A model generated the notes under the pieces. It saw only the letters and a list, made by a program, of their open reading frames with translations. It did not search any database and had not been told where the DNA came from. The translations under genes were made by a program, and so were the position numbers. From a virus, in IMG/VR virus record IMGVR_UViG_3300048833_000100, positions 1-64,000 of that record: a DNA stretch of 64,000 nt, one strand, 5' to 3'. Shown one piece after another: positions 1 through 64,000 of this stretch; positions within the stretch are counted from its first letter, which is position 1, and the number at the start of each line of letters is the position of its first letter.

Positions 1-8
1 TCACAGCC

Positions 9-359
9 ATGGCTGACTTCGCCCTCACTTCCTCTGAGGAAGAGGACAAAGACGACGCGCCCAAATTCGACTTCTCTCAGGGAGAGACGTTGCTGGTCGC
101 CCTGGATGACGGGAACATCTACCATGTCTCGGTCATCTCGGACACCAATGGCTGGTGCTCTTGTGAGCTCTTCTACGACGGGTGCATCGACTACATGATC
201 GAGGAGGCCTGTTCCTTCGACGATCCCTTCGGGGTCTATGTCATCGAAGGCTGCACTGGAACCTACATCAAGGGGGACGGTTGGATGACCGATGATGATG
301 CCGAGTTCTATCCAGGCACCATCCGTCCAGCCACCCCGGAAGAAAGGGAGATGCTCTGA
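9..359 (+). CDS. Hypothetical acidic protein
   Basis: 116-aa ORF with phage-like codon use; no family recognised. Confidence 0.7.
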   Translation: MADFALTSSEEEDKDDAPKFDFSQGETLLVALDDGNIYHVSVISDTNGWCSCELFYDGCIDYMIEEACSFDDPFGVYVIEGCTGTYIKGDGWMTDDDAEFYPGTIRPATPEEREML

Positions 360-415
360 ACCATGTTGACCATCACACCACACCACACCTTGTAATGGTT
401 AGTTGTGCGGAGTAA

Positions 416-440
416 CCTACCTTCGCTGTCAGCTAGGAGG
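416..440 (+). promoter_or_regulatory. Hairpin sequestering the HNH ribosome-binding site
   Basis: CCTACCT..GCT-gtc-AGC-TAGGAGG can pair over the AGGAGG SD upstream of GTG 446. Confidence 0.5.
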
Positions 441-445
441 AACTT

Positions 446-1042
446 GTGCCATACCTACCTATCCAGGGATATGAGCAAATTTATGAGGTCAGCGACCTCG
501 GGCAAGTAAGATCCCTTGATCGACACACCACGGGTAAGGATGGGTGCATCTACCCATTTCGGGGAGTCACCCTTAAACCTGCTGTCCACAAAGACACTGG
601 CTACCTCATGGTCTCCCTCTGGAAAGGGGGAGTTGGGCGACACCATTATGTCCACCGACTGGTTGCAGAAGCCCACATTCCCAACCCAATGGGATTGCCT
701 GAAGTCAACCACAAGGATGGTATCCGAACCAACGCAACCGTTGGAAATTTGGAGTGGGTCACCGGACAGGAAAACAAGCAACATGCGGTAGACAGCGGAC
801 TGCGTGTTTATACCCACCGACTTACCAGAGACGAGTTTGTGGAGTGCATCCACGACATTATTGGTGGGGAGTCATATCAGTCACTGTCCGAACGTGTCCC
901 CTATAAGGTCCCGTTCCTTTCAACCAAGCTCCGGCAGTTGGCCAAAGAACTTGGCTTGGAGCAGGACCTGGATAACTCCCTTCGAGAACAGCGCATCACA
1001 AGAGCGAGGATCAACGGTGCTAAACATAGCAGAGCTGATTGA
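446..1042 (+). CDS. NUMOD4-HNH homing endonuclease
   Basis: N-terminal 'IQGYEQIYEVSDLGQVRS' (NUMOD4) and 'VHRLVAEAHIPNP..PEVNHKDG.RTN....NLEWVT..EN..HA' (HNH); lower GC than flanks. Confidence 0.92.
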   Translation: MPYLPIQGYEQIYEVSDLGQVRSLDRHTTGKDGCIYPFRGVTLKPAVHKDTGYLMVSLWKGGVGRHHYVHRLVAEAHIPNPMGLPEVNHKDGIRTNATVGNLEWVTGQENKQHAVDSGLRVYTHRLTRDEFVECIHDIIGGESYQSLSERVPYKVPFLSTKLRQLAKELGLEQDLDNSLREQRITRARINGAKHSRAD

Positions 1043-1820
1043 CTCGGTGCAGGAGGTGTCCCCCTCCGCCCATAACGTCAATCGCATCAACTCCATTGCT
1101 GACCACTATAAGAAGGAACGCCAAGAGAGCAAGACTCCCACCTTTGCTCTCACGCTCTGACCCCCTCTTCTTCGGAGGAGGGGGTAGAGCAAAGATACCT
1201 ATCAGGGGACCTGGAAGACCATCGTCGGCCAGGGTTTTGCCGTGAAGGTCGCCAAGCAGATCGAGAAGCGATACCACGAGCTCTATGTGGTCTCGGACCA
1301 ATGGGTCGCAGCCAAGCTCGATCAGGCCTCGATCGACGGCTATGTCACCGCAGCCTTCGGTCTTCGGGTCAGAACCCCTCTGCTTGCCCAGGTCATCCGG
1401 GGCAACTCCAAGACCCCCTATGAGGCCGAGGCAGAAGGCCGCACCGCAGGCAATGCTCTCGGGCAGTCCTGGTGCCTGTTGAACAGCCGGGCATGGGTCG
1501 AGTTCATGCAGAAGGTTCGGGCCAACCCGGACATGCGCCTCAAGGTCCGGCCCTGTGCCCAGATCCATGACGCAGGCTATGCCCTGATCCCCGATGACAT
1601 CGAGGTGCTCCAATACGTCAACGAGCACCTGGTCGAAGCCGTCTACTGGCAGGACCATCCTGACATCTCCCATCCCGATGTGAAACTCGGCGGGGAACTC
1701 TCCATCTTCTGGCCGAGCTGGGAGCATGAAGCTGTGATCCCGAACAGTGCCTCGGTGGATGCGATCTACGCAGTCATCGAGAACCATACGAAAAAACTCC
1801 GGGACAAGGGGGTCATCTGA
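1017..1820 (+). CDS. DNA polymerase (family A, N4-like), C-terminal subunit of a split gene, interrupted by a 45-nt insert (1155-1199)
   Basis: SD GAGGA (1006-1010) then GTG 1017; 'INSIADHYKKERQESKTPTFALT' and, in the same frame after the insert, 'YQGTWKT..AKQIEKRYHELY..FGLRVRTPLL..EAEGRTAGNALGQS..QIHDA' (motifs B and C). Confidence 0.88.
1152..1199 (+). other. Candidate translational bypass (ribosome hopping) element
   Basis: ACG ctc TGA ccccctcttc TTCG gaggaggggg TAG agc aaa gat ACC; hairpin 1154-1190; Thr codons at both ends. Confidence 0.65.
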
Positions 1821-1821
1821 C

Positions 1822-1854
1822 CTCCCTGCCCGCACTCTGTAGGGGTGTTTTTTG
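1822..1854 (+). terminator. Putative intrinsic terminator
   Basis: CCCTGC..GTAGGG stem followed by a T-run after the polymerase stop. Confidence 0.5.
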
Positions 1855-1960
1855 GTGTTTGGTTCACGTCCGGTAATGCAACATTACCGGACACAGTGAG
1901 CCCCTACAGGGTGCGGCGCTTTGGCCCACCATTTCCCCATCAAAGCGCCGGGAGGCCCGC

Positions 1961-2323
1961 ATGAACTTCGTCACTGACCGAAGCCTTGAGATCATTCGCA
2001 AGGCCCTGAACAGGCTCGACCTGCCAGAGAATGGCACCGGCCATATCGCCCCGCACCACATGGGTGCCCTGCGCGATCTGATCGAGCACTTCGATTACTA
2101 TGTCGTGATCGGGGTCGGAGAGACCCAGGAAGTGGCCGGTGTCGTCCTCAAGGAGGACGGGCACTTCTACTTCATGAACGCCCGCAAAGCTGGCGACAAC
2201 AGCTGCTTCATCCGGCTCGATGACTACCTCAGCGACTACGCGGATCTGACCCAGATCCATTGGTTCCTCGAGGATGTCCGGGCCGAATGGATGGAAAAAT
2301 ATGGTCAAGCCAAGAGCGCCTGA
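1961..2323 (+). CDS. Hypothetical protein
   Basis: GGAGG SD, 120-aa ORF. Confidence 0.75.
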   Translation: MNFVTDRSLEIIRKALNRLDLPENGTGHIAPHHMGALRDLIEHFDYYVVIGVGETQEVAGVVLKEDGHFYFMNARKAGDNSCFIRLDDYLSDYADLTQIHWFLEDVRAEWMEKYGQAKSA

Positions 2324-2339
2324 ACCAAGGACCAATCCC

Positions 2340-2570
2340 ATGACCAAGGATCCCTGCAAGGTCGGGGACCGCATCCGGTTGCTCGAGATGCAGGATGATC
2401 CCGATCCCATCCCACCCGGAACCACGGGCACTGTCACCAGTGTCCACCAGTTCCGTGGCCTCGGCCCCCGTCTCGAGGGGGCCTGGCATATATCCGTCAA
2501 CTGGGATGTCAGTCGCTCCCTGGCGCTCTGCTATCCCCCCGACCACTTCGAGGTTCTCCATGGCCCGTAA
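2340..2570 (+). CDS. DUF4314-like small SH3-type protein
   Basis: 'GDRIRLLEMQDDPDPIPPGTTGTV..V..WD..RSLAL..P.D.F' resembles the DUF4314 pattern. Confidence 0.65.
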   Translation: MTKDPCKVGDRIRLLEMQDDPDPIPPGTTGTVTSVHQFRGLGPRLEGAWHISVNWDVSRSLALCYPPDHFEVLHGP

Positions 2571-2757
2571 ACCCTCACCCCCGCTGAAGACCTATGACGC
2601 CGTGGCGACCTTCCCCATCACCAAAGCCGTGCGGGTGAAAGCCCGGAACCGGGAAGAGGCGATCGAGAAGGTCGCACGTGCTGTCCGGCAGAGCTACGGC
2701 GTTGCCTCAGAGAACATCTCCATGTGGGTGCCCTTCCTGGAAGGAGACCAGCAGTAA
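2560..2757 (+). CDS. Hypothetical protein
   Basis: Overlapping start, 'VRVKARNREEAIEKV' phage-like. Confidence 0.6.
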   Translation: MARKPSPPLKTYDAVATFPITKAVRVKARNREEAIEKVARAVRQSYGVASENISMWVPFLEGDQQ

Positions 2758-2782
2758 CGAAACCAGAGAAGGGGTTCACCTA

Positions 2783-3055
2783 ATGGGCTGGATCAAGACC
2801 TACGAAAACTGGCAGGTCATTATTGCCGAGCATTACGGCGAACTCGCCAAGTTCGGTGATGCGCAGACTGTTCGCATCATGCTCCGAGATGCTTCTCGAG
2901 AGGAGGCGTCGCTTGAGGAGCTTCTGATGAAACTCAAGGAGGCTCTGCCGCCCGACGATCCCTGGATTCCAAATACCCAGGAAGAACTGAAACGGGTTGT
3001 TGCCGCTAAGGATGAGCTGCGGAAGTGGCTCGCAGATCGAGGACTTGAGCCATGA
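2783..3055 (+). CDS. Hypothetical protein
   Basis: SD plus ATG; coupled to the next ORF. Confidence 0.6.
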   Translation: MGWIKTYENWQVIIAEHYGELAKFGDAQTVRIMLRDASREEASLEELLMKLKEALPPDDPWIPNTQEELKRVVAAKDELRKWLADRGLEP

Positions 3056-3270
3056 CCGACAAGCCCTGGAACGCTTCCCACATCAACATCGGGGAAGTGG
3101 TGCATCAATACCTCTATGGCTTTGACATCTCCGTGGAGCATCTGGACCGACGCCTCGACCCATTTGGCGCCACAGTCATCAGGGATGGGGTCGTGCTATT
3201 CACCGGCCTCTTCCCGACCCTCTCGGCCGCCCGTCAGTGGTGCGAGCAGAAAGTGCGGGAACGGTCATGA
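3052..3270 (+). CDS. Hypothetical protein
   Basis: ATGA overlap with the upstream gene. Confidence 0.65.
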   Translation: MTDKPWNASHINIGEVVHQYLYGFDISVEHLDRRLDPFGATVIRDGVVLFTGLFPTLSAARQWCEQKVRERS

Positions 3271-3428
3271 CCAGAGCCCAACCCCAATACCTGATTGTCG
3301 CCAATCGCCGCTGCAAGACGCATCGGCCCGGCACCAAGCTGGTCTACACCGGCCCCAGGTCTGGCATCTGCCGTGGGTGGACCAGCCTGGGCCGCGTGAG
3401 CCAATGGATCGAAGGAGGATACACCTGA
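3267..3428 (+). CDS. Hypothetical protein
   Basis: ATGA/TGATG coupling on both sides. Confidence 0.55.
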   Translation: MTRAQPQYLIVANRRCKTHRPGTKLVYTGPRSGICRGWTSLGRVSQWIEGGYT

Positions 3429-3733
3429 TGACCGACCAGACGCCCCAGCCACGGCGGAACTACGCCCTGGTGGCTCTGATCGTGCTTTATACCGATCAGG
3501 CCGGGGTGCAACACCAGCACCCCATGAACCTCATGACGGACATCTCGGTCGGCTACCTCGGCCTGGCTGGCATCTCCATGCTGCAATCTGCAGCCACCAC
3601 CCAGGCACTCGAGCAGCTGCCGGACAAGGAGATCACCGTGACCAACGTGGTGATCACCAGTCTCATCCCCATGGGGAACCTGACGCTGCACGAGCTGCGC
3701 CACAACCCCTTCCAATCGAAGCTCCATTCCTGA
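3428..3733 (+). CDS. Hypothetical protein
   Basis: AGGAGG SD, TGATG overlap. Confidence 0.65.
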   Translation: MTDQTPQPRRNYALVALIVLYTDQAGVQHQHPMNLMTDISVGYLGLAGISMLQSAATTQALEQLPDKEITVTNVVITSLIPMGNLTLHELRHNPFQSKLHS

Positions 3734-3742
3734 GAGGGAACC

Positions 3743-4021
3743 ATGCACTTCTTCTCCAAGATCGAGAACGCCTTCGTGCTTCTCAAGACCGCGGGGGTCT
3801 ACCGTCAGGCTGACCTCTATCGCCGCGGGGAGCATCTCTTCGCCAAGGCCGGTGCGGGCTATATCCGTCTCGGCATCTCGGGGGAAACCTCCGCCCCCAG
3901 GACCCATTGGCTCGAGATCGACCCTGGTCAGGACGCAGGCAATCTGGACACCCGTAACGGGGTCATGCCGGTCTGGCTCCCCACCAAATCCAAGAAACCC
4001 ACCAAGCTCAAGGCAGCTTGA
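3743..4021 (+). CDS. Hypothetical protein
   Basis: GAGG SD, 92-aa ORF. Confidence 0.7.
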
Positions 4022-4038
4022 ACCAAGAAGGAACCTGC

Positions 4039-4278
4039 ATGTCTGCAGATATTGAACCCCGTCTCCGCAAGATCGTCTCGGAGCATCTGGACGTGGATCC
4101 TAACAAGATCCAGGAACATTCCGACTTCATTGGCGACCTCGGCGCCGACAGTCTCGACACGGTCGAGCTGGTCATGGCCTTCGAGGAAGAGTTCGGCATC
4201 GAGATCTCCGATGAGGCTGCCGAGGAAACCCAGACCTTCGGTCAGGCCCTCACTCTCGTGACCAAGCTCGCGGCCTGA
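4039..4278 (+). CDS. acpP: Acyl carrier protein
   Basis: '[27 protein letters not shown]' with the phosphopantetheine Ser motif DSL. Confidence 0.95.
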
Positions 4279-4293
4279 CAAAGGCTGTCACCC

Positions 4294-4319
4294 CCTTGGG
4301 TGCTCCCGAGGTTTTTTTC
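4294..4319 (+). terminator. Intrinsic terminator
   Basis: CCTTGGG-tgct-CCCGAGG followed by T7. Confidence 0.65.
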
Positions 4320-4379
4320 TTGGTTTGTGGTCCGCCGTAGGATACCACATCACACCGCACCACACCTGCAGGAGCACCC

Positions 4380-5366
4380 ATGACTCTCTCCAATGTCACC
4401 AATATCCCCTTGCCGCTGGCCGTCTGGCTGGCCGGGGATGGCTACGATTTCAAGCGTGGCACCCGCAAAGCCATCTCGGCGACCTCCCTTCTGAAGGGTG
4501 TCCGTAAGATCCTCCTCGAGGAGCGTCTGCGGGATGAGGACAAGCTGCAGGTCGATGTCTCCCAGCTCATCGCCTCTCGCCTTGGCCACACGATCCATGA
4601 CGGGATCGAGAAGGCATGGACCCATGATTATGCCGGAGCCATGCGGGCACTGGGACATCCCGAGTCTCTGATCGAACGGATCCGCATCAACCCGGAACCA
4701 TACGAGCTCCGCACCCGCAACGACATCATCCCGGTCTATCTGGAGCAACGCACCGAGAAGGACTTCATGGGCTATGCCATCACCGGCAAGTTCGACATGA
4801 TCCTCGACGGGGTGCTTCACGACTTCAAATCCACCTCCACCTTCGCCGCCGTTCATGGTTCGAAAGACGAGGATTACCGGCTCCAAGGCTCCATCTATCG
4901 CTGGCTCAATCAGGACAAGGTGACCGCCGACCACATGGTCATCAACTTCATCTTCACCGACTGGTCGAAGGCTGAAGCGCGGCGCCGCCCGGATTACCCG
5001 CAGCAGCGGGTCATGCCGCACCCGCTCCCGCTCTACTCGATCGCCGAGATCGAGAACTGGATGCGGGGCAAAATCCGTGCCCTGGAAGCAGCGGCCGATC
5101 TCCCGGAAGACCAGATCCCCCACTGCACCGAGGAGGAGCTGTGGCGATCGGACCCGGTCTTCAAATATTTCGCGGACCCGGCCAAGGCGCTGGATCCGAA
5201 AGCCCGGTCCACCAAGAACAGCCCGACCATGCTGGAGGCCCAGCAATATATGGCTTCCAAGGGTGGCAAGGGCGTCATCGTCGAGGTGCCCGGCAAGGTC
5301 AAAGCCTGTGGCTATTGCCCGGCTTTCCCCATCTGCACACAGAAAGATCTCTACGATCTCGAGTGA
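4380..5366 (+). CDS. N4 gp42-like PD-(D/E)XK (Cas4/AddB-like) exonuclease
   Basis: 'GHTIHDGIE', 'LEQR..ITGKFD..DFKST', four Cys near the C-terminus; N4 synteny. Confidence 0.8.
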   Translation: MTLSNVTNIPLPLAVWLAGDGYDFKRGTRKAISATSLLKGVRKILLEERLRDEDKLQVDVSQLIASRLGHTIHDGIEKAWTHDYAGAMRALGHPESLIERIRINPEPYELRTRNDIIPVYLEQRTEKDFMGYAITGKFDMILDGVLHDFKSTSTFAAVHGSKDEDYRLQGSIYRWLNQDKVTADHMVINFIFTDWSKAEARRRPDYPQQRVMPHPLPLYSIAEIENWMRGKIRALEAAADLPEDQIPHCTEEELWRSDPVFKYFADPAKALDPKARSTKNSPTMLEAQQYMASKGGKGVIVEVPGKVKACGYCPAFPICTQKDLYDLE

Positions 5367-5391
5367 GCCCCGAACCATAGGAGCAGCTACA

Positions 5392-7569
5392 GTGTTCGAT
5401 CTACACAAGGTCCCCCATCACAAGGCCATCGAGGACATCACGCAGCTTGTCTGCGCCGAGGTGGGCAACAAGGATGCGGGGTTCTTCCGTCCGATCGTGG
5501 CCTATCACCTGATGGTTGCGGCCGCCACGATGCGGACCCAACTCAGAACCAATGACCGGGGGGACATCCCGGTCAACGGTTACGTCATCGCCCTCTCGAC
5601 TTCCGGCTCGGGTAAAGGTCACGGCATGGGTGTTCTGGAGAACGTCATCTTCCGGGACTTCCGTCGCACCTTCATCGACTACACCCTGCCGCAACTGGCC
5701 GAGTCAGCGATCTGGAAGCACGCCATGGGCCGTGCTGCCAAGAACGGCACCGAGGAGCAGTTCGAGTATGACAAGCTCAATGCCGAATACGAGCGGGCTG
5801 GAGAGTATCTCTTCAGCTTCGACGATGCCCACTCGTCCGCGGTGAAGCAGTTGCGGGAGAAGCTCCTAATTTCCCAGGCCGGCTCGCTCAACTTCATCGT
5901 GGACGAGATCGGGTCGAACCTCGACAAGATCGCCCCCACGATGCCGGTCTTCCTGGAGCTCTATGACCAGGGTCTCGCCAAGCAGAAGCTCTACATGAAC
6001 TCGGCTGACCGCAAGCGGACAGCCCAGATCGAGGGCAAGACCCCCACGAACATGATCCTCTTCGGCACCCCCTCGAAACTCTTCAACGGGGGCAACACCG
6101 AGGACACGTTCTATGAGCTTCTGGAGACGGGCTTTGCCCGGCGCTGCATCTTCTCCCTGGGGCATCCGAACCCGGCCTATCATGACATGACGGCCGAGGA
6201 GCAATACGACGCTCAATCGGACCCGACCAAGAAGGCCGAGCTGCAAGCCTGGGCGGATCACCTCGCCTCTCTCGCCGATACCGCCAAATACGATCAGATG
6301 ATCGAGGTCCCCCGTGACGTGGGGATCAAGCTCATCGAGTATCGCAACTGGTGCGACGAGCGGGCATCCGAGATGCCCGAGCACAACGACATCCGCAAGG
6401 CCGAAATGGCGCACCGCTACTTCAAGACCCTGAAGCTGGCGGGCGCCCTGGCCTTCGTGGAGGAGTCCCCTGCCCTGACAGAGGGTCTTCTCCTCTCGGC
6501 CATCAAGCTGGTCGAGGAGTCCGGGGAGAGCTTCCAGGCGATCCTGTCACGGGAACGGCCCTATATGAAGCTGGCTCGCTACATCGCAGCCATGGGCACT
6601 GAGCTGACCCATGCTGACCTTGCAGAGGAGCTGCCCTTCTACAAGACCGGCGCAGGTCCCAGGAGCGAGCTCCTGACTATGGCAACGGCCTGGGGCTACA
6701 AACACCACATCATCCTGAAGCGGCGCTACATGGATGACGTGGAGTTCTTCTCGGGGGAAGCCCTGAAGAAGACCCAGCTCTCTGAGCTGCACCTGGCCCA
6801 CTCGGAAGACTGGACCCAGGGGTATTCGGCGGAGCTTGCTCCATTCGATCAGCTCGATCGACTGGTGGCTTTGCCGGATTACAACTGGACTGTCCATGCT
6901 TTCAAGGATGGGCACCGGGCCGGTGACAACGTAATCCCAGGCTTCAACCTGGCCGTCTTCGACATCGACGGCACGGTCAGCAGGGATGTGGTTCACGAGC
7001 TCCTGGAGGATTACACCTTCATGACCTACACCACCAAGCGCCACACACCGGCCGCCAACCGCTTCCGCCTGATCCTGCCGATGAACTATCATCTGAAGCT
7101 CGATCGGGAGGAATACCGGGAGTTCATGGACAACATGCTCGAATGGCTGCCCTTCGAGGTCGATGTCGACGCAGCCCGCGACATCGCCCGGAAGTGGGCC
7201 ACCAACGAGCATGCCCTCATCCACACGAACCAGGGCGAAAAGCTCCTGGATGTGCTCCCCTTCGTGCCCCGGACCAAGCGGAACGAGCAGCGTCAGGCCG
7301 ACCTGAAGCAACAGACCAAGGAGCTGGGATCCCTCGACAGCCTGGAGCGGTGGTTCGCACATCGCTTCATGGATGGGGATCGCAACAACGCCATGCTGAA
7401 GTTCACCCTCGCTCTGGTGGACTCCGGCATGGATTACATCGAGGTCGAGAACAAGGTCTTCGCCTTCAACGCCAAGCTCAAGAACAAGCTCGACAAGGAC
7501 GAGCTTCGTCGCACGGTGCTGGTGACCGCCAACAAGCGCATCCAGGACCGTCGGGCAGCCGGCATCTGA
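5392..7569 (+). CDS. N4 gp43-like DNA primase
   Basis: AGGAG SD + GTG; 'SGSGKG', 'DEIGSNL', 'YTTKRH..RFRLILP', C-terminal 'DRNNAML'; N4 synteny. Confidence 0.85.
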   Translation: MFDLHKVPHHKAIEDITQLVCAEVGNKDAGFFRPIVAYHLMVAAATMRTQLRTNDRGDIPVNGYVIALSTSGSGKGHGMGVLENVIFRDFRRTFIDYTLPQLAESAIWKHAMGRAAKNGTEEQFEYDKLNAEYERAGEYLFSFDDAHSSAVKQLREKLLISQAGSLNFIVDEIGSNLDKIAPTMPVFLELYDQGLAKQKLYMNSADRKRTAQIEGKTPTNMILFGTPSKLFNGGNTEDTFYELLETGFARRCIFSLGHPNPAYHDMTAEEQYDAQSDPTKKAELQAWADHLASLADTAKYDQMIEVPRDVGIKLIEYRNWCDERASEMPEHNDIRKAEMAHRYFKTLKLAGALAFVEESPALTEGLLLSAIKLVEESGESFQAILSRERPYMKLARYIAAMGTELTHADLAEELPFYKTGAGPRSELLTMATAWGYKHHIILKRRYMDDVEFFSGEALKKTQLSELHLAHSEDWTQGYSAELAPFDQLDRLVALPDYNWTVHAFKDGHRAGDNVIPGFNLAVFDIDGTVSRDVVHELLEDYTFMTYTTKRHTPAANRFRLILPMNYHLKLDREEYREFMDNMLEWLPFEVDVDAARDIARKWATNEHALIHTNQGEKLLDVLPFVPRTKRNEQRQADLKQQTKELGSLDSLERWFAHRFMDGDRNNAMLKFTLALVDSGMDYIEVENKVFAFNAKLKNKLDKDELRRTVLVTANKRIQDRRAAGI

Positions 7570-7671
7570 CAATCCCCCCGGCCTCCGCCTCACGGCTCTG
7601 GCCGGGGACTCTGAGCCTCCCTGGAGGTGTGTTTTTGGGGTGTGTGCCCCTAAGCGAAAGGAACCATCCGC

Positions 7672-8409
7672 ATGGATGCCACCAATGATCAGCTCGTCCT
7701 CGTCGCGGGCGAGAGCGGCTCCGGCAAATCTGCCAGCCTGCGGAACATCCGCAACCAGGAGAAATGGGTCTATCTGAACTGCGAAGCGGGCAAGCGTCTG
7801 CCCTTCCGCAACAAGTTCATCTCGGTCACGATCACGGATCCCTACGAGATCTTCGACTACTTCCAGCAAGCCATGGAGAACCCGGACAAGATCGACGGGA
7901 TCATTATCGACACCATCACCTTCCTGATGGAGATGTTTGAGTCGATCTATATCAACCGGGCCGCCGATACCCAGAAAGCCTGGGGCGCCTACTTCCAGTT
8001 CTTCAAGGAGCTGATGCAGGAGAAGGTCGCAGCCTTCGGCAAGCCGGTTGTCATCCTGGGCCATACCCTGACCACCTATGACCAGAAATCCTTGTCGAAC
8101 AAGGTCTCGGTCCCGGTCAAAGGTGCCCTGAAGAACAACGGCATCGAGGCCTATTTCTCGACCGTCGTGGCGACCAAGAAGATCGAGCTCTCGGATCTCG
8201 CCAAGTTCGACCAGAACCTGCTGACAATCACCCCGGAGGACGAAGCCCTGGGCTACAAGCACGTCTTCCAGACCCAGCTGACCAAGTCCACCACCGGGGA
8301 ACGCATCCGCTCCCCCATGGGCATGTTCCGTCAGGATCAGACCTTCATGGACAATGATGTCCAGAAGCTGCTCGACCATCTTGACGAATACTACGGCGTC
8401 GCGGCTTAA
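7672..8409 (+). CDS. N4 gp44-like AAA ATPase (Sak4-like)
   Basis: Walker A GESGSGKS, Walker B 'IIIDT', 'RIRSPMGMF'. Confidence 0.85.
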   Translation: MDATNDQLVLVAGESGSGKSASLRNIRNQEKWVYLNCEAGKRLPFRNKFISVTITDPYEIFDYFQQAMENPDKIDGIIIDTITFLMEMFESIYINRAADTQKAWGAYFQFFKELMQEKVAAFGKPVVILGHTLTTYDQKSLSNKVSVPVKGALKNNGIEAYFSTVVATKKIELSDLAKFDQNLLTITPEDEALGYKHVFQTQLTKSTTGERIRSPMGMFRQDQTFMDNDVQKLLDHLDEYYGVAA

Positions 8410-8462
8410 TCACAGGCCGCACACCACACCCCCCCAAACCACACCTCATCTCGGAGAACACG

Positions 8463-9200
8463 ATGAGCAAACTCTTTGGCAACCTGAAGAACGACGGTCT
8501 CGAAGAGGCCGGCGACCGCCTGGGCGGAGGCCGTGAGCCGGTCGCCTCGGGCCTCTATGACGCAACCATCAAGGTTGCCTATGCCGGTCAGTCCAGCGGA
8601 GGTGCTCACAGCGTCACCCTGGTCCTCGACGTGAACGGCCAGGAAGTCCGCTCGACCCAGTGGGTCACCAACAAGGCCGGCGAGAACTTCTACCCCGACA
8701 AGCAGGACTCGAAAAAGAAGCATCCGCTGCCCGGCTACACCCTGCTCAACGACATCTGCCTCTTCGCCACCGGGGAAGAGCTGTCGGAGCAGAACACCGC
8801 GCAGAAGATGGTCAACATCTACGACTTCGACGAGAAGAAGGAAGTCCCGACCGAAGTGCCGGTGCTGACTGGTCTGCTCGGCAAGCCGGTTCACCTCGGC
8901 ATCCTGCGGGTCATCGAGACCGTCCAGAAGAAGGGCGACGATGACAAATACTACGACACCGACAAGACCCGCACGTCGAACGAGATCGACAAGGCCTTCC
9001 ACCCGGAGACCCATCGCACGGTCACCGAGTATCAGAAGGAAGTCATGACCCCCGAGTTCCACACCGCCTGGGGTGAACGCAACTCGGGCAAGGACCGCGA
9101 CAAGACCAAGGGCGGCGGCAACGGTGCCGGTGCTTCTGGTTCGGGCCGTCCGGGCAATACCAATGCCCCGCCGACTGCCAAGAAGAAGCTCTTCGGCTGA
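8463..9200 (+). CDS. N4-type single-stranded DNA-binding protein (gp45-like; late transcription activator)
   Basis: 'SGLYDATIKVAY', 'LPGY', basic C-terminal tail 'KKKLFG'; synteny. Confidence 0.85.
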   Translation: MSKLFGNLKNDGLEEAGDRLGGGREPVASGLYDATIKVAYAGQSSGGAHSVTLVLDVNGQEVRSTQWVTNKAGENFYPDKQDSKKKHPLPGYTLLNDICLFATGEELSEQNTAQKMVNIYDFDEKKEVPTEVPVLTGLLGKPVHLGILRVIETVQKKGDDDKYYDTDKTRTSNEIDKAFHPETHRTVTEYQKEVMTPEFHTAWGERNSGKDRDKTKGGGNGAGASGSGRPGNTNAPPTAKKKLFG

Positions 9201-9706
9201 TGCTCCTTGTGGGAATCGACCCTGGATATTCAGGAGCCATTGCGCTCCTGGATGCCACCACCGGGCGGGTCACGATCCATGACATGCCCACGACTCCCAA
9301 CCCCAAGGGCAAGCCTGAGCTCAATCTCCACAGGCTGGGCGAGATCCTGAAACCGGACCTGGATGGCTACTGCCCCGAGACCTGCATTGCAGTGCTCGAG
9401 AAGGTGGCCACCATGCCCGGCCAGGGGATCTCCTCAGCCTTCCGCTTCGGCCAGGGCTACGGCGCCATCGAGATGGCGCTCGTCGGCCATGGCTGGGAGC
9501 GGAACTACGTCACCCCCACCACCTGGAAGAAGTATTTCAAGCTCTCTTCCGACAAGGGGGTCAGTCGCTCTCTGGCGATGCAACGCTTCCCGCACTCGGC
9601 CGACCTCTTCGCCCGTGTGAAGGATGACGGGCGTGCCGAGGCTGCCCTCCTGGCGCTCTACGCCCGTGAGGTCGTCCTCCCTGCCCAGGGGCGGGCTGTC
9701 GCTTGA
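9200..9706 (+). CDS. RuvC-like Holliday junction resolvase
   Basis: 'VGIDPG..GA', 'VLEKV', 'AFRFG', 'P..WKK', 'DGRAEAALLA'. Confidence 0.9.
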   Translation: MLLVGIDPGYSGAIALLDATTGRVTIHDMPTTPNPKGKPELNLHRLGEILKPDLDGYCPETCIAVLEKVATMPGQGISSAFRFGQGYGAIEMALVGHGWERNYVTPTTWKKYFKLSSDKGVSRSLAMQRFPHSADLFARVKDDGRAEAALLALYAREVVLPAQGRAVA

Positions 9707-9747
9707 CAGCTCCCCCAAACCACAACAACTCACTCTATGGAGCTGCC

Positions 9748-10251
9748 ATGCAGATCACCCTCTCCGAAGACGAAATCCAACAAGCCGTCGTGGCCTTTGT
9801 CCGCGGTCAGATCACCATCGCCGAGAACCAGCAGATCGACGTGAACTTCACGGCCGGTCGGGCACCCAATGGCCTGACGGCCACGCTGCAGATCTCGACC
9901 GTCGGTGCCGCGATCCCGGCTCCCAAACCCATGGCTCGCCCCACGTCGGGCAACCCCTTCGGCAACATGAAGGCCCCGGCTCCCCAGGAACCGATCGCCA
10001 ATATCTCGACCGGCGAGGAGCGTGTCCCCGTGATGGACACCGCACCGGATGCCGACCCGGAACCGGAAGTGGGCGAGCCCGTCAACTATGCTCAGGATGA
10101 CACGGCTGAAGAGCCCCAGACCTCCGAAGAGCCGCCGCTGGTGAAGAAGGCTGGCATCTTCTCGAAGGCCACGGCCAATGTTGACGAGGCGCCGGAAGCG
10201 GTGTCCGATGATAAGCCCTCCCCGAAGTCGATCTTCTCGAAGACCGCCTGA
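9748..10251 (+). CDS. N4 gp46-like protein
   Basis: 'MQITLSEDEIQQAV..I.VNFTAGR..NGLTA' with a disordered acidic tail. Confidence 0.7.
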   Translation: MQITLSEDEIQQAVVAFVRGQITIAENQQIDVNFTAGRAPNGLTATLQISTVGAAIPAPKPMARPTSGNPFGNMKAPAPQEPIANISTGEERVPVMDTAPDADPEPEVGEPVNYAQDDTAEEPQTSEEPPLVKKAGIFSKATANVDEAPEAVSDDKPSPKSIFSKTA

Positions 10252-10272
10252 TCCATCCGGCCTGATACGACC

Positions 10273-10303
10273 AGAAAGCACCCTCCGGGGTGCTTTCTCT
10301 TTT
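10273..10303 (+). terminator. Intrinsic terminator
   Basis: AGAAAGCACC-ctccgg-GGTGCTTTCT followed by a T-run. Confidence 0.75.
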
Positions 10304-10322
10304 CCCACTTCAGGAGGATCGG

Positions 10323-10514
10323 ATGGCCATCATCCCCCGCACACCCTTCACCCCCGAGTCCATGGACGACCCGTTGACGCTCACTCAGCATCTCTTCGGT
10401 GAGACCATGGCTTCGCTCGAGTCCATGCCCCAGAACCGCATGACGGCTCTCGCCAAGACCAAGCTCGAGGAAGGATACTTCTGGCTCCTCGCCGCAGGAG
10501 CACAACCCGCATGA
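10323..10514 (+). CDS. Small protein with an Acb2/Tad1-like helical-hairpin motif
   Basis: 'NRMTALAKTKLEEGYFWL'; AGGAGG SD. Confidence 0.6.
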   Translation: MAIIPRTPFTPESMDDPLTLTQHLFGETMASLESMPQNRMTALAKTKLEEGYFWLLAAGAQPA

Positions 10515-10678
10515 TGAAGTTCATCTTCGGTCTCGGCTATGTCCTCGTCGTCATCGGCGTGATCGGCATTGCCCTCGGGACCACTGTGCTCTTGGTGCAA
10601 CAGCTTCTGCTGCTCGGTATCCTGCTTCTGGTCGGCGCTGCTGTCTGGAAGTTCTGGATCATGCCGGAAAAACCCTGA
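10511..10678 (+). CDS. Small membrane protein (about 2 TM segments)
   Basis: 55-aa very hydrophobic ORF, ATGA-coupled; absent from the ORF track. Confidence 0.65.
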   Translation: MMKFIFGLGYVLVVIGVIGIALGTTVLLVQQLLLLGILLLVGAAVWKFWIMPEKP

Positions 10679-10690
10679 CCCCAAATAGCA

Positions 10691-10729
10691 GAAGCCCCCC
10701 TGCCCGTGATTCAGGGGGGCTTCCGTTTT
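10691..10729 (+). terminator. Intrinsic terminator
   Basis: GAAGCCCCCCTG..CAGGGGGGCTTC followed by GTTTT. Confidence 0.75.
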
Positions 10730-10907
10730 GGCTCTCGGAGGTCTTTGGGAAAACTGGTTCGAGATCCTGGGAACACCATATCTAGTATCGACCGGAGGTT
10801 TAACCCCAAATCTTTCAGACAACCGTCTGATGGGTTTTCACTTGCCTTTTGATAGGGCCAAACTAATTCTGGAAGTCTGATCAATTCAATCGAGTTCCGG
10901 TTGAACC

Positions 10908-11426
10908 ATGGGAGCCCAATCAGTGACTGCCCTGTCTATCCCCACATCCTTGCCTCCGGTCCTGCACCAGATCACCCTGAACACCGGGGAGATCCGGCAC
11001 CGAGATCGGGCTGTCATCCCCGTGGATGTGTTACCGGGAGCCCTCGAAGCGATTGATCGCATGGTTCACAAGAACACCTGCATCCCCATGAACTTCGACG
11101 GTGAGTCCTGGCTTGTGGCCGGGCATGCAGAAGACCGCACCCTGACCATCACGCTCTGGCGTGGCACCTGGGACAAGCGGGTGCTCTTCCTATCGGCCGG
11201 CACAGCCCCGGATCTCGTCTCCGGCAAGGCTCTCTGGGCACGACTGCATGAGCACAGCTCCGACCCCATTCCTGACCCACCTCAGGACGTTCCCTGGATC
11301 GCCGAGCGGTTTGAACCCATCGGGTTACTGCTCCCCCAAACCACCATCTGGGCCATCGACTTCTCAGCCATGATCGGCTGGGCCTGGTTGGTCTATCTCG
11401 CAGCATTGGAACTCCCGGTCCATTGA
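10908..11426 (+). CDS. Hypothetical protein (isolated transcription unit)
   Basis: About 165-aa ORF between two terminators, preceded by an AT-rich spacer. Confidence 0.6.
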   Translation: MGAQSVTALSIPTSLPPVLHQITLNTGEIRHRDRAVIPVDVLPGALEAIDRMVHKNTCIPMNFDGESWLVAGHAEDRTLTITLWRGTWDKRVLFLSAGTAPDLVSGKALWARLHEHSSDPIPDPPQDVPWIAERFEPIGLLLPQTTIWAIDFSAMIGWAWLVYLAALELPVH

Positions 11427-11443
11427 CCGGGAGTTTCCTTTTT
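11410..11443 (+). terminator. Terminator between convergent genes
   Basis: AACTCCCGGTC-catt-GACCGGGAGTT followed by TTTTT. Confidence 0.75.
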
Positions 11444-11451
11444 GCCCTACC

Positions 11452-14400
11452 CTAGTCGAAGATTGCAGCGACCGGGTGGTTGAACGGGGCATCGAAGCCC
11501 ATGGCCGGGCCGAACGAATAGGGCAGCCGTCCATCGAGAGTCGAGCCAAGGAAAGACCCATCCCAGGTGGTGGAAATCCCCGAGGCCGGGCCAACACCCC
11601 CCATCATGAACAGCGAGGTGAGCGGCCGGTCCCGCAGGGTCCGGGCCGCGATCTTCATGATCCTGAGCTTGTAGCTCCAGAACCACTGCAGACCCATGGT
11701 CTCCCGGAAATCCCGTCCCCGGCCCGGCAGACGGTTATACTGCACGAACTCTTCCCGGATCTGGTCGAGAGCATCCTCAGGCTTCATGCCCTTCTTCTTG
11801 GTCAGGTGATCATAGAGCACCGCCTTGGCCACGAAGTCTCCATACTGAACCATCCGGTTCAACCCCTGGAACAGGGCCGAGTCCTTGGTGATCAGCAGGT
11901 TCTTGGCCGTGCCTTGAGCCCAGTCCGGCATCCGGTTTGCGACCCGCTCCAGATACTCCCCCCACTTGCCTTCCCGGATGGCCACATCGGCTTCAGTCAG
12001 GCTTTCGGAGATCGTCGAGAACTCACCGCTCTCGATCAGGGGTGCCACAGAGAGCTTGGCATTGGCTCGATCCAGAACTGCGATCCGTGCCTGCAGGGCA
12101 TCCCGACGGGTCGGGTTATTGATCACAGCCGCCATCTCGATCTGCAACCGCTGGATCTCTTCCCGGTTCTTCACATAGGTCGAGATCTCCGAGAACTTGT
12201 CCCGCATCCCGGTCGCAATGGCGATCGGGCTCACACCCACCATCGAGAGGTGGTAGATGTTGGACAAGATGTTCTGGTAGCCCACCACGATCGAGCGGAC
12301 GATGATCGTGGTCTTGGCGAAGGATACCACGGACTCGACCGTATTCTCGAAGGTCTTGAGCTTGCGGAAGGCATGCACCCCAAGAAGACGTTCAGCCGTC
12401 TTCTGGATATTCTGCTGGGTTTTTTCATTCCAGCGGGAGATCCCGGTCCAGGCATCCGTCGTCGAGGCACGTCGGAAACCAATCGCATCCTCGACCTGAT
12501 CCCGTTTCACCCACAGCTCGTCTTTACCGAAGACCTCATGGGCGTGCTGCTTCATCTTCCAGCCCATGGTTCCCCAGGCATCCCGAACCACAGGATCCTT
12601 TTGGTTCGGGTCCGCGACGTTGATGAACTCGGAGACATCGCCCTTGGCTCGAGCTGCATCATAGGTCTCTTTCAGCACCTCGAGCAGCGCGACGTTGTTG
12701 GCATCCGCCACATTCTCTTCGACGATCCGACCCATCCACACCCCGAGCATCCGTCCGAGGTGATCATCCATCGGCATGGCTTCGGTATGGGCAGGATCCA
12801 TGGGGCGCTGGTGCCCGGCGATCTTGCCCTCCTTGTCGAAGATCGGCAGCAGGTAGTCTCCGGCAGGCAGGTTGTCGAGAGACCCTGGACGTGCCCGGCC
12901 GACCGAGAGCGCAATATCGGCGCTGTCATAGTCGGCAATCAGGCCAGCCGTCTGACCCGGCAGACGCTGGCCGGTATGGGCATCCACACCCATCCAAGTC
13001 TCGTGAACCGTCTGAGCCACCCCCTGACGGAAGGCAGTCTTGCCTGCCACCGTGGAGCGATAGTAGCCCCGCTTCGGCTGACGACCTTCGTTCTTGTCTC
13101 CGACATAATCCCCGACACGGGTGAACCCCCGCTTCAGGAGATTTGCTTGTTGGTCATCCTCGAAGACCATCAAGGCGGCACCTTCCTGCATCAGCCGTGG
13201 GATATACCCCTTCAGACCGTTGTTCTGCGCCACCTGGTTCAGAGCCCCGTCCCTGGTGATCCGCTTCATCTCCAGGGTTCGGGTGCCATTCAGGAAGCCG
13301 GTCAGGGTCTGCATCCCATCAGCCTCGTCCTTGGCCAGATCAGCCAGGGCCTTCTGCGTATCGGCATCGAGCTCGGCAAAGGCATAGAGGCTGGTCAGCT
13401 GGTCAATGGCAGTCACCAGATCTTCCGAGACGGGAGCCACACCCTTGGGTTTGTTCTCCCCGAACAGATGCGCGATGGCATGGGCGTTGGGCAGCAGGTT
13501 CTGCGAGGTCACCTTGCCAGACACCATATAGACGGCCAGTGCCTTGGCCTTGGCGATCTGCCGGGCCGATACAGCACCCCCCAGACCCATGACGGCTTCT
13601 TCGGCATCCGCGATCTTCTGATCCAAAGAACCCAGGTTCCGAAGCAGATCCAACGTCTCGGCATGACCAAGTGCCAGGAGATCCGTGCGAGCCAGTCCCT
13701 TGTGCAGCTGGCTCCACTCCGCACTCGTCAGCGGCCGGGAAAACTTCTTGGCGAGGTTCACCGGAACCCCCTCCCGGAAGTCTTGGCGCAGGGCGTCAAT
13801 CTTCGACTTGGCCTTGTTGATCAGACGCAGCAGCCCGATGTTGTCCTTGGTCTGTCCACGGAGATCCGACAGGATCGACCGCAGCTCGTGTTTCCCTTCG
13901 ATCCGGTTCAGGAAATAGGTGGCATTGTCCATGTTTTCCTCGGTGCGATCCGGGGATCCCAGAGAGGTCACCAGAGAGGTGACATAGGCCGCCTGCCCCA
14001 GGACGGAGCCTTTGCGCTGCTTGGCCGCATTGACCAGCTTGATCGTTGCCTTGGTCGACTTGTCCTCAACCTGTGATGCCAGCCAGCTGTTGGCCTGTTC
14101 GATCTTCTCGTTCATGGTCTCCAGCCCGGCCATCAGCCGGCGCTTGCCCTGCACCGTGGTCAGAGTCAGGGCGAGCTTCTCCATCTCCTGCCGCAGGTTG
14201 GGCTCCATCTTGCGCGGGTGGATCGACAGACGGGTGATCAGGTTCACCAGAGTGGAACCAATCGACCGGAGGAAATCATCCACCGAGTCCCACTTCAGAT
14301 CGGCGATCTTGGGAGCCTCGATCTTCTCCAGCACTTCCCGGAACCCGTCATTGGTCAGGGCCAGGGCTGTGAACACCGCCAGCTGGTCATTCCGGTTCGG

Positions 14401-17400
14401 GGTCTGTTTCTTGATCCCGTCTGCCCCGGCAAGGTGATCCCACATCGCCTCGGCCAGGGATGCACTCACCCCAGGCAGCTTGGTGAAGTCCTGGGGGGTC
14501 ACCACCCGCAGCACATGGTCGAAGGCTTCCTGCAGATGCCGATGGATCGGCTTGTCCGCTCGCATGCCTGCCTGCACCGACGCATAGACAGCCTCGAAGG
14601 CCCGTGCCTCCCGAGCGGTCACATTGAAGCCTGCAGCCGCTGCCCGTTCCCGAGCCTTACCAGCCGTGCTCAGACTGTCTGCAACGGCCGTCTGTGCCTT
14701 GGTGGCAGCCTCTGCTTCCGTGATCTTCCCCGCGGCCAGCAGATCATTGACATTGCCCATGCGCTCCAGCCAGAGCCGCATACGACCAAGGAACATCTCC
14801 TCGACCTCCTGCAGCCTGTCCGAAGCAGGGAAGCTCTGGTCCAGCACCTGATTGACCTGTGCATCTGCACGGGCCACCTCGACAGCTTTTGAGGGCGCCA
14901 CCAGCAGGGTTGCGTTGAACTGCAGGTTCGACAGCAACGTGTTGCCGGGGTGGAACCCCACCAGCTTCTTGAAGGCATTGATTGCTCGAGCCACCCAGGA
15001 GATCAGGGGACGGTAGGTCTTGGTCGCCTCGAGCTTCTCCGAGAGCTTCTGGTTCGACAGTGCATAGGAGATCAGCTCGGAGATCTGGGCAGCCGGATTG
15101 CCTTTCTGGGCATGCAGCACCGCATGCAGCTGAGACATGGCGCCTGCACTGGCCCCTTCCGGGACCATCTTCAGGATGTCATCCCGCAGGGCTTCCAGCT
15201 CCTTGACGGCATGGCGGACATGCTCCGGCACCGATCTGGGATCGTCGTAGAAATCGACCAGCCGCTTCATCGTGTGGATGTGGAGCATCTCGTGGATCAG
15301 AACTTCCGGGGCTGCATGAGCCACGAAGACAACCTGCTTGCCGGCCGAGCTCTGCCCATACTGGATCTGCCCATTGGACTGGTTCAGCCCCTTGGTCAGT
15401 TCCGGGTAGAGGGTATTCCGCACCTGCTCCAGCGCCTTGTTGGAGCCGAAGTAGTAGACCACGTCTTCCGACAGGGGAGCTACTTTCCGCATCCCCTGGA
15501 TGGCCCGCAGCTGCTCTTCCGTGGTGTCGGTATCCGCCGTCAGGAGCTGCATCACTGCAGAGCCCTTGATCGAGACCACCCCCGGATGCCCATCAACCTC
15601 CGTGCCCAATTCAGACACCTTGGCCCGGAACTCGGCACTGGGCTTCTGGGCATAGTCCTTCCGAGAGGCCCCGTCCTTGGCAGCCCTTGCCTGTGCCTGA
15701 AGAGCAGAGAGCTCTTCCCGGTAAAGCTGGTTCAGCTGGCTCGTGATCTCGTCATAGGCGATCGGGGAACCACCCGCCACCACAGTCCCTGGGGAGACGA
15801 AAGGTGCCTGTGCCGACGCCATGTGATCGGTCGAGGTTGCCATCCGTGCCATGGCCCGTTTCCGGGCCGTGCTTTGCATGGCCATCTCATCAAGCTCCCG
15901 CTGCATGTTCACGATGTCTGCGTGCTGCAGGGGCCGGTTACCAACCGTCTTGCGGAAATCCCGCATCGTCTTGTTCAAGGCGTCCTTGGTGTCTTTGCTC
16001 AGATTGGCAAAATCCTGATAGGTCAGGTTCTGGGTCATCTGCCGGAACCCGTCTGCAATCGCCTGATAGGGATTGCCCTCGATCCAGCCATTGTAGACTT
16101 GCTCGTTGATCTGTCGGGATGCCCCTTCGATCTTGTCGGCCGCCAGCTCCACCCCGTCAAAGACCGGGAGAGACATATCGAAATCCCCATTCCCATCATG
16201 ATAGATGTTCAGGATCATCCGACCATCGCCGGTCCCGATCGTCAGGAAGGCACTGACCTTCACCGAAGCATCGGCCGGGGTGACCAGCGTGGCACGGGTC
16301 TCCATATTCCCGCTGAAGCTGCCACCCACCTTGTAGTCATGGCTTTGATCCCGATCGGGAGCCGCGATCTGGAAGCTCTGTGCATCGGTCCCATAGATCG
16401 GAGCGATCTTCATGCTCTCGGCATAGATGTCCCGCATCCGCTCTTCCGACAACAGACGACGGCCAGGCTTTGGGGTCCATTCCCCGGTGGCACCATTGGA
16501 GCCTTTCCGTTTGGCTTCCAGTTCCGCTTCAGCCTTCTGGGCTGCATCCTCTTCAGCCTGTGCCTCTTTCAGCTTCCGCAGGAACACATCCCGGAAGATC
16601 AGGGCCTGGACCTGAGATGCCCGTTGTGTGGTTCGCATATGGCTCCCGAGACCCCCCGTGGTCTCGTCGATCGCATCAAACATCGGCTGAGCAAAATGGA
16701 TCTCGATGTTCTTGGCCAGGGTATCGAACATGCGCCCAGACACCGTGGACTCGACCGGGTTGCTAAACCAGTCGTGCATCTCACGACGGGACAGACCCAT
16801 GACTGCCATGAGGTCTTGAACCATCTGATACTCATTGGCCTTCAGGGCATCGAAGTTCCGGTAACCATTTCCTTGCCGAGAGATCTCCGTGAGCATCTTG
16901 GAGAGCTGTTTCGTCACCACCCCCGCGATTTTATTGGACACGCCATTGACGCCGGAACCATAGAGGAACACGGTCAGTGGGTTCTTCACCGTGTTGCGGC
17001 CGATCCCCACACCCTCCAGCCGACCATCCTCCCCATGCTCCAGTTCGATCTGCAGGAACGCGGGGTCGTTGAACTTCTCAAGGACCCGCAGCACTGAATG
17101 AAGCCGTTCCTGAGAGAAGCCTTCTGGCACATCATCAACCTGCCCATGCACAAGATCGTGCATGCGGGCCTCGAGCCGGTGGGCCGCCATATGATAGAGG
17201 TCGGTGCGGTTTTCTGCCCGCATCGCCACGAAGTTGTTCAGCGAGATCTCCACATCTGTGAAGAACAGCCCGCCTTTGGCAAACCGCTCGATCTGGGCTG
17301 CATCAAACTCACCCAGGCCCATGTGAACCATGGCATTGATGGGACCGTCTGTCTTGCCATCCGCCTCCAAGGCCAGTGCCGTCTCGAAGGCATTGCGGTT

Positions 17401-20400
17401 GCCCACGACATCCGCCACCTCGACCTGAGCTGCCACCATCAGGGCATGGATCTGTTTGGGGGTCAGTGGCCCGAGTTTTTTGGCAGCCACAGTCTCCATG
17501 AAGTCATTCACGTCGAAGGAGTCTTCGACAATGCCTTCTGCCAGCAGATCAATCAGGGGGGCATATTTGCCCGTCACCAGATCCTGGGCACTCTCGATCG
17601 AATCCTGCACCGATTTCTGTTCGACCTTGACGCCAAGGGACTGGGCAATGGCCAACCAGAGAGCTTCCTCGTGTTTGGCGTTGTCGAGATCCAATGTCGA
17701 ATGGGTTGAGGAGATCATCTCGCGGGCAATCTTGGAGCCCTGTGGGGTCACTGGCCCGGATTGCTGGAGACGCCCCACCGCAGAGACAGCCCACTCGAAG
17801 AAGATCGGCATGTCCCAGATACCATCCTGGGTCTCCGCCACCTGACTGACTTCGTCGATGTAGCCCTGCACCGCGGCCAGATCATGCTCGATCGTATTGT
17901 TCTTCCCATCAATCGCATCGAGGTGATCGACGTTATAGGTCTTCCGGTCCGCCTCGGAGATCTCCTGGAATCCCAGGAGCGTCTTCACATTCTCATCCCC
18001 AAGGGCCTGGAAGAAATTGACCATCGGTTTCACCAACCGATTGGGGGTCTCCTGCAGACGCTTCACAACCTTGCGCTCCTGCCTGGACAGCTCCGCCAGT
18101 CGGTTGCCCAGCTGGGTCCGAGCCACTGTCTTCAGTGGCTTGCCGATCAGGCGATCCTTCACACGACCTTGGGTGAGGATATTGGTGAAAGGGGACCGCA
18201 TCTTGACCAGAACCTCGAAGTCCCGATCCAGCAACTGATCGACATGGGGCTCCAGCATGATGAAGTCCCGTGTCACATCCCCGACGGTGACATGCACCTT
18301 CCGCCAACCAATCCGGCCACGCCCCTCCTCCGGCTTGCCAGCTTTGGTATCCATGAGCAATTCAAGCGACGTGGCTGCCAGAGAACGGAACATCCCCTGC
18401 GTCTGCCGGATCGTCTTCTCATCTCGAGGAGACACATCCAGAAGGACCATCATCTTGTTGGCGATCTGCTCCACAGCTGATTGCTGCGGATGGCCATAAC
18501 GCACTGCCTTTGTCACATTGCCTGGCAGGGACGTGCCTCGAGGCAGTCCCAGGATCTTGGCCATGGCTTCCTCGTCCCGTGGACGCTGCGGCCCAGTGCT
18601 GGCCAGCAGCCATTCATAGACGGCAGCGAAGGCTGCGAACTTCACCTGCTCCGGGAACTCCCGGACCGAGCCTTCTTTCAGGAGGTTCAGGGGGAGACCG
18701 TCACTGGTATTGAGCCATGCGCTGATGGCCTCGCCTTGCAGGTTCCACCCTTTGATGAACTCCTGGGCTGCATTGTCCAGCTCGGCCGAGAACTCGGTGA
18801 AGTTCATCTCCATCACGTTGTCGATGGCATCCCGTTGCTCTTCGGTCACGTCCTCGGACGATCGCACATAGTCCTCAAAGAACTTGTGGGCATCCTCGAT
18901 GCCCGGCAACAGGGAGCCGTGCTTCCTTGGCTTGAAGGCATCGAGGAAGACATTGACGCCCTTCATGGGGATCACGAGGATATTTTTCAGGCTCTCGAAC
19001 CACCGAACGACGGGGGCATCCTCTACCGGAGCAGCTTCACTGGAGATCTCTTCGATGTCCTGATCGACCGCGGTCTCGGTGGTTTCCTCCTGCTCTGACC
19101 GAGCAGCATCGGCCTCAGCTTCCAGGAACTCCTGACGCTCTGCCTGTGCGATGGCCTCGTCCCCAAAAACCAGGGGAGTGCCGGCAGCTTCAGACACGAT
19201 GGCGTCGATCAAACCCTGCTGCTCAAAATACCCGGAGCTGTCATCGACTGGGAGAACCCACGCCAGATCGGGATGCTCCCGTGCCGGGATATTATCGAGA
19301 TCGGTGTAGCCGGTTTTGCGGAACAGGCCGGGCGTTGTTCTGGGGGTCACCCCATTATGGCGAAGCTCTCGTGCCACTGGGCCATGCGGAGCAATGCCCC
19401 CGATGCGAGCCATGTAAGCCGTGAATGGTCGCTTCTGCACCTTTGGCTCACGAGCCGCAGCTGCCTTGGCTCTACGCTCGGCCGCCAGACGCTTCTTCTC
19501 CGCAGCCCGCACTGCCTTCTTCTCTTCCCGTTCCTTGGCCTTGGCTGCCTTTGCTGCAGCCTTCTCCGCAGCCTTGGCCTCAGCCTCTTCTTTGGTGGTC
19601 TTGGCCTGTGCTGCCCGCTCTGCCTTGCGCTCTGCGACCTTCCGGTTCACGGCATCAATCAGCGGATCCATCATCGGATCAGCCTTGGGCTCGACAGGCT
19701 CTTGTGCCTTGGGGGCATCAGGAACCGGCTTGGCCAGATCCCCTCGCAGCGTGAGCTTCTTGTGCATGTTGGGGACCGAGACAGCTTTCATCTCGGTCAG
19801 TCCATGGGTCTGGATCAGCTGCTTCAGGAGGTCCGCTGCCGCTGTCGCGTCCGCATGGACCTCCTGAGCCAGAGCCACTGAGTTGGGGTTGGTCAGATCG
19901 ACCCAGACACCATCCTTGGCTTCCTTGGCATAGAAGCCATAGACCCCCTTGGCGACGAAGGGGACCTTGTGAGACTTGCCCTTGCCGACGGCAGCCGACT
20001 CGTTGAAGGCCTTCATCTTGTTCGACTGGCTCAAGGCGAAGTTCCTGAGATCGGTCAGAGCCCGCATGGCCACATCCCGGTGACCAACCCGCATGGCGTC
20101 ATTCACCCGCTTGTAGTGGCCGGACAGGGACAGGGAGGTAACCTCTTCCCCGTTGCGGACGGTATCCATGCCGGTATGGAAGATCTCCTTCCGAACCTCA
20201 TCCTTGGTCTTGGGAGGTTGGGTTCCAGGCTGGGACCAGATCTTGGCCTTCTGGGCATCGAGCTTCTCGAGGGTGGCAAAGATCTTGGCCGCCGCACTGA
20301 GGTGTTTCCGACGCTCGGCCGTTACGGGGCTCTGCCCCTCCACCGGGCCGAGCTGGTTCAGGACCGTGTCATAGGTTTCCTTGGACAGCAGGGCCGGATT

Positions 20401-22581
20401 GGCCTGAGCCACATAGTCCAGGATCTTGAGGTAGGACTCACGCGTCTTGGGATCGAGATCCGGCTTGGCCAGTTCCGAAGCCGGAACCATTTGACCCAGG
20501 ATCTCCGGGGTCACTTCGGAGAGGATCTTGTTGGCCTCATTCACCAGCTTCGATTGCTCGAATGTCGCCAGATGTTTGGTCAGGGTCTTGTGGCTCTGGA
20601 CCCGTGTGTCATTGGCCGGCAGTTTCGCCACGGCTTCCCGGACACGGGTGCTGTCACCCCGCTTCATCGAGTCAATCCCATCCAGCACATCCAGCGCCGA
20701 ATAGATCCTGGTTGCCTCATCCGGGCTCGCCATGGCTCGGGCAGCTTCTTCAACCACCATCGTCCGGGGGATGCTGGCCTTGGGATCGGCTTCATACATC
20801 GCCTTCACGGACGGGTAATTCGCCGCCACGTTTGCGATCTCATCTTCGTCGAAGACCAGGCCCCGCCGCAGATCATCCTCTGCGGGATCAGAGGCTGGAA
20901 GGGAAACCCCACCTTCCGGGGCCTGGTCCTCTACCACTTCCGCCGACGGGGACGGCAGAGCGGATGCTTGTTGTTCAGCCTTCAGGGCTACCATAGCTGC
21001 CCCGGCAGAGGCCAGTTCAGCTGCAGCCTCTACCCGTGCCTTGGTGCCGGTCACGCTCTCGGCATCGAGCTTGGCTTCATTGCGGGCATCGAGCTTGGTG
21101 CCTGCTGCTCCAAGGGCCGTGGAAGCCCCGCTGAGGACCGCATTGCCGACGGCGCTGGCCGATTGCCCAAGGATGTCTGCCGCGATCCCAGGAGCCTGCA
21201 TGGAGCCAGCGGAGGCAATACCACCGAGAGCTCCTTGGGCACCTGCTTCTGCGACACCTTCTTCCAAGGCCTGATCAAACCCGACATCCCGCTTGGCGAT
21301 GTTACCGACCACCGCCGAGTTCATCTCCTGCAGGGTCTCTTCCACAGTCTCCCTGGTGATGTCTTGCACCCCGGCCCGGATTGCATTGTTCGGGGCAATG
21401 CGGAACGGATTGGCTGCAAAGGGTGCGGCAATCTTACCTGCCAACAGAGCGCCCGGAGCTGCCAGCGGAGCAGCCACAATCCCGGCATCCGTGGCAATCT
21501 GGAGCTGTGCCTCCCGATGGCTCATGTTCTGGGCCCGGAGTGCCTGATACTCCTCGCTCTCCCACATCTCCTCTTCGGAGAGGTTCATGATCTCGTTCTG
21601 GACCTGGCTTACGGCACCACCCGTCTCCGTTGCACCAATGGCGACGGGAGCCAGTTTCAGGGCAGTCTGCTCGAGCAGCTTCTTCCCGGCTTCCGTGCCC
21701 AGATGCTCAACAGCTGCAGCACGGGTCATGCCGCCTGCCGTCAGCATGCGGAGGGTGTTGGCCTTGGCCAGAACCTTGATCCCGAGCGTAGTGGGAAGTA
21801 GCGAACCAATCCCCTCGGGGACAAGGGAGCCTGCCATGATCGGATCATCGGCATAGTTGGCGATCGTCTCGCCGAAGCCTTCGACAAACTTGGTAGCCCC
21901 AGGAGACAAGAGACCATCCCACTCCCCGGCTGCCTCAGCTGCCAGAGCTTCCTGATACCGGGCTTCCCGATCTTCCTTATCGAGAGACGCCTCGATCTGG
22001 TGCTGTGCCCGGCGATCCTGCATCAGCTGGGACTGCTGACCTTCGAGCCATCCAGACAGATCCTGTGTGGCCTCCGAGACCACTGGGGACATCGTGGTTC
22101 CGAGCACTGCATCGACGCCAGCCGTGCCAAGTGCCGCAACCCCACCAACGACATTGGCTGCCATCTTGCCGGTGTCGATCAGGGAGTCACCGGCCACCTG
22201 ATCCCAATCCCGTTCAGACTCTTTCAGGACCTCGACACCACGACGGGCATCCAGGTAGTTGCCACGACCGAGCCAGGCGTCTTTTCCGTAGACCCGCAGC
22301 AGCTCATCCGGCTGCATGGTCTTCAGATCCTGTAGGCTCTGATCATCTGCCAGACGGTTGCCTTGAAGGTCTGCCGTGGCAATACGCTGCTGCTCCTGCG
22401 GCGTCCCGAACATGGCTTTCTTCTGGATCGCAGTTGCTTCCAGCTGGGCCTTCTTCTCAGCCACTGCCGGGCTGTCAGTCGGCGCTGCAGGCGTCGGTGC
22501 CCAGTTGAGATTGAACGAGAGCTTTTCGGCCATGGGCACTGGATCCATCAATGAGAAATGGCGGGGAGTGATCCCCGCCAT
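11452..22581 (-). CDS. Virion-encapsidated RNA polymerase (vRNAP, N4 gp50-like)
   Basis: 3709 aa; 'GRLQQ', motif A 'EADGKTDGPINA', motif B 'RNTVKNPLTVFLYGSG', motif C 'PVFDG'; no Cys seen, as in N4 vRNAP; start may be a few codons downstream. Confidence 0.97.
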   Translation of the reverse strand: MAGITPRHFSLMDPVPMAEKLSFNLNWAPTPAAPTDSPAVAEKKAQLEATAIQKKAMFGTPQEQQRIATADLQGNRLADDQSLQDLKTMQPDELLRVYGKDAWLGRGNYLDARRGVEVLKESERDWDQVAGDSLIDTGKMAANVVGGVAALGTAGVDAVLGTTMSPVVSEATQDLSGWLEGQQSQLMQDRRAQHQIEASLDKEDREARYQEALAAEAAGEWDGLLSPGATKFVEGFGETIANYADDPIMAGSLVPEGIGSLLPTTLGIKVLAKANTLRMLTAGGMTRAAAVEHLGTEAGKKLLEQTALKLAPVAIGATETGGAVSQVQNEIMNLSEEEMWESEEYQALRAQNMSHREAQLQIATDAGIVAAPLAAPGALLAGKIAAPFAANPFRIAPNNAIRAGVQDITRETVEETLQEMNSAVVGNIAKRDVGFDQALEEGVAEAGAQGALGGIASAGSMQAPGIAADILGQSASAVGNAVLSGASTALGAAGTKLDARNEAKLDAESVTGTKARVEAAAELASAGAAMVALKAEQQASALPSPSAEVVEDQAPEGGVSLPASDPAEDDLRRGLVFDEDEIANVAANYPSVKAMYEADPKASIPRTMVVEEAARAMASPDEATRIYSALDVLDGIDSMKRGDSTRVREAVAKLPANDTRVQSHKTLTKHLATFEQSKLVNEANKILSEVTPEILGQMVPASELAKPDLDPKTRESYLKILDYVAQANPALLSKETYDTVLNQLGPVEGQSPVTAERRKHLSAAAKIFATLEKLDAQKAKIWSQPGTQPPKTKDEVRKEIFHTGMDTVRNGEEVTSLSLSGHYKRVNDAMRVGHRDVAMRALTDLRNFALSQSNKMKAFNESAAVGKGKSHKVPFVAKGVYGFYAKEAKDGVWVDLTNPNSVALAQEVHADATAAADLLKQLIQTHGLTEMKAVSVPNMHKKLTLRGDLAKPVPDAPKAQEPVEPKADPMMDPLIDAVNRKVAERKAERAAQAKTTKEEAEAKAAEKAAAKAAKAKEREEKKAVRAAEKKRLAAERRAKAAAAREPKVQKRPFTAYMARIGGIAPHGPVARELRHNGVTPRTTPGLFRKTGYTDLDNIPAREHPDLAWVLPVDDSSGYFEQQGLIDAIVSEAAGTPLVFGDEAIAQAERQEFLEAEADAARSEQEETTETAVDQDIEEISSEAAPVEDAPVVRWFESLKNILVIPMKGVNVFLDAFKPRKHGSLLPGIEDAHKFFEDYVRSSEDVTEEQRDAIDNVMEMNFTEFSAELDNAAQEFIKGWNLQGEAISAWLNTSDGLPLNLLKEGSVREFPEQVKFAAFAAVYEWLLASTGPQRPRDEEAMAKILGLPRGTSLPGNVTKAVRYGHPQQSAVEQIANKMMVLLDVSPRDEKTIRQTQGMFRSLAATSLELLMDTKAGKPEEGRGRIGWRKVHVTVGDVTRDFIMLEPHVDQLLDRDFEVLVKMRSPFTNILTQGRVKDRLIGKPLKTVARTQLGNRLAELSRQERKVVKRLQETPNRLVKPMVNFFQALGDENVKTLLGFQEISEADRKTYNVDHLDAIDGKNNTIEHDLAAVQGYIDEVSQVAETQDGIWDMPIFFEWAVSAVGRLQQSGPVTPQGSKIAREMISSTHSTLDLDNAKHEEALWLAIAQSLGVKVEQKSVQDSIESAQDLVTGKYAPLIDLLAEGIVEDSFDVNDFMETVAAKKLGPLTPKQIHALMVAAQVEVADVVGNRNAFETALALEADGKTDGPINAMVHMGLGEFDAAQIERFAKGGLFFTDVEISLNNFVAMRAENRTDLYHMAAHRLEARMHDLVHGQVDDVPEGFSQERLHSVLRVLEKFNDPAFLQIELEHGEDGRLEGVGIGRNTVKNPLTVFLYGSGVNGVSNKIAGVVTKQLSKMLTEISRQGNGYRNFDALKANEYQMVQDLMAVMGLSRREMHDWFSNPVESTVSGRMFDTLAKNIEIHFAQPMFDAIDETTGGLGSHMRTTQRASQVQALIFRDVFLRKLKEAQAEEDAAQKAEAELEAKRKGSNGATGEWTPKPGRRLLSEERMRDIYAESMKIAPIYGTDAQSFQIAAPDRDQSHDYKVGGSFSGNMETRATLVTPADASVKVSAFLTIGTGDGRMILNIYHDGNGDFDMSLPVFDGVELAADKIEGASRQINEQVYNGWIEGNPYQAIADGFRQMTQNLTYQDFANLSKDTKDALNKTMRDFRKTVGNRPLQHADIVNMQRELDEMAMQSTARKRAMARMATSTDHMASAQAPFVSPGTVVAGGSPIAYDEITSQLNQLYREELSALQAQARAAKDGASRKDYAQKPSAEFRAKVSELGTEVDGHPGVVSIKGSAVMQLLTADTDTTEEQLRAIQGMRKVAPLSEDVVYYFGSNKALEQVRNTLYPELTKGLNQSNGQIQYGQSSAGKQVVFVAHAAPEVLIHEMLHIHTMKRLVDFYDDPRSVPEHVRHAVKELEALRDDILKMVPEGASAGAMSQLHAVLHAQKGNPAAQISELISYALSNQKLSEKLEATKTYRPLISWVARAINAFKKLVGFHPGNTLLSNLQFNATLLVAPSKAVEVARADAQVNQVLDQSFPASDRLQEVEEMFLGRMRLWLERMGNVNDLLAAGKITEAEAATKAQTAVADSLSTAGKARERAAAAGFNVTAREARAFEAVYASVQAGMRADKPIHRHLQEAFDHVLRVVTPQDFTKLPGVSASLAEAMWDHLAGADGIKKQTPNRNDQLAVFTALALTNDGFREVLEKIEAPKIADLKWDSVDDFLRSIGSTLVNLITRLSIHPRKMEPNLRQEMEKLALTLTTVQGKRRLMAGLETMNEKIEQANSWLASQVEDKSTKATIKLVNAAKQRKGSVLGQAAYVTSLVTSLGSPDRTEENMDNATYFLNRIEGKHELRSILSDLRGQTKDNIGLLRLINKAKSKIDALRQDFREGVPVNLAKKFSRPLTSAEWSQLHKGLARTDLLALGHAETLDLLRNLGSLDQKIADAEEAVMGLGGAVSARQIAKAKALAVYMVSGKVTSQNLLPNAHAIAHLFGENKPKGVAPVSEDLVTAIDQLTSLYAFAELDADTQKALADLAKDEADGMQTLTGFLNGTRTLEMKRITRDGALNQVAQNNGLKGYIPRLMQEGAALMVFEDDQQANLLKRGFTRVGDYVGDKNEGRQPKRGYYRSTVAGKTAFRQGVAQTVHETWMGVDAHTGQRLPGQTAGLIADYDSADIALSVGRARPGSLDNLPAGDYLLPIFDKEGKIAGHQRPMDPAHTEAMPMDDHLGRMLGVWMGRIVEENVADANNVALLEVLKETYDAARAKGDVSEFINVADPNQKDPVVRDAWGTMGWKMKQHAHEVFGKDELWVKRDQVEDAIGFRRASTTDAWTGISRWNEKTQQNIQKTAERLLGVHAFRKLKTFENTVESVVSFAKTTIIVRSIVVGYQNILSNIYHLSMVGVSPIAIATGMRDKFSEISTYVKNREEIQRLQIEMAAVINNPTRRDALQARIAVLDRANAKLSVAPLIESGEFSTISESLTEADVAIREGKWGEYLERVANRMPDWAQGTAKNLLITKDSALFQGLNRMVQYGDFVAKAVLYDHLTKKKGMKPEDALDQIREEFVQYNRLPGRGRDFRETMGLQWFWSYKLRIMKIAARTLRDRPLTSLFMMGGVGPASGISTTWDGSFLGSTLDGRLPYSFGPAMGFDAPFNHPVAAIFD

Positions 22582-22628
22582 TATTAGACACTGAATTGGT
22601 CGGCGTCTATGGTGTGGTGTGGTGTGAT

Positions 22629-24698
22629 TTACATATCCTGCAACAGCTTCTCAGCCTTACGAACCCGTCGCTTCTGATCGGCCGTTAGTGGGCCGGACTT
22701 GGAGTTCATCTTCTCCAGGAACGCCTCCAGCCGCCGCACAGCCGCAGCCTTGGCAATCGGGTGTTCCGTTTCCCCAGAGATGAAGTCGGCGGCATAGGCC
22801 AGTTCCGTGGGGTCCTCGAGCGCATCCGGGTCATCAGCCCCAAGGAGAGAAACCATATCCTCGGCAGCCGTGCCCTCCGGTTGGGTGGCCTTGATCTGCT
22901 CGGAGATCTGGTTCACCGCAGCGGCTTTTTGCTGATCCACCACTGCGCTAGGATTGGGCATGGGTGCCGCTGCCCGGTCCAGAGCAGAGGTGCCATTCAC
23001 AAACCCGTTCTGGACGAGGGTCGAGCCTGCATTACGCATGGACCGCCCTGCCCCCATCAGAGTAGCACCGGCCTCAGGAGAGACCACGGAGACCGGGTAT
23101 CCCAGTGCCGTGAGGCCCGCACCTGCGCCCCAAGCAGCTCCGCCTGTAAGGCGCCCCACATTCCGGTCAAGGACACGGGCCTGTCCCGTGGAGACGGCAT
23201 TGGCAAAGTCCCCCACACCGGCCTGCACTGCTTGCGCCTGTTCCAGATCATTGGTGGGTGCTGGAGGTGTATCCGGGGTTTCACCGCTGGCTGTCGGATC
23301 TCCTTGGGCACCTTCCGCCTTCGCTGCCGCTTCGGCTAGGGCAGCCTCAGCGGGGGTGCGACCAGTAGGCTGGTCACCTTTGGGAGAACCTTGAAGGGCA
23401 GAGTCCACGATGGTTTGAGCCGCTGCCGCCTTTTCTTCTGGAGGCATGTTCGCGTAGCCGGACAGCTCCAGGATCTCATCAATGGTCTTCTGGATGGCTT
23501 CCGGGGAGGATCTCCGATAGATCTGAGCCCGAAGGGTATTGTCGAGCTTGGTCAGCTCGGCCCGCTCGTTCTTGATCCGGGTATCCTCCCGCTTGTATTC
23601 GTTGATCTTGTCGTCCAGACGCATGTTGTCGTCCGGCATATCCAGCCCACCAAGGATCTTCCTGATTTCAGCCACAGCCGGGATCTGCCCATCGTTGTTG
23701 AAATTGAGGAAGTCGATCCCGGTATTGGTCAGGGTATCCTGGATGACCGCAGCAATGATCTTCGGGTTGACCCCTTTGAACTCGCTTGTCAGATCGTTGT
23801 AGAGACCACGCAGTTCCCCCCGGCTCCGGGAAAACTTGCCCTCCTCATCCGAAGTCTCATCCGCCCCGAGCTCGGAGATCACAGTCTGCAGGGGATCCGC
23901 AGACTGCCCAAACCGGGACTCCCCGAGCTCGTAATAATAGAGCTCCTTGTTGAGACCCCGTTCCCGTGCCAAAGCACGCTCCTGATTGTCGAGGGTCTCT
24001 GTCTTTGAGAGGATGATGCTCTCGATATCTTGGGGAGCTGCCTTCACCTGTTCATGGTCTGAGAGCGTGACATCCCCCACTGCCCAGTTCTTCGGGTCGA
24101 CCGAACCAATGGCCTTCAGGAGGGCTTCCTCTTCCTTGGGGGCAAACTTGTTCTGGATGATCCACTCCGATGCAAGTTCAGGGGTGATGAGGTCAGGGTC
24201 ATCGGCCAACTTGTTGGCCTGCTCAAAGGCCCATTCCGCCCGCTGCCGATCTTCCTCGCTCCGGGCATAGACCTCGTCTGCCCGACCCTCACCAATCTTC
24301 TGCCGCCCGAAGTCATGTTCATTCTTGCCGAGATTGAACCGAGCCTGAGCATCCGAGGTGTCATTGGCCCGGCTGGTCTCCAGAGAGGAGCGATACCCAT
24401 AGGCCTTGTCCAGAGCCCCGGCAGTCGCCTCTCCGGGAGCGATCCCGAGAGCACCCAGACCTTGGGTTGCCAGGGCCTGGTCCAGCGTGCCAACCCCGCG
24501 GTGCCGCAGAAGGTTGTCGGCAACCTTGGCGTCGATGAGCAGATCGGCCTTGGCCTTCTTCTCCTCACCTGCCTCGCCGAAGACATCCCCGAGACCTTCC
24601 ATGGCCTTGGCAAAGCCATCGCTTGCCTTGGCCTTGAGATAGGCAGCACTTTGGAAGTCGGGGCCGGAGACCTGTTGCCAGGTGATACGATTAGCCAT
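22629..24698 (-). CDS. N4 gp51-like ejection/virion protein
   Basis: 'ITWQQV.GPDF' N-terminus, position upstream of vRNAP, no Cys seen. Confidence 0.7.
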   Translation of the reverse strand: MANRITWQQVSGPDFQSAAYLKAKASDGFAKAMEGLGDVFGEAGEEKKAKADLLIDAKVADNLLRHRGVGTLDQALATQGLGALGIAPGEATAGALDKAYGYRSSLETSRANDTSDAQARFNLGKNEHDFGRQKIGEGRADEVYARSEEDRQRAEWAFEQANKLADDPDLITPELASEWIIQNKFAPKEEEALLKAIGSVDPKNWAVGDVTLSDHEQVKAAPQDIESIILSKTETLDNQERALARERGLNKELYYYELGESRFGQSADPLQTVISELGADETSDEEGKFSRSRGELRGLYNDLTSEFKGVNPKIIAAVIQDTLTNTGIDFLNFNNDGQIPAVAEIRKILGGLDMPDDNMRLDDKINEYKREDTRIKNERAELTKLDNTLRAQIYRRSSPEAIQKTIDEILELSGYANMPPEEKAAAAQTIVDSALQGSPKGDQPTGRTPAEAALAEAAAKAEGAQGDPTASGETPDTPPAPTNDLEQAQAVQAGVGDFANAVSTGQARVLDRNVGRLTGGAAWGAGAGLTALGYPVSVVSPEAGATLMGAGRSMRNAGSTLVQNGFVNGTSALDRAAAPMPNPSAVVDQQKAAAVNQISEQIKATQPEGTAAEDMVSLLGADDPDALEDPTELAYAADFISGETEHPIAKAAAVRRLEAFLEKMNSKSGPLTADQKRRVRKAEKLLQDM

Positions 24699-24706
24699 GG
24701 TTCACC

Positions 24707-25279
24707 TCAGATCTTGTTTTTTTCGACATAGCGGTTGGCCCAGCCTCTGCCGCGACCTTCCTGCGATGCCCGACCGTCCGCCCGTTCCTGCAGAGCCGTG
24801 TTGTAGCTTGCAATCTGGTTGGCGTAGTTGTCGGCATAGGTCTGCTTCTGGAAGTCGAACATCTCATTTGCCAGCTTGTTCTGCTGGACCGCGCCCCAGA
24901 TCGAGCCAATGGTTCCGATCCCCTTGGAGATCATCTCGAGCCCGTCGAGGTTGAAACCCTTCTCCTTATCCCAGAGCAGGCCCTTAAACCCATCCCACAG
25001 GGACAGATCTTTGGCTGTGGCGTCATCTGCTGCCGGAGCCACAGGCGCCGGAACCGCAGCTGCACTGGTCGTCGGCGCCGTCGGAGCGGCACCGGGAGCC
25101 TGATACTGGAAGGGGGTGATCTGGTAGCCAGCCGGTGCAGCATTGGGGGCTGCCACACCGAGCGGTGCGGGGGCGGTGGAGGTCCAGGAGCGCAGCTGGT
25201 CGGAGGTAGGCATCCCGGTAAAGCCCAAGGGCGACGGGGCCTGAGATGTGGGATAGGTATACGGGTAGGTCATGGGCAA
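24707..25279 (-). CDS. N4 gp52-like ejection protein
   Basis: C-terminal 'NYANQIASYNTALQERA..R' pattern; synteny. Confidence 0.7.
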   Translation of the reverse strand: MPMTYPYTYPTSQAPSPLGFTGMPTSDQLRSWTSTAPAPLGVAAPNAAPAGYQITPFQYQAPGAAPTAPTTSAAAVPAPVAPAADDATAKDLSLWDGFKGLLWDKEKGFNLDGLEMISKGIGTIGSIWGAVQQNKLANEMFDFQKQTYADNYANQIASYNTALQERADGRASQEGRGRGWANRYVEKNKI

Positions 25280-25301
25280 GACTCCACTGAATTGTTCGGG
25301 A

Positions 25302-27590
25302 TCAGGTCAAGCCGGGAAGTTCGAGCGAGATTGCAACGAAGTCCGTCACCATGGCTCTGGACAGTTCCGCGAGCTCACTGCCCGTCAGGAGGGTCCGACC
25401 CAGAAAACTTGCGCTGCGTTCCCCGAATTGTTCGGTGGCATCTGAAAACATCATAGGGTCAACGACGACATTCGTCATGCCCAGATTTTCATTCCAGAGC
25501 TTCTCCAGCTCCTTGGTCTTTTCGGCATAGTCCTCACCGAGGTTCTGCATGTCCTGCATGATGTCTGCCGTATCGGCAGCGATCCAACGACTATAGGCAT
25601 CCCCCACAGCATCGGTGAGTTTGGTCAGGTTCTCAGGACGGAACAGCACGTTCCAATCCACGTTGAAGCTGCCGGTGGTCACCAGGGACTTCCCGACCTG
25701 CAGGGCCACCATGGAGACAATGGTTCCCAGGATGGCTCCCCACTTCTCGCCCAGAACCAATACCGAGATCTTGGAGAGGATCGTGGTCAGGATCACGGAG
25801 GCGATCCCATTGGCCACAGCTCCAACCATGGCGGCTGTTGCGGCCGAGGCCCCGAGAGCCGCTCCTACAGCTGCGTTGGTTCCGAGGATCCCACTGACCG
25901 TCGCAAGCCCTGCCCCGGCAGAGATGACCGAGATGGCGATCGAGACTGCGAACATCACGATCTTGAAGAAGCCCCTCTGATACCACTTCTGCTTCACCTG
26001 CTTGTAGCTGTTGATGACCAGATAGGTGGAGACCCCGGCCAGCTCTGCACCTTTCAGAGCTCCGACCTTCCGCAGAGTCGGGTAGTGCAGCGGGATCAGG
26101 AAGCCGGACTCATCCTCTTCCTCAAGCACATCCTCAGCATAGATCCTCACGCTCTTATCACCGTAGACGAAGTTCTGGTGCATGAGCCCGGTCACTACGA
26201 TCTTGCTGTAACGCCGCTTGGAGTGCTGTCGAAGGATGGCAAACCGGGACCAGGTCTGCTTCACATGCTGGAGGTAGTCATAATAATCCATGCCCAGATC
26301 CCATGCGGTCACCGGAGCCATGGGAACGATCAGGTATTCCCCGAGCTTCAGCAGGGGCCGGGTTTGGTTCGCATCGAAACGGGCAGCATTGCCGACGTGT
26401 TGCGTCTCCTCGATCCCTGTCCAGGAGATGATGAAATCGAACTGCGGCAGACCCGGCATCCGAATATGGATCTCGTTTCGATCAGGCACGTCGTTGAAGA
26501 CGGCCTCCAGCGCAGGGGCGATCTTGTTCCAGCTTGGGTTGGTCGGCGAACCATCCCCATCATTGGCCCGCTTCCAGCGCCGCCAGGCTGCACTGGTCAC
26601 CCGCTTGTTCCGGGCATCTGCCACGAAGTCATCGAGGGTCGTGTTGGAGACCTGAAGATTAATCAGGCTCCTGAAGAACTCATAGAGGTAGGTCTGCGAC
26701 GGGGTGTCGGCTGCGTTGAGCGTGACCGCGGGAAGCAGGAACATATGGTCCATGTCCCCGAGTTGCTCGTGATCCTCGAGCTGTGGGATCAGCTTCGAGA
26801 GCCTTGCCCCGGTCAGCTTCCAATAGGCCTCTTCGGCTGCATCCTGCAGGGAGCCACCGATCTCAGTGACGAACTGGTTCTCGATCCTGATCGGGATGGC
26901 TGGGAAGAACTCCGCCAGATCCGAGGCCACTGGGCGCAGGGCATCGAAGGTCGCGTTGCCAGAGCCCATGCGGTAGGTGAAGAGCTGTGTGTCTCCGGCG
27001 ATCCACTGCCTGCGGGCATTTCGGGTCAGGACCTGATAGCTCACATAGAGGAGCTTTCGGTTGTCCCGGTAACTGCCCCAGAGGAGATCCGCCGCAGCGG
27101 GCACCGTATAGGTGGTCGCGCCTCGAGTGATCTCCATCCGGGCTGTGGCCATGTTCAGCTCGGCTGTCCATTCCTCCTCATCCCAGGTTGGGTGGTTCCT
27201 GGAGACCCAGTGCTCGGCCCAGTAATCGACATCGGCGTCATCCACCCGTGCCGAACCAATGATGATCTTCTGGTTCTCTCCCAGACCGAGGACTGTCCGC
27301 ATGGCGGCCGTGAGGCCCTTGCCACGAACAGAGATCGCGGCCCCAATGGTTCCCGTCGGCATGCCCAGATCGTAACCCGTCCGAGCCCAGCGGAAGAACA
27401 TCTGGTTCCGCATGGCCGTCGAGCTGCGGAGGAAGTTCTGGAGATGGTCTCCCAGACCCTTGGAGCTGTTCGAGAGGTTCGATGACAGGACGAGCGAAGG
27501 CAGCAGCTTGGGACGATTTTTCGGCTCCCCGGCCATATTCCAGACCGCGGAGCTGACATAGGTTTTCGTCTTGCTGCTGAACAGGCCCAT
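25302..27590 (-). CDS. N4 gp53-like virion structural protein
   Basis: 'MGLFSSKTKTYVSS..N.AG', 'KWYQRGFFK' followed by hydrophobic segments. Confidence 0.8.
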   Translation of the reverse strand: MGLFSSKTKTYVSSAVWNMAGEPKNRPKLLPSLVLSSNLSNSSKGLGDHLQNFLRSSTAMRNQMFFRWARTGYDLGMPTGTIGAAISVRGKGLTAAMRTVLGLGENQKIIIGSARVDDADVDYWAEHWVSRNHPTWDEEEWTAELNMATARMEITRGATTYTVPAAADLLWGSYRDNRKLLYVSYQVLTRNARRQWIAGDTQLFTYRMGSGNATFDALRPVASDLAEFFPAIPIRIENQFVTEIGGSLQDAAEEAYWKLTGARLSKLIPQLEDHEQLGDMDHMFLLPAVTLNAADTPSQTYLYEFFRSLINLQVSNTTLDDFVADARNKRVTSAAWRRWKRANDGDGSPTNPSWNKIAPALEAVFNDVPDRNEIHIRMPGLPQFDFIISWTGIEETQHVGNAARFDANQTRPLLKLGEYLIVPMAPVTAWDLGMDYYDYLQHVKQTWSRFAILRQHSKRRYSKIVVTGLMHQNFVYGDKSVRIYAEDVLEEEDESGFLIPLHYPTLRKVGALKGAELAGVSTYLVINSYKQVKQKWYQRGFFKIVMFAVSIAISVISAGAGLATVSGILGTNAAVGAALGASAATAAMVGAVANGIASVILTTILSKISVLVLGEKWGAILGTIVSMVALQVGKSLVTTGSFNVDWNVLFRPENLTKLTDAVGDAYSRWIAADTADIMQDMQNLGEDYAEKTKELEKLWNENLGMTNVVVDPMMFSDATEQFGERSASFLGRTLLTGSELAELSRAMVTDFVAISLELPGLT

Positions 27591-28690
27591 CAGTTCAACT
27601 GAAGGCGGGTGCGGATGCGGTTGACCACCGTGGTGATCTCCGGGTTGTCCAGGCCGCCAGGGGTGGCCACACCCTCGTTCATCGTCTTGCTGGTGGTCCA
27701 GGCGTTCATCATCACCTGCAGAACCTTGGTCTCGGCATCCCGCTTGTAGGAAGCGATCTGCTCGTCATAGAGCTCCATCTGCTTGCCGACCGAGCCAGTC
27801 ACCGTGGCACCACCGCGGCGGGTGTTCAGGGTCTTCGAGCGATGACCTTCGGTCTGCTCTTTCAGGTTCTCGAGCTGCTCCGGCAGCAGGAACTGGTTGT
27901 TGTATTCCTTGCCTACCGTGTCGGCCGTGAAGCCTGCCACCTGTGCCGGGTAGAAGTCGGAGAGTTGATACCCAAGGATGGCCACTTCGCCGTCCAGCTT
28001 CTGCTTCTGGGCCGGGTCGATATTGGCCAGCTGATAGAGGATTTGGTCACGTTGAGCGGTCTTCACATCCGTCCCACGCTGCAGGTCGATCAGCTGGGCG
28101 GGCAGCAGGTAGGTGACCTCGTAGGCCGCCTTCTCGACCTGACGCTTGGCGAGGTTCCAGTTGGCATCCTCGGTCGCCAGACGCAGCTTGGTCAGCGAGT
28201 ATTCAGCACCCGCCGTCTTGGCCTGGAACTGGGCAATGGCGAGACGGGCCTTGGATTCCTCGGCCTGGATGCGGGCCTGGACCAGAGCCACGGCTGCAGC
28301 ATCGGCCTGACGCTGGGCTGCGACTGCCTGCCAGCGAGCGGTGTCCCTGGAGAGGAGATACTGGACTGCCGAACCAAGAGCAGCGGAGGTGAGTTGGATA
28401 TAGGCCTCGGCATATTGGGCGCCGGTCAGGCGGCCCTTCTCGAACTCGACCTTGACGTGCTCCGAGATGGAAACCATCAGAGCATCAAACATTCCCGAGC
28501 CGCCAACTCTGCGGGAGGTGAGATCTCCCTCAGTCAGGGAGGGGACATCGACGATCGAGCTGTCAGGGATCTGGAACTCGGGGTCGTTGAAATCGACCGC
28601 AGGGAGGGTGAGATCCTGATCCGCTGTCAGGAGGGTATAGAGCTCCCCGGCAAGGGCGCCGGCTTCGGTAGAGGTAGGTGTCGTCGGCAT
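27590..28690 (-). CDS. N4 gp54-like structural (tail) protein
   Basis: 'G.G.FD.LM....H...EF..GR.TG..YA', 'G..GKQ..LY..QI.SY.RD'. Confidence 0.8.
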   Translation of the reverse strand: MPTTPTSTEAGALAGELYTLLTADQDLTLPAVDFNDPEFQIPDSSIVDVPSLTEGDLTSRRVGGSGMFDALMVSISEHVKVEFEKGRLTGAQYAEAYIQLTSAALGSAVQYLLSRDTARWQAVAAQRQADAAAVALVQARIQAEESKARLAIAQFQAKTAGAEYSLTKLRLATEDANWNLAKRQVEKAAYEVTYLLPAQLIDLQRGTDVKTAQRDQILYQLANIDPAQKQKLDGEVAILGYQLSDFYPAQVAGFTADTVGKEYNNQFLLPEQLENLKEQTEGHRSKTLNTRRGGATVTGSVGKQMELYDEQIASYKRDAETKVLQVMMNAWTTSKTMNEGVATPGGLDNPEITTVVNRIRTRLQLN

Positions 28691-28719
28691 GGGATTTCCT
28701 TGTCGGAGAGCTCAGTGGT

Positions 28720-29340
28720 TCAGGCGCCGCGGGTCTTCAGGGCATAGCCCTCGAGTTCCCAGATCCTGTTGAAGGCGTTGTCGAAGGCCACTTTGCGGCC
28801 CATCTCTTCGTTGAAGTTGGTCGGATCAATCACGTTGGAATAGCCGACTACCTGCGAACCATTGGTCAGTCGCAGCACACAGACGGTCAGGGTGCCGTCG
28901 GGCAGATAGGTCTCGCTTTCCACCAGAGCCTTGAGGTGCTCCGGGGTCAGCCGGGTAGGCCCCTTCTCCACCGGCAGCACGTTCAGAGCCGTGCGAACCG
29001 CTGTGGTGAAGAGGGCATCCTTGATCCGCTGTTCGGGCGGCAGCTGGTTGTAGGGAACCATGCAGGGATGCTGCTTGAGGTCCGGGTCCTTGACCGGGCC
29101 ATAGACCCACCCATCCGCTTCCTTGAAGGCCAGCCAGCCCTCATGGCTCTGCTCGGGCGTATGGTTCGGATTGGCTGCCAGAGCCTCGACACCAGCGATG
29201 GCCGAGTTCTTCTGCCAGTCCGGTGCCTCATCCCAGGGCAGGTGACTGTAATCGCCGATCCCCCGGCAATAGGCCCGGTTGATCTCATGGGCCAGAACGG
29301 CGGCTGCCAGGATGAACTTGCGTGCGATGGGACCGCTCAT
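28720..29340 (-). CDS. RyR-domain + Phage gp49/66-domain fusion protein
   Basis: 'PEQSHEGW...K.ADGWVYGPVKD...KQHPCMVPY..LP.EQ..KD' (RyR) and 'LTVCVL.L.NG..V.G....DP.NF..E.G.K.A...A...IWELEGY.L' (gp49/66). Confidence 0.8.
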   Translation of the reverse strand: MSGPIARKFILAAAVLAHEINRAYCRGIGDYSHLPWDEAPDWQKNSAIAGVEALAANPNHTPEQSHEGWLAFKEADGWVYGPVKDPDLKQHPCMVPYNQLPPEQRIKDALFTTAVRTALNVLPVEKGPTRLTPEHLKALVESETYLPDGTLTVCVLRLTNGSQVVGYSNVIDPTNFNEEMGRKVAFDNAFNRIWELEGYALKTRGA

Positions 29341-29984
29341 TCAGCTTGCCCCGCAGCAGCAGCCTGCTGGAGCGCCAGACGCTTCAGCTCGGTCTCGGTC
29401 AGTTGAGGCAGAACCTCGATGGCAAACTCGTTGACCCAACGGGTCTCCAGGCTGATGTTGGCCGGGTTCTTCGGGTCCACCTTCGACTTCTTCTGAAGGA
29501 AGCGACGCTCCTTCATCATCTCGTAGATGCAGACCGGCACATGGTAGCCCTCGTCAGTCATCTCACCGAAGGGGACATATTTCGTCACGATCCCGAGATA
29601 CTTGTTCGAGAAAGTGAAGAACTCGCCGGGGATGTCCCGCTTGTCCGGGTTCAGGTTCGTCACCCGGATGCGGATAAGGCGCATGTTCTCTTCGAGGAGC
29701 TTCTTGCGGCGCTGTGCCTTCAGGTAACCGGGCGAGTGGTTCACGACCGGAGCCACGGCCTCTGCAGGGGCCTCGTCCGGCGTCGGGGGGACATCATTCA
29801 GATGATCATTGATCTTCTTGCGAAGGGTCTCGAGGCCAATCTTCGGGGAGATCTGCAGGCCCATGGAGCGGGCACGTTCCTTCAGCAGGGTGAGCTCGTC
29901 GGGGCCAGTCCCCTCATCTTCGCCCACGTCGGCGTTGATGTCGCTTTCATCAACCTGGCTGGTCATGTCGGTCACGTCGTTCAT
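29337..29984 (-). CDS. N4 gp55-like protein
   Basis: 'ELTLLKERA..MG', 'LIRIRVTNLNP.K', 'F.IEVLP.LT..EL..LA'. Confidence 0.8.
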   Translation of the reverse strand: MNDVTDMTSQVDESDINADVGEDEGTGPDELTLLKERARSMGLQISPKIGLETLRKKINDHLNDVPPTPDEAPAEAVAPVVNHSPGYLKAQRRKKLLEENMRLIRIRVTNLNPDKRDIPGEFFTFSNKYLGIVTKYVPFGEMTDEGYHVPVCIYEMMKERRFLQKKSKVDPKNPANISLETRWVNEFAIEVLPQLTETELKRLALQQAAAAGQAE

Positions 29985-30020
29985 TTGGCGTTCCTTCGAG
30001 GTGTGGTTTGGTGTGGTGTG

Positions 30021-30045
30021 AATAGGCCGGGGGATCCCGGCCTAT
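30021..30045 (-). terminator. Hairpin/terminator after the capsid gene
   Basis: AATAGGCCGGG-gat-CCCGGCCTATT inverted repeat. Confidence 0.65.
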
Positions 30046-30060
30046 TCCTCAGTCCCTGGA

Positions 30061-31512
30061 TCAGATCCGGGCGACGGTCTTGATCACGGCCAGACGTTCC
30101 GGGCGCAGGATCATGGTGCCATACCACCACTTGATCGAGCTGAAGCCCGTCTCACCGAAGGGGTCGGTGCGATCGGCAGTGCTCTCGCCCGGCATCTTGG
30201 TGATGATCTTGAACTTCATCATCTTGCCGCCGGTCTGGAAACCGATCGTGGTGAACGAGCCTTCGCCGATGCAGAGCATCGGGAACACGTCGTAGCGACC
30301 GCCCGTGGCCATGTAGCCGGGGTTGGTCTGCTCCAGAGCACCAGCGCCTGCCCAGTGCAGCATCTCGGGAACCACGACGAAACGGAAGTGGCCCACCGAG
30401 CCGATCTCGCCGTTCAGGGTCGTGCCGCCCGCAGCATACTTGTGGACCGGGACAAAGGCCGGGTTGTTGAACTGGTCAACCATGCCCTCGACGGTGGCCT
30501 GCAGTTCCGAGCCGATGTAGATCACACGACCATGCGCGATGGTCTTCGTGTCGATCATCCGCGAGCCGGTGATGGCCGTGGTCCGGGTCGGGGTGCGGTT
30601 GTCATTGAGGATGCGGTGCAGACGCGACAGATCCTCATAGACGACTTCCGACGGCTCGGCTGCTTCATCGGCGCCCGTGATGCCAGCCACCGTGGTCGCA
30701 TCGCCTGCGAAGACGACGACACCGGCACCAGACAGCAGGTCTTTCTGCAGCACGGCTTCGGTCAGCTGGTTCGCGCCAGTGATCATCTCGCGGCTCGTGT
30801 GAGCGTAAAGTTCCTCGTCCGAGTCGAAGTCCAGGGACTCCTGGGTGAACTCGCGGAAGAAACCCAGCTTGTGGATCGAGCCTTCGATCTGCAGACGGGT
30901 GAAGCCGACACGGTTGTAGCGGCCGCCGTTCTCACCGATCATCGGCAGCTTGCCGTCGATCGTGCCGATGTCCTTCGAGGAACCATAGAGGTTGCCCGAA
31001 CCGGGGGTTGCCACGGCACCGACGCCGAGAGCCACGACAGCGTTCTTCTCTGCAACCGAGGCATAGCGAGCGATCAGCGGGCCAGTCAGGGTGATGGTGG
31101 CACGGCCAGCACCAGCCGAGTCATCCGCACCAGCAACAGCGACAACGGTGTCACCGATGTTGGCGTTGATCGCCGCGACGGCAGCAGCCTTGGCACCGTT
31201 GGCGACGTTCAGCACCGAGCGCGGGAAGGAGACGAACCAGTCCGTGGTCAGGATGGTGGCGCCAGCTGCGTCAATGCCCTGGTCGTTGATGTTGCGAGCA
31301 TCCAGCAGCGGCAGGTAGTGATGCAGCTTGATCTTCTTGCCGTAGTGCTTCGGCATCGAGGTCACTTCGGCCAGCTGGGAGAAATACATCTCTTTCGCCG
31401 CTTCGATGAGAGCCTTCCGTTGCCAGAAGAACTCGTTCATCTGCTTGTTGCCGGTGTTGCCTTCGATCGAGGCGGGAGTGCCGCCTGCGGGGTTGTTGTA
31501 GCGTTGGACCAT
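30061..31512 (-). CDS. Major capsid protein (N4 gp56-like)
   Basis: '[25 protein letters not shown]', 'GNLYGSSKD', 'RVGFTR', '[13 protein letters not shown]'. Confidence 0.95.
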
Positions 31513-31528
31513 TTAAGGCCTCCTTGCG

Positions 31529-32722
31529 TCAGAACTTCGTGGGGATCGCCATGATCTGCTCATCAGTCATGGCAAATGGGTCGATCGCCGGTTTTGGCGT
31601 CGCCTTGGTCGTGCTGCCCGGAGCCGGAGAAATGGCTCGGGCTTGATCCCTCGTAGCAGTCGGCGCACGCGGACGGGCAGGACGGGTCTCCACAGGCTGA
31701 GGCTGCAACGCTGCCGGTCCGGGTGTCGGCGCTGCAGGCACCGATCCGGCTGGCAGTAGTTTGCCCGCATGGAAGAGCTCATCTCCAACCGTCTTGTAGG
31801 CTTGGATGAACGGGGTAGAACCGAACTGGCCCAGGATCTTCCGGCGCTCGATTTCAGCGGTGATCGTGGCATAGATGCCATTGGATCTCTGCTGGTCGAT
31901 GACCTTCAGGATATTGGGATCGGCATAGGCGGCCTCTTTACTGACCGGGTCCCAGGTCTTGTGAACCATGGCGACAGTGGCCTTGCCCTCGTCGGACAGA
32001 TACAGGTCGTCAATGACTTCCTGCCACTGCATCTCATGGTCTGTGACCTTGTGGTTGCCCGGCTTGTAATCAGGCTCGGCGGTGGCATCGAGATCCATCG
32101 GATCGACTTTGCCATCGTGGAGCAGCTTCTGGATCGCCTTGGGATCTTTCTTCTCGAGGTCGATCAGAAAGCTGATCTTGTCTTCCTGCAGGAGCCCGTT
32201 GGTCTCGAGCATCCGCAGCATCTTCAGGTGAGGCTTCAGGCCCTGCATCTTCTTGGTGTAATTGGCCCCAAGCTGCGCCAGCTGGATCACCTCTTCCGGT
32301 GAACTGGGCGTGAACTCCCGACCATTGGCCCGGAAGGGCGCCATGATCTTCTTGTAGGCCTCTTCATAATTGACAGCCTCAGGCGCACCCGCGGTCACAG
32401 GGGCCTGAGGCTGAACAGCTGCCGTCGTGGCGGGAGGAGGAACCCCATCGGCAACTGCTTTGGATTGGGCATCCGGCTGGGCTACGGGAGGGGTATCTCC
32501 CAGCTCATCATCCGGCACATCCTCCTCGGCCCCCTGCCCGACCGGCTGGTCGCCGGTCTCTGCAGGGGCCTCGGTTTGCCCACCATCATCAACGACCTCG
32601 CCAGTCTCGACGAGGTCTTCTTCAGGCTCGGTGACAGCACCCTGATCCGGTGCTGCGGCCGGAGCCTCCATCATGTTCATGATGTCCTCGTCGGACATCG
32701 AGGCGAGGTCGATGCCACTCAT
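31529..32722 (-). CDS. N4 gp57-like protein (scaffold/tape-measure annotated)
   Basis: 'PFRANG', 'Q.GANYTKKM', acidic N-terminus. Confidence 0.8.
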   Translation of the reverse strand: MSGIDLASMSDEDIMNMMEAPAAAPDQGAVTEPEEDLVETGEVVDDGGQTEAPAETGDQPVGQGAEEDVPDDELGDTPPVAQPDAQSKAVADGVPPPATTAAVQPQAPVTAGAPEAVNYEEAYKKIMAPFRANGREFTPSSPEEVIQLAQLGANYTKKMQGLKPHLKMLRMLETNGLLQEDKISFLIDLEKKDPKAIQKLLHDGKVDPMDLDATAEPDYKPGNHKVTDHEMQWQEVIDDLYLSDEGKATVAMVHKTWDPVSKEAAYADPNILKVIDQQRSNGIYATITAEIERRKILGQFGSTPFIQAYKTVGDELFHAGKLLPAGSVPAAPTPGPAALQPQPVETRPARPRAPTATRDQARAISPAPGSTTKATPKPAIDPFAMTDEQIMAIPTKF

Positions 32723-33054
32723 TCTGCAGCGGCCTCCGCCAGGAGTTCGTCACGGGCTTCATCGAGCGTCTTCAGCTCTTCTTCCATCAGGGCGCCCTGC
32801 TGCTCGATGCGGCGGAAGAACTGCTGGAGCTTCGAGATCATGTCGAGTTCCGAGATGATCTCGGCGCGGTGCTGCACGAGACCCGGCTCGGCGATGATCG
32901 AAGTCAGACGCTGCGGCTCTTCCTTGAACAGGTGCTCCAGGATCAGGGCCTTGAACTCACGGTTGGTTGCGAGCTTCTCGAGGGCCTGCTTCCGCTTCAC
33001 CATGGCCTTGGCGTCTTCAATGCGGATCTCGACTTCTTGCAGTTCGGGGTTCAT
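32719..33054 (-). CDS. N4 gp58-like protein
   Basis: 'L..NREFK.LI' coiled coil between the portal and gp57 genes. Confidence 0.75.
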   Translation of the reverse strand: MNPELQEVEIRIEDAKAMVKRKQALEKLATNREFKALILEHLFKEEPQRLTSIIAEPGLVQHRAEIISELDMISKLQQFFRRIEQQGALMEEELKTLDEARDELLAEAAAE

Positions 33055-33115
33055 TTTTTGCTCCTGGGGTGGTTCGGTGTGGTGTGGTGTGGCAATCTTA
33101 TGTGGTTTTTGCGCA

Positions 33116-35356
33116 TCACGTCAACATCTCACCAGCTGCCCTGACTTTCAGGGCCTGTCCGAGATCCACGGCTTGCGTGTCCTTGTCCCGTGGCTCGAGC
33201 ATCCGCTTGGTGATCTCGAGCATCTGGTTCGCCTTGGCCTGCTGACCGAGCTTGTCCATCTCGCGGGCATGTGTGGTGCCGGTTTCCTGCTCGATGAAGT
33301 CGAGATCCTTCATGTCCGCATCCGAGCCAAGGGCTCGAGCTCGTGCCATGGTCTCCTGGATCTTGGCCTGTGCCAGAGCAGCGTTCGACTGTGCCAGTGC
33401 AGCTCGTGCCCGCTCCTCGGCGATCTCCGCCTCGATCTTGGCCACCTCCAGCTCCTTCAGCTTCTGAGCCACTGGATCCGGCTGCGGCTTGAAGTTCTCG
33501 ATCGCGTGGGCCAGTTCCGGCATCCGCTTCAGACGAGCGATCTCGGAGAGGATCTTCTGGGTCATCTCGAAGGGCAGCGTCTGGCCAAGGGTCTGGAGCA
33601 TGAAGCCCAGATCCTGCGCCTTGGCTTCGTCCACCTCGGCCGTCGAGATGTCGACCTCGATGTTGTGCTCACCGCGGAGATCCTGCGGGTTCACCCGGAT
33701 GGCCACCTCATTGGTGATCTGGGTGATCTCTTCGTCGGTCATGAAGAGCTGGTTCATGGTGATCAGCTTGCGGCCGATCTCCTCCATCCCTTGAGCCAAC
33801 CGCCGCAGGATCGACATCTCCCGCTTGGAGGCTGCATCCAGAAGCCCTCGGATCCCGGCAGCCACCTCACCATAGGCCTCGCCCGAGAGCCCGCCAGAGA
33901 AGGCCTTGACCCCGGTCAGGGCTTCGGCTTCCTGGTTCTGGAGCTGCAGCATGGCCATGGCCGAGCCAGGGATCTCGGGATACTTGTGCTGGTGGATGCC
34001 GAGGTCCGGCCCGACATTCGGGTTGAACTCGTAATCCTGCCCGGAGTCATACCGCCGACGGTTCACCGTATCGAGCATGCCACGGGCAAAGCCGGTCTGA
34101 CCGTTGGCACTCTTACCAAGCAGGTCGATCATCCCACGGGTCAATGCCCCCAGGATGGCCTGATTGTCTTCCAGAAGCTCGGCATCCGGCTCCCCGGCTA
34201 CCGACTTGCGGATCGGCATATAGGGCACCACCACCAGCGGGATCTTCTTGTCGGGATAGGGGTTCTCCTCCATCCGAACCATGACATCCCCGACCCATGT
34301 GGCCACGATCGGGACCAACGTGTCGTTGCCGTGGATGTCGTAGAAGCCCCAGTATTCATAGGCCACGACCACCTTGCGGAGATCGTCCTTGAACTGATGG
34401 CTCGCGTTGATGATCGAGGTGGCGTGATCAGCATTGAACAACGGTGCCGCATTGGCCCAGTTCACCTGATCCAGGTTCTTGTATCGCCCATCCTTCAGCA
34501 TCTTGGCCTTCGAGGTCTCGAAGCTCACGACGGCGAAGTTGGCGCGGTCCAGATCCCCGTTGCAGTTCGGGTCGATGTAGACATTCTCGAAGTCGATGAT
34601 GTCGAGGGTCGGGTGGTTGCGGATGACCTCCTCTTCCTCAACGATCGTCGTGCCGTTCTGCTGGGCAAAGAAGGGAGCCCCCATCTCCTGGGAATAGTAG
34701 GCCGCCTCCTGCATCTCCGGCGCCAGATCCTCGAACCCCTGCGGGTTCTGGGTGATCATGGCGATAGCTTGCTCGAGCATCTGCAGGGTCTGCTGATCCA
34801 TCGGATCAACTGGGAAGAAGGCGTAGGTCGGAACCTCCTTCTGAACCATGCGACTGTCTCGCAGCCAGCCCGGACGCACAACCACAGTGCCTTCATCGAC
34901 CGCGGTGCGGACAAACTCGTCGACGAACTTCACCCGGTTGAGCTTGGTCCGCATCTGATGGTTCACTACCATCTCATCCTGCCGGGCGATCTTCGCATCC
35001 TCGAAGGTCTTGGGCGTGGCGTTGAACAGCTTCTCCGACGACAGGAACGGTTCCGACAGCGGGGCATAGCGCCACTCGTTCTGTCGACGGACCAGCTTCG
35101 GCTCGATCGTCGAGCGGTTCGGTTTGAGCTTATCCTTGGCTTTTCGCTTCGCTTCTCGGAGCTCCAGCCACCGCTTGATCTTGATGACCTGGGCATCATG
35201 TGCCGGTTTGGCCATCTCCAGATCCTCTTTCAGGGTCTGGACCGAGGGCTCGTTCTTCCAGTCGGTCAGCTTCCCAGGACCCTGGATCTCTTTCAGGTCA
35301 TCCTCCTGATCGAGCAGTTCTTCGTCCGAGAGCTCATGGTTCGGGAGCATGTTCAA
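33116..35356 (-). CDS. Portal protein (N4 gp59-like)
   Basis: 'LTDWKNEP', 'PKLVRRQ.EWRY..LSEPFL', 'YEYWG', 'GVKAFSGG'. Confidence 0.95.
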   Translation of the reverse strand: MNMLPNHELSDEELLDQEDDLKEIQGPGKLTDWKNEPSVQTLKEDLEMAKPAHDAQVIKIKRWLELREAKRKAKDKLKPNRSTIEPKLVRRQNEWRYAPLSEPFLSSEKLFNATPKTFEDAKIARQDEMVVNHQMRTKLNRVKFVDEFVRTAVDEGTVVVRPGWLRDSRMVQKEVPTYAFFPVDPMDQQTLQMLEQAIAMITQNPQGFEDLAPEMQEAAYYSQEMGAPFFAQQNGTTIVEEEEVIRNHPTLDIIDFENVYIDPNCNGDLDRANFAVVSFETSKAKMLKDGRYKNLDQVNWANAAPLFNADHATSIINASHQFKDDLRKVVVAYEYWGFYDIHGNDTLVPIVATWVGDVMVRMEENPYPDKKIPLVVVPYMPIRKSVAGEPDAELLEDNQAILGALTRGMIDLLGKSANGQTGFARGMLDTVNRRRYDSGQDYEFNPNVGPDLGIHQHKYPEIPGSAMAMLQLQNQEAEALTGVKAFSGGLSGEAYGEVAAGIRGLLDAASKREMSILRRLAQGMEEIGRKLITMNQLFMTDEEITQITNEVAIRVNPQDLRGEHNIEVDISTAEVDEAKAQDLGFMLQTLGQTLPFEMTQKILSEIARLKRMPELAHAIENFKPQPDPVAQKLKELEVAKIEAEIAEERARAALAQSNAALAQAKIQETMARARALGSDADMKDLDFIEQETGTTHAREMDKLGQQAKANQMLEITKRMLEPRDKDTQAVDLGQALKVRAAGEMLT

Positions 35357-36045
35357 CCTCTGCTGTGTGTGGTGCCATAGGCACTGAGGGAGGTGCCGTA
35401 GGCATCTGCCGGATTGTGGGCTCCACCGGAGCGGATGAATTTGGAGAGACCCCCGAAGCCTCCGAGGTGAGCCATGGCTCGCATCCCGTCCCAGGTAACA
35501 GGGGTGCCATTGATGGTCTGGCCCACATAGCGGTCATAGCCCGCCTTGCGGATCCGGTTGTCGATGTCATTGAAGTGCCAGTTGGAGGCGGCGATCTGAG
35601 CATTGCGATCGGCCCGGAACTGCTCGCGGGTCATCTCGGGGATGACACCTGCGGCCACAGCCTCGGCACGTCGGGCCTGAGAGAACTGTAGGATGCCGTC
35701 ATGTCCGACACCGCCTGAGCCCTGCACATCGTTGTAGGCATCCCACCGACCACCGGACTCGGTGCCGATCAGGGACCGAGGCACGTTGTCGGCAAAGCCC
35801 ATGGCTGCCCAGTTGTCATTGCCGGAGCCAGGAGGCAACGGTCCCATGCCTTGGGGAGCTGGACCTTGTCCGGTCCAGCTCAGATCCTTGGCGGCGACCG
35901 CATCACGACGCTCCCTTGCCCCCTCCCCGATACTACCAAGCTGAGCCCATGCCGATTGCAATAGGCCCTGAGATCGAGCCTGGGTTGCCTGGATCATCGA
36001 GGTGATGTCAGGCAGTGGAGCCACTGGGGAAGGAAGGGGTGCCAT
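35353..36045 (-). CDS. Lysozyme-fold (lytic transglycosylase-like) protein
   Basis: 'L.GTESGG...A.N', 'G.LQF', 'AMAHLGG.GG'. Confidence 0.7.
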   Translation of the reverse strand: MAPLPSPVAPLPDITSMIQATQARSQGLLQSAWAQLGSIGEGARERRDAVAAKDLSWTGQGPAPQGMGPLPPGSGNDNWAAMGFADNVPRSLIGTESGGRWDAYNDVQGSGGVGHDGILQFSQARRAEAVAAGVIPEMTREQFRADRNAQIAASNWHFNDIDNRIRKAGYDRYVGQTINGTPVTWDGMRAMAHLGGFGGLSKFIRSGGAHNPADAYGTSLSAYGTTHSRG

Positions 36046-36062
36046 GATGTGGTCTCCTTGGC

Positions 36063-36293
36063 TTAGGTCAGGCCGCCACGTTTCTTGGCCCAGAACCGCC
36101 AGCCGATCCCGGTTGCGACAGAGGCGGTGCCACTGAGGGCCATCGTCAGTCCCACGGCGGCGGCGTTGGCGACCTCCTGGACATCAATGCAGAACTGGGT
36201 TTCGGCTCGTGCAGTCAGGATGCCTGCGGTGACGAGGGCGGAGCCTGCCAGAAGCAGGATGTAGCGGATGATGAGAGCAATGGCGCCTTGCAT
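36063..36293 (-). CDS. Holin-like membrane protein
   Basis: 76 aa, two hydrophobic segments, basic C-terminus 'WAKKRGG', next to the endolysin. Confidence 0.6.
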   Translation of the reverse strand: MQGAIALIIRYILLLAGSALVTAGILTARAETQFCIDVQEVANAAAVGLTMALSGTASVATGIGWRFWAKKRGGLT

Positions 36294-36314
36294 GGGCGAT
36301 CCTTTCGGTTGGGG

Positions 36315-37010
36315 TTAGAAGGAGACTTCAGGCGCTGCGACCAGAGAGGCCTGCAGCGATGCACGGGTCTTGGGTCCGATCACACCATCCGCCACGAGGC
36401 CCTTGGCCCGCTGGTAGGGAACGACATAGCCGTAGCCGAGATAGCGCAGAGCCAGCTGATCCCAGCGAGCCAGCCGGTCAGCCAGACCGTTGGTGCCGCC
36501 GTTGATCCGCTTGGAGAGGCCCACCAAGTCGCCCTTGTCGGCGAACTTGTTCAGGCCATTGGTCGACCAGAACCACATCACCGAGAGCCCTTCCCAGGGA
36601 TCCGTATTGATGAGGTCCGGGTTTGATCGGAAGTCAGGAACTGCCAGACCGATCACCCCGGCGAGATCCTCACACCAGTCCTGATACCGGGCGATGTTGT
36701 AGCCGCCCGTGACCTGGAGAGGTCCCCTGCCCCGGTTCTTGTAACCGTCGCCATCCACCATCTTGGTGTTGCCGAGATCGGTGCGGGTGTCATACCGCTT
36801 CTGTGCCGGGGTCGGTCCCCAGATCTCCTGGTCATATTTGAAGTCGAGGGACTCATGCCCAACCTGAGCCAGCATCGGCACCAGACGGTGCGGCCGAGTC
36901 AGTCCGACGGTCTCTCCAAGCAGCTGCAGCCCCTTGTGAAGAGAGGCGGCATTGCTGCGGTTCTTGGCGCGGGTGAGCTCTACAAGAGCATCGAGGGTCA
37001 GTTCACCCAT
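36315..37010 (-). CDS. Endolysin, GH19 chitinase-like with C-terminal peptidoglycan-binding domain
   Basis: 'AQVGHES', 'GDGY..RGRG.LQVTG..N', 'INGGTNGLADR', 'ADGVIGPKT'. Confidence 0.9.
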   Translation of the reverse strand: MGELTLDALVELTRAKNRSNAASLHKGLQLLGETVGLTRPHRLVPMLAQVGHESLDFKYDQEIWGPTPAQKRYDTRTDLGNTKMVDGDGYKNRGRGPLQVTGGYNIARYQDWCEDLAGVIGLAVPDFRSNPDLINTDPWEGLSVMWFWSTNGLNKFADKGDLVGLSKRINGGTNGLADRLARWDQLALRYLGYGYVVPYQRAKGLVADGVIGPKTRASLQASLVAAPEVSF

Positions 37011-37064
37011 ATCATGTCTCCAATGGTTCGGCTGGATTAAACCACATCATACCACACCACACCA

Positions 37065-37658
37065 TCATTTAGGAGGGTCCAACTGGAAGAAGACGGTATC
37101 GGTCTCCTCGAAGGCGTCGATGTAGGCGCCACCGGGTCCGAAGGGGCAGGAGAACTTCAGAGACAAGGCGACCCCTGCCCGGCCGGGCAGCAGGGTCGCC
37201 GGGGGAGTCAGGGTGAGATTCACCCGCTCGGGATTTTCGGAGAGCTGCTTGATGGCCGGCAGGGGTTCCCCTGCGAAGGCGATGTCTCGACCGTCAATGT
37301 AGATCGGCATGGCGGTGAGGAAATTGCAGAGCGTTCCCTTCCGGGTGCTTGAGATCACCATGGTCAGGTCGAGCTCTTCGCCCTTTCTCACTGGCTCGGT
37401 GACATAGCTGTGACCGGGGAGCATACGGATCAACCTATTCTCCCCGGTCACCTGGTTGAGCTGTTCCTGGAACTTCCGCAGGTCATCCCGTGTCGCCACG
37501 TTCAGATCGGCCTGCAGCTTGGCAATGAAATGGGGCCAGGCCAGCGTGAAGACAAACCCACCGACGATGCCAGAGATCGAGACGATCAGGGTGGAGAGGA
37601 AGATGGCATCCTTGACGACGGATGCGAACCGCTGAAAGCGGGAAACCGGATCGCTCAT
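37065..37658 (-). CDS. Membrane-anchored protein (lysis-associated?)
   Basis: N-terminal TM segment, two Cys, position upstream of the endolysin. Confidence 0.6.
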   Translation of the reverse strand: MSDPVSRFQRFASVVKDAIFLSTLIVSISGIVGGFVFTLAWPHFIAKLQADLNVATRDDLRKFQEQLNQVTGENRLIRMLPGHSYVTEPVRKGEELDLTMVISSTRKGTLCNFLTAMPIYIDGRDIAFAGEPLPAIKQLSENPERVNLTLTPPATLLPGRAGVALSLKFSCPFGPGGAYIDAFEETDTVFFQLDPPK

Positions 37659-37761
37659 GGCGCACTCCAGAAAGGGTTGGGGGGAGCCGGAGCGTTCAGC
37701 GCACAGAGGTGGTGAGGTCTTCCTATTCCCAGCATAGGCGAGTTTCCCGCATCACACCAGA

Positions 37762-38394
37762 TCACATCAAAGCAAGCGCATCGAGAGCCGTCTGCAGATG
37801 AGACTGTGCATCCTCGGTATCGGCAGCCGCCACGATCAGCTGGATGGTGCTCTGCCGGATCTTCTCGATCGCGGCCGCCACGGGGCGCCAGAGAGCCGCC
37901 ATGTTGATCCATAGCTGCGCCAGCTCATAGGCCGTTGGCGCCGTGATCCCGACCTCCTCCACCAGGAATGGATAATCGGTCAGGGTTTCCGGCAGACTTG
38001 CCAGATAGCTGATCGCCTCAGCTTCCTTGGCCATGTAGATCATGTCCTGGCCGGGCAGCACTGTGATATATTTGCCACGAACCATCGCCACAGCCGAGTT
38101 CAGCTGGGCAACCGCCTGAGCCTTTGCCTCCGGCAGGCTCAGGCTGGGCAACAGCACAGAGGTTGTCAGCACGTCGACGGGTCCAAAGATCCCATCCACC
38201 ATCCCATAGATCACACCGTCCTCGAGCAGCCCTACCGGGACCGGCAGCTGCTCGAGATCTTTCGGGATGGACCCATCCTGTTGAAACCAGAGCATCCCCT
38301 CCGGGATCAGCTCAGGCAGCAGGGAGCTGTCATTGGCTCCCATGCTCTGGATCTCGCCTGTGGGAGAAAGAGTGACATATTTCACATTCGGCAT
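37762..38394 (-). CDS. Tail fibre assembly/chaperone-like protein
   Basis: 'R...IT..PGQ...Y..K..EA' pattern directly after the tail fibre gene. Confidence 0.65.
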   Translation of the reverse strand: MPNVKYVTLSPTGEIQSMGANDSSLLPELIPEGMLWFQQDGSIPKDLEQLPVPVGLLEDGVIYGMVDGIFGPVDVLTTSVLLPSLSLPEAKAQAVAQLNSAVAMVRGKYITVLPGQDMIYMAKEAEAISYLASLPETLTDYPFLVEEVGITAPTAYELAQLWINMAALWRPVAAAIEKIRQSTIQLIVAAADTEDAQSHLQTALDALALM

Positions 38395-38401
38395 GGGTAT
38401 C

Positions 38402-41400
38402 TCATTTGAAGGTGTTGAGGGCGCCGATGAACCGCTTGCTCAATGTGGTGATAACGCTCGTTTGATCCTGTGTAACAATCCGCAAACGATAGGTGGTGTT
38501 GCCACTCGTCGTCCGCGTATCGACGCCAAAGATGTCCACCTTCCCCGACGAGGCCGAGAAGATGGCTACCGATGCCACAACCTCACCGTTGGTCACGTCA
38601 TAAATCTGGATGTAGGCAGGTTCGTTGTCGCCGTTAGCTGGGAAGTTATAGGTCACACTTCCGTGGATGACTGCAGGCTGGTTTCGCGCCCGACTGAGAA
38701 CAAGGGTTTCCAAAGTAACAGTCGTATTCCCACCAGCAGTGACCGATCCATTGGTGAAGGAGTAGTCGAACTTGGTCACCGAGTCGTCGGCGATCTTGAT
38801 CGTATTCACGGAAAGGTTGGCGATCTTGGCGTTGTTGATGATCGCGTTCCTGATCTGGGCAGATCCGGTGATGAGTTCTCCGGTCGTCACCTTGTCCGCG
38901 GTGATGGCATTGGCAGCAATCACATCGGTCGTGATCCCCTCTGGGGTGATCAGCGTCGAGCCAGCCCGCTTCTTGATGACCTCGATGTTGGTCATGTAGG
39001 CAGTGCCGGCACCCCCACCGATCCTCCCCGCAGTAACTCGCATAAACTCGGTGCCAGCGGGTGCAACTATCGGCCCAGCATCGGTTGCGGTGTAACCGCG
39101 AGAAACCTGCTTCCAATTGATGCTGTTGTAATTGCTTTCGTTCAAAATGAGTGGAGAACCAATTTGAGCACCAGCTTTATCGTAAAACCAGAACGTGAGG
39201 CGGCATGTGGCATCTCTTGAAGCACCTGCCGTTGCCATATCAAACTTGGCTGCAAACTGTTCACCACCAGTAACAGTGGCATTGTAGACGCACCTGGCAG
39301 ACTTCCCATCTGCAGAATATGCAAATTTCAGTATATGCTTGGTCGGGGAGTTGGTCCCTGCCGTAGTCCCCTCATCCGCAGCGACCACCAAGGAAGCTGT
39401 GTCTGCAATGGCATCCCACCCCCGGAGATCCCCGAAGATGAAGGAGCCGTTGGGCACCAGGTTGCCACTGAGGTCGGTCACCACCAGCTGCTGCATGGCC
39501 ACCGAGCCATCGAGCAAGATGTTTCTTGCCGCGATCCGGGCCACCGATGCCGTGCCGGCCGAACCATCTGCCGCGATCAGCTCGAGGAGGGAGACCTCAC
39601 CCCCGGCCTGAGCCTTGATGAGATACCCGGCTGAAGCTCCTTCTTGTAGACTGGAAATGGCTGTCCGGTGCTCGATGATCCCCGCCTCGACATAGGTCAC
39701 CGGGTAGATCTGGATCCGGTGGATCGTGATGTCCTTGACCGCCATGCCGCCGAACTGGGAGGCATTGTGGTTGGCCATGACGAAGATCTCACACGAGGTC
39801 ACGGCGGATAGATCCACCCCGTCCGGGATGCGGAACTCACCCGTCGCCAGCATCATCTCGCCCAGGATGACCGGCTGTGGCAGCATATCCGTGAAGGGGA
39901 TGGCCACCCGGTTGTCTGCGCCGGGGGTGTTGAAGTCAAAGAGGATCCCCGCCCCGGACAGGCTGCCACTGGTCAGGGTAAACTCGACCTCGACCTTGAA
40001 GGCGGTGGACTTCTTCTGCCCGCGCCAGAAGGTGGTCATCGTGGTGCCAGCTTGAACTCCGGCACTTACCCCCGACGAAGCCAAGTTCCAACGGAACTCG
40101 GTCCCAGTGGAGTAGACCGAGTTCGGCTGCCGCGTTGGACCCGTGTTCCAGTTTGCCCAGTTAGCCGGACAGAACTGATTGGAAAGGCACCCACTCCCTT
40201 GTGAGGTCACCCGAACGGCAAGGTCCGATGCCAGGGTAGCTGCAACTTGGGCACCTTCAGCGCCTTCCTGAGCCGAGACCGCGGCTTCCTGGGCAAGGAC
40301 GGCAAGGGCCACCTGATCTCCAGCGTCACTGGCTGCTTGGGCAGCCAACACCCTCTCATCATAGGCCTGGCTCGCAGATCCCGCCGCAGTCTCCTGTGCG
40401 GTGACCGCTTGGTCTCGAGCGGAGACTGCATTTGTCCTGGCCGTTTCTGCCAACAAACGATCGGCCTGAGCTGCCGAGGCATAGGACTCCGCCGCGGTCA
40501 CATAGCCTGCCACCTCGACGACCTGCTCGGCCACGGCACCAGCATAGGCTTCAGCATCGCTCTTGGCCTCAGCCGCCAGTCGCCACGCCCTCCGACTGAG
40601 GGAGATCTCCTGCACATCGAACCATGTGACCCGGAGATGGCTACCATCCGCCAGCTGACGGAAGTGCGGGAAGATGAACTGGGAGGCTTCTGACCCAGTG
40701 AGCAGGATCACATTCGGGAGATCGGTCACCTGATCTGGATCGGCCGTCAGATACCAGACCACCGTGACTTCTTCACCCACACCCTCGTTGCTGCTCTCCC
40801 AAACCTGGATGTCGGCGAGGGGAGCGATCCGGGTTGTGGCATTGTCCCAGGTCGTGGCTCCTGCCCAGAGGCAGGCCGGTGTGGTGGTGCCATGAGCCAG
40901 CACCCGGATCCGGGCCGAGACCTGGTAGAGCTTGTCGGGCTCGAAAGCCATTGGGTAGGCGGGACCTACTGCCGTGGAGACCGAACCATCCAGGTCGAGC
41001 GCATCCCCGAACACGGGGTCATTGGTGAGGAACCGTTCCTCTGGGACCGGGAGCTTCGGGAAGAAGGTCGTGCTGTCCGGCTCGGTGGTCCAGCTCGAGG
41101 CTGGCAACCTCAGGGTCGATCGCTGCCGCGGCTTGATGGCTTCGGTGAGCCGAGCTTCCCGGAGGTCCAGCGCCTCCATAAGGGAGTCCGTCTCCATCCC
41201 GGCAAGCACCGTGGCCAGGGTGGTATTTCCCTGGATCGCAGCCAAGGCTGCGTTGTTGATTTGGGTCTGTTGGTTTGGCAGCTCCACATCCAGGATCTGG
41301 CTGGCCACCGACTGGACATCATTCAGTTCCAGCCCGAGCTCTGCCGCCACCTGCTGGGCTGCAGCTGCCGCACTGGTCGCTTGTGCGACCGCGGCGGCAA

Positions 41401-41737
41401 CCTCTGCACTCACCCCCGTCATGACCCCGGTGGCAATCCCGGTCGTCATGTCATCCGACCAGCCGGCAAAGATACCGGGGATCTGATCCAACACATACTG
41501 GATCCGGGCATCAGTGTAGACCCGAGCCGCAAGGGTCGCTGCATAGATCGAGCTGATCGCCGAGTTCGCCGTGCCCTGCGCTGCGTCAGCATCATCCTGG
41601 GCCGCGTCGATACGGGCATTGTGGTTCAGGGCAACATCCTGGACCGTCTGCTCAAGCGAGGCGATGTCGGTTTCGATGCCGGGGAGAACCACCAGCTCGA
41701 GGTTCTCTGCCCAGGAGGCGATGTCTTCGATCGGCAT
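38402..41737 (-). CDS. Tail fibre / host-specificity protein
   Basis: 1111 aa; coiled-coil Ala-rich segments, 'NLVPNGSF' CBM-like module, 'I.A.AITADK..AQI.NA.I.NAKI' repeats. Confidence 0.8.
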   Translation of the reverse strand: MPIEDIASWAENLELVVLPGIETDIASLEQTVQDVALNHNARIDAAQDDADAAQGTANSAISSIYAATLAARVYTDARIQYVLDQIPGIFAGWSDDMTTGIATGVMTGVSAEVAAAVAQATSAAAAAQQVAAELGLELNDVQSVASQILDVELPNQQTQINNAALAAIQGNTTLATVLAGMETDSLMEALDLREARLTEAIKPRQRSTLRLPASSWTTEPDSTTFFPKLPVPEERFLTNDPVFGDALDLDGSVSTAVGPAYPMAFEPDKLYQVSARIRVLAHGTTTPACLWAGATTWDNATTRIAPLADIQVWESSNEGVGEEVTVVWYLTADPDQVTDLPNVILLTGSEASQFIFPHFRQLADGSHLRVTWFDVQEISLSRRAWRLAAEAKSDAEAYAGAVAEQVVEVAGYVTAAESYASAAQADRLLAETARTNAVSARDQAVTAQETAAGSASQAYDERVLAAQAASDAGDQVALAVLAQEAAVSAQEGAEGAQVAATLASDLAVRVTSQGSGCLSNQFCPANWANWNTGPTRQPNSVYSTGTEFRWNLASSGVSAGVQAGTTMTTFWRGQKKSTAFKVEVEFTLTSGSLSGAGILFDFNTPGADNRVAIPFTDMLPQPVILGEMMLATGEFRIPDGVDLSAVTSCEIFVMANHNASQFGGMAVKDITIHRIQIYPVTYVEAGIIEHRTAISSLQEGASAGYLIKAQAGGEVSLLELIAADGSAGTASVARIAARNILLDGSVAMQQLVVTDLSGNLVPNGSFIFGDLRGWDAIADTASLVVAADEGTTAGTNSPTKHILKFAYSADGKSARCVYNATVTGGEQFAAKFDMATAGASRDATCRLTFWFYDKAGAQIGSPLILNESNYNSINWKQVSRGYTATDAGPIVAPAGTEFMRVTAGRIGGGAGTAYMTNIEVIKKRAGSTLITPEGITTDVIAANAITADKVTTGELITGSAQIRNAIINNAKIANLSVNTIKIADDSVTKFDYSFTNGSVTAGGNTTVTLETLVLSRARNQPAVIHGSVTYNFPANGDNEPAYIQIYDVTNGEVVASVAIFSASSGKVDIFGVDTRTTSGNTTYRLRIVTQDQTSVITTLSKRFIGALNTFK

Positions 41738-42399
41738 CAGATGAACCCTTTGTCCCGCAGTCGATCAAAGCCGGAGGTCGTATCGTCCTGCGCGAGATCG
41801 CCCTCTTCGGCGACGGCACAGAGCGCCTCGTAGCGGTTCATCAGCTGGACGCTCTTAGCCACATGGGCATCCCCGGCCATGCCGGAGAAGATCCCGGCCG
41901 CCACTCGGACCTGGAGAGCCTCCTCCAGTGCAGGCAAGATGCGGACCTGTGCTTCCAGATCAATGGGGTCCGGCAGCGCCGGATGCCCGGCCTGATATTC
42001 GATCGTGTAGCGTTCCCCGGCGACCGCACTCTCGAAGAGGATCTCGTCATGGGACAGGATCTGGATGGTTCCATCCAAGTGGTCGTGCCGGTTGATGCCG
42101 AAGGGCTGGGCCTCATTGGCCGGGGTCAGGGGATTGTCTTCCCGACCGACGGAGAGGATCTTCACCAGATCCGGGATCAACGTGCTCAGGTCATAGGACT
42201 TTTGGGTGCCGACGATCGTCAGAGTATAGAACCCTCTCCGCAGGATGAAGCGGGCATGCAGGGCTTTCAGCGCCAGCTCGATATGGGACTGGACCTTGCC
42301 CTGTTGATCCTCGGCGATGGACCCTGCCCCCTCCATTCCGATCGAAAGGGCAGACAGCTCCCCGTAGCTCAGGCGTTTGAACAGCTCTTGCAGTTCCAT
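41737..42399 (-). CDS. N4 gp67-like head-tail adaptor
   Basis: 'L...F..LSYGELS', 'Y.A.H', C-terminal 'L.DKGF'. Confidence 0.8.
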   Translation of the reverse strand: MELQELFKRLSYGELSALSIGMEGAGSIAEDQQGKVQSHIELALKALHARFILRRGFYTLTIVGTQKSYDLSTLIPDLVKILSVGREDNPLTPANEAQPFGINRHDHLDGTIQILSHDEILFESAVAGERYTIEYQAGHPALPDPIDLEAQVRILPALEEALQVRVAAGIFSGMAGDAHVAKSVQLMNRYEALCAVAEEGDLAQDDTTSGFDRLRDKGFI

Positions 42400-42446
42400 G
42401 GTTCAGCAATCCCTTCGATAAACCACACCACACCACACCGGGCGGG

Positions 42447-44105
42447 CTAGACGATGTAGGAGGAGAGGGTGGATTGGCCGTGATCTTCCGGTTCATCCAG
42501 CCCCCAGATACCGTCTTCGTTCTGGGATTGCGGAGCGTCCTCGGAGGGCTTCCAGGGTTTAAGATACATCAGCATGGAGACGGTGTCGATGAAGTCATCA
42601 TGCTTCGACTTGAGACCGGAGACCGTGGCCAGTTGGATCTCTTGCAGCAACTCACCCAGAACGATGGAGTTCTTCATCTCCTCGGGCAGATAGATCTTGC
42701 CCGCCTTGAACAGAGGCACCACGAGGTTGAAGCGGGCGAGCTTGTCACCCTCGGGCTGGATGCCCGGCTGCCCGTTCTTGCCCAGGGCAAAGGTGAACCA
42801 TTGGTTCCGGGTGATCATCTCATTGGTGAGCCATTGGATGAAGGCCCCCTGTTGCCCGGCGATCTCGATGCCCACCGCCTGCGGCCGATACTCGGCCACG
42901 AGGCGGAAGAGGTCATTGATTGCATGATCCATGGTCTGCTTCTTGCAGACCCCATCCACCCAGAACCAATCCCCATTGGCGTTGTAGGCCCAGACCGAAA
43001 TGACCGAGTAGTCGTTCGACTGCTTGGCCTTCGTGGCAAAGTCGGTGGTGATGTAGAAGTTGAACTTGCCCCGGTTCTGCAGCACAGCCTGCCGACTGAA
43101 CCAACGGATCTCGGTATCCTGGACCAGGCGTTCTTCGGAAGATGTGATCCGCAACATGAGCTCCTGCATGAAGGCGTTGACGGTCCCCTCCAGCACCGCC
43201 TTCTCATAGGCGGCCTTGACCATGGAGTAGGGGAAGCGATCTTCCCAGGCTCCCCGGAACTCGGCCTTGGAGCAGGGGAAGCGTTCGCAGACAGGCCAGA
43301 CGTTGACGTGCCAGGCCCCGGATTCCACCGCCTCATAGAGCACATCGCCCTTGTTAAAGGGGGTGCCGTTCCAGAGGGTCTTGCGCTTGGTCGGGTGGAG
43401 GGCGAAGTCCACGCCCTTGGTCACCGTGTCCTTGATCGAGGCCATGGCGGTTCTGGACTTGGCATCGTCATCCGAGACGAGGTCGTCGAGAACGCAGAGG
43501 GTGGGGCGCTTCCCGAAGACCTTGGAACCACGGATCCCGGACTTGGCGCCATACATCTTGATGCCCAGGCGGTTGCCGTCCTTGGACTTGAACTCAATGT
43601 AGTTCTCGGTGAACTTGGCTTCCGGCAACCATTCCTTCAGGAACTCGGAGTTGTGGTATCGGAACTCGATGTTCTGCCGGAAGTTCTTCACCCCGTTGTC
43701 CATCGAGTCGGAGACATAGAGCATCCCCTGGACCCGACCGAAGCCCTCGATCTCCCCGAAGACCCCGAGGTAGAGAGCCAGGTATTCCCCCATCAGGGTG
43801 GTCTTGGCGGCGCCCCGGAAGCATAGGTTGGCGATGTTCTGCTTCTTGCCCGCGATCTGGTCCAGCATGGCCAGGTGAACCACGGGCGTCAGGTTCTCTT
43901 CACCCTCTTCTCCGTTCACCAGCTTGATGAAGTTCAGGAAGTTCAGGGCGAAGACACTCGGCATGTAATGGCCCGAGTTCAACGAGCCATAGTCCACCTG
44001 ATTGAGCCAGTCGTCGACCGACTGTCGCACGAGGCCACGGTTCGCCAGCATGGCGGCGATGTCGACCTGATCTGGATCAGACGACGGCAGGGCCTCTTGA
44101 ACCAT
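42447..44105 (-). CDS. terL: Terminase large subunit (N4 gp68-like)
   Basis: 'CFRGAAKTT', 'LCVLDDL', 'GTPFN', nuclease 'TTDFA', 'HDDFID'. Confidence 0.95.
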   Translation of the reverse strand: MVQEALPSSDPDQVDIAAMLANRGLVRQSVDDWLNQVDYGSLNSGHYMPSVFALNFLNFIKLVNGEEGEENLTPVVHLAMLDQIAGKKQNIANLCFRGAAKTTLMGEYLALYLGVFGEIEGFGRVQGMLYVSDSMDNGVKNFRQNIEFRYHNSEFLKEWLPEAKFTENYIEFKSKDGNRLGIKMYGAKSGIRGSKVFGKRPTLCVLDDLVSDDDAKSRTAMASIKDTVTKGVDFALHPTKRKTLWNGTPFNKGDVLYEAVESGAWHVNVWPVCERFPCSKAEFRGAWEDRFPYSMVKAAYEKAVLEGTVNAFMQELMLRITSSEERLVQDTEIRWFSRQAVLQNRGKFNFYITTDFATKAKQSNDYSVISVWAYNANGDWFWVDGVCKKQTMDHAINDLFRLVAEYRPQAVGIEIAGQQGAFIQWLTNEMITRNQWFTFALGKNGQPGIQPEGDKLARFNLVVPLFKAGKIYLPEEMKNSIVLGELLQEIQLATVSGLKSKHDDFIDTVSMLMYLKPWKPSEDAPQSQNEDGIWGLDEPEDHGQSTLSSYIV

Positions 44106-44356
44106 CAATTCAACAAACCCTTCGGGGCTTCTTCCAGGGGCTCGGCTCCGGTCACGATGTTCGGATCATCCAGCAGGATCTGGAGCTTGGCCGCCTCGAG
44201 GAGGTAAAGGGCATCGGCACTGTTGTGACTGGAGACGACCGAGATCTCCCCATCCTTCTTCCGGCCGACCAGCACAGCCATGGCATCAAAGCAGCCGGTC
44301 TTCAGCCCTTCCTTGACCATCTGCCGCGGGGTGGGTGCCTTGCTCTTCTTGCCCAT
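44105..44356 (-). CDS. Hypothetical protein
   Basis: 83-aa ORF coupled to terL. Confidence 0.65.
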   Translation of the reverse strand: MGKKSKAPTPRQMVKEGLKTGCFDAMAVLVGRKKDGEISVVSSHNSADALYLLEAAKLQILLDDPNIVTGAEPLEEAPKGLLN

Positions 44357-44359
44357 GGT

Positions 44360-44746
44360 TCAGGCTCCCGGCTGGAGGCCGGTCGCACATTCACCCGCGA
44401 GGGCGGCATATCCGGCGAGGTCGACATAGTCATCGAGGTGGGCTTGTCCCTGCATGCCGCGGGCCAGCTTCAGGGAGATCATGAAGCGCCAGCCCTCGAG
44501 CTCGGTCAGGTTCTGTCCGGTCATGGCGTTGAAGATCGCCACCGTCCGAGCCATGGACCGCTCCCCACCTTCGGCGTCGCGGGTCACTGCCCGATCACGG
44601 AGAGCCTGAGCTGCGTCCTCGAGGAGCTTGGGAGCCACCCCGACCGAGGGGGTGGGTTTGTTCAGGGACTTGAGGATTTCCTGGAGCTTGTCCAGGCCCT
44701 CTTGGGGATTTGGTTGGGCGAGAACGTAGTGGGGGTGTTGGTTCAT
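44360..44746 (-). CDS. DUF6378-like protein
   Basis: 'R....D...GERSM...V..FNA.TG', 'M..LK.AR', 'D.YVDLAGYAAL'. Confidence 0.75.
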   Translation of the reverse strand: MNQHPHYVLAQPNPQEGLDKLQEILKSLNKPTPSVGVAPKLLEDAAQALRDRAVTRDAEGGERSMARTVAIFNAMTGQNLTELEGWRFMISLKLARGMQGQAHLDDYVDLAGYAALAGECATGLQPGA

Positions 44747-44801
44747 CTTGGGCTCCTTCTGGTTGCCCGGATATTTGCACACCACACCACACCAAAGCAA
44801 G

Positions 44802-45503
44802 CTAGACCACGTCAGGCGCCTTCGGGGTCACGTCCCGCATTGAGCCAGGGATCGGCTGATGGGCCACATCCTTGGTTGCCACCCCGGCTTCGATGGCAGC
44901 AATCTGGACCTGAGCCAACGAGGCCATCATGTCCTTCAGGGCATCGAGCCCCCGCCCGGTCTGCCCACCGAGGTCGATCTGAACCTTCTTGGTCTCCGGC
45001 ACCTTGAGATGGGTGAGCAGTGAATTGGCGGCCTCGACCCGGACCTTGGCCGAGACATCCTCGTCATTCATGATCGAATACTGGACGTTGATCGCTTCCT
45101 GGTAGGCATGGGCATTGAGCACCCAGGTCGGGATCAGGCTCTGCTCCCGAACCTTGTTGACCAGCTGCCCCGAATTGTAGGCCGCCACATAGGAGCTGAT
45201 CTCCTTCTCGGTCGCAGCCCGGTTGACCAGGATCTGATACCGATCGGGGAAGGTCTTCTTCCAGGCCGTCTGGTTCGAGCAACCCATCATCTTGTGGGAG
45301 ACATAGGTCACGGCCGAGATGTAATCATCGAGCCGGAACCGACCCTCCTCCAGCACAGAACCAAAGCTGAGGAAGTTCTCCCGGAAGACCTTGGCCTCCT
45401 CGGGATCGGTGGCGATGGCATTGATCTGAGCCAACAGCTGAGGGGTGGCTGCAGTCTTGAAGGCCGCAGGCAGGGCCTCTCTCAACTCATCTTGAGTCAG
45501 CAT
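44802..45503 (-). CDS. N4 gp69-like protein (candidate terminase small subunit)
   Basis: 'MLT...L..ALP', 'Y..AV.YVS.K.MG', 'TFP.RY', 'AANSLLTHLK'. Confidence 0.85.
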   Translation of the reverse strand: MLTQDELREALPAAFKTAATPQLLAQINAIATDPEEAKVFRENFLSFGSVLEEGRFRLDDYISAVTYVSHKMMGCSNQTAWKKTFPDRYQILVNRAATEKEISSYVAAYNSGQLVNKVREQSLIPTWVLNAHAYQEAINVQYSIMNDEDVSAKVRVEAANSLLTHLKVPETKKVQIDLGGQTGRGLDALKDMMASLAQVQIAAIEAGVATKDVAHQPIPGSMRDVTPKAPDVV

Positions 45504-45537
45504 CTCTTCTTCTCTTCCAGAGGGGAGTATATCTCAT

Positions 45538-45566
45538 AGATAGAAGATGACTCTTTAGGGTGTCAA
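45538..45566 (-). promoter_or_regulatory. Host sigma70-type late promoter
   Basis: Minus strand reads TTGACA-N17-CTATCT upstream of the first late gene. Confidence 0.6.
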
Positions 45567-45604
45567 TAGGATAAACCATACCACACCATACCAGTAGATA
45601 GATC

Positions 45605-45713
45605 TCTCTCCTCTCTTCTTCATCTCAGATAGATCCTCCTTCCGCTGACGCTACAGTCGGATCTATCTGAGAGCAGAGTCTCTTAGATGAAGAGAATCTT
45701 GAAGTAGAGGAGA
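45605..45713. repeat. Long imperfect palindrome in AT/purine-rich junction
   Basis: Perfect 14-bp arms TCTCAGATAGATCC (45623-45636) and GGATCTATCTGAGA (45659-45672), extended by TCTTCATCT/AGATGAAGA and CTCCTCT/AGAGGAG. Confidence 0.75.
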
Positions 45714-45721
45714 ACAGTTCA

Positions 45722-46006
45722 ATGGATCAGATGAAGTATCCAGTCCTTAAAGAGTGGATAGATGAGGTAAGACATTGGGAACAACCATCCAGAGGATATG
45801 GCATTGGTTCTCTTACAGATGGAGTTCTTACAGACATCATCTTCATTGGAGAACACTGGGACTATCTGAAGCTGAAGGAAGAGAAGGGAACAGACTGGTC
45901 CAGAGAAGATGTTGCCAAGCTGGCATGGAACAGCTGGATGGATCGTCAGTCTCCAGATGCAGAGTTCAAGCTCGGGTATCTGATTGGATACAGGTTCCTG
46001 GTTTAG
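45722..46006 (+). CDS. Hypothetical protein (low GC)
   Basis: GAGGAG SD, 94-aa ORF. Confidence 0.6.
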   Translation: MDQMKYPVLKEWIDEVRHWEQPSRGYGIGSLTDGVLTDIIFIGEHWDYLKLKEEKGTDWSREDVAKLAWNSWMDRQSPDAEFKLGYLIGYRFLV

Positions 46007-46140
46007 TCTCAGACAGTCGTGGTTTTGTGGTCATTCATGGGATCCGGCCGCAGTAGGGAAATCCTCATAGTTTACTCGGGTGGCAGTCTTATACACTCTG
46101 GGGACACCATGGAGGAGCTCCCCCCCCCCCTGTAGGTATC

Positions 46141-46162
46141 CACGGCCTGTAGGCCGTGTTGG
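46141..46162 (+). promoter_or_regulatory. Early hairpin promoter candidate 1 (vRNAP)
   Basis: CACGGCC-TGTA-GGCCGTG-TTGG. Confidence 0.7.
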
Positions 46163-46191
46163 ACTACCACGCTCACCTATGGAGGATCCCC

Positions 46192-46557
46192 ATGAGCATC
46201 ATTCGCACCGCCTTCACCTCGGCTACCACTGGCGCACTGTCCACCGTCGCCGCTGCCGCCAACTCACTCACCTCCGCTGCTGAAGCAGTGGACATCGGTG
46301 CCCAATCCCTCAAGCAGATCGCCAAGGTCGGTCTGCACAACGCCACCAACTGGGCCGAAGCCGCCGAAGAAGATACCGTCGAAGCCAAGGTCGAGCGCAA
46401 GCTCATCCGCCACGACGAACGTGTCGCCCGCATCGAGGCCATCGCTCTCTCTGCTGCCAAGCGTCAGGAGAAGCTCAATGCCAATCCCGAAGCCAAGGCC
46501 ATCTTCAACGAGATGATGCGCTCCATCCAACCGTCACTCCGCGTCGCTGCCGAGTAA
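46192..46557 (+). CDS. First early protein (hypothetical)
   Basis: GGAGG SD, 121-aa Ala-rich helical ORF. Confidence 0.75.
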   Translation: MSIIRTAFTSATTGALSTVAAAANSLTSAAEAVDIGAQSLKQIAKVGLHNATNWAEAAEEDTVEAKVERKLIRHDERVARIEAIALSAAKRQEKLNANPEAKAIFNEMMRSIQPSLRVAAE

Positions 46558-46563
46558 CCCTAC

Positions 46564-46599
46564 AGCCACCCTGCACATCGCGGGGTGGCTACTTCATTT
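46564..46599 (+). terminator. Putative terminator
   Basis: AGCCACCC..GGGTGGCT followed by a weak U-tract. Confidence 0.55.
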
Positions 46600-46765
46600 C
46601 AAGAGGACACCTAACCTAAACCCTACCGTCGCTGACACCGATCAGGATAGAGACCACACACCTCACCACACTCCATCAGCTCGTCATCCAGTGCCCATGT
46701 CCATCTTCCGGGTCACTCGACACCGGACAGAGGCTCATGCCTCTGTATGGCTCTCCTATGCGCCA

Positions 46766-46787
46766 TGCGGCCTGAGGGCCGCAATGG
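46766..46787 (+). promoter_or_regulatory. Early hairpin promoter candidate 2
   Basis: TGCGGCC-TGAG-GGCCGCA-ATGG. Confidence 0.65.
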
Positions 46788-46813
46788 ATGCAACGCCAAC
46801 ATCGGAGCCCATC

Positions 46814-47017
46814 ATGCGGATCACCACCGACACCGAATACGAAGCTGCCGTTGCTCGCAAGAACGAGATCATCCGGCAACTCGACGAGTGCTACAGCACC
46901 GTCTTCGACATCCCACACAATCACCCTCTGGAGATCGAGCTGGACCGCATCTGTGCAGCTCTCAACCTCTACGAGGAGGCTGAGATCTACAACAGCCTCT
47001 GCCTCTGCAACTTCTGA
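46814..47017 (+). CDS. Small early protein resembling the N-terminal domain of HigA antitoxins
   Basis: 'I.T..EYEAA.AR...I..P..HP...EL..I...L..YE'; no HTH follows. Confidence 0.55.
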   Translation: MRITTDTEYEAAVARKNEIIRQLDECYSTVFDIPHNHPLEIELDRICAALNLYEEAEIYNSLCLCNF

Positions 47018-47034
47018 ACCAAGGAGAACAAACC

Positions 47035-47415
47035 GTGACCAAACCTAAGGACACCCTCGCCAGCAAACTCGCCCAATTGATCTCGCCTCAGCTCTCAGCC
47101 GATCAGGAGGCATATGATGCCCAATGGGAGGCCGACATGGAGGCCGAATACCAGCGCATCCATCAGCTCGTCTATGGTCACCCAACCATGAGCCCGACTG
47201 AGCAAGGCATCGCCGAGCATCCCATCCTTGCCCGGTGCAGGCTCTTGATCCAGTCGATCGAGAACCAGATCCCAGACGAGTCCATGAGCTGGAAGGTGGA
47301 GCTCTTCTGCGACCACATCCGGTCCATCTTCACCGCACCACGACCCAATGCCACAAGTCCTCATCGGAACCATACCGAGGGCCTTGATGCCGTCGTCTTT
47401 CCCTATCGACCCTGA
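47035..47415 (+). CDS. Hypothetical early protein
   Basis: AGGAG SD + GTG. Confidence 0.7.
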   Translation: MTKPKDTLASKLAQLISPQLSADQEAYDAQWEADMEAEYQRIHQLVYGHPTMSPTEQGIAEHPILARCRLLIQSIENQIPDESMSWKVELFCDHIRSIFTAPRPNATSPHRNHTEGLDAVVFPYRP

Positions 47416-47431
47416 ACCAAGGAGCACACCA

Positions 47432-47776
47432 ATGACCATCCTGACCTACACCGACGAAGCTACCAAAGCTGTCATGACCTACGAACTGGATGACCTGCCT
47501 CAGGGTCACCAGTTCTTTCCCGGCATCCGGGTCAAGAGCCTCGTCATTAACGGGGTCTCTCACATCTTCTACGACCACGAATGGCCGGGGGAAATGTCCC
47601 CTGAGTCCGTATTCGCGGAGCTCTCCACTGTGGTCCTGCACCACTACTTCGACTCGAACCACTATCAACCAACTCCAGAGGAGTTGGCTGAGTGGGAGAT
47701 GCGTATGGAGGCCGAGCAGTCAGGCATTGAGGCTCTGGCCGATGACAACTCCCACGAGTCCTCCTCTCTCGCATGA
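47432..47776 (+). CDS. Hypothetical early protein
   Basis: AGGAG SD, acidic ORF. Confidence 0.7.
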   Translation: MTILTYTDEATKAVMTYELDDLPQGHQFFPGIRVKSLVINGVSHIFYDHEWPGEMSPESVFAELSTVVLHHYFDSNHYQPTPEELAEWEMRMEAEQSGIEALADDNSHESSSLA

Positions 47777-47785
47777 CCAACACTG

Positions 47786-47808
47786 ACACGGCCTGTGGGC
47801 CGTGTTGG
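47786..47808 (+). promoter_or_regulatory. Early hairpin promoter candidate 3
   Basis: ACACGGCC-TGTG-GGCCGTGT-TGG. Confidence 0.7.
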
Positions 47809-47854
47809 CACATCGCCAGTCACACCACACCACACCAAACCATGGAGACTACCC

Positions 47855-48052
47855 ATGCCTTTCGTCCTTCCCTTCCTCGTCATGGTCCTTGTCGATAAGG
47901 CCATCTACGAACAGCTGACCGCAGCCAGTGGCCCGCTCTGGCTGCTCTTCGGCTTCATGGTCACCATGACCGTTGCCGTCGGCATCGTCATGGTCTTCGC
48001 CTTCATCGACGCTTCGGTGGAGCGCAGCTTCTACCGTGGCCGGAGGTTCTGA
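47855..48052 (+). CDS. Small early membrane protein
   Basis: GGAG SD, two hydrophobic segments. Confidence 0.65.
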   Translation: MPFVLPFLVMVLVDKAIYEQLTAASGPLWLLFGFMVTMTVAVGIVMVFAFIDASVERSFYRGRRF

Positions 48053-48055
48053 ACC

Positions 48056-48214
48056 ATGCGGATCCAGCTGCCTCTGCAAGACGAGCTTCGGATCTGTGAG
48101 GACAGCTTGGCTGTCGCACAGGAAGACCTTCCCGAAGATCTCGAAGATGAGATCGAAGCCCTGCTTGCAGGGCTCCCGACTCCCATCCCATTCGTGCCCT
48201 ACAGGGCCTATTAA
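48056..48214 (+). CDS. Small acidic protein
   Basis: 52-aa ORF after TGAACC; 'EDLPEDLEDEIE'; absent from the ORF track. Confidence 0.5.
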   Translation: MRIQLPLQDELRICEDSLAVAQEDLPEDLEDEIEALLAGLPTPIPFVPYRAY

Positions 48215-48373
48215 CACAGGGCCGGCGACGGCCTTGTGCTTGCCACAATGTTGCCGCTTGTCTCTGTGGACACCATTGGATACTGGAACCGCGGTCAGCC
48301 CATTAGTGGGCACCGCAGGGTTGGGTTTTTGGGGTTTTCCCAGAGACAACCCAAGCACACAATTCAACCGTAA

Positions 48374-48396
48374 CTGCGGCCTGTGGGCCGCAGCGG
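48374..48396 (+). promoter_or_regulatory. Early hairpin promoter candidate 4
   Basis: CTGCGGCC-TGTG-GGCCGCAG-CGG. Confidence 0.7.
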
Positions 48397-48439
48397 ATAG
48401 GAGCACGGTGCTCTGTCCGCAATCATGGAGACTACCCAA

Positions 48440-48862
48440 ATGGCACAATCCCTGCGCAACCAGAACTTCGCTGGCAACCGTTCCTCGAACCGTCCGTTCT
48501 CGCGGGACAACCGCGCCAACGACGACCGTGAGGAAGAGGCTCTGCCGCCGGCCGACTATTGGCTGAACGTGGGCTTCACCCAAGTCGATCCCGAGACCGG
48601 TGAAGAGACCTTCGTCTCGCTGTCCCGCAAGGGCATCCCGTCGGATGCACTGAAGATCTCGTCGGGCAGCGGCCCGATGTCGAAGGCCAAGAACAAGGCC
48701 ATCACGATGCTCGATGACCGCGCCATGGCGATGGAAGCGGGCGATGTCTGGACCACCCGCCTGCAGGTGCAGGTCCGTCGTGTGGGCACCACCAATGGCG
48801 CCGCACCGCTCGAAGAGGACAACCCGTTCATCGACGCCATCCGCGCTCTCTTCGCCGACTGA
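48440..48862 (+). CDS. N4 gp2-like ssDNA-binding coactivator of RNAP II (Drc-like)
   Basis: 'A.YWLNVGF..FVSL..GIP.D..L.VQVRRV' matches the N4 gp2 pattern. Confidence 0.85.
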   Translation: MAQSLRNQNFAGNRSSNRPFSRDNRANDDREEEALPPADYWLNVGFTQVDPETGEETFVSLSRKGIPSDALKISSGSGPMSKAKNKAITMLDDRAMAMEAGDVWTTRLQVQVRRVGTTNGAAPLEEDNPFIDAIRALFAD

Positions 48863-48871
48863 TCCGGCACA

Positions 48872-48906
48872 GCCCTATCCCTTCGGGGGTAGGGCATCCC
48901 TTTTTT
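48872..48906 (+). terminator. Intrinsic terminator
   Basis: GCCCTATCCC-TTCG-GGGGTAGGGC followed by T6. Confidence 0.8.
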
Positions 48907-48972
48907 CCATCCCCTTCCTGACCCGGCACTCGGGATAGTCATTCTACCCTCGATAGTCCGGTTGGCGTTGCT

Positions 48973-48992
48973 CCGGCCTGTGGGCCGGTTGG
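48973..48992 (+). promoter_or_regulatory. Early hairpin promoter candidate 5 (upstream of RNAP1)
   Basis: CCGGCC-TGTG-GGCCGG-TTGG. Confidence 0.65.
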
Positions 48993-49135
48993 GTGGTTGG
49001 CGTGGCTCTGGCCATGTCTGTCACCTAAGGACGCCCTAAAGACGGTCCTCACTCATGACCCTCGACTGTCCTAAAGGACCAGACCTTGGAAAGATCCAGG
49101 GTCTGTCCTGAACCATGCCCAGAAGGGAGAGACCC

Positions 49136-50029
49136 ATGAAAGACTTCGATCGGGACTACGATACCCTCGAGATTACCGACCTGTTGCCCGAGCTCGCAGA
49201 GCTCGAAGACATCAATACCGAGACCTCCACTCAGATCGAGCTGGAGAAGCTCCACTGCAAGTATCAGCAGATCCCGGCCATGCGGGAGGACTTCGCACGG
49301 GACCTCACCGGGACCATCGAGGCGACCGGACTGCCTATGGCTTTCTGCCTGCAGCTCCTCGTCCAGATGGCCCTACACCGCACCGCGGATGTTTCGACCA
49401 TGGTCGGCATCCTGCGGCCGCACTTCGAGGACAAGGAGAAGCCGGCACAGGCCTGTGCCGATGCCATCTGGGAAGCCTGCGGCCACGACCTCCTCGACTA
49501 TGACGACGAACGTCAGAAGCTCGTCATGGCCTATGATGTGGACGATGAGACCCATCGGATGATCGAGCAGTTCATGTATCCACTGCCCATGGTCGAACCT
49601 CCTGCAGAGGTGAAGACCAACCGGCACACCGGCTACAAGACCATCAAGGGCTCCATCATCCTCAAGCACAACCACATCGAGGAAGATGTCTGCCTCGACC
49701 ACATCAACCGGATGAACGCCCAGGAACTCAGGCTGAACACCAAGATCGTCTCGATCATGCAGAACAGCTGGGCGAACCTGGACAAGCGCCAGGAGGACGA
49801 GACCGTGGTCGAGTTCCGGGCACGGCAGAAGGCCTTCAAGAAGTTCGACCGCACCTCACGGGATGTTATCGACCTCGTGTCGATGCAGTCCGAGAAGTTC
49901 TGGCTGACCCACAAATACGACAAGCGCGGGCGGACCTACGCCCAAGGCTACCACATCAACTACCAATCCGGTGACTGGCACAAAGCCATGATTGAGTTTT
50001 ACCGGACAGAGCAGTTGAAAGAGGCATGA
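49136..50029 (+). CDS. RNA polymerase II subunit 1 (N4 gp15-like)
   Basis: 'YPLPMV.PP', 'DVCLDHIN..N', 'LTHKYDKRGRTY.QGYHIN'. Confidence 0.92.
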   Translation: MKDFDRDYDTLEITDLLPELAELEDINTETSTQIELEKLHCKYQQIPAMREDFARDLTGTIEATGLPMAFCLQLLVQMALHRTADVSTMVGILRPHFEDKEKPAQACADAIWEACGHDLLDYDDERQKLVMAYDVDDETHRMIEQFMYPLPMVEPPAEVKTNRHTGYKTIKGSIILKHNHIEEDVCLDHINRMNAQELRLNTKIVSIMQNSWANLDKRQEDETVVEFRARQKAFKKFDRTSRDVIDLVSMQSEKFWLTHKYDKRGRTYAQGYHINYQSGDWHKAMIEFYRTEQLKEA

Positions 50030-50032
50030 TAC

Positions 50033-50061
50033 CCTGTTAGGGTAAATATACCCCTACAAGG
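50033..50061 (+). promoter_or_regulatory. Hairpin sequestering the RBS of the endonuclease gene
   Basis: CCTGTTAGGGTA-aata-TACCCCTACAAGG overlaps the AAGGA SD. Confidence 0.55.
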
Positions 50062-50069
50062 AATCCAAC

Positions 50070-50687
50070 ATGAAGATCTGCAAAGACTGTGGTGAGTCCC
50101 TACCACTCACCGCATTTCGGCCCAAGCCGTCCAACAAGGATGGCTTGGAGCCACGCTGCAAAGCCTGTCGAAACATACGATACAACAAGGCAGACCCACA
50201 CAGGGTCTTCCGCAAAATCTACAACAGTCAGCTGCTCAATTCAGTAGGTCGGGGGCATCCGCCACCGGCATACACCTATGAAGAGCTCATTGCTTGGGCA
50301 GACCGACAGCCACAACTCTGGGAGCTTTGGCATGCCTATGTGGCATCAGGATACCAAAAGGAGTTGAAGCCGAGCTGCGATCGTCTGGACAACAACCGCC
50401 CATACGAGCTCGACAACCTCGAGATCGTGACCTGGGAGGAAAACCGGGCAAGGGCAGCCAGGGACAAAGCAGCCAACACCCTACTGGTGAACCACCGCCC
50501 AGTAGCCGCATACAATCTCGATGGCTCCAAACATAGAGAATACCCATCCATCACAGAAGCCATGAGAGAAGTCTCAGGGAATATGTGGGGCATCTCCTCT
50601 GTGGCCAATGGAGTGCCAGTCAGAGATGGGCGCGGCCACCTCTACACACCCAGAACCTATAAAGGATTCATTTGGAAATGGATCTGA
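50070..50687 (+). CDS. Free-standing HNH-like endonuclease with Zn finger and NUMOD1-like C-terminus
   Basis: CKDC..CKAC, 'PSCDRLDNNRPY..DN...VTW.EN', 'Y.SI.EA..I..V..Y.GF.WK'; low GC. Confidence 0.85.
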   Translation: MKICKDCGESLPLTAFRPKPSNKDGLEPRCKACRNIRYNKADPHRVFRKIYNSQLLNSVGRGHPPPAYTYEELIAWADRQPQLWELWHAYVASGYQKELKPSCDRLDNNRPYELDNLEIVTWEENRARAARDKAANTLLVNHRPVAAYNLDGSKHREYPSITEAMREVSGNMWGISSVANGVPVRDGRGHLYTPRTYKGFIWKWI

Positions 50688-50764
50688 ACATCAACCCGCA
50701 GGGGAACGACTGGCAGAAGGCCATGATCGAGTTCTTCCATGCTGAACCTCTGAAGGAGATTTGA
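50688..50764 (+). pseudogene. Displaced duplicate 3' end of the RNAP1 gene
   Basis: Reads INPQGNDWQKAMIEFFHAEPLKEI* versus INYQSGDWHKAMIEFYRTEQLKEA* at the end of RNAP1. Confidence 0.85.
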
Positions 50765-50767
50765 ACC

Positions 50768-51046
50768 ATGGGAGATCATGGAGACGACCTTTGGGACATC
50801 GCTTTCGAGGATAACCTGGCACAGCATAACGATGTCTGGCCCGAGGACTATGTTCCCAAGACCTGGACCACCAACGAAGGCAGGATCCTGCTCCTCACGG
50901 AGATGACAACCAGCCACATCTTCAACTGCATCGAATGGCTCAAGAGACGGCCGTTCCCTGACAAGCCAAAGATCAAGCAGATGATCGCAGCCTTCGATGC
51001 GGAGCTGGAACGGCGCCAAACCGAAGCCCAATCACGGGAGGAGTGA
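50768..51046 (+). CDS. Hypothetical protein
   Basis: 'WTT.EG......EM...H..N...WL' phage-type motif. Confidence 0.7.
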   Translation: MGDHGDDLWDIAFEDNLAQHNDVWPEDYVPKTWTTNEGRILLLTEMTTSHIFNCIEWLKRRPFPDKPKIKQMIAAFDAELERRQTEAQSREE

Positions 51047-51049
51047 ACC

Positions 51050-51367
51050 ATGGGGAAACGATCCGAGATGCTCCGGTTGGAGCTGAACCTGACTGCCCAG
51101 AAGCTGAAGGTGGCTGATGCCTCCAGGATGTCGACCTACTGGGCTACAACCAATCAGGTGGCCGACCTCCTGAAGCGCAACTTCACCGCCAGCGGTATGG
51201 TTCTCCACGTCACCGATCTGACCGGGAAAACCCTCATCAATCCCGTGATGATCTCCGACGGGCTCAGTGAGGCAACCCTGCGAGCCATCCATGCCGACAT
51301 CGTCCGTAGCTACGACTTGGCGGCATCGTTCGGTCCCATCAAACCCCTCGATCCACCGAAGGAGTGA
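51050..51367 (+). CDS. Hypothetical protein
   Basis: GGAGG SD; 'V.I.DGLS..T..AI..DI.RS'. Confidence 0.7.
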   Translation: MGKRSEMLRLELNLTAQKLKVADASRMSTYWATTNQVADLLKRNFTASGMVLHVTDLTGKTLINPVMISDGLSEATLRAIHADIVRSYDLAASFGPIKPLDPPKE

Positions 51368-51370
51368 GCC

Positions 51371-51745
51371 ATGACACGAATCTCCAAATCCCACGCTGCT
51401 ACAGCCCATGCTGTCTATGGGGGGATAAAGAAGCTCAATCTTTCGGATGAGAAGAAACGGATCTGGGCAGAGGCCTTTGACCGGATGATGAACCCGCCAC
51501 CAGTGGAGGGGGAAATCATCGGCCGAAGCCCTGCGGAGATCTGGTTCAACGATGAGCTCGCCAAACCCGGCAGCTTCCACATCAAGAGCTTCGACTTCGG
51601 GTCACCGCCCTGGTCTCAGGAGCGCATCACTCCGGTCGACACCACCCCTGACTGGAAACATCCCATCCCAACCAATCGGGCAGGGAATACCCCATCTCTC
51701 GAGGCCCGCCTCAAGGCTCGAGCCAAGCGCAAGAAACGGAAGTGA
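51371..51745 (+). CDS. Hypothetical protein
   Basis: AGGAG SD, basic tail. Confidence 0.65.
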   Translation: MTRISKSHAATAHAVYGGIKKLNLSDEKKRIWAEAFDRMMNPPPVEGEIIGRSPAEIWFNDELAKPGSFHIKSFDFGSPPWSQERITPVDTTPDWKHPIPTNRAGNTPSLEARLKARAKRKKRK

Positions 51746-51749
51746 CATC

Positions 51750-51965
51750 ATGAGACTGGACACACCAGAACGGGCCAACCTGTTCGGATCGGCACAACGG
51801 GCTCACAAACATCTCGGTGTGCTCTTCCAGAACCCGATGGAGCTGGACAAGGACATCATCCAGGAAGAGATCTCCATCGCGGAGAGCTACCGGGATCAAG
51901 AGATGGCCCGCTACAACAACTACATCACCAAGCTCAACGAGCTCAAAGCTCGCATCAAGGATTGA
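51750..51965 (+). CDS. Hypothetical protein
   Basis: Tightly packed 71-aa ORF. Confidence 0.6.
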   Translation: MRLDTPERANLFGSAQRAHKHLGVLFQNPMELDKDIIQEEISIAESYRDQEMARYNNYITKLNELKARIKD

Positions 51966-51969
51966 TCAC

Positions 51970-52149
51970 ATGATCGTCATCACCCTCGGCAATGGAGCCG
52001 AGTTCTACATCACCCAGGACAAGCGCATGGGCATCCGTCAGGTGACCAATGGCCAGATCACCAGTGATGTGGCTCTCGGCACTGCAACAGAGAAGCGGCT
52101 GGATACAATCCAACTGCACATGAACTCGCTCCGGCCTCATCTGGACTGA
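51970..52149 (+). CDS. Hypothetical protein
   Basis: AAGGA SD, 59-aa ORF. Confidence 0.6.
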   Translation: MIVITLGNGAEFYITQDKRMGIRQVTNGQITSDVALGTATEKRLDTIQLHMNSLRPHLD

Positions 52150-52205
52150 GTTCTACCGAACCACAGCACAGCACACCAACTGCAGAACATACCAGGAGAT
52201 ACCCA

Positions 52206-53471
52206 ATGGCTTTCCAAGAGTTCACTCCGATCCAGTATCTGATGATCGACATCGCCAACAACGCTGGCCAAGACAAGGAAGACTGGGATCTCCGCCTGCA
52301 ATGGTTCGAGATCCATGAGGCCCAGATCCGCGAGATCGCCGAGCTGGCCCAGACAGCGCCCAAATCCATCCCGAGCCACCCCCTGGTCAAATATGCCAAG
52401 GAGAACGGCGAGCCCTCGCTCTTCGTCGCAGGAATCCTCGCATGGGATGCTGCCCGTCAGGGCAAGGAGATCGGCTATCCAATCTCCCTCGATGCCACGG
52501 CCTCGGGTGCCCAGCTTCTGGCTCTCCTCGTGGAGTGCGAGAAATCGGCCCTGCTCTGCAACGTGATCGACTCGGGCAAGAGGGAGGACCTCTACACCAA
52601 CGTCTATCACCTCATGCTGGGCCGCATGCCTGACCAGGCAATCTCGATCACCCGGCAGCAGGTCAAGGACGCTGTCATGCCCTCGTTCTATGGTTCACGG
52701 GAAGCCCCGATCCGCACCTTCGGAGAAGGGGAGCGGCTCCAGTGCTTCTACGATACCATGTCCCAGGACCTGCCTGGCCTCTGGGCTCTGAACAACGCCC
52801 TGATCGAGCTCTGGAACCCCCGCACTCGAGCCCACAGCTGGGTGCTCCCCGACAACTTCCATGTCCGCACCAAGGTCATGGATGAGCGGGAAGAGCATGT
52901 CCAGTTCGCAGGCGCCCTGCATGTGGTGACCACCAAGGTGAACCGGCCGAAACCCTTCGGTCTGGACATCGCTGCCAACTCGATCCACTCGATCGACGGC
53001 ATGGTGGTCAGGGAGATGTCCCGTCGGTGCTCCTACAATCCCGACAAGATCGCAGCCCTGATCCGGCTGACCTCCGGTATCTCCCCGCACAGACCCAACC
53101 GCAACAGCCCGAACCACGACCTCGTGGAGACGCTGTGGCAGCACTATCTGGACTCTGGCTTCCTGTCGGCTCGTATCCTCGAGCTGCTGGATCCCCAGAA
53201 CATCCACCTGGTCGATGCGGATGTCATCCGGGGCATGATCAAGACCCTGCCGGAGAAACCGTTCCCGATCCTCTCGGTCCACGACTGCTTCCGCTGCCAC
53301 CCCAACTATGGCAACGACCTGCGCCGGCAATACAACCAGATCCTGCATGACATGGCTCAGTCCGATCTCCTGAGCTTCATCGTCAGCCAGATCTCGGGCA
53401 CCCGCATGAAGGTCCATAAATACGGCAAGATCGCCGACCGGATCCTCGAGACGAACTACGCCCTCAGCTGA
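52206..53471 (+). CDS. RNA polymerase II subunit 2 (N4 gp16-like)
   Basis: 'QYLMIDIAN..G.DK', motif A 'LDATASGAQ', motif B 'R..VK.A.M..FYGS', motif C 'VHDCF'. Confidence 0.95.
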   Translation: MAFQEFTPIQYLMIDIANNAGQDKEDWDLRLQWFEIHEAQIREIAELAQTAPKSIPSHPLVKYAKENGEPSLFVAGILAWDAARQGKEIGYPISLDATASGAQLLALLVECEKSALLCNVIDSGKREDLYTNVYHLMLGRMPDQAISITRQQVKDAVMPSFYGSREAPIRTFGEGERLQCFYDTMSQDLPGLWALNNALIELWNPRTRAHSWVLPDNFHVRTKVMDEREEHVQFAGALHVVTTKVNRPKPFGLDIAANSIHSIDGMVVREMSRRCSYNPDKIAALIRLTSGISPHRPNRNSPNHDLVETLWQHYLDSGFLSARILELLDPQNIHLVDADVIRGMIKTLPEKPFPILSVHDCFRCHPNYGNDLRRQYNQILHDMAQSDLLSFIVSQISGTRMKVHKYGKIADRILETNYALS

Positions 53472-53515
53472 TGCCTCGTTCCATCCCCATGTCCCTATAG
53501 GGATGGAACTACCTC

Positions 53516-53556
53516 GATGCCCCACCCGCTTCCGCGGTGTGGGGCATCTCTTTTTT
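53516..53556 (+). terminator. Intrinsic terminator after RNAP2
   Basis: GATGCCCCAC..GTGGGGCATC followed by TCTTTTTT. Confidence 0.8.
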
Positions 53557-53755
53557 CCCCCATATACCCACCAAGAAACAGCCTACTTCAGGACAGTCAC
53601 GAAGACAGTCGCAGGTCCATCAATAGGGGCTACTGGAGGGAAGGACCTCATCCTATCGCCGATCCAGGAAGAGTCCAGAGCCAAACCACCAACCCGGTCA
53701 GGGTTGTTTTGTGGTTGTTGGCTCCAGCGACCAGCCCCGAACCATGGAGGTCACA

Positions 53756-53983
53756 ATGATCACCCACCTGCCGACCCGTCGCGTGACGGACCTGAAGATC
53801 CAGCACATCACGGCAGGACCCGGTGGTCCCGTGGTTGCCTCGAACCTCACCTACAAGATCGACGGGAAAAACAACTCAGCTCGGGTTCCCTGGGCTGCAG
53901 CCAGCCCGGCCGCCGAGATGCGCCGCATCGAGGAGGCATTGAAAAAACAGTCGGGGAGGGGTCCCAAAGACCCCGCGGCGTGA
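53756..53983 (+). CDS. Hypothetical protein
   Basis: GGAGG SD. Confidence 0.65.
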   Translation: MITHLPTRRVTDLKIQHITAGPGGPVVASNLTYKIDGKNNSARVPWAAASPAAEMRRIEEALKKQSGRGPKDPAA

Positions 53984-54022
53984 TAATCATACCACATCAC
54001 ACCACACCGAGAGGATTGAGCC

Positions 54023-54415
54023 ATGGGCACTCCCAAGCTGAACACCGTCCCGAAAGACATGGTCGCCGAGGCCAAATGGATGAAGGAGAACTTCACCTAC
54101 AAGCCCGACGGCATGGCTGACGAATGGGACATCGGCAAGACCGTGGGAGACTGTGAGGACTATGTCCTGAAGCTGCTCCAGCGTCTCTGCGGGGGCAGCA
54201 AGTCCAAGGTGATCAAGATGCTCCTCAAGGGCAAGGCCCGGATCATCTACACCAAGACCAAAGGCGGCACCGGCCACGCCGTCCTCGAATACCAGGGCTT
54301 CTACATCTGCTCCCGCTATCAGACCTGGAGCAAGTGGCGGCCGGAATACACCGTTTTCAAACCCTACAACCGGACCATGCTTGCTCTCAAGCTGGCCCTC
54401 GGAAAGGTCATCTGA
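54023..54415 (+). CDS. Transglutaminase-like cysteine protease (BTLCP/C93-like)
   Basis: 'Y.PD...DEW', 'GDCEDY', 'GHAVL'. Confidence 0.7.
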   Translation: MGTPKLNTVPKDMVAEAKWMKENFTYKPDGMADEWDIGKTVGDCEDYVLKLLQRLCGGSKSKVIKMLLKGKARIIYTKTKGGTGHAVLEYQGFYICSRYQTWSKWRPEYTVFKPYNRTMLALKLALGKVI

Positions 54416-54418
54416 ACC

Positions 54419-54538
54419 ATGGATACCCGTGACATCGACATCGTCCCCGCCACCGGCCTCGTGGCCATCATCGCCATCTGCTCTGCAGGTGGCGCCATCA
54501 TCGGGCTCCTGACCGGCTTCTTCGTCTGGGCCTTCTGA
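54419..54538 (+). CDS. Small membrane peptide
   Basis: 39-aa hydrophobic ORF, TGATG-coupled. Confidence 0.5.
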   Translation: MDTRDIDIVPATGLVAIIAICSAGGAIIGLLTGFFVWAF

Positions 54539-54954
54539 TGGCCGACGACATCCTGAAACGCAGCCGCAGGGTCTCCCTGACGGTGCAAGAGATCCTATTC
54601 CTCCAGGGGGCTCTTTCCATTGGCATCCAAGCCAATCAGTCCGAGAAGCTGCACGAGAAGCTCTCCCGCATAATGCGGGAAGAGTGTGATCCTGAACGTC
54701 ACCGCCTCGTTGAGGCCTACCGCAATGCGGTCGAGGCCAAGGACGGAGAGATCGAAGTCGACGCAGACGCTGAGGTCAGCCTGAGCGATGACGACGGTGC
54801 CTATGTCCAGGTCTGGATGTGGGTCTCCAACTCACAGGCTGGCCTCATCACCGAGATCACCTGCATGTCCTGTGGCGACACCACCAACAGTGACGACAGC
54901 CCGGACGGTGAACGCTGCCCGGACTGCTACAACCGAGAGGTCGACCACCCATGA
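54538..54954 (+). CDS. Hypothetical protein with C-terminal Zn ribbon
   Basis: 'GEIEVD.DA.VS...D.GAYVQ.W.WV', CxxC..CxxC. Confidence 0.7.
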   Translation: MADDILKRSRRVSLTVQEILFLQGALSIGIQANQSEKLHEKLSRIMREECDPERHRLVEAYRNAVEAKDGEIEVDADAEVSLSDDDGAYVQVWMWVSNSQAGLITEITCMSCGDTTNSDDSPDGERCPDCYNREVDHP

Positions 54955-55103
54955 CAGCCCAGACCCAATGGATCGTGGTCATCTTCCTCTTCACCCTTGG
55001 GTGGATGACCCACCACAATGCCCTCGAAGCCCACAGACACACCCACGAGCTCGCCTGCCACGTCGGTGCTGAAGAGCTCTGCAGCTGGCACAGATCCAAC
55101 TGA
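54951..55103 (+). CDS. Small His-rich membrane-anchored peptide
   Basis: 50-aa ORF, ATGA-coupled, GAGG SD. Confidence 0.45.
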   Translation: MTAQTQWIVVIFLFTLGWMTHHNALEAHRHTHELACHVGAEELCSWHRSN

Positions 55104-55226
55104 GCCAGCTTCTCAAGATCCCCCTGCTGCAAACCTAGCCCGTGGGTGGCGGGCTGCGGCCTGAGTCACCGCAATCCATCCAGTGGCAGGGGGACCCTGA
55201 CCACGCAGCCCTGTGAGGAATGAACC

Positions 55227-56033
55227 ATGGCACTTAAGACCCTCCAAGACAAAGCTGAGGCACTGGCAGCCGAATACCTCGAGCGAGTGAGGATGCACGA
55301 TGAGTTGACCGGCGCTTGTGCCGATCTGCGTCGTGAGCGGGCCAAGGACATTCGCGATTTACATGAGGCCACCGCCAACACCCTCACCGCTCTCCTTGCC
55401 CGCGCCGAAGCCGCAGAGGGTAAGATCGAAAATGCCGGGCAGGCGATGGCTGAAACACAACCGTCTTGGGAATACCGCTGTCACGCAATCACTGCGGCAC
55501 TCGGCATGGATTTTGGTGGGCCAACCCCAGATGGCATACCTGAGGAACACACTTGGTATTCCCACAATCTGAAACGAGCCAATTCAGAGCGTGATGCCGC
55601 CGTTTTGAAATCCCATCAATACAAGGCCGAACGAGACGCCGCGTTTGCCGAGGTCGCCCGCCTGTCCACCCCACCGGATGATGCGGAGGTGGCGGCACTG
55701 TCCGCATTTCACGATTGGTCCAATAACCATGCGGCGGACTGGAAGATGGGCGCGCTCAAAATGAACGGTAAGTTTAGCCGCTTCATGGACCCGGACACTG
55801 ATACTGCATGGATCGGCTTCAAAGCTGGCTTTCTCGTCGCCCTCGCCCGCCTGTCCCACGCCCTCGCGGCGGAGCGGAAGCTGGCGGATGATGCTGTGCA
55901 TGAATTGAAGCACGCACGGGCCGTTCTCCGACATGAACAATACCTAGATGATCCGGGGCGTGAGGCCGTCATCGCCCGCCACGCGGCCCGCAGGAAGGAA
56001 GAAACCCTCGTCAAGCATGGGAGCAAGACATGA
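55227..56033 (+). CDS. Hypothetical mosaic coiled-coil protein (prophage accessory type)
   Basis: GAGG SD; atypical codon use. Confidence 0.7.
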   Translation: MALKTLQDKAEALAAEYLERVRMHDELTGACADLRRERAKDIRDLHEATANTLTALLARAEAAEGKIENAGQAMAETQPSWEYRCHAITAALGMDFGGPTPDGIPEEHTWYSHNLKRANSERDAAVLKSHQYKAERDAAFAEVARLSTPPDDAEVAALSAFHDWSNNHAADWKMGALKMNGKFSRFMDPDTDTAWIGFKAGFLVALARLSHALAAERKLADDAVHELKHARAVLRHEQYLDDPGREAVIARHAARRKEETLVKHGSKT

Positions 56034-56425
56034 AGATCAAGCGATACCGTATGGTGAGAGACCCGTGGAACCACGCGCACATGACGGCGCGTGATGACGG
56101 CGAATTTGTTCTGCACGAAGACCACCTCGCCCTTGTCGCAGCGGTAGAGCATGAACGTGATAACGCCCTTGGTATTGTGGCCTCTGCTTATGCGGCTGGA
56201 TATACACAGGCGGAGTCTGGTCTCCCAAGCCACGCAAATCAACACACAGCAGCCCAAGCCGCCCTCACTGCGATTGAGCGGGCGGCTTATGAACGGGGCG
56301 TGCGGGATGCGGCAGAAAAGTGCGATGCCGTGCGCAACCACGAGGACACGACCGAAGATGAGTCTGTCGGCGCTCTGTGCTGTGCGTTAGAAATCCGCGC
56401 CCTACTCACGCAGGAGGGGCGGTGA
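56030..56425 (+). CDS. Hypothetical protein
   Basis: 'M....DGEFV..EDH', 'G..DAA..C..A.EIRAL' accessory motifs. Confidence 0.7.
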   Translation: MKIKRYRMVRDPWNHAHMTARDDGEFVLHEDHLALVAAVEHERDNALGIVASAYAAGYTQAESGLPSHANQHTAAQAALTAIERAAYERGVRDAAEKCDAVRNHEDTTEDESVGALCCALEIRALLTQEGR

Positions 56426-56667
56426 TGGTCGGCGGATACATTTTGCAGGTCACTGAAATACGCCCCGGCGTTGCACAGATTTGGGTGCAAGGCACCGGAA
56501 GCGAACAGCACGACGAATTGGCAGTCGATGTAAAGATCGCGCCAGTCATGCCAAAGCCCGGCGATAGCTGCTGGTGGCAAGGCCGCAAGTGCTACTGCGC
56601 CAAGGACACAATCACTTTGGAGCGCGTCGGTTACAGCTATGACCCGCGCAAGCAGGAGGGGCGGTGA
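56425..56667 (+). CDS. Hypothetical protein
   Basis: Bounded by 19-bp direct repeats that contain SD, stop and start. Confidence 0.7.
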   Translation: MVGGYILQVTEIRPGVAQIWVQGTGSEQHDELAVDVKIAPVMPKPGDSCWWQGRKCYCAKDTITLERVGYSYDPRKQEGR

Positions 56668-56915
56668 TGGACAAGCCCAAGATCATCGAAACCCACATCC
56701 GCAAATGCCGCGTGGTGATCGACAAGCGCACCTTGGAGCGCATCGTCAAGGAATGGGCGATGAAACAGGCCGGGTTCTATGAATATGCGACCGGCGCTGA
56801 AATCAGGTTCCCCGACGCGACAGAGGGAAGCCCACCTTACAAGGTCGGCACCTACTGCACGGTTGACCTGACCGAGGACCAGATGCTGATACCGAAGGAG
56901 GCCACCCATGACTGA
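56667..56915 (+). CDS. Hypothetical protein
   Basis: AGGAGG SD, TGATG overlap. Confidence 0.7.
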   Translation: MDKPKIIETHIRKCRVVIDKRTLERIVKEWAMKQAGFYEYATGAEIRFPDATEGSPPYKVGTYCTVDLTEDQMLIPKEATHD

Positions 56916-57261
56916 CCTGATCACCGAGAACGCCCGGCTGCGGGCGGCGCTGGAAGCTATCTACGAGATCACGGTTGAGCCAGCGGAAACGGACCACAAG
57001 AACGTGCGAGGCTGGATTGAAGTAACTGCCCGCAACGCCCTTGCCACGCCCGCCCCTGACGCGGTGCAGGAGGCCGCGAGGGTGCCGGAAATCGCGGCGC
57101 TGATCGAGGCGGCGAAAGCCCTGCACCGTGACATGCTAGAGCGGGCGCAACTCAAGATCGACACGATCAGCGGTGATCAATACCGCATCGTCAATTCGGG
57201 CCGCACCGCTTGGGCCGACTTCGACGCCGCCATTCGCGCCATCGCAGGAGACCGCACATGA
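56908..57261 (+). CDS. Hypothetical protein
   Basis: 'ENARLRAALE.I', 'VPEIAALIEAA'. Confidence 0.7.
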   Translation: MTDLITENARLRAALEAIYEITVEPAETDHKNVRGWIEVTARNALATPAPDAVQEAARVPEIAALIEAAKALHRDMLERAQLKIDTISGDQYRIVNSGRTAWADFDAAIRAIAGDRT

Positions 57262-57491
57262 GCAAATACTTCGCCAATATGAGGGGCCGCCAGCACGAAT
57301 GGCGGGTCGATGTCGCGGAGGCCTCAGTGGAGGACATGCGCGCTGACGGGATCGAGGTATTCGAGGCCGTCTACACCATCCCAGGATGGGTGGCCGACCT
57401 TGGCCTGACCCGCCCGTGGTGCATCATGCAGGATATCTGGGACGCGCCGACCCGCATCTGGAAACGGATTAAGCGAAAAAACCGCACATGA
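57258..57491 (+). CDS. Hypothetical protein
   Basis: AGGAG SD; bounded by 14-bp direct repeats. Confidence 0.65.
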   Translation: MSKYFANMRGRQHEWRVDVAEASVEDMRADGIEVFEAVYTIPGWVADLGLTRPWCIMQDIWDAPTRIWKRIKRKNRT

Positions 57492-57606
57492 GCATCGCAG
57501 CACTGATCTGCCAACTGATCGGGCACAGGTTCAGCTACCAAGGCTATGACTACTTCGGCAAGGGAGGAAGTATGGTTTGCAACCGTTGCGCCAAGGAGAA
57601 AGGCCA

Positions 57607-57801
57607 ATGACCGCACCGGAACGCATTTGGGCGTGGGAGATTACAGAGCGCGGGATACCACAAGGAGCGGGCGGTTGGATCAGGCACAAGGCTTCGGGGG
57701 ATCACGAATACATCCTCCACACCCGCGCCGCGCTGGCTGCATCGCCACTGGTGCAGGAGATCGTAGCGGAGGCGGTGAAGGCGGAACGATCCAATGGCTA
57801 G
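57607..57801 (+). CDS. Hypothetical protein
   Basis: 'MTAPERIWA..EYI' prophage-type motif. Confidence 0.6.
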   Translation: MTAPERIWAWEITERGIPQGAGGWIRHKASGDHEYILHTRAALAASPLVQEIVAEAVKAERSNG

Positions 57802-57915
57802 ACATCGGAAACGTGCCAAGGCAGGATCCCCTGGGGATTACTGGAAACATGACCGGAAGAAACGGAAGGCGCCATGGTGGCGCCGGCTGTTTGGTCTCAA
57901 CTGAAAAGCTGAACC

Positions 57916-58233
57916 ATGGGAGAAAAAGTCGCTTTGCTCGTCGCACTGCTCATGTGCGGTGGGGTGGTGGCATGTGCCATCAAGTTCCCTCCACCGACTG
58001 CAGCCGAGCTGAAAGAACAGCGTGAGCTCGAGCTCCAGGAAAAGCTCCCTGCTGGCTGCAAGGTCACCGACCTTGGATCCTTCGCGGAGATCGACCGCAT
58101 GGTGGCCATCCAGTGCTCAGGCAGCACGGTGGTCACAACCCTACAGGTGGAGAAGCGTCTCCAGACCATGGGGAAAGTCACCCAAACGGTCACCGACATT
58201 GACGGGACCGTCAACATCATCCCGGAGAACTGA
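57916..58233 (+). CDS. Putative exported/membrane-anchored protein
   Basis: Hydrophobic N-terminus with Cys, 'LPAGC'. Confidence 0.65.
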   Translation: MGEKVALLVALLMCGGVVACAIKFPPPTAAELKEQRELELQEKLPAGCKVTDLGSFAEIDRMVAIQCSGSTVVTTLQVEKRLQTMGKVTQTVTDIDGTVNIIPEN

Positions 58234-58238
58234 GTCGA

Positions 58239-58260
58239 GACTGACCCCAAGGGGTCAGTC
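58239..58260. terminator. Hairpin between convergent genes
   Basis: GACTGACCCC-aa-GGGGTCAGTC perfect inverted repeat. Confidence 0.65.
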
Positions 58261-58545
58261 TGCAGCTCTCGGGATGCCTCGCCACACCCGCAGCTTGCCA
58301 TCATAGACTGTCTGGGCCTGTGCCTCCGTGGCACCGGCCCTGACCCGAACACCCCACAGACCCGGAAACAGGGCATTGCTGGGGATCACCACCTCCACCA
58401 CCCGGCTCTCCGGGATGGCGGAGATGGCCTCGATCGCCTCCGTGCCCTGGAAGACAAAGGCCTCCGACCACGTCAGGACCGGAGCATGTGCCGGAACCGT
58501 CACCACGATGGTCGTCATCTCATCAGCATAGGTGTTCTCGGTCAT
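58255..58545 (-). CDS. Small beta-sandwich-type structural protein
   Basis: Coupled to the upstream fibre gene; beta-rich composition. Confidence 0.55.
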   Translation of the reverse strand: MTENTYADEMTTIVVTVPAHAPVLTWSEAFVFQGTEAIEAISAIPESRVVEVVIPSNALFPGLWGVRVRAGATEAQAQTVYDGKLRVWRGIPRAAD

Positions 58546-59900
58546 ACCCAGACTCCTTGCACTGTATGCTGTCTCCAGCTTCCTTCAACCTGCCGCATGG
58601 CCCAAAACCCTTCTACGCTGTGTTCTGCCCAGAACCCAGTCACTTCGATTTGCTTGGATGTATCCCGCTGATCCGTGGCAATGCCGGAGATCGAGATCGT
58701 CCCTTCGACAGTCCCGATCACCCGGATCCTGCCCAGGGCCTCCCCGGTAATTCCGATGGTTCCAGAGATTTCTCCAGACACCTCGGCCGCGGTCCCTGCA
58801 CCGAAAGCCTCACCTGTGAGCCCGATCGAACCATTGACCGTTCCCAGGACCCGGACAGAGCCAAGCCCCGAGCCAGAGATCCCGATAGTTCCTGATACTG
58901 TCCCAACATCCCGGACAGATCCTAGACCCGAACCAGTGATCCCAATGGTTCCAGATACCGTCCCGACATCACGCACAGAGCCTGTGGCAGAGCCAGTCAG
59001 GCCGATACTGCCAGACACCGAGCCAATGTCTCGCACGGTCCCCGCAGCAGAGCCGCTCAGACCAATTGTGCCGGCCACCGAACCAGACACCTTCGCAGAC
59101 CCCGTGGCAGCCCCGGAGAGGCTGATGGTCCCTGTGACCGTCCCGATGCTCCGCACTGACCCGGAAGCCGCTCCCGTGAGCCCTATGGTTCCGGCCACGC
59201 TGCCTGTGCTGCGAACAGTCCCCGCCGCAGAGCCGGTGAGGGAGATGGTTCCCGAAACCGTGCCCTCGACCCCGGAGCTCTCTCCAGGCTCCATGTGGTA
59301 GCTGTCCGGGGTCACCCCACCAATCGCCGGATTGGCATTGAGATCCCGCATCCCCTCACTGCCATTGAAGAGATCGGCAAACATCGTTGCCGGATCCATG
59401 GCAGTGTCATTCGACCACCAGTAACCTTGGGTCTCCCCAGGGATCACATAGGTGCCGGTGCGGTCCCCCATGAAATAGGCTTTGGCAAGGCTGACATCTG
59501 AGACAGCATCATCAGATGTCATCACCAGCACACCGTTGTGCCAAAGCTCTCCGTAGATCCCGCCGCCAAGTCCAGCAGCATTGAACCTTAGGACGAAGTT
59601 GTTGGTCCCGCCTGGGAAAGCCAGGTGGGCTGTGGGTCCGACAAAATCAAAGACTACCGGAGCCCAACCGGATGAGTAAAAACTGGCCGCGATGCTGCGA
59701 CCAGACTCATCGTTGTGACCGTTGATGAAGACACTGGAGAACATATCCGTGTCGATCATCTTGGCCGTCGAGGGAGCATCCAGCTGCCCCGCTGCATAGC
59801 GATAGGACCATGCAAAAGTGCAGGCCGCAAAACCCCAAGGCGGCCCATCCGGCACAGCCAGGATGGGCGCTACGGGAGAGAACCAAGACGCTGCAGGCAT
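58542..59900 (-). CDS. Gly/Ser/Thr-rich fibre-like virion protein with 20-aa repeats
   Basis: N-terminal lectin-like region followed by about 10 copies of GxVxGTIxLxGxAxGxVRxx. Confidence 0.75.
   Translation of the reverse strand: MPAASWFSPVAPILAVPDGPPWGFAACTFAWSYRYAAGQLDAPSTAKMIDTDMFSSVFINGHNDESGRSIAASFYSSGWAPVVFDFVGPTAHLAFPGGTNNFVLRFNAAGLGGGIYGELWHNGVLVMTSDDAVSDVSLAKAYFMGDRTGTYVIPGETQGYWWSNDTAMDPATMFADLFNGSEGMRDLNANPAIGGVTPDSYHMEPGESSGVEGTVSGTISLTGSAAGTVRSTGSVAGTIGLTGAASGSVRSIGTVTGTISLSGAATGSAKVSGSVAGTIGLSGSAAGTVRDIGSVSGSIGLTGSATGSVRDVGTVSGTIGITGSGLGSVRDVGTVSGTIGISGSGLGSVRVLGTVNGSIGLTGEAFGAGTAAEVSGEISGTIGITGEALGRIRVIGTVEGTISISGIATDQRDTSKQIEVTGFWAEHSVEGFWAMRQVEGSWRQHTVQGVWV
58675..59265 (-). 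repeat. 60-bp degenerate tandem repeat (about 10 copies)
   Basis: For example GSVAGTIGLTGAASGSVRSI / GTVSGTIGITGSGLGSVRDV. Confidence 0.85.
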
Positions 59901-59947
59901 GTGCTACCCCTGAGGTGATATGGGCCGGATCATCCGGCCCATTGGCT

Positions 59948-60355
59948 TCAGGCGTTGCCTGCGTTCAGGTTGAACGCCGTGATGTCCAGCACCACACCTG
60001 CAGCCAGAGCCACAGCACCAAGCTGCATGTCACCACCGGCACCCGTGAGACTCACCGTGCCCTGGCAGTGACAGGTCGTGCCCGTGCTGTCATAGATCCT
60101 GAAGTGAGCGGCCGTGCCAGCAGCATCCGCTGCGGGATCCGTCCAGAGACCGGCCAGGGCCTTGGCACCGTTCGCTGCAGCTGCCATCCAGTCAGCGGGC
60201 AGGGCCAGCGTTGCCAGCACCGTCCCGGTATCAGCTGCGGCGCAGTTGGCGGGCACAGCACCCGTGCGGATCCGCATGATCGGGCTTGCCCCGATTTCCG
60301 TCTCGGTGGCGTTCAGCCAGGCGTTACGCACCGGCACGGAGAATTGAAGAGCCAT
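59948..60355 (-). CDS. Virion structural (decoration/spike-base-like) protein
   Basis: 'S..VRNA.L', 'G..PA', 'A.GTA.HFRI', 'QGTV...G.GGD' phage structural pattern. Confidence 0.65.
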   Translation of the reverse strand: MALQFSVPVRNAWLNATETEIGASPIMRIRTGAVPANCAAADTGTVLATLALPADWMAAAANGAKALAGLWTDPAADAAGTAAHFRIYDSTGTTCHCQGTVSLTGAGGDMQLGAVALAAGVVLDITAFNLNAGNA

Positions 60356-60400
60356 TGGTCACCCCTTGAAGATGGAGGAGGTCGTCGACCTCCCAGTCAA

Positions 60401-60409
60401 ATTATATCA
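60401..60409 (-). promoter_or_regulatory. Extended -10 sigma70 promoter for the reverse structural cassette
   Basis: Minus strand reads TGA-TATAAT (TGn + perfect -10) about 45 nt upstream of ATG 60355. Confidence 0.55.
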
Positions 60410-60520
60410 CTTTACACCAAACCACACCAAACCGAAATCCGTGGATCCCCCTGAACCATCTGGACAGGGGATCTGGTCCGTGGGTAAATCACACCACACC
60501 AAACCGTCAGGACTTGAGCC

Positions 60521-60748
60521 ATGAAGGACACTGTCTCTGAAGCCCCGGTCACCCCGAGCCGGGGACACAACTCCCCCTACGATCGCGGCCGGGCCGACAG
60601 CTACTACAGCCGTCCTCCTGAACCCAACAAGCGCACAGGCCATCTGGGCGTCAATCGGATCACCGATCTGACCCCGGAGGAAACCCAGGAATACTACGCC
60701 GGGTATGACTGGAATGAGCAATACGGCGAGAAAAAAGACTGGAGATAA
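60521..60748 (+). CDS. Hypothetical protein
   Basis: 'SPYDRG.ADSYY.R...P..Y.AGY..NE..G.KKDW' phage-like. Confidence 0.75.
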   Translation: MKDTVSEAPVTPSRGHNSPYDRGRADSYYSRPPEPNKRTGHLGVNRITDLTPEETQEYYAGYDWNEQYGEKKDWR

Positions 60749-60752
60749 CACC

Positions 60753-61106
60753 GTGAGAACCTATGCCGACCGTCAGAAAGACGTGGGGCAGGGCCGCTAT
60801 GCCCTGTCTTCCGATACCCGTGACTTTGATCCGACCACTCTCGAGGGAGCCAAGGCGATCCTCTCTGTGGCCGGCGCCAAGAAGGCCGCCAAGTTCGCCC
60901 TGAATGACCTCTGGAAGCAGGCACAGGAGCCGGGGCAGGGCTACCTACCCACCGCCCGGATCAACGCTCCCTTGCGTGTCCTGCAGGCCCTGGAGACCCT
61001 TGGCATGATCGAGAAAGCGCAGGATGATCGGGGCAGGGCTTTCCGATACCGGCTCTCCCCGACTGGCTTGCGCCAAGCCAAGAAGAAGGCGGGCCTCGTC
61101 GCATGA
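60753..61106 (+). CDS. Winged-HTH-like protein
   Basis: 'L.ALE.LGMIE..YRLS..G'; GGAG SD + GTG. Confidence 0.6.
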   Translation: MRTYADRQKDVGQGRYALSSDTRDFDPTTLEGAKAILSVAGAKKAAKFALNDLWKQAQEPGQGYLPTARINAPLRVLQALETLGMIEKAQDDRGRAFRYRLSPTGLRQAKKKAGLVA

Positions 61107-61672
61107 CAAGGAACCCCGTCAAATACAGGGACATCACCATTCGCGGTGTGACCTACCCCGACGCCTCCGCTGCCGCTGCGGCGATCGGGGTAACCCGATC
61201 CACCATCGGCCGAGCCATCCGCTTGGGCAAACTGGACACAGTCGGACTGGGGGTCGGATCCAACAATATCTGTCCTGTCGTCATCCGTGGGGTCTACTAC
61301 CCGACCCAGATGGCGGCAGCTGAAGCCCTCGGCGTCCGGGCGGATGTCGTCTGTAAGGCCCTGAACAGGGGAACCATCGACAACGTGGGCCTCGGCTCAG
61401 GGAACTGGCTCCGGGAAGTGGATGCTCCCCGAAACCCGATCACCCTGCTCGGGGTCACCTTCCCCTCCATGGCTGCTGCATCCCGGCTCCTGGGCTTCAC
61501 GGACAAGCATGTCCATCGGGTTCTCAAATCCGGTGGCAAGAAGGCCAAAGCCCGCCTTATGGAGGCCGTCTGTGCCTACCGGGATGCCCAACATATCGCC
61601 CGGATGGACGCTATGCGCGCCAGAGAAGGGCGGGCACAGGTCACCCACCACCGGATGTCCGAAGCCGCCTGA
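61103..61672 (+). CDS. Protein with three NUMOD1-like HTH repeats and no nuclease domain
   Basis: 'I.IRGV.YP...AAA.A.GV' repeated three times. Confidence 0.7.
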   Translation: MTRNPVKYRDITIRGVTYPDASAAAAAIGVTRSTIGRAIRLGKLDTVGLGVGSNNICPVVIRGVYYPTQMAAAEALGVRADVVCKALNRGTIDNVGLGSGNWLREVDAPRNPITLLGVTFPSMAAASRLLGFTDKHVHRVLKSGGKKAKARLMEAVCAYRDAQHIARMDAMRAREGRAQVTHHRMSEAA

Positions 61673-61700
61673 ACCACCCCACCCGCGCATCCCAACAGCA

Positions 61701-61730
61701 CCACGATCGCCCTTGCGGTCGTGGTTTTTT
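61701..61730 (+). terminator. Intrinsic terminator
   Basis: CCACGATCGC-cctt-GCGGTCGTGG followed by T6. Confidence 0.8.
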
Positions 61731-61763
61731 GGGTTTGTGCCCTGATCAGATTTGGAGACTTCC

Positions 61764-62813
61764 ATGACCATGTTTACCATGACCCCGAAAGAGGTCAGGG
61801 CCGCCATCCTCGAGTGCTTCGAGGCCCGACTGGTGCCCTTCATCCAGTCGAGCCCCGGCATCGGCAAGAGCGCCATTGTGGCCTCGATCGCCAAGGAGTT
61901 CGATCTCGAGCTCATCGACCTTCGCCTGAGCCAGTGCGCCCCGGAAGACCTCATGGGTCTGCCCATGCGCTTGGGCGAGGGCACCGAGATGAAGGCTGCC
62001 TTTGCCCCCTTTGCCATGTTCCCCGTCGTCGGGGACAAGCTACCCAAGGGCAAGAACGGCTGGCTGCTCTTCCTCGACGAGTTCAACTCGGGAACCAAGA
62101 TGGTTCAGGCAGCTGCCTACAAGCTGGTGCTCGATCGCATGGTTGGCCAGTTCCGGCTGCATGACGATGTCTATGTCGTGGCGGCTGGTAACCTGGCCTC
62201 TGACCGCGCCATCGTGAACAGCCTCTCGACCGCCATGCAATCCCGCCTGGTTCACATCGAGATGGAGCTGCATCACGGTGAGTTCATGGACTTCGCCACG
62301 GCCGCACAATGGGATCCTCGCATCCTGGCCTTCTTGGAGTTCCAGCCGGGCAAGTTGCACAACTTCAAGCCCGACCACACCGATCGGACCTTTGCCTGCC
62401 CGCGGACCTGGGACTTCGTCAACCGGCTCATCAACGGCAAGCCCAAGATGAACAAGCCGCTGCTGGCGGGTGTCATTGGAGAAGGTGTAGCTGTCGAGTT
62501 CTGCACCTATGCTGAGATCTTCGCACAGCTGCCGAGCTACACCGTCATCTGCTCGGACCCCGACAACACTCCGATTCCGCGGGATCCGGGACCGCTCTAT
62601 GCGACCATCACCATGATGGGCGACAAGTTCTCGCGGGCGACCTTCAAGGACGCAGCCAAATATGCAGACCGTCTGCCGCCCGAGTTCCAGGTGCTCTACC
62701 TGAAATCGGTAAAACGGCGGGAGCCCTCCTTCGTCCGGGACCAGGAGTTCGTCCGGCGCAGCAAGCGTCTGGTGACCTTCATGGCTGAAGATGACATGGC
62801 GATGGTCGCATGA
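61764..62813 (+). CDS. N4 gp24-like AAA+ (MoxR-like) ATPase
   Basis: 'SSPGIGKS', 'LFLDEFN', 'AAGN', 'PRTW'. Confidence 0.9.
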   Translation: MTMFTMTPKEVRAAILECFEARLVPFIQSSPGIGKSAIVASIAKEFDLELIDLRLSQCAPEDLMGLPMRLGEGTEMKAAFAPFAMFPVVGDKLPKGKNGWLLFLDEFNSGTKMVQAAAYKLVLDRMVGQFRLHDDVYVVAAGNLASDRAIVNSLSTAMQSRLVHIEMELHHGEFMDFATAAQWDPRILAFLEFQPGKLHNFKPDHTDRTFACPRTWDFVNRLINGKPKMNKPLLAGVIGEGVAVEFCTYAEIFAQLPSYTVICSDPDNTPIPRDPGPLYATITMMGDKFSRATFKDAAKYADRLPPEFQVLYLKSVKRREPSFVRDQEFVRRSKRLVTFMAEDDMAMVA

Positions 62814-63007
62814 CGAGCACACCCCAACCCACCACAGACCGGGTGAAGTTCGTCTGCCCGGTCTGCAAGTCTGACCGGATCCTACGGGATGCCTATGCGT
62901 CGTGGAACCAGGACACCCAGGAATGGGAGCTCCACGATGTCTACGACTACACCACCTGCCAGGACTGTGATGCTGGCAGCAATCATCGGGACGAGATCCC
63001 GATCTGA
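62810..63007 (+). CDS. Small Zn-ribbon protein
   Basis: CPVC..DAYA.W....Q.WEL..CQDC. Confidence 0.7.
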   Translation: MTSTPQPTTDRVKFVCPVCKSDRILRDAYASWNQDTQEWELHDVYDYTTCQDCDAGSNHRDEIPI

Positions 63008-63289
63008 ACGAGATCCTTCCCCGATCAGGGGGAGGGGAGTCGGAAGGACCTCAACAGGGCTTCATACCTTCCGGCTCCACAGGTCCCGTCCCAGGGTGCT
63101 GACTTACCTGGGATGGGCTTGGTCGGCGGCATGCCCCCATGCCGTCGGCGTGGCTGTGTCAGCAGCTGCCAGGAGATGACCGCCTATCAAGCGGTGGCGT
63201 ATGACAGGGAATGAAGGGATTAGCCCCACTGGCTCCAAGAGCTATCGCCCAGCCGAACATCAGGATGTGTCCTGAGCATCTCCTACCCC

Positions 63290-63380
63290 GAGGGTGTGGC
63301 GGAATTGGTAGACGCGGCGCTTATAGGGGCTCCAGAACCCGAACGTGCCGGAATTGTGGGTTCGACTCCCACCACCCTCA
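63290..63380 (+). tRNA. tRNA-Leu-like element with aberrant anticodon arm
   Basis: Acceptor stem GAGGGTG/CACCCTC, D-arm GCG-GAATTGGTAGA-CGC, T-arm GTGGG-TTCGACT-CCCAC; canonical anticodon stem does not pair. Confidence 0.65.
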
Positions 63381-63448
63381 CCTACCACGCAGTTCCCGGT
63401 CTGCGTCATCAAAACCGGGACCCCATTCCCTGAACCATGGAGCTCCCC

Positions 63449-64000
63449 ATGCGAGACCTGTCTCAGGTCGTCGTGCCCGATCAGGCCACGCTCGACACCC
63501 TGCTGTCCAAAGCCAAGCTCCAGTTCTTCGCAGCCAAGCGCAAGGGCGTCGGCTTCCTTGGCTCCCTGCTGTGTGATCACACATATATCTGGGACGACTC
63601 CCCGAATTGTCCCACCGCCTGGTGCGATGGCAAGACCATCTGCTTCAACCCGCGGTTCTTTGTGAGCCTGGCTCAGGAGCAGCGTGTGACCCTCCTGGTC
63701 CATGAGCTCTGGCACACCGGCTATGACCACATGGACCGGATCGGCAACCGAGATCCCGAGACCTGGAACGAGGCTGCCGACTACGTCATCAACAACCTGA
63801 TGGACACCTGGGGCTACAACTTCACAGGCATGGACCCCCTGCTCGACCATCAATATGACAACATGACCACTGAACAGGTCTATGAGATCCTGATCAAGCA
63901 GCCCCGCAATCCCAACCGGGCGACAGACCCAAGTCCCCTTGGGAATGATGTCCGCCCATCCCCGTCCCGCGCTGACCAACAAGCCATCAAGGAGAAGATC
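63449..64000 (+). CDS. N4 gp25-like metallopeptidase/VWA protein (partial, runs off window)
   Basis: 'TA..DG..I.FNP.F', HExxH 'HELWH', 'WN.A.DYVIN'. Confidence 0.85.
   Translation, partial: MRDLSQVVVPDQATLDTLLSKAKLQFFAAKRKGVGFLGSLLCDHTYIWDDSPNCPTAWCDGKTICFNPRFFVSLAQEQRVTLLVHELWHTGYDHMDRIGNRDPETWNEAADYVINNLMDTWGYNFTGMDPLLDHQYDNMTTEQVYEILIKQPRNPNRATDPSPLGNDVRPSPSRADQQAIKEKI

Follow-up and report, generated by a model that had tools for sequence, protein, structure and literature searches.

A 45-nt insert in motif B of an N4-like phage DNA polymerase, next to an HNH homing-endonuclease gene, as a probable site of programmed translational bypass

The window analyzed here (the whole stretch of DNA under study, 64,000 nt) is part of an N4-like phage genome of 73.9 kb that is complete and was rated 100% complete. 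We identified a single N4-like family-A DNA polymerase, split in two genes by an HNH homing-endonuclease gene; no second polymerase copy was found in the 73.9-kb genome. The upstream polymerase fragment (N-fragment) comprises 681 aa. The downstream, C-terminal gene starts at GTG 1017, within the 3′ end of the HNH gene, and is itself interrupted. The features of this region are as follows.

446 to 1042, plus strand: free-standing HNH homing-endonuclease gene (198 aa), between the two polymerase genes.
1017 to 1154, plus strand: segment 1 of the polymerase C-terminal gene, codons 1 to 46, assigned by homology and by the frame-3 reading.
1125 to 1151, plus strand: 5′ stem-loop over the ESK and FAL codons, in which GAGAGCAAG pairs with CUUUGCUCUC (-11.6 kcal/mol).
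1152 to 1154, plus strand: proposed take-off codon, ACG (Thr46), after which the alignment with intact polymerases is interrupted.
1154 to 1190, plus strand: two-tier take-off hairpin predicted by folding, with a UUCG loop and a core at 1160 to 1184.
1155 to 1199, plus strand: putative coding gap of 45 nt, made up of CUC, UGA, the hairpin, UAG, an A-rich spacer with GAG, and the landing codon.
1197 to 1199, plus strand: proposed landing codon, ACC (Thr), synonymous with the take-off codon; decoding would resume at UAU 1200.
1200 to 1820, plus strand: polymerase segment 2 (YQGTWKT..), the rest of the fingers and the palm domains, with the stop codon TGA at 1818 to 1820.

The HNH protein has NUMOD4 (1.2e-10) and HNH_3 (5.6e-9) Pfam domains, the pair expected of an I-HmuI-like homing endonuclease, and its gene ends about 110 nt upstream of the gap. 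Homologues with 52-65% identity are encoded directly upstream of an interrupted motif B in other phage contigs; these relatives were retrieved with an alignment query, a single-protein query having returned only distant partial relatives. Segment 1 consists of a novel N-terminal extension of about 19 aa followed by native polymerase sequence as far as ..RQESKTPTFALT, and homologues of it, 46-47 aa long, occur in seven related lineages (L050, L058, L060, L061, L063, L064 and L140). Segment 2 is 65% identical to residues 655-887 of the Meara polymerase and matches Pfam DNA_pol_A at profile positions 233-336. No ATG, GTG or TTG start codon lies between 1200 and GTG 1242. At the fracture between the two polymerase genes, neither the 68-aa tail nor the 46-aa head had any Pfam match, and no intein signal was seen; a Cys begins the tail, and HN is conserved in the head but is then followed by Val, Leu or Arg in place of the C/S/T nucleophile of a split intein.

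The gap is a clean insert between the Thr and the Tyr of motif B (FALT/YQGT; here and below a slash marks the junction). Alignment with the intact polymerases of Meara and JWDelta and with 48 other N4-like loci showed exactly 15 extra codons at this point. The motif B residues R, K, F and Y stand at +0, +4, +8 and +12 (R-QES-K-TPT-F-ALT/Y-QG), and the gap falls between +11 and +12 of the O-helix consensus RxxxKxxxFxxxYG. The Meara segment RAESKAPTFALTYQG aligns with RRAAKTINFGVLYGM of Taq polymerase I as homologous motif B, which puts the junction one residue ahead of the invariant Tyr of the O-helix (FGVL/YG in Taq and FALT/YQG in the window). The zero frame through the gap is blocked by TGA at 1158-1160 and TAG at 1185-1187, and from 1197 it reads on as ACC TAT CAG GGG ACC.

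The hairpin core is a stem of 10-11 bp, (A)CCCCCUCUUC-UUCG-GAGGAGGGGG(U), and a lower stem, GCUCU/AGAGC, spans the wobble base of ACG and the whole of the next codon. The fold of 1152-1202 has a free energy of -30.3 kcal/mol (z = -5.6), and none of 200 shuffled sequences folded equally well. The motif occurs once in the 64-kb window, with no further copies, and an exact search of IMG/VR with the 35-nt hairpin gave no match beyond the window's own (excluded) record. Seven nucleotides ahead of ACC 1197 there is a GAG. The 5′ stem-loop ends one codon 5′ of the take-off codon. Its median energy is -12.9 in the gap-bearing lineages and -5.3 in 34 gap-less N4-like loci (Mann-Whitney p = 6e-7), a comparison in which four of the gap loci had been retrieved by a pattern that fixes the 3′ arm.

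The insert was also found outside this genome. A contig of 1050 nt from an unrelated study (X2) is 94% identical and covers 590-1636 without an indel, and a contig of 199 nt from a third study (X3) covers 1028-1226 with one difference. Because the gap is present in contigs of two independent studies, an assembly artefact is ruled out. Run X3 also contains a gap-less allele, in which ..TTC GCC CTA is joined directly to window position 1197 onward. A previous sequence-only reading of this DNA had proposed an insert of exactly 45 nt with two in-frame stops, a UUCG hairpin at 1154-1190, a take-off at codon 46 counted from GTG 1017, a synonymous but not identical ACG/ACC pair with GAG 7 nt before the second Thr codon, and an adjacent HNH gene. 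All of these features were recovered here, and the two doubts it had raised, misassembly and an intact second polymerase copy, were answered by the X2 and X3 contigs and by the single copy in the genome.

We consider it likely from these sequences that 1155-1199 is a translational coding gap that ribosomes cross by programmed bypass, with take-off at ACG and landing at ACC. The ribosome, carrying peptidyl-tRNA(Thr), would pause at ACG, either because the A-site codon is held in the lower stem or because of the UGA straight after that codon. The tRNA would then unpair and the ribosome slide across the hairpin, its forward movement aided by the 5′ stem-loop (1125-1151) re-forming behind it and by the purine-rich element. 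Re-pairing of the tRNA at ACC 1197 would let decoding resume, and the product, ..TPTFALT-YQGTWK.., would have an intact motif B with the junction peptide TPTFALTYQGTWK. Two features of the site count against this reading. The change from ACG to ACC is a wobble-base mismatch for a CGU or UGU anticodon, and the sense codon CUC stands between the take-off codon and the first stop, unlike in T4 and in the short gaps of the relatives. Hopping efficiency could be low. Take-off at CUC 1155 was considered and set aside: none of the window, L140 and L061 has a cognate codon at which landing would put decoding back in frame.

Interruptions within the same four motif B codons occur in about 17 further lineages, most of them with a close HNH homologue, and motif B is uninterrupted in 48 of 48 N4-like loci without this HNH. 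These lineages are related to one another and their number is not a count of independent events. Their gaps are as follows.

46 nt: L140, the closest relative.
48 nt: L061.
40 nt: L064.
10 nt: L144/L145 and L146.
9 nt: L065.
5 nt: L050, L058, L060, L063, L229, L233, L231, L227, L234 and L073.
1 nt: L062.

L141 is also interrupted, its contig stopping 2 nt past the stop codon, before the gap length can be read. The gaps persist across about 60-70% protein identity and in near-complete genomes of 70-78 kb; no gap turned up in a cultured phage. In seven of seven lineages with gaps of at least 9 nt, the three nucleotides that precede resumption form a codon identical to the take-off codon or synonymous with it, the pairs being ACC/ACC, ACU/ACU (two lineages), ACC/ACU, ACU/ACA, ACG/ACC and CUC/CUU. 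An ACG..ACG pair is also present among the relatives. The L140-type relative has ACC at the take-off position, as do contigs of an L140-like relative from X9, the only RNA-labelled run with a signal, which was flagged as probably DNA. In every lineage with a 5- or 10-nt gap a stop codon (UAA, UAG or UGA) immediately follows the take-off codon; the gap of L064 has no early stop. Examples of the short gaps are ACG UAA CG/UAC, ACU UGA GGA A ACU/UAU and CUC AGG UAA CUU/ACC. Selection is less strongly indicated by the matched codons of the 5-nt gaps, since a tandem duplication of ACNTA could yield them at no cost. For these 5-nt gaps, simple -1 or +2 shifts were rejected: they would add one or two residues in the O-helix, and no slippery sequence is present.

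The four long gaps (window, L140, L061 and L064) share a core hairpin that begins exactly 6 nt past the take-off codon. Its closing pair covaries from A-U to G-C with the stop codon kept (UGA/UAA versus UAG), and positions 8 and 9 of the core stem covary as well. The lower stems differ wholly in sequence yet pair in each case (GCUCU/AGAGC, CCCGC/GCGGG and CCUG/CAGG). As the stems include G-U pairs, we assign the structure to the sense RNA. A search of IMG/VR with a degenerate hairpin pattern returned L061 and L064 together with L222-L224, which are unrelated false positives.

What the gap is for may be indicated by the neighbouring gene. In the cultured Acinetobacter phage nACB1 (OQ032511) the gene for a homologous HNH protein (50% identity over the full length) lies within a group I intron some 850 nt long, which matches Rfam RF00028 at E = 1e-7 with a score under the gathering threshold, and in L147 the homologous HNH gene likewise lies in a group I intron at motif B. 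In both phages the intron interrupts the Leu codon, at a point 5 nt 5′ of the gap site. Judging from the position of the homologue's intron, motif B is probably the target of the HNH endonuclease, and the nACB1 intron with its homologous HNH 5 nt away is the reason to think that the gap probably shields this target. The gap would break the DNA target of the neighbouring nuclease, and HNH gene and gap would travel jointly as a selfish cassette, with recoding enabling the phage to tolerate it. The link between HNH and gap is not absolute, as one lineage (L227 and L234) has a 5-nt gap in an unsplit polymerase without an adjacent HNH gene. Taking the relatives together, the balance of the sequence evidence tips towards a natural series of hop sites in four O-helix codons of N4-like phages, acting as shields against one HNH family. 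Its members would begin with a +1 slip (UUU-C), continue with stop-hops of 5, 9 and 10 nt and extend to hairpin-driven bypasses of 40-48 nt, and in other phages the same endonuclease family would occupy the same site from inside a group I intron.

The relatives bear directly on the other ways in which the two segments might be joined. Removal of the gap from the RNA, by a degenerate mini-intron or by excision of the hairpin and religation by host or phage enzymes, draws some support from the true group I intron that holds the homologous HNH at nearly the same site (nACB1 and L147), from a proposal that the T4 gap is itself a degenerate intron (PMC5009743) and from the hairpin, which could be a processing site. 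It is nevertheless very unlikely: the 1-, 5-, 9- and 10-nt gaps at the same site in relatives have no hairpin and cannot be spliced, the repeated Thr codon at the borders has no role in splicing, and 45 nt is far below self-splicing length. Neither an intron nor any other RNA family was detected by Rfam at the gap or close to it, and the group I model RF00028 had no match at E <= 1 in the first 3.3 kb of the window and the 4.5 kb upstream. Readthrough of both stops, or an RNA polymerase that skips the hairpin, would give a polymerase with or without the 15 extra residues and is made conceivable by the window gap being in frame. The templates of N4-type middle transcription are single-stranded, and skipping of a DNA hairpin on them is possible in principle. 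We regard either route as extremely improbable. For readthrough, two different stops (UGA and UAG) would need to be suppressed and 15 residues would end up in the O-helix, and the closest relative has a gap of 46 nt. The gaps of 5, 10, 40 and 46 nt alter the reading frame, and stops close the target frame in the window, L140, L061, L064, L144 and L065, so that neither readthrough nor a single frameshift can join the parts. Against skipping, the G-U pairs of the stem become C-A mismatches on the template strand, and the 5-10-nt gaps have no hairpin to skip.

Two further alternatives leave the gap in place. The polymerase could work as three polypeptides, with termination at UGA 1158 (a 47-aa peptide), a restart at GTG 1242 or at a non-canonical codon, and non-covalent assembly. 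The enzyme is already split once, into the 681-aa N-fragment and the C-terminal gene, and the 3′ arm of the hairpin offers a strong Shine-Dalgarno-like GGAGG. However, a restart at GTG 1242 loses YQGTWKTIVGQGFA, including the invariant O-helix Tyr conserved in every gap lineage, and the relatives have no conserved start codon 3′ of the gap, although Y.GT.. after the gap is conserved in every one of them; in L050, the 5-nt lineage checked, no in-frame start precedes Y.GT. Such an assembly thus seems highly improbable to us. The gap could also be a tolerated “savior” indel, with rare spontaneous hops giving trace polymerase, or could mark defective, helper-dependent genomes. Short stop-hops are, as far as we know, inefficient in E. 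coli (reviewed in PMC5009743), the 5-nt gaps resemble simple tandem duplications, and the ACG/ACC pair is imperfect. The long gaps, however, have covarying two-tier hairpins at a fixed 6-nt spacing, the 5′ stem-loop is enriched via synonymous codon choice, and the gaps persist in diverged lineages with near-complete genomes. The conserved hairpins, the spacing and the 5′ stem-loop indicate selection for efficiency, and we consider a merely tolerated indel unlikely. The sequence-only reading had anticipated several of these points: that a restart at GTG 1242 would cost the catalytic O-helix (no earlier start exists), that double readthrough would add 15 residues to it, and that bypass is to be preferred over a mini-intron or transcriptional skipping. 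The gap lengths, matched codons and covarying hairpins of the relatives argue for the same preference.

Programmed bypass has a well-described precedent in T4, in which gene 39, mobA and gene 60 form a comparable arrangement with a 50-nt translational bypass (Huang 1988; Bonocora 2011; Manning and Atkins, 10.1101/2022.08.31.505936). In both cases an HNH homing-endonuclease gene divides an essential replication gene in two; the upstream part has a C-terminal and the downstream part an N-terminal extension, and the gap comes after codon 46 of the downstream part. Both take-off codons lie within a UUCG stem-loop with a stop at or near the start of the gap, both gaps have a purine-rich element and an A-rich stretch before the matching landing codon, and both are near the presumed target of the nuclease. 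As judged from the sequences, this likeness is architectural, not homologous, in agreement with the earlier suggestion of a cassette independent of T4. The host gene is a family-A DNA polymerase of N4-like podophages here and the large subunit of topoisomerase II (39/60) of T4-like myophages there, and tblastn of the window HNH against T4 bases 1-8000 (mobA and gene 60.1) gave nothing below E = 1. The codon pair in the window is Thr ACN and synonymous, whereas that of T4 is Gly and identical (GGA..GGA). The stop is directly 3′ of the take-off codon in T4, and in the window one sense codon intervenes (ACG CUC UGA). The window hairpin is longer than that of T4, with its core of 10-11 bp plus lower stem, the core starting 6 nt past take-off. 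Homologous sites in the relatives of the window have gaps of 1-48 nt, unlike T4, and of the two systems only that of T4 has had its bypass demonstrated experimentally.

Other systems share parts of this arrangement. The 5-, 9- and 10-nt gaps of the relatives have the form of short stop-hops, the window representing the long hairpin form. According to a review no natural in-frame stop-hop is known (PMC5009743); in contrast, the short-gap sites described here are in an essential gene of wild phages. The nACB1 and L147 introns are in the same polymerase family, with homologous HNH genes and insertions within 5 nt of the gap, but in nACB1 the whole HNH gene is in a structured intron that presumably splices, while in the window the HNH gene is free-standing and 45 nt lie in motif B. 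The “fractured genes” of Dassa et al. (2009, PMC2677866) are likewise split by an endonuclease gene and have extra residues at the new termini. They occur with or without split inteins, whereas the window shows no intein signal; that paper reports no downstream coding gap, and bypassing was deemed an unlikely way past a whole endonuclease gene. 

The mitochondria of Magnusiomyces capitatus contain many short hairpin-forming coding inserts, the “byp” elements, that are bypassed between matched codons. These are mitochondrial, GC-rich and mobile, at many sites and in many genes without an endonuclease partner, in contrast to the one HNH-linked site in one gene of the window. To our knowledge, T4 gene 60 and the yeast mitochondrial “byp” elements are the only cases in which efficient long-range bypass has been demonstrated experimentally, and we know of no published gene 60 homologue outside the same topoisomerase gene. 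The “byp” elements are mentioned in the review of bypassing (PMC5009743).

In the literature we found no description of such hop gaps in N4-like phages. If the reading as programmed bypass is true, the window would represent a second, independent origin of the gene 60-type cassette, and a homing nuclease with a recoded shield would be a recurrent evolutionary solution. The lineages would offer mechanistic studies a set of natural variants of 1-48 nt, with and without a hairpin and with codon pairs that match exactly or by wobble, a natural gradient in which the effects of gap length, stop codon, hairpin and codon pairing on bypass efficiency could be dissected. The “broken” polymerases reported in N4-like and metagenomic phage genomes would be explained, and three forms of one selfish element would be linked: intron-borne, free-standing with a gap, and lost, with the split remaining and motif B intact.

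HNH genes also accompany related polymerases elsewhere. The polymerase of Vibrio phage JA-1 is split by an HNH gene (PMC3670811), but we do not count it as a member, as the split is in motif A, the HNH is a different one and motif B is intact. In Klebsiella phage Pylas and L168, motif B is likewise intact and the HNH proteins are more distant (33-37% identity).

The window comprises bases 1-64000 of a 73,895-nt IMG/VR virus record whose completeness is rated 100%, and DNA similarity of the polymerase places the phage among the N4-like viruses (Schitoviridae). The polymerase is split. Its N-terminal gene (681 aa, G000 70940-72985 in full-record coordinates) sits at the record's far end and closes with a ~48-aa non-polymerase tail. 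It is followed by small ORFs, the record end/start and two genes:

446-1042: HNH endonuclease gene, domains NUMOD4 and HNH_3
From GTG 1017, within the 3′ end of the HNH gene: polymerase C-terminal gene

The ~2.2 kb between the N-fragment and the HNH gene (G000 73035-73895 plus window 1-445) holds four or five small ORFs (74, 99, 61 and 116 aa) of no known family. The record ends fall inside this stretch, and continuity across them is assumed. In the relative L050, unlike the window genome, the HNH gene directly adjoins the N-fragment. The fracture termini (G000 72836-72985, equivalent to L003:3397-3546, and window 1017-1076) bear conserved extensions. The N-fragment tail begins with Cys (CFEAKIGDRTIWF..) and has homologs in L050 and Pylas, and conservation in the C-fragment head includes an HN. 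The arrangement looks intein-like, but an intein was rejected, as Val, Leu or Arg follows the HN and Pfam detected no Hint domain.

Frame 3 from GTG 1017 reads ..RQESKTPTFALT, with ACG (1152-1154) as codon 46. The sequence-only reading had claimed two in-frame stops followed by resumption in the same frame, and both were recovered: after ACG come CTC, TGA (1158) and twelve further codons including TAG (1185), then ACC TAT CAG GGG ACC (T-Y-Q-G-T). The intact polymerases of Meara and JWDelta read ..SKAPTFALTYQGT.. uninterrupted, and motif B is likewise uninterrupted in 48 other N4-like loci from IMG/VR. Alignment to these thus bears out a clean indel of exactly 45 nt. The junction precedes the invariant O-helix Tyr by one residue, based on the homologous segment aligned to Taq polymerase I.

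Misassembly had been raised as a concern, but the insert also occurs in contigs of two other studies and is not an artefact. Contig X2 (1050 nt, unrelated study, 94% identical) covers 590-1636 with zero indels, and X3 (199 nt, third study) covers 1028-1226 with one difference. Study X3 also contains a gap-less allele, on a contig that reads ..AAG ACC CCC ACC TTC GCC CTA and then runs straight into window 1197 (ACC TAT..), which pins down the insert's 3′ border. No second polymerase gene occurs in the window's 73,895-nt genome.

The HNH protein and sequence patterns, used as queries against IMG/VR and metagenomes, brought up ~17 more lineages in which motif B is interrupted; these are related, so that counts are not independent. 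In most, a close HNH homolog (52-65% identity, 34-42% in a few) immediately precedes a first segment of 46-47 aa.

Interruptions of motif B in relatives (loci given as L-numbers; slashes mark gap borders)
46 nt, L140: ACC/CGC UAA, hairpin, ..UGA ACC/UAU
48 nt, L061: ACC/UGC UAG, hairpin, ..CAU ACU/UAU
40 nt, L064: ACU/GGA UUA, hairpin, ..UAA ACA/UAU
10 nt, L144/L145: ACU/UGA GUA A ACU/UAU
10 nt, L146: ACU/UGA GGA A ACU/UAU
9 nt, L065: CUC/AGG UAA CUU/ACC
5 nt: L063, L229, L233, L227, L234, L050, L058, L060, L231
5 nt, examples: ACG UAA CG/UAC; ACU UAA CU/UAU; ACG UAG CG/UAU
5 nt, L073: placed one codon-group upstream
1 nt, L062: UUU C/GCA
Length cut off by contig end, L141: ACU UAA CA

Gaps of 5, 10, 40 and 46 nt change the frame, and stops inside the gap block even the frame to be entered in six lineages. 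Where the gap is at least 9 nt, the three bases before resumption spell the last pre-gap codon or a synonym of it (7 of 7 lineages). Short gaps (5 or 10 nt) have a stop, always UAA, UAG or UGA, immediately 3′ of the take-off codon. The post-gap residues Y.GT... are conserved in every lineage, and no conserved start codon follows the gap in the gap-bearing lineages. The extra base of L062 (4147-4156), a single contig and the sister lineage of L064, would form a classic +1 re-pairing site (UUU to UUC), or it could be a sequencing error.

The strong hairpin proposed for the insert is borne out by folding: 1152-1202 reaches -30.3 kcal/mol (z = -5.6), and 0 of 200 shuffles were as stable. It comprises a 10-11-bp core with a UUCG loop, below which a lower stem (GCUCU/AGAGC) takes in the third base of ACG and the following codon. 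The core (CCCCCUC.. with ..GAGGGGG) is common to the four long gaps and starts exactly 6 nt past the take-off codon. Stops ending in A go with an A-U closing pair of the core (window, L140), and the UAG stop of L061 with G-C. Across the long gaps, the pairs at core positions 8 and 9 are U.G/U-A, U.G/U.G, U-A/C-G and A-U/U.G, and the lower stems are paired despite unrelated sequences (GCUCU/AGAGC, CCCGC/GCGGG, CCUG/CAGG). Given the G-U pairs in the stems, the structure therefore acts in sense RNA. Most gap-bearing lineages also have a 5′ stem-loop of 9-13 bp formed by the ESK and FAL codons (AGC-AAR with UUU-GCU-CU). Its median is -12.9 kcal/mol in gap lineages versus -5.3 in 34 gap-less loci (p = 6e-7), a comparison somewhat biased by four gap loci retrieved with a pattern fixing the 3′ arm.

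Because of the frame changes, blocked target frames, matched codons, retained stops, conserved Y.GT... and lack of a conserved start, translation most likely crosses the gaps. Judged from the sequences, readthrough, a single frameshift, restart or splicing cannot explain the whole gap set. For the window gap we consider programmed translational bypass probable. Its weak points are the imperfect ACG/ACC pair and the resemblance of the 5-nt UAA gaps to tandem duplications of ACNTA, which would give matched codons without selection. An indel tolerated at low efficiency seems improbable. What likelihood remains is divided among removal at the RNA level, an enzyme made of three pieces, and either readthrough or skipping during transcription. 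Splicing cannot cover the whole set of relatives' gaps, nor can restart, which finds no conserved post-gap start codon, and readthrough is opposed by gaps that alter the frame or hold stops in the frame to be entered.

The cultured Acinetobacter phage nACB1 has a homologous HNH (50% identity, full-length) carried by a group I intron (Rfam match E = 1e-7, under the gathering score). The intron interrupts FALT in its Leu codon, 5 nt upstream of the site of the window's gap, and L147 has the same arrangement. In the nACB1 GenBank record (OQ032511; L138:3355-4205) the HNH gene is flanked by two distinct CDSs, each annotated as "DNA polymerase"; since sequence and Rfam point to a motif-B group I intron (exon junction GCG T / TA ACA TAT), the downstream CDS start is probably mis-set. 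Intron-borne homing endonucleases cleave intron-less alleles close to the insertion site, and as the homolog sits in motif B, this DNA is likely the target of the HNH family. Inserts of any kind there would shield the carrier from the HNH. It fits shielding that motif B is intact in split polymerases that seem to have lost the HNH (L010, L018, L019, L020, L026, L028, L049) and in Pylas and L168, which have more distant HNHs beside the polymerase. The polymerases of the first seven, all N4-like contigs, are split at the same variable loop and look like a state after HNH loss; in the two examined (L018 and L026), the halves are 20-130 nt apart with no endonuclease gene between them. In a tree of the C-terminal 200 residues, gap lineages are dispersed among intact ones, which fits a mobile cassette, and the window is sister to intact L005 (support 98/89).

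One lineage is an exception to the HNH link, with a 5-nt gap, an unsplit polymerase and no adjoining HNH, a state seen in L234, the upstream sequence of L227 being too short to show it. The sites are L234:1337-1364 (-) and L227:197-224 (+), on contigs of 77.7 and 74.4 kb, reading ACU UAA CU and ACU UGA CU. A shielded allele may have spread or persisted here without the nuclease.

In the T4 record, the take-off GGA (codon 46) and the following UAG both lie within an 8-bp UUCG stem-loop, and landing is at GGA after 50 nt. According to a preprint (Manning and Atkins, 10.1101/2022.08.31.505936), the MobA element gives gene 39 a ~44-aa C-terminal extension and gene 60 a 44-45-aa N-terminal extension, after which comes the bypass; the gap has an initial stop or "hungry" codon and, within AU-rich sequence, an element resembling a Shine-Dalgarno, and the insert blocks MobA nicking. 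The window layout matches this point for point, but in another gene, phage family and codon pair, and sequence similarity between the window HNH and the T4 mobA region was undetectable. Unlike in T4, a sense codon separates take-off from stop, and the hairpin is longer and two-tier. Our literature search found no published description of motif-B gaps in N4-like polymerases, and a 2016 recoding review knew of no natural in-frame stop-hop (PMC5009743).

Elsewhere in the window, an 86-aa ORF in the replication module (4018-4278, +) has an acyl-carrier-protein-like sequence (..DSLDTVELV..). A genuine tRNA gene (63290-63380, +; Rfam tRNA, 41.7 bits) combines a class-II, Leu-like D arm with a long variable region; the anticodon loop defeats assignment by ARAGORN, which calls AUAG, a 4-base anticodon. 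Such an odd tRNA may merit attention in a genome seemingly dependent on recoding.
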